Shown here: positions 1-27,856 of the stretch, piece by piece
Layout: the number at the start of each line of letters is the position of its first letter
Position numbering within the stretch: the first letter of the stretch is position 1
Virus record (IMG/VR): IMGVR_UViG_3300031949_000139
Coordinates: 1 to 27,856 of that record
Source of the DNA: a virus
Lineage: Duplodnaviria > Caudoviricetes
Length of the DNA: 27,856 nucleotides
Strand: one strand, 5' to 3'
Made by a program: the position numbers and the translations under genes
Notes under the pieces: model-generated
Told to the model about the DNA's origin: nothing
The model's database searches: none
The model's input: the letters and a program-made list of their open reading frames with translations, nothing else

Positions 1-2
1 AT

Positions 3-125
3 GTCAAAGAAGTAAAAGACCCAATAGTATTCGGCCGTATCAATGGATGTACGGACCGCTTCTTCATCGCTCAATGGGACGATGATGTGAAGATAGAAGA
101 CATCCTGAAAGAGAGTGAGGGCTAA
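3..125 (+). CDS. 3' end of a hypothetical phage protein (truncated by window start)
   Basis: My translation of frame 3 is open from the window edge: VKEVKDPIVFGRINGCTDRFFIAQWDDDVKIEDILKESEG, TAA at 123-125, immediately followed by the next ATG at 127. Confidence 0.65.
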   Translation, partial: VKEVKDPIVFGRINGCTDRFFIAQWDDDVKIEDILKESEG

Positions 126-126
126 A

Positions 127-384
127 ATGGCAAGGAAGAAAAAGATACCACAGGTACAACCTAAACGAGAGACTGTACCAGAAGCACTAGGTATAACCAA
201 AGATAGATATGAAGAAGTAAAGGATATAGTAGAAGGCATCTCAAATAAGACTAAAACACACTCAGACCTTATTAAAGGGATTGCGGATAACGAGAAGCTA
301 ACGGTAATAGAAAAAGTATTTAGCGGCTGGGTTATGGGTAGAATGACAGACCCCATGGCTAGTCTGCTAGGGATGTTAGGGTAA
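127..384 (+). CDS. hypothetical protein (85 aa)
   Basis: ORF track 115..384. ATG at 127 preferred because GAGGG lies just upstream and it abuts the previous stop. Ends just before a terminator hairpin. Confidence 0.7.
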   Translation: MARKKKIPQVQPKRETVPEALGITKDRYEEVKDIVEGISNKTKTHSDLIKGIADNEKLTVIEKVFSGWVMGRMTDPMASLLGMLG

Positions 385-431
385 ACAAAAAGGGCTGCTA
401 AGTAAAGTTTCTACCTAGCAGCCTTCTTTGT
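385..431. terminator. bidirectional intrinsic terminator between convergent transcription units
   Basis: Inverted repeat ACAAAAAGGGCTGCTA(AGTA)...(TACC)TAGCAGCCTTCTTTGT. The core GGCTGCTA (393-400) pairs with TAGCAGCC (416-423). It has an A-tract on the left and a T-rich tract on the right, and lies between stops at 384 (+) and 434 (-). Confidence 0.85.
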
Positions 432-433
432 CT

Positions 434-781
434 CTACCATTTCTTCTTAACCCACCCAAGAGCAATCCAGCCATCCTTCCCATCAAAGTGTACTGGACCA
501 CCTCCACCACCCACCTCCCAGGCTTTTTCTGTAACTAATACCTGAATGTTATCTTGAGATACAGCATCTTTTTCTACCTTACTCAGGATAGAGGTAAAAT
601 GGGGTTTGTTAATCATTTTATCCGGTTTAGGGAAGAAGAAGTCTTTAACGTTAATCCCAAGACTGATAACCCCAGCTAAAAGTATCAGTGTACCCACAGT
701 AATCAGTACATAGACTAACCACTTCTTATATGTATCTGGACTAGTAAGTCTTTCTTTTACCTTTACAGGTGTTCCAGCCAT
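434..781 (-). CDS. single-pass membrane protein, possible spanin-like lysis protein
   Basis: One N-proximal TM helix (WLVYVLITVGTLILLAGVISLGI) and a C-terminal Gly/aromatic beta-hairpin-like tail ending in W. AGGAG RBS. Last gene of the late operon. Confidence 0.6.
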   Translation of the reverse strand: MAGTPVKVKERLTSPDTYKKWLVYVLITVGTLILLAGVISLGINVKDFFFPKPDKMINKPHFTSILSKVEKDAVSQDNIQVLVTEKAWEVGGGGGPVHFDGKDGWIALGWVKKKW

Positions 782-793
782 GGTATGCTCCTA

Positions 794-925
794 TTAGTTA
801 AACGTGAATATCTCTTTTAACAGGGCTCCGAATGTTATCGGAGTTCCCGCATCAGCCAACTTCTTTATTGCTGCTCCTATCCATATCAACGCAGCTCCTA
901 TAGCTGCCCATACTAATGCACTCAT
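794..925 (-). CDS. small membrane protein (43 aa), holin-like candidate; not in ORF track
   Basis: MSALVWAAIGAALIWIGAAIKKLADAGTPITFGALLKEIFTFN. GGAGGT RBS, ATGA overlap with the stop of the 995-aa gene, and it fills the gap to the next gene. Confidence 0.7.
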   Translation of the reverse strand: MSALVWAAIGAALIWIGAAIKKLADAGTPITFGALLKEIFTFN

Positions 926-3909
926 TTTTTACCTCCCTTCTTTAATCGTTTCTCTAGTAGGAATGTATGATGACCGCGCCTACCTTTTATTTCAAACCTG
1001 TCATCCTCATCCCAATGACTTTTCTTTAAATCCTCATCTGACTGCCAGTGTGTAGCACCGTCAGACAGGTTTGAGGTCTTTGACTTATTCCAGGCGTCCT
1101 TAGCTTCTTCAACTATCCTATTGTTAATTTCTATTAAAGAGCCATTCTTTGAATGCTTCCTGTACCACTTACCTCCTTTTTCAAAGATGTAATTAGCACC
1201 GTATATGCCTTGTAAACTACCACGCCTACGGGTAATTTCAGCAACCATCTGCTTCTCAGTCTTATCACCACTCTCTGCCTCTCCTAGTATAGCACGCATG
1301 CCATCTTTATCAGACATACTTTTTGTAGTAACTTCTTGGGCCTGAGACTTATCTGTAGTCAGTACGCCTGTAGTCAATAGTACGGATAGAGCCTTCCAGG
1401 TTTTACCCATATCCATGGATATCTCGATATCTTTAAGTGGTATCTTACTAGGAGTCCAACCTTGTTCATTAGGCCATTCCTGATAGTCTTTGGGTAGGTT
1501 ACTTCTTTTCACTCGCATGATAACTTCATCCGGGCCTCCATAACCTAGAGTCTTATGAATAGAAGGGCCAAAATATACACCTTTACCATATTGGCCTAAA
1601 TGAGGCTGTAAGCCACCACCACGAATACCCTCTATATTCTTTTTACCGGTTGCATGATATACGTATTCGTCATTGTCCAGGTCTAACCTGCCCGCTTTTA
1701 ATTTCTCGGCCAAAGTAACGGGCTCACTGCTTTGGCCTTGTGTTTTTTTTGATATTGCCTCTATCTTTTTCTTAATTACACGTACCATTTCATCATCACT
1801 TCTCTGCTGTGCCTCAGACAACTGCATATTTAGATAGTGTAAATCACCCCTATCTTTTAAAGCTTGTTCTGTAGGAGTTCTTTTATACTTGGATAACCCT
1901 GTCGATTTACCACCTAAGCTATGCACCTTCTCTGTTAGTTTTTTCTCTAGGAGTGTACCTTCTACCATGCCCTCTAAATCACCTATCTTGCTTCTTGTAT
2001 CCCTATTCGTATACTCAAGATAGTCTTCTCGGGTTAAACTCTCTATTTCATTTAACAGATTGTCATCATTACTTGAACCTTTGCCTATACGAGCATACCC
2101 TGCAGTCTCTTTTAGTTTGCTCTTTGTCTTAGGAGAAAACTCTCTAGTGACATCAGCTAGCCTACTAGAGCTCTTCTGAATACCCTCTTTAACGGACACC
2201 CCTGCATTATACCCAGCTCTCATAACTCCACGAGCAAGACCTACAGTTTCTTGATGTTCTTGAGCAGCAATCCAAGCCATCAGTTCATCAGTTGTCTCTT
2301 TACCAAAGATGTTAGAGAACTTCTCAGTAAATAGCACACGGGCCATACCCTGATTAGGGTTAGCAGCCCTTAGGCTATTAAGTACATTCTCTATAGCAGT
2401 TGGTGAAGACTTATCGTATAACTTACGCCAAACATCTTTGTAAGTCATAAGCTGGCTGTACTTGTTGTACAGACCCTTAATACCTTGTACCTGCTTGCTT
2501 ACGTCTTTGGTTAGACGCCTGCTTATCTGATAGATGGGTATATTCTTAGACATATCGGCTCTAATCAAATTTTCTAAGGCATTCTTAAGCATCTTATATT
2601 CAGCTATACCAATAGGTTGTCTAAACCTTAGGTTAGGTGAAGATGTCATATTATCTATAGTGGAATATAATTGTAGTAGGTGAAGTGTTACAGGGTCCTT
2701 AGACGCAGCAGCAAGCTGTGAAGGTTGACCATTACTTAGTAGATAACCTCCATCAACCAGAATTTTCTTAAATAGGTTCATAGTCTCATTTATCTTTATC
2801 ATCTTATTCTGCTTCTGAGCTTTGATTAAGACTCCACCTATTTTGCTACCGAGGTCTTGTAACTCTAGCTCTACCTCCTTGTATATCTTATACCCACTCT
2901 TCGTAGCACCCTCAGCTAACTTCTGTTTATACCTAGGCTCTAGGGATAGGACATCGTCTATTTCTTCAGGCTTCAGCTTAAGGTAATCTAGTATCTCAAC
3001 AATGTTGTTCTTATTGCGAGACATTAACAAGTCAGATAGACCTTTAGACACTCTAGGTACAAGAGTCTTACTGACATACTCACCAGTAACTTTAAGAGGG
3101 TCAAATACTCGGGCTTTACCTAGACGTCTGACTGTATCAGCAAACTGTTGAGAGTACCCTGCAGCATTCTTTCTATAGAACTCTATGCTATTTTGAGCTA
3201 CCTTCTTTAGAACCTCACTACCTTTAGCTATGGTAGGTGCAGCAACAAACCCTGCAGCAGCACCTATACCTAGTTTCTGGCCAAACTCAGTTAAATCCTG
3301 AGTAGCACCTGATATATCACCACTTACTAGCTTACCTGCGCCTTCAACTACATCCTGAACTCCACTCATAGCTCCAGAGTAAGCAGCACCCTCTAAAGCA
3401 CCTTTACCTGCTTTAACTAATGCTGGGTCTGAAGGGTTAATAGCAGACCTTAACTTATTAAAAGTTCTAACACCCCCAGCAAAACCTGCAAGTTTTGAAA
3501 CACCTTCAACTACCGGGTTTTCAGAGTCACCCACATACTCCATGCCACCTGCTTCAGCAAGCTGTCTAGGTACATTAAGAGCTCGTTGATTAAGGTAATG
3601 TAGAGCCGGAGTAGCCATCTGTTTACCTGTACGCTGAGCCGCAGCTGCATAAGGATGTCCTGATATCTCGAGCTGATTAGGTGTAATACCACCAGCCATA
3701 ACATCAAGCATCTCAGGTTTCTTGGCTTCAGGCGGTAGTTCAGCTAGCTGGTCTTCAGCTACCTTATCGGTGCTAGCCTGATGAGACTCATAGTCTACTC
3801 CATTCTCCTTTAAGTAATTATCCACATCCTCATCGGTACCACCTTGGTCGTAGATAAACTTAATATCATTCTCTATCGTCGTTGTATCAAGAGGCTTAGG
3901 GCCTTCCAT
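922..3909 (-). CDS. large internal virion/ejection protein with an ADP-ribosyltransferase-like domain and a C-terminal SleB-like cell wall hydrolase domain
   Basis: Last large gene of the podovirus ejection block, with Gly/Ala-rich amphipathic N-terminal part. YVYHAT..I..GGL..YGKGVYFG..GY resembles the PARP/ART signature. RAILGEAE..MVAEITRRR..DGATHW..W..GHHTF resembles SleB/Hydrolase_2. Confidence 0.75.
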   Translation of the reverse strand: MEGPKPLDTTTIENDIKFIYDQGGTDEDVDNYLKENGVDYESHQASTDKVAEDQLAELPPEAKKPEMLDVMAGGITPNQLEISGHPYAAAAQRTGKQMATPALHYLNQRALNVPRQLAEAGGMEYVGDSENPVVEGVSKLAGFAGGVRTFNKLRSAINPSDPALVKAGKGALEGAAYSGAMSGVQDVVEGAGKLVSGDISGATQDLTEFGQKLGIGAAAGFVAAPTIAKGSEVLKKVAQNSIEFYRKNAAGYSQQFADTVRRLGKARVFDPLKVTGEYVSKTLVPRVSKGLSDLLMSRNKNNIVEILDYLKLKPEEIDDVLSLEPRYKQKLAEGATKSGYKIYKEVELELQDLGSKIGGVLIKAQKQNKMIKINETMNLFKKILVDGGYLLSNGQPSQLAAASKDPVTLHLLQLYSTIDNMTSSPNLRFRQPIGIAEYKMLKNALENLIRADMSKNIPIYQISRRLTKDVSKQVQGIKGLYNKYSQLMTYKDVWRKLYDKSSPTAIENVLNSLRAANPNQGMARVLFTEKFSNIFGKETTDELMAWIAAQEHQETVGLARGVMRAGYNAGVSVKEGIQKSSSRLADVTREFSPKTKSKLKETAGYARIGKGSSNDDNLLNEIESLTREDYLEYTNRDTRSKIGDLEGMVEGTLLEKKLTEKVHSLGGKSTGLSKYKRTPTEQALKDRGDLHYLNMQLSEAQQRSDDEMVRVIKKKIEAISKKTQGQSSEPVTLAEKLKAGRLDLDNDEYVYHATGKKNIEGIRGGGLQPHLGQYGKGVYFGPSIHKTLGYGGPDEVIMRVKRSNLPKDYQEWPNEQGWTPSKIPLKDIEISMDMGKTWKALSVLLTTGVLTTDKSQAQEVTTKSMSDKDGMRAILGEAESGDKTEKQMVAEITRRRGSLQGIYGANYIFEKGGKWYRKHSKNGSLIEINNRIVEEAKDAWNKSKTSNLSDGATHWQSDEDLKKSHWDEDDRFEIKGRRGHHTFLLEKRLKKGGKK

Positions 3910-3911
3910 GA

Positions 3912-5039
3912 TTACCTTCCTTTGATAGTTATAACTCTACCACTTGGAGATGTAACTGACCTACCTCCAGGAGAGCTGGATACTTTAGCTGGGCCACTTA
4001 TCTGTCGTGAGCCATCACTTGTTAAAGGCACTTTCTGAATATACCCTACCAGTGGTGTTATATCACGACCAGCACGTTGATAAAGACCCAGCCTTCTTTC
4101 GTAGAGCCTGGAAGACTCTGATATAAGGTCCTGAGCAACAGCTTGAAATACCTCAGGTCGTTGTTTAAAACTCGCTATTAATGGCCTTAACATTTTTAAC
4201 TCTTTATCCGAAGCCTGGGCTCCTGTAATAGCTTTCCTGTAAAGCTGGAACGCTCTTTCAAGCTTAGACTTTAGGGATGTATATTTGGGGTTTTTAGCAT
4301 ATTGGCCAACTAAATCAAATCTAGCAGGCATACTAAAAGGCCCCATATCTTCCCATAGGATATTACCTACTTTGTTAATATTGTTTAGGCCTAACTCTTG
4401 AACTGTTTTTAAGACCTCAGACATGGTATCTTTTGCATCTACAATCGTACCCAGATACGACAACTCAGACTCCTTAAGAGTAAGTGCTGTAGCCTTATTC
4501 TTAAGCACATCAGCCGGAGGTATTACGTAAGAGCGGTCCCCAGTTTCTGGGTCAATCTCAGCATCAAGCCCATAAGTCTCAATGATAACATTCAGGTCAT
4601 TACCTGTACGCTTACGGATATCTGAGATATCCTCTGTAGTTACTGTAGCCCCATAGTACTTCATGTTTTCAAGCTGGAACTGTCGAGCTAGCCTATCTTC
4701 TTTTGCGTATCTAAGGTCTTCAACTTTCTGGTCTTTAGCCGACTTACGGACACTCTGGAACTTCTGCAAATTCTCATATGGCTTGTCACTCGTATTAACA
4801 AATTTCTCCAGAGAACTTGTATCAGCACCTACCAGATTTTTTCTCTCTTCCTCAGGTAAAGCATTAAGAAGTGTAGATAAGGATGACCGCTCTTTTTCTG
4901 TCTCAGTTTTGCTACCCGCTACCATACCTACAACACCAAGTTCTCTAAGCCTGTCATAAAAAGGCTCATTCTGAGGCTGTATCTCTTTCTTTTGCTCTTG
5001 GTCTGCCATTGACCCCACAGTTGTTTCTAACTTTGTCAT
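3912..5039 (-). CDS. putative internal virion/ejection protein
   Basis: Helical, charged protein between the other two ejection genes. ITGAQASDKEL..L..LI motif is typical of podovirus ejection proteins. Start at 5039 has a GGAGG RBS (track start 5093 overlaps the upstream gene). Confidence 0.6.
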   Translation of the reverse strand: MTKLETTVGSMADQEQKKEIQPQNEPFYDRLRELGVVGMVAGSKTETEKERSSLSTLLNALPEEERKNLVGADTSSLEKFVNTSDKPYENLQKFQSVRKSAKDQKVEDLRYAKEDRLARQFQLENMKYYGATVTTEDISDIRKRTGNDLNVIIETYGLDAEIDPETGDRSYVIPPADVLKNKATALTLKESELSYLGTIVDAKDTMSEVLKTVQELGLNNINKVGNILWEDMGPFSMPARFDLVGQYAKNPKYTSLKSKLERAFQLYRKAITGAQASDKELKMLRPLIASFKQRPEVFQAVAQDLISESSRLYERRLGLYQRAGRDITPLVGYIQKVPLTSDGSRQISGPAKVSSSPGGRSVTSPSGRVITIKGR

Positions 5040-5040
5040 C

Positions 5041-5766
5041 TTAACCTCCGAACAAGAATTTTGTACCAGCTCCACCGAACAAGTTTCCACCAAAGTTTAA
5101 CCACTGACCTTGACGTTGAGTAGCATTGGCCTGTGAAGCGTTATACATACCTGCCCCAGTAGCATAGTTAGAAGCTGTAAGAGCAAATGTTTGAGCAGGC
5201 GTAACATTCTGAACAAGCTGACTACCAAAGGTGTTAGGAGAGTTTACAGTCGATGTACCTGTAGCAGGTTGCTGACCTGCAACACTCAACGCAGTCTGTA
5301 TCTTCCTAGTCTTTAGAGCTTGCCTCATCTCAGTCAAAGCCCTTAATTCATCATCAGAGCTACTACCTGCGAAAGCCATACCTCTTTCTGCTTGTCCAGC
5401 ACGTATCTGCTGTTTAGCTTGTGCCTCTTCACCCTCAGATAAGTCTGTCGGCTCATTCAGATAAGCTGTTAAAAAATCAGAGCCTGCAATTCTTTCAGGA
5501 GCCAAGATAGCTTGTTCAGCCCTTGTCTGCTGAGCCAGTGGAACACCAAACTGTCTTTCAAGGTTCAGTGCCTCTTCTACAAACTGCCCACCAAACTGCC
5601 TCATCTGTTCAAGCTCTAATTGAGTAAACTGCGGACCAAAGGTTCTCTGAGCTTCTAGTATCCTTGGTAACGCCTCAATCTGAGCCGAGATAGCTTGTGC
5701 CGACGTTTCAGTCGTTGATGGCGTTGCAGGCGGTGCTATCTGCTGTGGTTGTGGACTTCCGCCCAT
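5041..5766 (-). CDS. putative DNA ejection/pilot protein (P22 gp7-like position)
   Basis: Starts MGGSPQPQ, is Gln/Ala-rich, and has a Gly-rich hydrophobic C-terminus (WLNFGGNLFGGAGTKFLFGG). First gene of the ejection block, with AGGAG RBS. Confidence 0.65.
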   Translation of the reverse strand: MGGSPQPQQIAPPATPSTTETSAQAISAQIEALPRILEAQRTFGPQFTQLELEQMRQFGGQFVEEALNLERQFGVPLAQQTRAEQAILAPERIAGSDFLTAYLNEPTDLSEGEEAQAKQQIRAGQAERGMAFAGSSSDDELRALTEMRQALKTRKIQTALSVAGQQPATGTSTVNSPNTFGSQLVQNVTPAQTFALTASNYATGAGMYNASQANATQRQGQWLNFGGNLFGGAGTKFLFGG

Positions 5767-6031
5767 GGATAATTCTCCTTATCTCATATTTAGACATCTT
5801 ATTCTTATATTTACCTCTAGTCCAGTAAATGTAAGTCACGTAAGGAAACCTGTTTCGTTCCTGCATAAGAAGTTTTTTGAGTAACCTCTTAGACCTAAAT
5901 TGAGAATGTACCCATGTATCAAAGATAAAGCAGTAATCCCCATATTTAGTAAAATCGCCTTTGACATCTACAATACTATACTCAGCATAAGCGATTATCT
6001 TCCCATCGGTATCAAATAGCTTGGCTATCAT
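5708..6031 (-). CDS. GNAT-like small protein
   Basis: DGKIIAY..FIFDTWVHSQFRSKRLLKKLL resembles GNAT motif A (V.P.xR..G). It sits where podoviruses often carry an acetyltransferase-fold gene before ejection proteins. Confidence 0.5.
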   Translation of the reverse strand: MIAKLFDTDGKIIAYAEYSIVDVKGDFTKYGDYCFIFDTWVHSQFRSKRLLKKLLMQERNRFPYVTYIYWTRGKYKNKMSKYEIRRIIHGRKSTTTADSTACNAIND

Positions 6032-6965
6032 GAAAAGCCTTCACAATCTCCTCAGCATTAAAAGCCTTCATACACTTTACTCCATGTATGCAATCCCACA
6101 AAGCTCCATGTGGCTGGACATCAAACAAATAGCTATTCGGTCGATGACAATAGGGTGTAGGACAATCTTCTTTAGTAATGTTAATGTGCTTATCATAACC
6201 TAGGCACTTGGGAGATGTACCACCCCAGCATACTACGCCTTTCCTATTGAGTATCGGACTTGCTGCAGCATGTTGTAAGAAGCTATCAATCCCGATAAAA
6301 CCGTCTGCCCATTTTAGAAGAGCCATAATACTTCTAACAGGGTAAAATACCTTTTCAGCCTTCTTCATCTTAGGGAAGTTTTCATGGCCTATGTCCTTAA
6401 TAATATAGCCCTCTCCTACTAGCTTATCGATAACATCCTGAGCCACAGAAACGGGTAGACTTCTACGATACATAGTAGCTATGGCTTTCTTAAGGTCTAG
6501 CTCTGTTTTACTTTCAGGTATCTTACCACCTATCCACTGAAACAGGATAATACCTTTGCTACCTCTTTCCTTATTTATGTAGAGCTGTGCTGACTCCAAC
6601 TCATTCTCTAAGAAGTATAAGTCAGGATAAGGAGTAACTATTGGTACGCCTATCATGTCACACCAGGATTGTATTATATGCTTATTATTACTCAAGTACT
6701 CACAATCTAAATAAGGCTCTTGTTTAATAACATAGGTTTCTTTGTTAACATAATCCTCATAGAAGTATAGAGGGTTAACAAAGTTAAAGACTTTCCTGAC
6801 ATTAGGATTGTATAAGAAAACGTCAGGGTAACCAGTCATTACGATAATACTCTTATCCGGATGAGCTGTTTTAATGGCTTTAACTACTGCTGTAGAAGCT
6901 ATGGCTTTACCTACGCCACCCTCCTGTATAAAGATTATAGTTTTTACTCTATCCGGTATATTCAT
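6012..6965 (-). CDS. GT9-like (GT-B) glycosyltransferase, atypical, with Lys at the catalytic Asp position and a C-terminal 4-Cys motif
   Basis: EGGVGKAIAST..AIK..HPD..I.V....DVF.YNPNV N-terminal motif, FIGIDSFLQHAAA..GVVCWGGT.P..LGY C-terminal motif, and CPTPYC...DCIHGVKCM. Confidence 0.8.
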   Translation of the reverse strand: MNIPDRVKTIIFIQEGGVGKAIASTAVVKAIKTAHPDKSIIVMTGYPDVFLYNPNVRKVFNFVNPLYFYEDYVNKETYVIKQEPYLDCEYLSNNKHIIQSWCDMIGVPIVTPYPDLYFLENELESAQLYINKERGSKGIILFQWIGGKIPESKTELDLKKAIATMYRRSLPVSVAQDVIDKLVGEGYIIKDIGHENFPKMKKAEKVFYPVRSIMALLKWADGFIGIDSFLQHAAASPILNRKGVVCWGGTSPKCLGYDKHINITKEDCPTPYCHRPNSYLFDVQPHGALWDCIHGVKCMKAFNAEEIVKAFHDSQAI

Positions 6966-7264
6966 TTCTTACTCCTAAATTTAGCTACCTGCTGGTTAAT
7001 ATTCGTAGTGTCTACATCCACTGTAGATGTAACACCTGTACCTTGTACACTCCTAACGCTATTATCAACGCTTATGTTATCTCTGCTAAGCTTTAGTTCT
7101 TGAGCTAGTATTCTTGTCTGTAGTTCTAACTTCTTAAGCTCATGGGCCCTGGCTATCTCTTCGTCACGCCACTTACCTATTCGTTCCATCCTTGCATCCC
7201 ACTCCGCATCGGCAAAGACTAAGGAAGTAATAAATAATATAGGTATAACTAAAAATCTTTTCAT
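6962..7264 (-). CDS. secreted hypothetical protein (Sec signal peptide, coiled coil)
   Basis: MKRFLVIPILFITSLVFA|DAEW signal-like N-terminus. AGGAGGT RBS and ATGA overlap with the downstream GT9. Confidence 0.7.
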   Translation of the reverse strand: MKRFLVIPILFITSLVFADAEWDARMERIGKWRDEEIARAHELKKLELQTRILAQELKLSRDNISVDNSVRSVQGTGVTSTVDVDTTNINQQVAKFRSKK

Positions 7265-7272
7265 AACACCTC

Positions 7273-9573
7273 CTATGAATAGGCTATAGCTAGCCAGTTT
7301 AGCGTACCTGCAGGGTCTATTGTACAGTAAGCCCCGTAGGTATCTCTTGTACTACATATTGCACAGGATACACAACATCCTGCAGCACCCGATATTGAAC
7401 AATAACAAACTATCTGAGAAATAGTATAGACACATACTCTTGCACATGAGTCCCTTGCATCACATGCTATCCAGCCATAAGCATGATAGGCTACACATGT
7501 TCTATATGCATTTGTATAGGAACATACAGTCACTGGACCAAACTCAGCGTTACTAGCAGAGGACGTTATTTCACATGCTGGACCTGTAACACATACACAA
7601 GCTATAGCACAGTTGCCTGATGTAAAGGTTACGTACACTTGACCACAAGCAGAATAAACCAAACAAGAGCAGTAAACATTACCAGGGTCTGCTGTAAATG
7701 TAGAACAGGCAGCTTGAGTACAGCTACCAGGATTACCTGTTTGAACAAATACATCAACCCCTCCATTGCTAGCATTACAGGTGACACAGCAACAAGTTAT
7801 GGTTGCAGAGCTGATATCCGTAGCTGTCCAAGTTAAACATGCTTCACATACCATAATATCCCAGGTTTCTAAACAAGGAAATACTACAGCTGTACAATGG
7901 CTATTTGTAGCTTTTAATTCCAACTCACTCGCATGGGGCTGGCTATAGGCAAAGCAACAAGCGCACCAAGCTGTATCACCATTCTTCCTATAACAAACAG
8001 CATAACACTCTGTACCGTAATTATATAGACCACATGCGGCATTACACCATAGTTGGAATAAACTTCTAACACATATAGCACAGGTACATGCAGCCGAAGT
8101 CATACAAGCACCATACGCTGCATCCCTTGTACATTCAGCACCTGTGCTAGCTTCTAAAACCAAAGTAGCATGTACTACAAAACAATATCCGTAGCAGGTA
8201 GCACTGGTTATAAAGCACTCTGGAGCGTCATTGTATATACACCACCGTTGTGACTGAGCTTGGGTACAGTTATAGGCCTGAAGCTCCTTAACACTTACAA
8301 TAACTTGTGGCGATACAGTCCAACCTAATAACTCTACAGTACATCCAGTACCTACATTACCACTACCTATTCTTTTAACGTAGGGTACATCACCTAACTT
8401 GTCATGAAACTTTAAGGCACCTGCAGATAGGAAAGAGTAGTTACAGGCATCAGCTGGGTCTATCATACAAAAACCCGAACAGGTTAAGCTAACTACTAAG
8501 GCATCGTCAACATCATAGCCAAATAACCCCATGTTAGCACCCTTAACACAAATCTTCCCTTGAACCCTCAAGCCATTTGTAGGGTCATACGTCAAATAAG
8601 AGTTGGTATCTCCAATAGCTATACCATAGGCATCTGAACCGTAGCCTAAGAAGCCATTAAGATTGCCCATACGCATGCGTGTACAAATGGTAGACCAAGG
8701 AGAGCCTGCATGCGTATATACGTCTAAGTGAGGAGCATTCGAGTCCGAAGCGGACATGATTAACCCCCCGTCTCCAGAAAGGCCATAGTTCGTTACAGCT
8801 GTGCCCTTAGGCCACGCAGGATTGTTATTTGCAGCATATGTAGCAGCCAAGTCTCGAACCATGCAGTAGACGTTGCTCCCTAAAGCTATAGAAACACATA
8901 GCCATTCTTCACAAGAGCCTGCTCTAATTCTTAGTATATCACCCTCACTAAAATCTACCGCACCTGATAGAGTCATACATGAGGCGTCAGCTGCGGTCAT
9001 AGCAGCGTCAAGGATATCTGCATCATGGGCAATCAAAAGAGTACCTCCAACAGATGAGACTGTATCATACTCAAAAACGGTAGTACTAAACTTCCCCCTT
9101 GCATAGATATCCAAAAACTCTGCTTCACCAGTACAACTGATACAGAACCCTGTACCTAGAGCACCACTTACAAAACCTGAGGATTGGACATAATTTGAAA
9201 CAGTCAAACAACCAGTGTTTGCACAGATAGCACCTAAATTTGTAACACATACTTTGTCAGCTGTTACTGCTCCTGCTGCTAGTTTAGTAGTGGTAATAGA
9301 ACCTGCACAAACCTTTACAGCCGTAATAGCGTCAGTCTGTATATGGTCCGCTATTATTGAGTTGGCTGATATCTTAGGAGATGTTACAGCACAGGCTGCA
9401 ATTGTTCTAGCTATAATAGCATCTGTAGCAATATTATCCGAAGTTATAGTACATGCAGCCATCTCACATCCGTAGATTTGAGATAGTACCATACTGCTGA
9501 GGACCCCTTGAAGATATACAGGGTCCCACTTCTCACCATAGGGATAAACCGTTGTATATTGAACGCAAGACAT
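7273..9573 (-). CDS. cysteine-rich tail fibre/spike protein
   Basis: Directly follows the nozzle gene. N-terminal ITxDKL/AxAVTADKV-type fibre repeats, followed by beta-rich domains. About 66 Cys in 766 aa by manual count. Confidence 0.7.
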   Translation of the reverse strand: MSCVQYTTVYPYGEKWDPVYLQGVLSSMVLSQIYGCEMAACTITSDNIATDAIIARTIAACAVTSPKISANSIIADHIQTDAITAVKVCAGSITTTKLAAGAVTADKVCVTNLGAICANTGCLTVSNYVQSSGFVSGALGTGFCISCTGEAEFLDIYARGKFSTTVFEYDTVSSVGGTLLIAHDADILDAAMTAADASCMTLSGAVDFSEGDILRIRAGSCEEWLCVSIALGSNVYCMVRDLAATYAANNNPAWPKGTAVTNYGLSGDGGLIMSASDSNAPHLDVYTHAGSPWSTICTRMRMGNLNGFLGYGSDAYGIAIGDTNSYLTYDPTNGLRVQGKICVKGANMGLFGYDVDDALVVSLTCSGFCMIDPADACNYSFLSAGALKFHDKLGDVPYVKRIGSGNVGTGCTVELLGWTVSPQVIVSVKELQAYNCTQAQSQRWCIYNDAPECFITSATCYGYCFVVHATLVLEASTGAECTRDAAYGACMTSAACTCAICVRSLFQLWCNAACGLYNYGTECYAVCYRKNGDTAWCACCFAYSQPHASELELKATNSHCTAVVFPCLETWDIMVCEACLTWTATDISSATITCCCVTCNASNGGVDVFVQTGNPGSCTQAACSTFTADPGNVYCSCLVYSACGQVYVTFTSGNCAIACVCVTGPACEITSSASNAEFGPVTVCSYTNAYRTCVAYHAYGWIACDARDSCARVCVYTISQIVCYCSISGAAGCCVSCAICSTRDTYGAYCTIDPAGTLNWLAIAYS

Positions 9574-11366
9574 TACTCTCTCCGATAACCACAGGGCTTA
9601 GCATATATAGTATATTCACCCATGATTAACTGTTCTGTAGATGTACCACTACCTACATGAGAAAATCTCAGCTGTAGGTCATCAAATCTACCTAGGCCCT
9701 TAAGACCTGTTTTGCCGCTAGTTGAAGCTGTAGTAAGGACAGATGTAGTAGTAACCCTATCATTGACTGTAATACCTGATATTACAACATTATTAGCTGT
9801 ACCACTCAATATTTGAAAGTCAACAAAATCACCTATCTTCTTAAAAGGATAATCAAAGTCAAATCGTTTGCTATCCTCCTGGTACGTAATAGCAGTATTA
9901 CCAGTGTCATCGTAGGCTGTAGACTTGAAGAGTTTATAAACTTTTCCATTAGCTGCATCACCATACATCAGTATCTCTTCTTCATCCGCTGTAGCAGCAA
10001 CTACCTTTTCTACATGGATAGCCCAACAGTTAACGTTCCAACCTGTATAAACCACCCACCCTTTAGCAGTCATATCATATACTAGTACAGTATTAGGGTA
10101 TGTAGAACTGCCTGTAGGTACTGCTACATAGAGCTTATTATTATGAACTATCATACAAGACCTAGAGATATAATCAAAGTTGATTGTATTCCAAGTTGCC
10201 TGTATCTCCCAAGACAAAGGTAGGTCTGGTGCGACCGCATTTGCTTGAACTATCCTAACACCATCACGAGACAGGTAAAAGACTGTATTACCCCATGCGG
10301 CTGTACAATTATAGGCTACACAACCATGCTCAGTATCAATGGGTCTTAAATTCCAATATGTAGCCGTATCACCTTGTACTAACAATTCATGAATAGAGTC
10401 TTCCTTAAATATAAGAAGTACGGACTCTTTAAAAGCTCTCATAGCCATGACATCTGTACCGTCCCCAGAGTAAACCTTTATTACATTACTAGTCATGTTA
10501 TAAGTAGTAGGGTCAATAACATCTGAATAGTAGACAAAGTCAGGATAGCTATAACCTGTAGAGGTAGCTGTAGTACCACTGAATAAAGCCTCACAGGCCT
10601 CCTGTGTATCACTTGTACCATCACTAACTGTTATCGTCCCACTTCCTGAAGTTAGTGAGTAGATACTCAACTTCCCTGCAGAGGTTTTATAGGCTATACC
10701 TTTTGCAGCAAAGCCCACTACCGCATTGATTAGGGTAACTACCTCATCAATACTTGTAGCTGTAGCTAAGTTTATATCATCAAAAGTAGAGCCTCCTACA
10801 ATAATTTTAAGGTAACTACCTGCTGCACCTGTAAAGACTGTCACATCACCTGTAACAATAGGGGTAGTGTTTACATTTGCTACCCATAGCCTATTCTTAA
10901 AGTAGGCCATGACTTTACCCTTAGGTGCGGTAACATACTCAGTCATAGCTGTACCATTATATCCGTAGAAGCTATTAACTCCATTAGACATGTATACGGA
11001 GCCTTGAGCTTCTTGCATAGCTTGTGGATACGTTGCAGCAGTGAAAATATCGGCTTCAGGTACATCTGTCCAAGACCCCGTCTCTTCTAAGGGTAGGGTA
11101 GACTTGTAAAAGCGTTTATTAGCAACAAGTGTCATCCTTGAAGCAATACCACCACCCTTTAAATAGCATAACCCCATTATCGGTACTGTACCTATAGCAG
11201 ATAAAACTGCTGTAGAACCGAGCCTCTTGTACTTCTTCCCTGGGGATGAGATATCCATGTTATAGAGCAGCTTACCCTTATTAGCGTCAATCTGCCGAGC
11301 ATCTGCTCTATCATCCATACCTAAAGACTGTGTTATTCTAACGTAAAGGGGTTTTGGTTTTAACAT
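9573..11366 (-). CDS. tail nozzle / head-stabilisation protein (P22 gp10 / T7 gp12-like beta-propeller)
   Basis: Beta-propeller-like repeats (YFKNRLWVA, YYSDVIDP, LLIFKEDSI, HGCVA, VFYLSRDGV, VLVYD...W). Located right after the adaptor gene. Confidence 0.7.
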   Translation of the reverse strand: MLKPKPLYVRITQSLGMDDRADARQIDANKGKLLYNMDISSPGKKYKRLGSTAVLSAIGTVPIMGLCYLKGGGIASRMTLVANKRFYKSTLPLEETGSWTDVPEADIFTAATYPQAMQEAQGSVYMSNGVNSFYGYNGTAMTEYVTAPKGKVMAYFKNRLWVANVNTTPIVTGDVTVFTGAAGSYLKIIVGGSTFDDINLATATSIDEVVTLINAVVGFAAKGIAYKTSAGKLSIYSLTSGSGTITVSDGTSDTQEACEALFSGTTATSTGYSYPDFVYYSDVIDPTTYNMTSNVIKVYSGDGTDVMAMRAFKESVLLIFKEDSIHELLVQGDTATYWNLRPIDTEHGCVAYNCTAAWGNTVFYLSRDGVRIVQANAVAPDLPLSWEIQATWNTINFDYISRSCMIVHNNKLYVAVPTGSSTYPNTVLVYDMTAKGWVVYTGWNVNCWAIHVEKVVAATADEEEILMYGDAANGKVYKLFKSTAYDDTGNTAITYQEDSKRFDFDYPFKKIGDFVDFQILSGTANNVVISGITVNDRVTTTSVLTTASTSGKTGLKGLGRFDDLQLRFSHVGSGTSTEQLIMGEYTIYAKPCGYRRE

Positions 11367-12379
11367 TAGTCTGTACCTATTGTTCGACCATAGTCGAGTG
11401 TTTGTATTAAATCCTGACTGTCAGGTATAAACTGCTCTATTCTACCTGGTACACCTTGAGCAGCATAGAGCTCTTGAACCTGAGCTACCCAGTTCTGCTC
11501 TTCTGTTTCCCAATCTTGACCATCCTCTTTCAAAGCATCTACATAAGCACCTTGAACCATCTCACTGCAGCAATCTATAAGAGGTATATCATTGTTATCT
11601 ACTAAGGGTGTTAGCCTTCTACCATAAAATATTCTCCATGTAGGCTGGGTACCTGTAGCTTTAGGTAAAGGGTTAACCTCATACCAGTTATATAATGCAC
11701 CTGCTTCACCTGCAGGTATTTGAGCTAAGACTGTAGTTGAGGTCTTACCAGTAACAGTAATCTTTCCAACAACAGCACTTTGCGTACCATCAGTAGTACC
11801 TGAAGATATAGTAAGCTTTTGGGTTGTATCATATGTATTAGATGAGTCTACAGCTGTAGTGCCATTCAAGGTAATATTCTCAGCTGTTATACCTCCACTC
11901 ACGAGCCCTCGTATACGTACACACGCAGGCGTTTTATCCGTAGCAGCATTGTTATCCGATATAATAGTTACTTTTTCTGCCTGAGCTAGGATAGCCTTAG
12001 TAGTATAGGTACCTACAGGATAACACATAGTAGGGTCACCTACTTGTATATTGCCTGTCTGGTCTAAATCTATAGCTCGATGACGTACATAATACTGAGC
12101 ATCCTTTATAGGTATTAAGACTCCGTTCGTCTGGTCAAAGATAACCCATATTTTATCTATCTCAGATGCCATAGCATAAGCACGTGTAGAAGCTGTAAGG
12201 GTCATAGTAGTATCACCTAAATTCTCTTCAAAAGGAAAACCCCGTATTATACGGACATACCGCTCATTAAGAAAATCCTTAATCTTAGGCAGTATATCAT
12301 TGGCATTCGTAATAGATGTAGCCGTATTCTGTATCCGTCTACCTACCCTACGTTGCATCTCTTTATAAGTTTGTAGCAT
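11366..12379 (-). CDS. head-to-tail adaptor protein with internal insertion
   Basis: TYKEMQRRVGRRI..IKDFLNE..I N-terminal helices and P.P....Y.RR...LVDNNDIPLI C-terminal part are typical of podovirus adaptors. Thr-rich insert in the middle. Confidence 0.65.
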   Translation of the reverse strand: MLQTYKEMQRRVGRRIQNTATSITNANDILPKIKDFLNERYVRIIRGFPFEENLGDTTMTLTASTRAYAMASEIDKIWVIFDQTNGVLIPIKDAQYYVRHRAIDLDQTGNIQVGDPTMCYPVGTYTTKAILAQAEKVTIISDNNAATDKTPACVRIRGLVSGGITAENITLNGTTAVDSSNTYDTTQKLTISSGTTDGTQSAVVGKITVTGKTSTTVLAQIPAGEAGALYNWYEVNPLPKATGTQPTWRIFYGRRLTPLVDNNDIPLIDCCSEMVQGAYVDALKEDGQDWETEEQNWVAQVQELYAAQGVPGRIEQFIPDSQDLIQTLDYGRTIGTD

Positions 12380-12539
12380 TGCTTGTTCTCCGGTCAGTAA
12401 ATTCTATAGGCACTTGTTTCTTTCTCCTATTTACATGGTCTGCCTGATAGTCACAACTTGTACATCTTTCAATAATCTTACCATCTTGAAAGGTACAGCT
12501 TAAAGTTCCAATTATACACCTAGGACAATCATTTTTCAT
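12363..12539 (-). CDS. small zinc-ribbon protein
   Basis: MKNDCPRC...RCTSCDY followed by NRRKKQVPIEFTDRR. Overlaps both neighbours by a few codons. Start chosen at MKND (track start 12566). Confidence 0.6.
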   Translation of the reverse strand: MKNDCPRCIIGTLSCTFQDGKIIERCTSCDYQADHVNRRKKQVPIEFTDRRTSNATNL

Positions 12540-12750
12540 AGAATACTGCCTTAGGCTCAATACCACAAGCTATCTCAATACGATATAACCGCTTATCTAT
12601 ACTAGTTAAGCTGTGGTTGGCTACTTGAGTTAAGCAATCTATTTTATCGTCATTTCTAAAATAACACCAAGTAGTCCATGTAAAAGAGCCCACTGTTAAC
12701 ACTGTTAAAACCCAAAAAGCTATTGCCCATTTTCCATTTCCACTACCCAT
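12529..12750 (-). CDS. small single-TM protein with coiled-coil tail (holin/XhlA-like architecture)
   Basis: MGSGNGKWAIAFWVLTVLTVGSFTWTTW then LTSIDKRLYRIE. AAGGA RBS before the ATG at 12750. Confidence 0.55.
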   Translation of the reverse strand: MGSGNGKWAIAFWVLTVLTVGSFTWTTWCYFRNDDKIDCLTQVANHSLTSIDKRLYRIEIACGIEPKAVFYEK

Positions 12751-12781
12751 TGATATCCTTTCTACTAGCTTTTTAAACAGG

Positions 12782-12928
12782 CTACCCATCTCTGCCTGTC
12801 TCTCCTTCAGCTTTTTTCTGAAGCTCATTAGCAAGCTTCATCTTTGTCTCATTATATCTTCCTTGAGCTATTTCAAGGGCAATACTAGCATCCGCAAATG
12901 CTATCTTATACTTTTCTAAATCTGTCAT
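12782..12928 (-). CDS. small coiled-coil protein (48 aa), possible fibre chaperone
   Basis: MTDLEKYKIAFADASIALEIAQGRYNETKMKLANELQKK. AGGAG RBS upstream of 12928. Confidence 0.6.
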   Translation of the reverse strand: MTDLEKYKIAFADASIALEIAQGRYNETKMKLANELQKKAEGETGRDG

Positions 12929-12938
12929 GTCTTCTCCT

Positions 12939-13322
12939 TTAATACAACATACCGTAAAGGTACAAAGTATTAGTTGCACCGCCTGAGTTATTAGCTACTT
13001 GTGCTTGTATAACTGTACCAGTTGCATACGCCTTTGTTTTAGTAGGCGTAGTATTAGGAACAGGCATCAGTATAACTGCATCCCCTGATGCATCGAGATT
13101 TGATAAGGTATTAGCGGGAATAAAATCAGTTTCTGCGGTATCCTGACCTATTGATATAGTAGTTGTAGCACCCGCATCTGCCCCAGCAACAAGGATAGCA
13201 CTATGGAGTATACAAGTTTTATTTGCTGGTACAGTGTAGATAGTAGTATCCGCATCAGCTGCCAATGAAACAGTTGTAATACTTAATAAAGCTAAAGCCT
13301 TCTCTTTTAAAGCTGCCATCAT
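12939..13322 (-). CDS. Thr/Ala-rich beta-sandwich-like putative virion protein
   Basis: TTIYTVPANKT..L..A...A...I.IG and terminal LYGMLY pattern typical of small phage structural beta proteins. AAGGA RBS. Confidence 0.55.
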   Translation of the reverse strand: MMAALKEKALALLSITTVSLAADADTTIYTVPANKTCILHSAILVAGADAGATTTISIGQDTAETDFIPANTLSNLDASGDAVILMPVPNTTPTKTKAYATGTVIQAQVANNSGGATNTLYLYGMLY

Positions 13323-13328
13323 TTTTCC

Positions 13329-14408
13329 TTAGTTTGCAAAAACCATTTCGCCGTCTACAAATACAGCGTCATCGTCATAACTCACAGCATTTAGTTCTTT
13401 TATTAGAAGACTAGTTTCTAGTGCTGTTAAAGTTGTCGCATTAAAAACTAATGTCTGGTAAAGAGGGTCTGAACTTAACTCACCCCACATAAGAGCCTTA
13501 GCACGAGCAGTAGCCTTATCAGCTCTGTAGAATGTATCAATCATAAAAATATAACCCGTTGTTTCAAAATACCCAGAGTATGCACCTAAGAATAGACTGT
13601 TATCTCCAGTATGAGAATATCCAGCACTATATCCAACATAGGTACTCTCATAACTATTATTGCTATAACCAGAACCATTACCTAATGCAATAACCCCTGA
13701 GCCAGTAGATAGAGATAGCAATGCTTGAGCACCCATAGCCACGTTGTTACTACCAGTTGTAGTACTAGAACCTGCTGAAACCCCGATATATAAGTTATTT
13801 GTACACTCTGTTGCATTACCCCCAGCACCCATACCTATAAAAGTATTTGAAGAGCCTGTAGTTAAGTAACTACCAGCAACAAAACCTATACATGTATTAC
13901 CAGCACCATAGGTAACAGATGTACCAATACCACCCCCAATAAAGGTGTTCTGATTACCTGCCATAGTAAAATTACCAGTACCAAATCCTATAAAGATGTT
14001 AGCAAAGAATGCCCCAGAATTATTATATACTGTAAAATATTTATTGCCTCCTATCATATAACCATACGAGGCATCCGTTATATCTACACCTAAAGAGAAT
14101 ACTGGAGTACCGTTTATTACAGTCTGCGGAGATGTCTGGTCAAGAAGAAGAGAGCCACCACCACTAGCAGCCCAAGATAAATTACCAGCACCGTCATTCG
14201 TTAATGCACCAGCAGCATCTGCTGGGTAATCGGTTAAATCAGCAAATGCAACAGAGGTAAGGTATGTAGACGTGTCAATCCCTAACAAACCCGCCGTGAC
14301 TTTAAGTAAGCCTGTGTCAAACCCGGTAAGAGTTTGAGGGCTAGTCTGGTCAAGCTTGATATACCTCAAATCAGCTACTGCTATAGTAATCCCACCTGAT
14401 ATCTTCAT
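13329..14408 (-). CDS. tail fibre/spike-like protein with NTxIGxxAG beta-roll repeats
   Basis: About 9 repeats of roughly 14 aa (NTFIGGGIG, NTCIGFVAG, NTFIGMGAG, NLYIGVSAG, NVAMGAQAL, STYVGYSAG, SLFLGAYSG). LDQTSPQT occurs twice in the N-terminal region. Confidence 0.7.
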   Translation of the reverse strand: MKISGGITIAVADLRYIKLDQTSPQTLTGFDTGLLKVTAGLLGIDTSTYLTSVAFADLTDYPADAAGALTNDGAGNLSWAASGGGSLLLDQTSPQTVINGTPVFSLGVDITDASYGYMIGGNKYFTVYNNSGAFFANIFIGFGTGNFTMAGNQNTFIGGGIGTSVTYGAGNTCIGFVAGSYLTTGSSNTFIGMGAGGNATECTNNLYIGVSAGSSTTTGSNNVAMGAQALLSLSTGSGVIALGNGSGYSNNSYESTYVGYSAGYSHTGDNSLFLGAYSGYFETTGYIFMIDTFYRADKATARAKALMWGELSSDPLYQTLVFNATTLTALETSLLIKELNAVSYDDDAVFVDGEMVFAN

Positions 14409-14794
14409 TAGATTAAGTTTATCCTATAAGCACTGTCGGATACCCATGTGACACGTATCTTCATAATATCCATACGGAGAAAAGATACCTTCTCTCCAGC
14501 TTTCATGGTCCACTTACTACCATAGTTTATGCCATCTCTAGTGACATCCACCTGTACTTCCCCAGAGTCTACTATCATATACCCATCTTGTACATATCTA
14601 CCCATGTCTCCGTAGAAGTTATGTACTACTGGGCTGTCACCCTCAACAAATGCAGTATCTTCATAGGACTTATTTAGGCCTTGATAGGAGCCTTCCCTAA
14701 CTTGAAGGTTTCCAAATCTATCTACTTGTGCCTGAAAGCCCTCATTAGTATCCCTGTCTGAAACATGACCGACTATCCTAACTGGCGCTGCCAT
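14408..14794 (-). CDS. hypothetical beta-rich putative virion protein
   Basis: Track ORF 14408..14842. Start more likely MAAPVRI at 14794, just after the stop of the 59-aa ORF. Confidence 0.55.
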   Translation of the reverse strand: MAAPVRIVGHVSDRDTNEGFQAQVDRFGNLQVREGSYQGLNKSYEDTAFVEGDSPVVHNFYGDMGRYVQDGYMIVDSGEVQVDVTRDGINYGSKWTMKAGEKVSFLRMDIMKIRVTWVSDSAYRINLI

Positions 14795-14798
14795 GATA

Positions 14799-14978
14799 TT
14801 ATACCGCAGCAGTCCATACAACATAGGCTGCAAACTTACCATTTCTCAATGGTATAACATCACAAGCCCGAATAACTCCTGTATCGACTATAGCTTCTAA
14901 TTTTGTCTCTAAACCTGCTACAGCTTCTGAAAGTGTTTCATACTCAGTAACTGTAGACGTAGCTGTAAAGTTTGCCAT
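14799..14978 (-). CDS. small hypothetical protein (59 aa); not in ORF track
   Basis: MANFTATSTVTEYETLSEAVAGLETKLEAIVDTGVIRACDVIPLRNGKFAAYVVWTAAV. AGGAGG RBS, and it fills the gap exactly. Confidence 0.75.
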   Translation of the reverse strand: MANFTATSTVTEYETLSEAVAGLETKLEAIVDTGVIRACDVIPLRNGKFAAYVVWTAAV

Positions 14979-14987
14979 CTAACCCTC

Positions 14988-15413
14988 CTATGCAGCCGTT
15001 GTATTGATACTGGACCAAGTCCATTGCCACGGTTTTCCCGGATACTCAAATGTTAAGGTAAGGTCTGTATTATTACCATCAACATCGCTACATTGCATGG
15101 TTGTAACTTTAACTTCTTCACGCTTCCCACCGTCTACACTGCAGAACCAAGACCAACCATTCTTTAAAGCTGTAGAGTTGGTTAACGTCTGACTTCTGCT
15201 CATACCCGTATCTGCAAATATATGCACTTGACAGCCATCGTCCATAGTAAGGACTAAGTCTGTAGTTCCAGGCAGCCATTGAGCCGTGGTACCAAGGTCA
15301 TTCATAGCTATTACTAGTGTCTGGGATGTACCATTTACTGTAGTCGTCTGACCATTGGAATAAACCCAAGGGCTACTTGCAGTATCAATTGTTATCGTTT
15401 GCTGTGTTCCCAT
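14988..15413 (-). CDS. Thr-rich beta protein, putative virion decoration
   Basis: Very Thr-rich, beta-strand pattern. AGGAG RBS. First gene after the enzyme block. Confidence 0.6.
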   Translation of the reverse strand: MGTQQTITIDTASSPWVYSNGQTTTVNGTSQTLVIAMNDLGTTAQWLPGTTDLVLTMDDGCQVHIFADTGMSRSQTLTNSTALKNGWSWFCSVDGGKREEVKVTTMQCSDVDGNNTDLTLTFEYPGKPWQWTWSSINTTAA

Positions 15414-15425
15414 TACTCATCTCCT

Positions 15426-16190
15426 TTAAACGTAAATCTTCTGGAGGACAATATGGATGTCCCACCAGCTCATAAAACGTTCACTGAAATTAGACCTACA
15501 CATAATGACCTGGAACCCTAGTTTTTGGGCCTCTCTCTTTATAGCCTCTTTATTCCACATTATATAGTGTTCTCTATGTTTCCAGTGAGCAAATCGTATT
15601 GGCGAAGTCTGATGTATAAAATCAACATCAGGAGTTGTGATAACTACTACGCCATCCTCCGGCATCAAAGCATAAGCTCTTTTTAATGCGCTTAATGGGT
15701 TTCTAAAATGCTCAAATACATGACCCATCCAAATAACATCATACTCATCCGTTTCTTTAAAGTGATGTGTTTCAAAATTACCTTTGATGTGGTATTTATC
15801 TGAAGGTCCATCTTTATTTATATCAATACCCCAACAAATCCATCCACGTTTACGGAGCCACTCCATTGGTCTTTCATAGCAGTATCCAACATCGAGCCAC
15901 CTGCGACCGTATGTTAACTCTTCAATAAGGTTGATATATGTTCGGTGTGTATGTATCGATCGGTCCTCAAACTCCTTAGCATCGGCTATACCATCATGAT
16001 ATGCCTTATCAGGGGTATATCCCTCAGGATATTTATCCTGAAAGATAATACCACAAGAACATTTAAAAAACAGACCTGTACCCTTATTGATAGTATCTGC
16101 ATCCTCAGTTACGTTATAGGCATACACAGTAGGTCTATGACAAATTGGACATGTACTAGGTGTTACGGTTAATGTGTTTTCGTTTTTCAT
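15426..16190 (-). CDS. class I SAM-dependent methyltransferase with N-terminal Zn-ribbon
   Basis: CPIC...CSCG Zn-ribbon, WLDVG motif I, WGIDIN, YDVIWMGHVFEHFRNP...L...LMPEDGVVVITTP. This is the type common in glycan-modification clusters. Confidence 0.85.
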   Translation of the reverse strand: MKNENTLTVTPSTCPICHRPTVYAYNVTEDADTINKGTGLFFKCSCGIIFQDKYPEGYTPDKAYHDGIADAKEFEDRSIHTHRTYINLIEELTYGRRWLDVGYCYERPMEWLRKRGWICWGIDINKDGPSDKYHIKGNFETHHFKETDEYDVIWMGHVFEHFRNPLSALKRAYALMPEDGVVVITTPDVDFIHQTSPIRFAHWKHREHYIMWNKEAIKREAQKLGFQVIMCRSNFSERFMSWWDIHIVLQKIYV

Positions 16191-16317
16191 AACTCTCACA
16201 ATAGGTTACTGTACCTTGAACAGCTAACAAATGGATGTTACCAGTATGTCTATTTATCCGCGACACACGGCACACTCTCCTGTCTCGAACGCACGTCGAG
16301 CACAAGCCATTTATCAT
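16156..16317 (-). CDS. possible small 4-Cys metal-binding protein
   Basis: MINGLCSTCVRDRRVC...TYCESY. It bridges the otherwise empty 16191-16249 gap but overlaps both neighbours. Confidence 0.4.
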   Translation of the reverse strand: MINGLCSTCVRDRRVCRVSRINRHTGNIHLLAVQGTVTYCESYEKRKHINRNT

Positions 16318-17272
16318 ATACTTCTTTAAATTTGCCATATACCTCCTTAGGGTCTATCCCATTAGCCATGCACCAACAAGCATGTGTGATAGGGTCTATA
16401 GGGCATTGGATACTATGGTCATATATCAACCGGAAGCACGGTGCACATTCACACTGAGCTTCAATAGAATAGTCATTCTCAAAATACTTAGTAATATTCT
16501 CTTTAGTTGAGTGACCAAGTAACCCAATCTTCGGAGTTGGAAAACATCCGGCAGCATGTAATACACCTGTATCAGGAGCTACAACTAAATTAGCAATCTT
16601 AGCCAAGGCCATGGATACTCGGATTGATATCTTACCACTGAGATTAGTGATATCCTTATCTACCAGGCTTTCTAGCAACTGACAAGACAAGTCACCAACC
16701 GTAATAATATGTACATTATCATGGTTTTTCAGGATTTCTCCTATTACATAATCCGTCCAAGGGTAGGCTTTGTTTTTACCTGAACCAGATAAACACCATA
16801 CTAAGTTAAACTTTCCAGGTCGTATATAGCTATAGGCTTCTTCCATCTCTTTTGGAGAGAAGAATAACTCACCCCTTTTTGTTAGCTCACCTAAGCCAGC
16901 CCACTTAGCCGTATGGTCATAGTAGTTAACATTACAACGTTCAAATCTTTCATACTTAGGGTAGATATACATAGGGCATTTAGGATGTAATGCTATAGAC
17001 ACCTCTAAAGACTCAGAGAAGTTTTTATAGTAAGTAGGTTTATACTGTTCTTTCTGGCGTTCCCACTCTTTATCTATGTCCTTAATAGGAACTGAGTCTG
17101 TTACCCTGTCAGTTATCTCATCAATGTTAGGGTTATTAGCAAACACCTCTCTACCACGCTCTGTGGTGTCAACTACTACATAGTACCCTTCTTCCTTTAG
17201 CTTCTTAAGGACTGGAGTTATTAAAAGGTTATCACCAAATGCACCGTATCTTACAATCAATGCCGTTTTCAT
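16250..17272 (-). CDS. GT9-family (heptosyltransferase-like) glycosyltransferase with C-terminal Cys motif
   Basis: IVRYGAFGDNLL..P.LK.LK, NNPNIDEI, VVAPDTGVLHAAG...PKIGL, CECAPCF...CP...CWCM. Start MKTAL at 17272 has an ATGA overlap and GGAG RBS. Confidence 0.9.
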   Translation of the reverse strand: MKTALIVRYGAFGDNLLITPVLKKLKEEGYYVVVDTTERGREVFANNPNIDEITDRVTDSVPIKDIDKEWERQKEQYKPTYYKNFSESLEVSIALHPKCPMYIYPKYERFERCNVNYYDHTAKWAGLGELTKRGELFFSPKEMEEAYSYIRPGKFNLVWCLSGSGKNKAYPWTDYVIGEILKNHDNVHIITVGDLSCQLLESLVDKDITNLSGKISIRVSMALAKIANLVVAPDTGVLHAAGCFPTPKIGLLGHSTKENITKYFENDYSIEAQCECAPCFRLIYDHSIQCPIDPITHACWCMANGIDPKEVYGKFKEVYDKWLVLDVRSRQESVPCVADK

Positions 17273-18048
17273 CGGTTGTATATCTCCAATCTTAGCCTTC
17301 CCCAATTATTATTCTCATAGTCTAGGGGCAGGGTTTCAAGAATAGCCTGCATGTCTCCACCACTAACTTTTCTCAGTAAAGCCTTCTGGTCATCCTGAGT
17401 ATTGACACCTGAGTGCTTAGTTGTAACCTCATGGATGTGGAATACCCTAGACTTAGGTATTAGAGCTATACGATAACCTGCTGAAATAGCTCTATAACAA
17501 AAGTCATTGTCTGAACAGTGATTTCTAAACCGCTTATCCCAAAGGCCTATCTCACGGATAACACTCGAACGCAGTATAGCTGAAGTAAGGCCAAACCATA
17601 CACAGTAGATGATGTCCTCTGTTAGCTCTTTCTCTGTGTAAGCATGCCATCCAAATAGTAGGTCAACTGCTACATTCTCTATGGTCAGAGGGTCCTTCTT
17701 TACTATCTTAGATGAGCCTGCTACAGCAATATCAGGATGTTCCTCCAAAGCATCAATCAATGGTTTAAGCCACCCTTTTTCAGGAAGCGTATCATTATTC
17801 AATGACATAACATACTTATACCTGTTATTGCACCAAATAATCCCTGTATTCATAGCTGCAGTAAAGCCCTTATTTTCCTTATGGGTTAGCACAGTTACTC
17901 GTTCATCCACATAGGGGTTAGCAGAACCATCATCAACTACAATAATATCTACATCCATCTCCGCATTCTTCAATACTTCTGTAACGCACTCCCTAGTCAT
18001 CTCAGGAAAGTTATACATCGGTATTATGATTGCTAACAGTTTCTCCAT
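17269..18048 (-). CDS. GT2-family glycosyltransferase
   Basis: IIIPMYN, IIVVDDGS, NKGFTAAMNTG, LNNDT (DxD-like), IGLWDKRF...SDNDFCYRA..AGY. Confidence 0.92.
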   Translation of the reverse strand: MEKLLAIIIPMYNFPEMTRECVTEVLKNAEMDVDIIVVDDGSANPYVDERVTVLTHKENKGFTAAMNTGIIWCNNRYKYVMSLNNDTLPEKGWLKPLIDALEEHPDIAVAGSSKIVKKDPLTIENVAVDLLFGWHAYTEKELTEDIIYCVWFGLTSAILRSSVIREIGLWDKRFRNHCSDNDFCYRAISAGYRIALIPKSRVFHIHEVTTKHSGVNTQDDQKALLRKVSGGDMQAILETLPLDYENNNWGRLRLEIYNR

Positions 18049-19285
18049 AATAGTTCTGCAGGGCTCCTCTCTGTCCACGGTTATAAAGAAAGTTTAGGAG
18101 ACTGTCCTTTAACTCTAAAATTTTAGCATGTGATAGAGTATCAGTCTCTACAACTAAACCTCCTTCGTTGTGACCGGCTATGTTATAGTAATTTCTAAAA
18201 TCCTTTGTAGTTATCACTATACCGTACTTCTCAGGGTCTTTCCATATAGCACAACCTGGTAGCGGTACAAATTGAAACAATGTATATTGGTCTGGGTCAG
18301 CTTCAAGCATAAAAGCCTTAGTCTCTTCAATTGTTTCCTCGGACTCCCCAGGGTTACCTATCATTAAGAAGGCTTTAGTTACTAGACCAGCTCTCTTAGC
18401 ATTCTTTATAGCTACGATATTCTTTTCTACAGTAGCGCCCTTGCCTATAATATCCAATATCTTCTGCGAACCTGACTCAACACCAAAAGTAATCTCCCTA
18501 CACCCTGAGTCATACAAAACTTGAAAATCCTCTAAGGTGTTATTTCGTATATCCCCATTACAACGATAAACTATATTTAGCTTCTGCAACTCTTTACACA
18601 GAGGGTAAAATCGTTTACGGTCTAAAGCAAAGGTGTCATCATAAAATATAAGAGCTCTAATACCATACTTATCAGTAATCTCCTTTACTTCTTCTATAAC
18701 ATAAGGGATACTAAAAGTCCTTACCTTATGCCCAAATACATCTTTGCAACAAAACGCACATGAATAAGGGCACCCACGACTTGTAGTAATTGATGTAGCT
18801 TTCTGACCTGCAACCTTACGCGTATATGCATGTATGTCTACTAAGTCCCTAGCAGGTCTTGGCAGAGCATCTAAGTTTGTTATCTGTGGTACTTTAACAA
18901 TAGCACTACCCTTATAGAAGTAGAACATAAATTCACCTTCACCACAGATTACATAGTCAAAATAGCCTTTCGTCTCTTCTGGTAGTGATGTAGGATGAGG
19001 CCCACCCACAACTGTTACACTATCAGGGTTATTCATCTTACAAATTGCATGAGCTTCCTTAGCTAAATGTAAGGAGGATGAGTATACAGTAATACCGTAA
19101 ATATCAGCTTGACCGATAGCCTCAGGCCAATCTTCTTTTTTAATAAAGGGTAAATCTACAATCTTTACATCAACATGATTAAATTTTCTCAGAGCAGAAG
19201 CAATGTACATTAAGCCTAACGGTGGGTCAAGCCGGTCGTCTAATGAATTAGGCTGTGGTAGATTGATTAGGGTTATCTTAGACAT
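18011..19285 (-). CDS. cobalamin-dependent (class B) radical SAM enzyme
   Basis: PPLGLMYIAS and VVGGPHPT B12-binding-domain motifs, SRGCPYSCAFC CxxxCxxC motif, DDTF, FGVESGSQKIL, FLMIGNPGE. Confidence 0.93.
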   Translation of the reverse strand: MSKITLINLPQPNSLDDRLDPPLGLMYIASALRKFNHVDVKIVDLPFIKKEDWPEAIGQADIYGITVYSSSLHLAKEAHAICKMNNPDSVTVVGGPHPTSLPEETKGYFDYVICGEGEFMFYFYKGSAIVKVPQITNLDALPRPARDLVDIHAYTRKVAGQKATSITTSRGCPYSCAFCCKDVFGHKVRTFSIPYVIEEVKEITDKYGIRALIFYDDTFALDRKRFYPLCKELQKLNIVYRCNGDIRNNTLEDFQVLYDSGCREITFGVESGSQKILDIIGKGATVEKNIVAIKNAKRAGLVTKAFLMIGNPGESEETIEETKAFMLEADPDQYTLFQFVPLPGCAIWKDPEKYGIVITTKDFRNYYNIAGHNEGGLVVETDTLSHAKILELKDSLLNFLYNRGQRGALQNYYGETVSNHNTDV

Positions 19286-20258
19286 ATACCCACCAATCCT
19301 CTAGTGTGTCTTGCTCATTGTAGCCATGGTAAACACGCTCAATACCGAATATTTCATCAACTGCCTCCTTTACGGAGGGTCTAAGGGCATAATCATAGTC
19401 ATGACCTGATATTATGCCACCCTTCTTAACTTTAGGTAACCAAGCAGCTATATCCGTTTTTACTGACTGATAGGAGTGGTCAGCGTCAATATATACAAAA
19501 TCCAAAGAACCATCTTGAAATTGCTCTGCTCCCTTAACGGAGTCAATGACATGAATGTATACACGCTCATTATTTTCAAATCTCTTTTCAACCATTCTTA
19601 AATGCTTACTTTGCCTTTGAGGCTCGTAGAAGTCTTTACATACAGCCCAAGCGTCTACCAAATGTAGCCTGCTTATACACAAGTTATCTATCATCAATTG
19701 TGCGTGTTCTCCCCGCATAACACCCACTTCAGCAACAACAATTTCCCTATCTCCAAAGTACTTCATTGCTGCCTGTGTAGCCTGCCTAGGCATAGCCTTT
19801 AATTTACCTATCATCACAATAGATTTCTGGGCATCCTTAGAACTAACATCAAATACCCGCTCCCTATACTTAATTGTAAACCCTAGCTTCTCCGCTAACG
19901 CACAAAAAGAGTCGATATCCCATATAATAGGTATCTCTCGTAATTTCCAATGCTTAAATTCATATATATTATCCCAGTTGATAAAGTAGCTGTCAGGCAG
20001 TATAAACTGGTAATCCTTACCTTCAGGTAATGTATGATATAGCTCTTTTAGCATGTCTACAGGGTTGTCATACTCTGACGACCTGGTATAGAAGATATTA
20101 TTGCAATTACAGAATGAGTACCCCATATCCGGATATATTTCATGGCGATTGCCTATCTCTCTGTCTCCACGGATAACCATATAATTAGACCGGCCACATA
20201 TAGGGCAAATCTGTAAGCACCAGTCTTCTGGTTTATCTAATTTTTGCTTTGTACTCAT
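19278..20258 (-). CDS. fusion of a Zn-ribbon/degenerate methyltransferase remnant and a Methyltransf_24-like SAM methyltransferase
   Basis: N-half CPICG...CNCN...FKHWKLRE...AEKLGF. C-half AEVGVMRGE, LVDAW, DFVYIDADHSY..VKTDI..WLPKVKKGGIISGHDY. Confidence 0.85.
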   Translation of the reverse strand: MSTKQKLDKPEDWCLQICPICGRSNYMVIRGDREIGNRHEIYPDMGYSFCNCNNIFYTRSSEYDNPVDMLKELYHTLPEGKDYQFILPDSYFINWDNIYEFKHWKLREIPIIWDIDSFCALAEKLGFTIKYRERVFDVSSKDAQKSIVMIGKLKAMPRQATQAAMKYFGDREIVVAEVGVMRGEHAQLMIDNLCISRLHLVDAWAVCKDFYEPQRQSKHLRMVEKRFENNERVYIHVIDSVKGAEQFQDGSLDFVYIDADHSYQSVKTDIAAWLPKVKKGGIISGHDYDYALRPSVKEAVDEIFGIERVYHGYNEQDTLEDWWVYV

Positions 20259-21225
20259 TATGGGCCTCTTCTACTTTAGACATGATTTCATCTTCGTTAA
20301 AAAATACACACGCTGGTAGGTCATCCTTTCGAGGACAACCGTAGTACTGGTAGGGTCCTTTATGGCATGGTGAGCATACAACTGGCGACTGAACCCAGTA
20401 AGCGTTCTTTGCATACTTGATATGGTTGTCCCAACTTGCAGCTGTCAGTAATTGCAAAGTTGGGGTATCCCAAGAATGAGCTACACAGGCTAACCCTGTT
20501 TCAGGGGATATAACCAAATCAAAATAAGCACACATCAAAGCAACCGTTCTAAAGTTCCATCTATCAACCTTACAAACAATACGGTCACCCTTAAATACTT
20601 GAAATAGACAACTCTCATCACCTGTTAAAATAACAAGAGCGTCAGGGTATTTCTCTAATATCTTCCGGCTAATAGACTCAGCTTGCTGAAAACGTTTATG
20701 CATGGAAGAACCTGACAGACATACTAGGATAGCCCAACCAGCATTATACTTTGTCTTAAGGTCTTGTACAGCTTGCTTAGCTTTCAGATGCTCTTCAGGT
20801 TTATAGTAGAGCTTGCCTCTTGTACCGAAATAGCTTTCAGGTAAACCTACAAACTGGGTCATCACATCATAGTAGTTCATCCTACCCAGGTGCTCACGTC
20901 TCCACGCAGTACTCCTATAATACTTGTTACAATTTTCTAAGCAGCAATATTCCCTCTCTATGGAGTAAACTAAATTAAAGAATAGGTCATAATTTTCTTT
21001 GCAATGCTCCCAGTTCTTTATCATCCTATTCTGCGTGAGCTTTGCAACATCAACAAATATCAGGTTATCTATATATGGGTTACCTTGTAGTATCTGGTAG
21101 CCCTGATAACCCGTTTCAAAATCTATACGGTCAATCTTATAGTGTTCTTTAATAAGTTGAGGCAGATGAGAACAATGCATTAAATCCCCGTAGGCTCCAA
21201 ATCGAGATATAAAACAAGTTTTCAT
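20233..21225 (-). CDS. GT9-family glycosyltransferase with C-terminal Cys motif
   Basis: ISRFGAYGDLMH, GNPYIDNL, CLSGSSMHK, VISPETGLACVA, CSPCH...CP...PACV. AGGAGG RBS. Confidence 0.88.
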   Translation of the reverse strand: MKTCFISRFGAYGDLMHCSHLPQLIKEHYKIDRIDFETGYQGYQILQGNPYIDNLIFVDVAKLTQNRMIKNWEHCKENYDLFFNLVYSIEREYCCLENCNKYYRSTAWRREHLGRMNYYDVMTQFVGLPESYFGTRGKLYYKPEEHLKAKQAVQDLKTKYNAGWAILVCLSGSSMHKRFQQAESISRKILEKYPDALVILTGDESCLFQVFKGDRIVCKVDRWNFRTVALMCAYFDLVISPETGLACVAHSWDTPTLQLLTAASWDNHIKYAKNAYWVQSPVVCSPCHKGPYQYYGCPRKDDLPACVFFNEDEIMSKVEEAHNEYKAKIR

Positions 21226-21246
21226 CTGCCCCTCCTTACTTAAGGA

Positions 21247-21663
21247 CTAATTATCGCTAACGTCAAACTCTTCGCGATAAGTAATCGTTGCGGTTACTTT
21301 AAGGTCCGCAGCAGTACTCAATACAGAATACAGATGTACTGCGCCTCCCTTAGCCACGTACGTTTCCGTAGCAGTACCGTCAGTTACAGCACCTATAGCA
21401 TGAGTACCAGTCCAAGTAACGGTACCCAATGCTGCTGTACCAGAACCCGAAGTAGCTGCTAACACCCATACTGAGGCACCACCCGTACCGAGTGCAGCAT
21501 TAGTCATATTCCAATCCAATATTGTAATAGGGTTCATTGGACGAAATATATCAACTATCGCTGTCGCTCTTGTACCTGCCGTTACCTGCGTAAACGAAAA
21601 CGTTTTCACAGACCCGTAAGAAGGGTCGCTATATGTTCTTCCGCCTTTAGAAGCAGTAGTCAT
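21247..21663 (-). CDS. putative capsid decoration/cement protein, Thr-rich
   Basis: Immediately downstream of the major capsid gene with AGGAGG RBS. Thr/Gly/Ala-rich beta pattern. Confidence 0.6.
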   Translation of the reverse strand: MTTASKGGRTYSDPSYGSVKTFSFTQVTAGTRATAIVDIFRPMNPITILDWNMTNAALGTGGASVWVLAATSGSGTAALGTVTWTGTHAIGAVTDGTATETYVAKGGAVHLYSVLSTAADLKVTATITYREEFDVSDN

Positions 21664-21674
21664 ACTAGACCTCC

Positions 21675-22607
21675 TTACGCTGCAGACTTAACATAGATTA
21701 TACGACATTCGCTGTCAGACGAATAATCCCATGTTTCTGCAAATCCGCCCAGGTAGTACCATGCGATACCCTGGTCACGGCCAAAGTCCTTAGGTATATC
21801 TATCCTGATATCTTCAGGTATAGCAATACCTTCGCGGACCGCATCAGCACCGAAAAAGACTGCCTCCCCATAGATGGAACTTGAACCTTTTACATTCGAA
21901 AGGAACGAAGTCTCTTCTACAAAGCGACAACCGTAGTAGGTACCGATTTCTCCAGATGCGAGGATTTTCGCACTAGTCTGTGTTGCCTTAGGCTCAAAGA
22001 AGTCATATAGACCTCTCAGTGAGTTGGTTGAGGCAATACAGATATAGTTGTTACCGTCATATCTGGGTATGTTTAATGTTTTCATCTTGTCAACGATGTC
22101 ACGAACGTTCTTATCGGACATGTTACCAAGAGCAGTTGTCGTGGCTGTACCATTCGTCTTAAACTCCGTAGAAGCAGTATTGACGATAGTTGCCAGATAG
22201 TCCGTAGTCGTGAAAATTGTCGCGGCTGCGGAGTCCAATACCTTCGCCATATCATCACGAAGGACGGTCTTGATATTATCGGGAACCGATATATCGCTCA
22301 GCGTCTGGACCTTTAGTGTAAACGGTATGGAGTTACCATATTCCGTTACAACCAAAGTACCCTGGCTGATAGTAAAATTCCTCTTAGGAATTGTACTTGT
22401 TTCAGACAGTGTACCACCGGCTGTGGATATATTCGATATCTTATCGAAGAATACCCTATCACCACGGTTTCTCCCAATCGCTGGTTCCGGGTCAACAAAC
22501 TGACGGAACTTCATCATAGGCTGAGCGGCATTTCTAACCTTCTTGCTCAGCTGGTTATTTGTGAAGTATCCACCTAGAGAGCTGACAGACCAAACCTGCT
22601 GTCCCAT
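21675..22607 (-). CDS. major capsid protein (HK97 fold, N4-gp56-like family)
   Basis: Follows the scaffold. GDRVFF..., VTEYGNSI, EIGTYYGCRFVE, AVFFGADA, DFGRD.GIAWY motifs match N4-gp56-like capsids. Confidence 0.9.
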   Translation of the reverse strand: MGQQVWSVSSLGGYFTNNQLSKKVRNAAQPMMKFRQFVDPEPAIGRNRGDRVFFDKISNISTAGGTLSETSTIPKRNFTISQGTLVVTEYGNSIPFTLKVQTLSDISVPDNIKTVLRDDMAKVLDSAAATIFTTTDYLATIVNTASTEFKTNGTATTTALGNMSDKNVRDIVDKMKTLNIPRYDGNNYICIASTNSLRGLYDFFEPKATQTSAKILASGEIGTYYGCRFVEETSFLSNVKGSSSIYGEAVFFGADAVREGIAIPEDIRIDIPKDFGRDQGIAWYYLGGFAETWDYSSDSECRIIYVKSAA

Positions 22608-22608
22608 G

Positions 22609-23688
22609 TTAATCTCCTATGGGTGTACCTTTCTTTGCAGCTATTGCCGCTTTTCTATCAGCTAGGTAATCCTCAATCTCGCTACCAGACCCCTTCTTAG
22701 GGGAACCTTCCTGGCGCATAGACCCAGTACCACCCATAGCTGACTTCCGCCGTTCTTTAGCTGCCTTCGCTTTGACAATGGGCTTTTTATCACCAGCCCC
22801 TTTGTCAGCTCTAAACTTAAGTATTTCAGCAAGAGCGTCTGCAACTGCTTGCAACATGCCGCCACCACCAGGCAATAGATATAAAGGACCTAACTCAGGG
22901 TCTTCATAGAACTTCTTAGCAACCTTAAAGAGCGTTGAGTTAGACTTCCTAATATCTAATGTCGGGTCTTCATCATTAGAGTAATGCCTGACAACGGATT
23001 GCCATTCTCGTTCCTTTGCCTGTGCAGCCTCTTTGACCTTATTCTGTTCTTGAATATACTCATTTTTGAGGTCCTTAGCCTTCTTATCAGTCATATACTC
23101 CATGACTTCAAAAAGACCATCCGAGTCCCCTTCTTCCATGAACTTTTTTGTAGCCGCTTTCAACTGTTCCCTAGTGTACTCAGGAGCCTTCTTACCTTCA
23201 TCCGGCTTCTTTTCCTCGGGTTTAGTCGTCTTGTCTTTGGCCTCTTTGGCCTTTAGCTTAGCAGTTAGCTTATCTATCCGCTTTTGCATACTGGCTTTGA
23301 CACGAGCTACCTCAGGAGTATCGTCTTCAGACTCTTCATCGGCTTCCTCATCGTCCGCTTCCTCATCAGCCTCCTCATCGTCTGACTCCTCATCTTCTGA
23401 AGACTCTTCATCGCCTTCGTCCTCATCGTCCTTTTCACCAGCTGCTGGTTCTGGTTCGGCGTCCGAAGCTTCCGATTTTTTAGCTTTCGACTTATCATCT
23501 CCAGCTTCAGCGTTTTCGTCAGTAACATCTTCATCAGGTCCGAAGGCTGACTCCTTCTTCACTCCACGGTCTGCAATAGCATCAGCGACGATTTCCTCTC
23601 GAGTAGTTAAGGGCTTATCTTCCTTTTTCTGCTCTACTGGTTTTTCATCTGCTTTACCTGCAGCCGCTTGTATCTTGTCTCCTGCCAT
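22609..23688 (-). CDS. capsid scaffolding protein
   Basis: Highly acidic low-complexity N-half, MQKRIDKLTAK coiled-coil motif, position directly before the capsid gene, GGAGG RBS. Confidence 0.8.
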   Translation of the reverse strand: MAGDKIQAAAGKADEKPVEQKKEDKPLTTREEIVADAIADRGVKKESAFGPDEDVTDENAEAGDDKSKAKKSEASDAEPEPAAGEKDDEDEGDEESSEDEESDDEEADEEADDEEADEESEDDTPEVARVKASMQKRIDKLTAKLKAKEAKDKTTKPEEKKPDEGKKAPEYTREQLKAATKKFMEEGDSDGLFEVMEYMTDKKAKDLKNEYIQEQNKVKEAAQAKEREWQSVVRHYSNDEDPTLDIRKSNSTLFKVAKKFYEDPELGPLYLLPGGGGMLQAVADALAEILKFRADKGAGDKKPIVKAKAAKERRKSAMGGTGSMRQEGSPKKGSGSEIEDYLADRKAAIAAKKGTPIGD

Positions 23689-23755
23689 TTAGGCCTCCAG
23701 GTGTTTATTCAGGTACACGAGAACCTTTCCAGCATTTCATAGGATAATGCAGAAC

Positions 23756-24040
23756 CTACGATACCTTAACCCACTTACCTGGGCCCATATATTTCCATTT
23801 TCCAGGCCCAAGTTTCTCTCCATCACCCATACCAGTTTGTCTGTTGCCAGAACCACTAAAGTATAGGGAACTCTTATATAAAGGGGAAGTCTCTTTTTCT
23901 AATTCTACTACAGCCTTCTCACCCTCACATAGTCTAGCTTGATTAAGCAGTGAGCTTCTAATTGCAGGGTCTTTACCTAAAGGCCCCATCAATTTCTTCC
24001 TTACATCTTTGTAATGCATGCCTATTTTCGGGTCACTCAT
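23756..24040 (-). CDS. hypothetical basic protein
   Basis: ORF track. ATGA overlap with the upstream 55-aa ORF. Ends with a tandem GPGKW repeat. Confidence 0.65.
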   Translation of the reverse strand: MSDPKIGMHYKDVRKKLMGPLGKDPAIRSSLLNQARLCEGEKAVVELEKETSPLYKSSLYFSGSGNRQTGMGDGEKLGPGKWKYMGPGKWVKVS

Positions 24041-24204
24041 TTTAAGAATTTCCTTGCTAGTTTCTTTTTTCTCTTACTCACATGTTCAGGCAGGCGTTTC
24101 ATATTAGGTGTTTCATCTGCCCACTGCTTTGCTTTCTTTTTCATCTTGCTACCGAGGTGCCCACCAAACGCTGCTCTTGCCTGAGCTTTACTATCAAAAG
24201 GCAT
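24037..24204 (-). CDS. small basic protein (55 aa, MPFxSKAQ-type); not in ORF track
   Basis: MPFDSKAQARAAFGGHLGSKMKKKAKQWADETPNMKRLPEHVSKRKKKLARKFLK. GAGGAG RBS. This N-terminal motif is common in phage head modules. Confidence 0.75.
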   Translation of the reverse strand: MPFDSKAQARAAFGGHLGSKMKKKAKQWADETPNMKRLPEHVSKRKKKLARKFLK

Positions 24205-24218
24205 ATCACTAACTCCTC

Positions 24219-24626
24219 TTAAACGGCATAGGGCTCATCATTTATTGAGTAGTCCCCACCAGTCATAGGCACATCATACTTAGCTTTAGACTCTTTATCT
24301 AGGTCCTTGATTGTATCCTTAGCTACCTGTAACTCTTCAAGATAACTAAAGGATGCGTTATGAAAATTAACCAGTGCTGCCTTATAACCTAGTAAGAACT
24401 CTTTTCGTTCTTCCCTATGGGCACGGTCTAAAGACCCATTATGCCAACGACCATTCTCTTTACCTCCAAGAACATCTGTAATCATCTTGTCCAGTAGAGG
24501 TCCTAAGACTTCAACCCATCCTTGGGACTCCAGAGTAGCTTTAACCTTATCGCCGATAGCAATCAGTTTTTCACACTCATCTTTATTGTACTGGCGTTGC
24601 TGTTTTCTTTCCTGCTCCAGAGACAT
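24219..24626 (-). CDS. hypothetical protein following the portal
   Basis: Start MSLEQERK at 24626 with AGGAGG RBS. TLESQGW motif and helical character are typical of the small post-portal gene of podoviruses. Confidence 0.65.
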   Translation of the reverse strand: MSLEQERKQQRQYNKDECEKLIAIGDKVKATLESQGWVEVLGPLLDKMITDVLGGKENGRWHNGSLDRAHREERKEFLLGYKAALVNFHNASFSYLEELQVAKDTIKDLDKESKAKYDVPMTGGDYSINDEPYAV

Positions 24627-26640
24627 CTTCCCCTCCTTTACTTTCTCCACCCGCGCCACGAGCCCTTGCAGCGTCCTGCTCTCCGGCCAGCTGAGCATCA
24701 GCCTCATCAAGTACCTTTTGCTCCGCTGCTGCTTGGCCCTGTTTCAACTTATTCACTTCATCGGGTTTTGTACAATACCTCTCAGGGTCTTTAACTCCGT
24801 CATTTTCCATAAAATCACGGAAGGCATTATACAGGTCTTCGGGTGTGACAATAAGACCTAACTGTATTTGAGCAACTACATACTCTAAACGCCTGGCAAA
24901 CTTCATCGCCATACGCTCTTTATCAAGGTTATCTATAGAACCTGTAGGTGTTATCTGAGGTACAAAGTTAAAATCCTCTTTTGTAATGGTAACACCATCT
25001 ACAACAATGGGCTCATCCAATCTATCCCGTAAGATGTAGAACACCATGGTGTATACCTGGCGCAACGTCTCATTCCAAAGCATAATATCTAGGGATAAGA
25101 GATTTTGGGATACCTGCATACCTTGCTGGATTTCACCTAATGTCTTTCCACCACCACGGTTAGTAGCATTTCTAAAGAGCTGGTCTACACTACCGAGATA
25201 CTCTTCAGCATACGCCTTTAATGTCTGGTTGATACGCTCACTAGATAAATCAACCTTGCTCTGGCCATCATCTAATCGAGATATCTCACTATGCTGAGCT
25301 ACCTTAAGTTTCTGCCCAGGAATAAACCTTACAGAGCTAGATTGTATTTTAGACGAAGTTAATACCGTATATATTGGAGCATTGTTAATATCATCACGGA
25401 TAAGCATGTTATTCATAGACCGTTCCATAAACTCCTGAACAGCCCTTATCATCTCGGGTACCCCACGAGAGTCATGGTATCTCCAAGACTTAGACTCATG
25501 GTCATGCTTCACATAATTCCATGTATCCAAATCATAGGGGAATGGCATCATCTGAAGTAATGAGTCTTCCGGTGTAGCAACATCCGGCATAAACGTGAAG
25601 AGCCAGCGTTCATAGCGTTTTGACCCTTCAGGCTTATACCAGGTGACAGTCTCGCGTATGCGGTAGAGGCCGTCGTCATTTTCAGGATTTTCCTGTATGC
25701 CCTCGTTACGCGAAAGTTGCGTGTCAACTACATCATATTCATTCTTGCTAGCCGGCTTAAATTCCAGTTTGTCTAACTTCTCAACTATCTTAGGGTTAAA
25801 TCTTTTTGCCAGCGCAGCTTCCTCCATCTCCCTCTTACCATAGAAGTACTCGTGTGTCACCCTCTCAGCTGTACCTATATCAGTAGTATATGCAGGTACT
25901 ATAATCTTTTCAGCTGGCGGTATTATAACATCAGGGAATGCCCTAACATCCTCATAGGTAAAAATAATTGTAGTTTCACCATCCCTAAACTGAGCAATGA
26001 TATCATCCACCGTTTCTTTGTCATCCTCATCAGCATAGTCAAAACCAAAGCGATTACAAATGAAGGCTTGGAGCTCTTCATCCGAGCCAGATTTCAACTC
26101 ATCCAAGATGTTAGGAGGATAAGTAGTTAAGTCTAAAGTCTTGGTCTTCATCATAGACTCAAACTTCTCTATTACCTTAAATATACAGTGGCCTTTTTCA
26201 AGGAAGTTATCTACAGCAATAGCTAATTTCTTAAGCCAGTCCATCTTGCGCTTCAAGATAAAGTTTATACCAAGTTCTGCACGCTCAAGCTGTTTCTGGT
26301 CTACCGGTTTTGTTTGTTCTTGACCTGAAGTCGTATCAACCTCTACAGTACATAGCTTCTTCTGCGAATAAGCAGACATAACATAATTAGGCTTTTGCTT
26401 CCTAATAAGTTTATCCGTTTCCGGAAGAGGTATGTTAGGTGCACCTGGATAAGGCTTATTACTCAGACGCTTTATGCCTAGCCTCTGATTTGCAGCAGTG
26501 ATAAGCTTGTTCTTCCAAGTCATTCTAGCGTCATCATCATTCTGCACATTCACTCTCAGGTCCGAAAAGTATTTACTGAACTCTTCTGGAAATGCATTCG
26601 GTATTGGCTGAGTCTGGTCTTGTACTTGAGCTTCTTCCAT
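24583..26640 (-). CDS. portal protein (P22-like)
   Basis: About 685 aa between terminase and scaffold. YHDSRGVPE...Q...MNNML, RFIPGQ, KTLGEIQ portal-like motifs. Start MEEAQ at 26640 with GGGAG RBS. Confidence 0.85.
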   Translation of the reverse strand: MEEAQVQDQTQPIPNAFPEEFSKYFSDLRVNVQNDDDARMTWKNKLITAANQRLGIKRLSNKPYPGAPNIPLPETDKLIRKQKPNYVMSAYSQKKLCTVEVDTTSGQEQTKPVDQKQLERAELGINFILKRKMDWLKKLAIAVDNFLEKGHCIFKVIEKFESMMKTKTLDLTTYPPNILDELKSGSDEELQAFICNRFGFDYADEDDKETVDDIIAQFRDGETTIIFTYEDVRAFPDVIIPPAEKIIVPAYTTDIGTAERVTHEYFYGKREMEEAALAKRFNPKIVEKLDKLEFKPASKNEYDVVDTQLSRNEGIQENPENDDGLYRIRETVTWYKPEGSKRYERWLFTFMPDVATPEDSLLQMMPFPYDLDTWNYVKHDHESKSWRYHDSRGVPEMIRAVQEFMERSMNNMLIRDDINNAPIYTVLTSSKIQSSSVRFIPGQKLKVAQHSEISRLDDGQSKVDLSSERINQTLKAYAEEYLGSVDQLFRNATNRGGGKTLGEIQQGMQVSQNLLSLDIMLWNETLRQVYTMVFYILRDRLDEPIVVDGVTITKEDFNFVPQITPTGSIDNLDKERMAMKFARRLEYVVAQIQLGLIVTPEDLYNAFRDFMENDGVKDPERYCTKPDEVNKLKQGQAAAEQKVLDEADAQLAGEQDAARARGAGGESKGGEDVSGAGKKTATPVQ

Positions 26641-26641
26641 A

Positions 26642-27856
26642 TCAATACTCCCACGGTAACAGTTCGTTAGGGACACCTTGATTGAGCTTCCAACCGTAGT
26701 CGTCTCGGACTACTTCCTCAACTGGTATATAACGTCTAAAATCTCGAGCTTCATCTTTCAACATTCTAGCCCCCCACAGATACATAATGAAGGTATCAGC
26801 TCTGTCAGGGGATTGGCCTAATCTCTTTCTAGTCTCGTCCTTAGGCTCAACCATGATTTTCCCATTAGAGCGATATTGATAATTCACTGACCCAAGCTGG
26901 CGAACAAGCTTAGGGTCATTTATAATAGATACTTTACCTTGTTCAAACTGTTCACGGGCATACCACCACATCTCAGTCTTCAGGTTGTAGAACCTTTCAT
27001 CATCAGACTTATTACCTACATTTATGGGTACGACCGGAGCCCCTTGTTCTTTAAGGGAATCTGTAACTCCTCCACCTACACCTATATCATCTATCAGGAT
27101 AAGACGAGCGCCAGTCTTTTTCATCTTAACAATCAACCGGCCGACAGTCTCCATTAGGGATTGCTTGTAAGCAATATCTTGTTCAAGCAGCATATTGCCT
27201 TCCCCATACTGAATAACAATCTCATCATCCCCAAAGCGAGCAATATCTGAAGCGATAATCTTTTTATCCTCTTTCACTATCTCTCTATTGACAGCAGCCC
27301 TAATCCAATTCGAAGGGATAACAGAGTTGCCTCGGGATAACTCATCCCATGAGCCCTCAAGGAAGCGTTTAACCCATTCTTCAGGGTATGTCTTACGAAG
27401 CTGTTTCTCATAGTCAGTAGGTAGATAAGGGTTATCTTTAGGAAGGGAAGGGATGAACAGATAATCATCCCCACCACCCATCATAACAAAGTCATCTCTA
27501 AGCCAGCAATCATCAGGGTTAGATGTAAGCAATCCAAAATATGAAGGAAACTTCCCAGAAGGGAGCCGGCGTCTAAGGCGAGACTGGAACAGGAGGAAGT
27601 GTTCCTTAGATACCTCAGACGCCTCATCAATAGCAAACCACCCGAGCTCCATAGACTTAAGCTTAGATACGTTTTCTTCTTCTGACATACCTAGATATAT
27701 AATTTCGCTGCCGTTAACCAAAGTGATGACATGTTCCGATTGATTATGGTTAGCAATCAATTCGGGAGGGAAGCACTCGAGAAGGGTTTTCAGGGTTGAG
27801 TTCTTGAAGTCCGTTAAGTGGTAACGGCAGATAACGCCACGATTTCCGGGGTATTG
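26642..27856 (-). CDS. terL: terminase large subunit (5' end outside window)
   Basis: Frame is open to the window edge (QYPGNRGVICRY...). Walker B WFAIDEA, coupling motif LTSNP, DNPYLP..Y, nuclease motifs DIARFGDD, DDIGVGGGV and SPDRAD. Confidence 0.93.
   Translation of the reverse strand, partial: QYPGNRGVICRYHLTDFKNSTLKTLLECFPPELIANHNQSEHVITLVNGSEIIYLGMSEEENVSKLKSMELGWFAIDEASEVSKEHFLLFQSRLRRRLPSGKFPSYFGLLTSNPDDCWLRDDFVMMGGGDDYLFIPSLPKDNPYLPTDYEKQLRKTYPEEWVKRFLEGSWDELSRGNSVIPSNWIRAAVNREIVKEDKKIIASDIARFGDDEIVIQYGEGNMLLEQDIAYKQSLMETVGRLIVKMKKTGARLILIDDIGVGGGVTDSLKEQGAPVVPINVGNKSDDERFYNLKTEMWWYAREQFEQGKVSIINDPKLVRQLGSVNYQYRSNGKIMVEPKDETRKRLGQSPDRADTFIMYLWGARMLKDEARDFRRYIPVEEVVRDDYGWKLNQGVPNELLPWEY

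Follow-up and report, generated by a model that had tools for sequence, protein, structure and literature searches.

A cysteine-rich tail-tip protein and its glycosyltransferase neighbour

The window, i.e., the whole stretch of 27,856 nucleotides of tailed-phage DNA analyzed here, carries on its minus strand a gene for a Cys-rich protein of 766 aa (7273..9573), a 100-aa ORF with a hydrophobic N-terminus (6962..7264), and a gene for a 317-aa glycosyltransferase (GT; 6012..6965). The genes lie in this order, each with a purine-rich site upstream, so that the GT is placed two genes downstream of the fibre, as an earlier note on this DNA had described. The 100-aa ORF was discarded as a core component of the module and is accessory at most, because few loci have one of its homologues adjoining the GT. 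Regarding the Cys-rich protein, which is the proposed acceptor, counting gave 66 Cys (8.6%), 46 of which fall in the last 340 aa (13.5%), with a density that climbs toward the C-terminus. Both the earlier estimate of about 66 Cys and the description of residues scattered outside regular motifs were borne out, as the spacings show no repeating motif. The mean Cys content is 1.25% in the 23 other proteins of the window and 0.57% in the nine other predicted virion proteins (binomial P ~1e-33), which corresponds to an approximately 15-fold excess over the other proteins of the particle. The C-terminal all-β tip domain (residues 355–766; 7276..8511, minus strand) contains 50 Cys. A second fibre-like protein encoded in the window has only 2 Cys.

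The earlier note called the 66-Cys protein a fibre. The protein itself stands as described, and its identity can be refined: since its gene follows the nozzle gene, its homologues occur as fusions with gpJ-type tail proteins, and the tip domain shows a weak Foldseek match to the lambda tail tip (8k35_A; probability 1.00 but TMq 0.22), the product is better called a tail tip or central spike. The monomer model of the tip domain is middling (pLDDT 70, pTM 0.44) and gave no clear fold match with Foldseek, the Pfam and NCBIfam libraries gave no match for the fibre, and the tip-domain profile found no sequence match among solved structures.

The GT was modeled with high confidence (pLDDT 95), and structural comparison revealed a GT9 (GT-B) fold, with matches to the GT9 protein 3tov (Z 24.5), TibC (21.9), WaaF (21.7), and WaaC (20.7), while families other than GT9 reached Z values of at most 11.7. 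By sequence alone, the GT had no match among solved structures or in Pfam and NCBIfam; it falls below the threshold of the GT9 family PF01075, which some of its relatives pass. The earlier designation as a GT9-like enzyme thus holds for the fold and not at the Pfam threshold. Four Cys residues (C268, C273, C292, and C298; 6072..6164, minus strand) form a predicted metal finger that is invariant in 86 close homologues and only partly retained in distant members. The family comprises 341 representatives at E<=1e-30, its Atlas clusters are 93–100% viral, and it occurs in phages of podo-, sipho-, and myovirus type from groundwater, freshwater, and the sea, Pelagibacter and Prochlorococcus phages among them. 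Cultured phages with relatives are P-SSM2, Vibrio SBP1, and the Pelagibacter phage HTVC111P; the corresponding gene pairs are PSSM2_304/306 with PSSM2_307, gp62 with gp63, and gp52 with gp53, respectively. Alignment-based queries were needed to collect these loci, as single-protein scans of viral contigs brought up just one locus of the fibre and none of the GT.

Active-site residues of the phage GT

The GT9 catalytic aspartate at the start of helix 1 (Asp13 of WaaC/WaaF) is absent from the phage enzyme in profile alignments, and its place is taken by Lys20 (codon AAA, 6906..6908, minus strand) within the motif GGVGK (residues 16–20). The two other GT9 enzymes of the window read GAFGD (16250–17305) and GAYGD (20233–21225), exactly as had been noted before. 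Lys20 aligns with the VGD motif of WaaF and with Asp-type GT9s, so that the positions coincide at the level of profile alignment rather than residue-level superposition; an hhalign comparison with the second Asp-type GT9 failed to align (probability 0.6). The base position is occupied by Lys in 81 and Arg in 33 of 114 covered homologues, with no Asp, and by Lys in 130, Arg in 10, and Asp in 2 of 146 representatives. The aspartate is present in all WaaC/WaaF enzymes, and the D13A exchange reportedly lowers activity 4688-fold (PMC5713226).

The donor site is retained. Asp227 (6285..6287, minus strand) belongs to a D-S-x-x-x-H motif predicted to bind the nucleotide sugar, which aligns with DSGLMH of WaaF (the GT9 donor-site Asp261 motif); it is kept in 144 of 148 representatives, and His232 in all 148. 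Together with Ser228, Trp247, and Arg168, which from its motif is the putative counterpart of the WaaC/WaaF donor-site Lys192, these residues are conserved in 137–148 of approximately 148 representatives. Glu83 of an E/D-P-Y motif (6717..6719, minus strand), which did not figure in the earlier account, is invariant in the close clade and is Glu or Asp in 138 of 148 representatives, making it a candidate for an alternative base or an acceptor-binding residue.

Genomic association between the enzyme and cysteine

For the comparison of loci, at least 3 kb of upstream sequence was required and identical GTs were removed. A neighbour with at least 7% Cys in a 200-aa window was found at 37 of the 39 non-redundant loci of the close clade, at 30 of the 76 of the distant clade, and at 0 of 37 control loci with Asp-type GT9s, these counts being uncorrected for kinship and the tip domain described above being common to 30 of the 39 close-clade partners. 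The association of Lys/Arg-type GT9s with Cys-rich virion proteins that the earlier note had envisaged is therefore present. Both close-clade exceptions still adjoin Cys-enriched proteins (15 Cys in 187 aa and 17 Cys in 349 aa), and the fibre is the sole consistent neighbour in the close clade (48 loci). The distant clade is looser, with 46 of 76 loci below 7% Cys. Its members adjoin genes for sulfotransferases (52 loci) and APS kinases (19 loci), are also accompanied by GT25/methyltransferase fusions, and lie beside heptose-activation genes in P-SSM2 and Sf-FS3, as would be expected for an active glycan pathway. No heptose-synthesis genes were found within the present window, heptose genes being confined to the surroundings of distant relatives. 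One GT gene with an in-frame TGA (L033) stands beside a 55-Cys fibre.

The association was also approached from the side of the fibre. A scan with the middle domain gave 80 fibre relatives, all of which were Cys-poor and had no Lys-type GT in their flanks; whole-record search covered 45 of these 80 and returned two weak partial matches, both of the Asp type. A complete close relative (G001) carries a Cys-poor orthologue and gave no match. All ten loci from a tip-domain scan were on GT-bearing contigs, a result that is not fully independent because the scan relied on an alignment of GT-linked proteins and on a single pattern. Among the Cys-rich records searched whole, 17 of 32 had no GT, all 17 being less than 40% complete, and a GT was present in one Cys-poor record (G091).

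A fibre family of unrelated fold behaves similarly. UspA1-like repeat fibres were sampled by a Cys-neutral pattern, leaving 80 records with at least five repeats from 151 loci after duplicates were merged and two loci (L354 and L366) were left out; the GT occurs in 31 of 49 Cys-bearing records and in 1 of 31 Cys-poor records. At the variable positions of GT-linked repeats, Cys rises approximately 95-fold (9.5% vs. 0.1%), while core positions hold 0.2% Cys, and Ser/Thr are not raised (16.4/12.3% vs. 16.0/14.7%). Taken from both sides, the sequence comparisons indicate a strong link between GT and Cys. This genomic coupling is real and unexplained, whatever the linkage is.

The N-terminal fibre repeats and the middle domain of the tail-tip protein are common to Cys-poor orthologues, which reveal the residues that Cys replaces. 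The N-terminal Cys align to S, S, E, G, Q, A, and S in one such orthologue (L001), and where the middle domain has Cys, the Cys-poor orthologues carry T (32%), N (17%), S (9%), and D (7%); the proposal that Cys occupies positions normally filled by polar S/T/D/N-type residues agrees with this pattern, and most Cys are not conserved. Exposure and pairing were judged by alignment proxies rather than structure coordinates. In the tip-domain alignment, 25 of 387 columns are at least 50% Cys and two at least 90%, and 237 of 574 strand Cys lie on the more hydrophobic face; for these reasons, some tip-domain Cys may be structural. No pair stands out among 630 tested for Cys–Cys covariation (best P 0.001), and the Cys count is even in 17 of 29. 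A tree of the middle domain with Cys masked places Cys-rich forms at about five points, with weak support, and was therefore not taken as proof of repeated origin.

Putative S-glycosylation of the virion and its alternatives

As the enzyme and Cys-rich fibres travel together across unrelated phages, transfer of a sugar to the Cys sulfur is likely, and we assign a probability of about 0.6 to the reading that the enzyme densely S-glycosylates the tail-tip Cys, possibly with ADP-heptose as donor. The two genes would then form a module in which the tail-tip protein is studded with Cys and the GT9-fold transferase carries Lys for the catalytic Asp. The transferase would be active and move sugar from a nucleotide sugar, possibly host ADP-heptose, to many exposed Cys thiols; this would happen in the cytoplasm, either ahead of assembly or in its course. 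A thiol acceptor may need no general base, and Lys20 may lower the thiol pKa or steady the thiolate. The resulting coat would be densest distally, where it could shield the tip or alter its contact with the host surface. There is a precedent in a GT-B enzyme that, after removal of its base, kept S-glycosylation and lost O-glycosylation; the acceptor was a thiophenol whose pKa of 5.5 makes it a stronger acid than protein Cys (PMC8819650). The S-linkage itself is an inference on our part.

The enzyme could alternatively O-glycosylate hydroxyl groups of the fibre, on Ser/Thr or elsewhere, with Glu83 serving as the base; the Cys enrichment would then be connected with this but have a cause of its own, for example cross-linking of the glycosylated fibre after lysis. 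The conservation of E/D83, the near-top structural match to TibC, which O-heptosylates an adjacent adhesin, and the occurrence of disulfides in phage tails speak for this possibility. It is nevertheless unlikely, as Ser/Thr stay flat in the very repeats whose variable positions gain Cys, the loci of Asp-type GT9s have no Cys-rich neighbours, and the joint loss of Asp and gain of Cys would be left without explanation. Action of the enzyme on host LPS or on some other small acceptor, with its proximity to the fibre reflecting block exchange of receptor-related genes, would accord with the closest characterized GT9s, which act on LPS core, and with the LPS interpretation given to the P-SSM2 cluster in its description (PMC1079782). 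This is quite improbable: the Asp required for LPS sugars is missing, the fibre is the one constant neighbour of the close clade, and neither the Cys enrichment nor its spread into shared domains is explained.

Another possibility is that the Cys serve as disulfide partners or metal ligands, and that the GT-fold protein has no catalytic role and assists fibre assembly as a chaperone or as a factor that handles metal or thiols. In line with this, the chloroplast NDH subunit B1, which we take to be a non-catalytic GT9-fold protein, also has no Asp and matches the GT at Z ~19. The four-Cys finger of the GT and the conserved Cys columns suit such a role. Disulfides are present in the tail of cyanophage Pam3 (PMC9942802), so the premise of the earlier note that dozens of them are unlikely in phage virions was too strong. 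However, the near-invariant donor site, the sugar-pathway genes nearby, the placement of Cys at variable positions in unrelated folds, and the covariation and parity results make this explanation rather doubtful. A mutational or coding artefact is strongly disfavoured. TGT accounts for 58 of the 66 Cys codons of the tail-tip gene, but the other same-strand genes are Cys-poor, the residues replaced are mainly T, N, and D (two base changes each), core repeat positions show no Cys rise, and cultured, annotated phages present the same picture.

Among the closest known systems are the Ser-modifying bacterial autotransporter heptosyltransferases TibC and AAH, with their adhesins TibA and AIDA-I (PDB 4rap, 4rb4). 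TibC, an enzyme of the type that assembles into a dodecameric ring, shares the GT9-like GT-B fold (Z 21.9, rmsd 3.0, 270 aligned residues), but its N-terminal β-barrel has no counterpart, the phage model (1–317) aligning to TibC 71–389. In the TibC report, a four-Cys C-terminal iron finger and a dedicated enzyme hyperglycosylating a β-rich adhesive protein are described, as predicted and proposed here, together with a retained base for O-heptosylation, Asp110, assigned by superposition on WaaC (PMC4358343); the phage enzyme has Lys/Arg instead. The partner there is a bacterial autotransporter adhesin, in contrast to a virion protein enriched in Cys. WaaC and WaaF share the fold (Z 20–22), the N-terminal β1-loop-α1 motif, and the D-S/T-x-x-x-H donor motif, but have D13 and use ADP-heptose to add heptose to the LPS core, whereas the present family has K/R and is almost wholly viral. 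The S-glycosyltransferases of glycocins (SunS type) are GT2/GT-A enzymes. They form an enzymatic sugar–Cys bond, as proposed here, at one or two sites of a small secreted peptide rather than at dozens of Cys of a virion protein, and the phage model is positively GT-B/GT9. Virion glycosylation in mycobacteriophages relies on enzyme families other than the GT9-fold one found here. Mycobacteriophage virion proteins are coated by phage-encoded glycosyltransferases (Freeman et al. 2023, cited in PMC12619734 and PMC12801897), the glycans sitting C-terminally on the capsid and tail-tube proteins, with no Cys linkage mentioned in the citing passages.

Protein S-glycosylation has been described as rare (PMC11242366; PMC9877059), and the literature searched contained no report linking phage, virion, cysteine, and S-glycosylation. 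The earlier statement that no phage system of this kind is described needs qualification, since the S-glycosylated bacteriocin sublancin is reported to be prophage-encoded (PMC6391423), although sublancin is no part of a virion. If correct, the present reading would make this the most densely S-glycosylated system known and the first virus particle to bear the modification, within a large enzyme family, with effects on host recognition and virion stability; it would account for the resistance of such fibres to routine proteomics and provide, as a tool, an enzyme that glycosylates proteins selectively on Cys. At roughly even odds, the whole viral family is a heptosyltransferase scaffold turned into a base-free, thiol-selective protein GT, for which unrelated phage fibres evolved exposed Cys, giving a dense S-linked virion coat that is sulfated or carbamoylated in some phages. 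Such a family would also give the "LPS genes" of P-SSM2 a new interpretation. In that phage, the distant Arg-type relative PSSM2_307 lies between 36-Cys proteins and heptose-activation genes; PSSM2_306 had no sequence match among solved structures. The cluster was read as host-surface modification through LPS biosynthesis, with the Cys-rich neighbours unmentioned in the available text (PMC1079782). Because cultured phages such as this one carry relatives, the system is directly testable.

Gene order and identity of the cysteine-rich protein

Along its minus strand the window reads as part of a tailed phage, in the order terminase, SU10-type portal, capsid, enzyme block, adaptor, nozzle-like protein, the 766-aa protein (window 7273-9573 (-)), a 100-aa ORF, the GT9-fold enzyme (GT; 317 aa, 6012-6965 (-)), a GNAT-like ORF and three likely ejection proteins. 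The 766-aa gene occupies the position of the needle or short fibre in podoviruses. Relatives of its C-terminal tip domain (residues 355-766) are fused to gpJ-type tail proteins, and a model of the domain weakly matches the lambda tail tip; tail tip or central fibre is the most fitting name for the protein. The cysteine counts of the earlier note were reproduced (66 Cys in total, and 13.5% Cys across the C-terminal 340 aa); the other predicted virion proteins of the window contain 0.57%. The small 100-aa ORF (6962-7264 (-)) has a signal-peptide-like start, and its homologues directly adjoin GT in viral loci L009, L103, L126, L130 and L163. Between capsid and tail genes, the enzyme block (15426-21225 (-)) encodes two Asp-type GT9s, a GT2, a B12 radical SAM protein and two methyltransferases, and may be a separate capsid-glycan pathway. 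This block is also present in the complete close relative G001, and its GT9 is found in 47 viral loci.

Fold and catalytic residues of the GT

The GT model is confident (pLDDT 95) and is closest to GT9 3tov (Z 24.5, rmsd 3.0, 276 aligned), followed by TibC (Z 21.9), WaaF (21.7) and WaaC (20.7), with GT-B families outside these at 11.7 or less. The K20 codon lies at 6906-6908, and in profile alignments its GK falls on the GD found both in WaaF and in an Asp-type GT9 encoded in the window, with Lys in the place of the catalytic Asp. This position is K or R in all 114 homologues covering it (120 examined, 6 truncated) and in 140 of 146 covered family representatives. As the donor half is intact in the family alignment (D227, S228, H232, W247, R168), the GT looks like an active transferase lacking the usual base rather than a decayed gene. 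In LPS heptosyltransferases, D13 is described as the proposed base throughout, and D13A lowers activity 4688-fold (PMC5713226); the base of TibC is Asp110 (PMC4358343). The GT resembles the TibC/TibA pair in being a dedicated GT9-like enzyme for an adjoining adhesive protein, but it falls outside the BAHT family of TibC, having neither barrel nor Asp base, and outside strict GT9 (WaaC/WaaF), having no Asp13.

Among homologues P0001-P0120, an acidic residue 15 is mostly paired with Lys20, and small polar residues at this position with Arg20, hinting at a local charge pair. In L033 (9926-10891 (+)) and L150, a close-clade GT beside a 55-Cys fibre contains a single in-frame TGA in place of the conserved Trp101, which may reflect read-through, recoding or a recent break.

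Association between enzyme and cysteine-rich proteins

The proposed association of Lys-type GTs with Cys-rich proteins was borne out. When loci were made non-redundant and limited to those with 3 kb or more of upstream sequence, the fetched flank encoded a protein reaching 7% Cys or more in a 200-aa stretch at 37 of 39 close-clade and 30 of 76 distant-clade loci, versus none of 37 Asp-type loci. The close-clade partner is usually encoded immediately upstream of GT; 30 of the 39 share the tip domain, and nine are proteins unrelated to the 766-aa protein by Cys-masked BLAST. In the distant clade, UspA1-like beta-rolls, NSNFLG-type repeats, glycine-rich adhesin-like proteins and a leucine-rich repeat are among the partners. 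GT relatives also occur in cultured phages (P-SSM2, S-SSM7, S-CAM1/3, Sf-FS3, HTVC111P/112P, Vibrio SBP1 and D505-type, Aeromonas HJ05); five of six flanks read encode a neighbour with 8% or more Cys (over 200 aa or overall), the exception being the HTVC111P fibre with only 12 Cys (1.5%).

The link also holds when the search starts from the fibre. With the middle domain of the 766-aa protein as query, 80 loci were recovered, all Cys-poor (3% or less in the best stretch), with no GT in any of the 80 flanks; whole-record searches of 45 yielded two weak partial matches, both Asp-type. G001 shares enzyme block, adaptor and nozzle with the window, its orthologue of the 766-aa protein is Cys-poor, and a search of it for a Lys-type GT gave no match. 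In a separate UspA1-like fibre family, sampled by a Cys-neutral pattern and mostly from fragments, GT was present in 31 of the 49 records whose Cys content was 1.5% or higher and in 1 of the 31 with less (Fisher P 2e-8, kinship ignored); where a record was 90% or more complete and the search covered all of it, the counts were 1/1 (Cys-bearing) and 0/5 (Cys-poor). The enzyme-fibre module, phage-specific and with a strong two-way link to cysteine, is regarded as real.

Near a close-clade GT, L018 (13591-16557 (+)) encodes a repeat protein containing long stretches of Ser and Cys (SSSSCSSSSC), a candidate mucin-like acceptor. The window's second fibre-like protein (13329-14408 (-)) has NTFIG-type repeats with only 2 Cys, unlike such repeats beside GT in other phages, which are Cys-studded; enzyme targets would be selective.

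Cysteine positions, proposed chemistry and donor

Dense S-glycosylation of cysteine is the best reading of these sequences, with a probability of about 0.6: the GT would be a thiol-selective transferase placing sugar on many Cys of the tip protein, a role that predicts both loss of the base and gain of exposed Cys. In the GT-B enzyme PtUGT1, O-transfer is reported to require a His-Asp dyad, while S-transfer runs without a catalytic residue; its thiol acceptor is more acidic than Cys (PMC8819650), which would give Lys20 a plausible job. In enzyme-linked UspA1-like fibres, Cys makes up 9.5% at the six variable positions of a 15-residue repeat, versus 0.1% in controls, and 0.2% at the five core positions. 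In solved UspA1, Lys, Glu or Arg often aligns with the variable positions, consistent with exposure. In the 766-aa protein, Cys also reaches the N-terminal and middle regions, at sites that T, N, S, D, E or Q occupy in orthologues.

O-glycosylation through residue 83, which is acidic (E/D) in 138 of 148 representatives and might be a substitute base, is unlikely; Ser and Thr in enzyme-linked repeats are unchanged or slightly lower relative to controls. Somewhat less probable still is a chaperone role for GT with disulfide- or metal-bound Cys, for which Pam3 illustrates that tail disulfides are possible (PMC9942802). Within the tip domain, no Cys-Cys pair covaried beyond expectation from 630 tests, Cys counts were even in 17 of 29 cases without clear bias, and Cys columns were richer in polar residues (58% vs 44%). 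Nevertheless, Cys accounts for half or more of the residues in 25 columns and for over 90% in two, and the more hydrophobic face carries 237 of the 574 Cys located in strands, which argues against a purely surface reading, and some tip-domain Cys are probably structural. Modification of host LPS by GT is very improbable. The P-SSM2 (L560:4973-13510) and Sf-FS3 (L329:5949-17867) loci, where an Arg-type GT lies between ~10% Cys proteins and carbamoyltransferase and heptose-activation genes, have long carried LPS gene annotation.

For cysteine S-glycosylation, the phosphoheptose isomerase, kinase and nucleotidyltransferase genes adjoining these two distant relatives point to ADP-heptose as a candidate donor; as heptose genes are absent from the window, it would have to come from the host. 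Known S-glycosylation, as described in PMC9877059, concerns bacteriocins modified at one or two positions, together with isolated GlcNAc sites, and no published account of a GT/Cys-rich-fibre system was found in a literature collection that includes few subscription journals. Other distant members are accompanied by genes for a sulfotransferase and an APS kinase, or occur as fusions to GT25 or a methyltransferase, suggesting further decoration of the glycan in some. The Lys-type GTs P0300, P0316, P0347, P0348, P0351 and P0367 carry GT25, an FkbM methyltransferase or an unnamed domain as fusion partner. Downstream of the distant-clade GT lie sulfotransferase genes in 52 loci and APS-kinase-like genes in 19 (e.g., L053:10864-11685 and L081:10864-11307), making a sulfated virion glycan possible in these phages.
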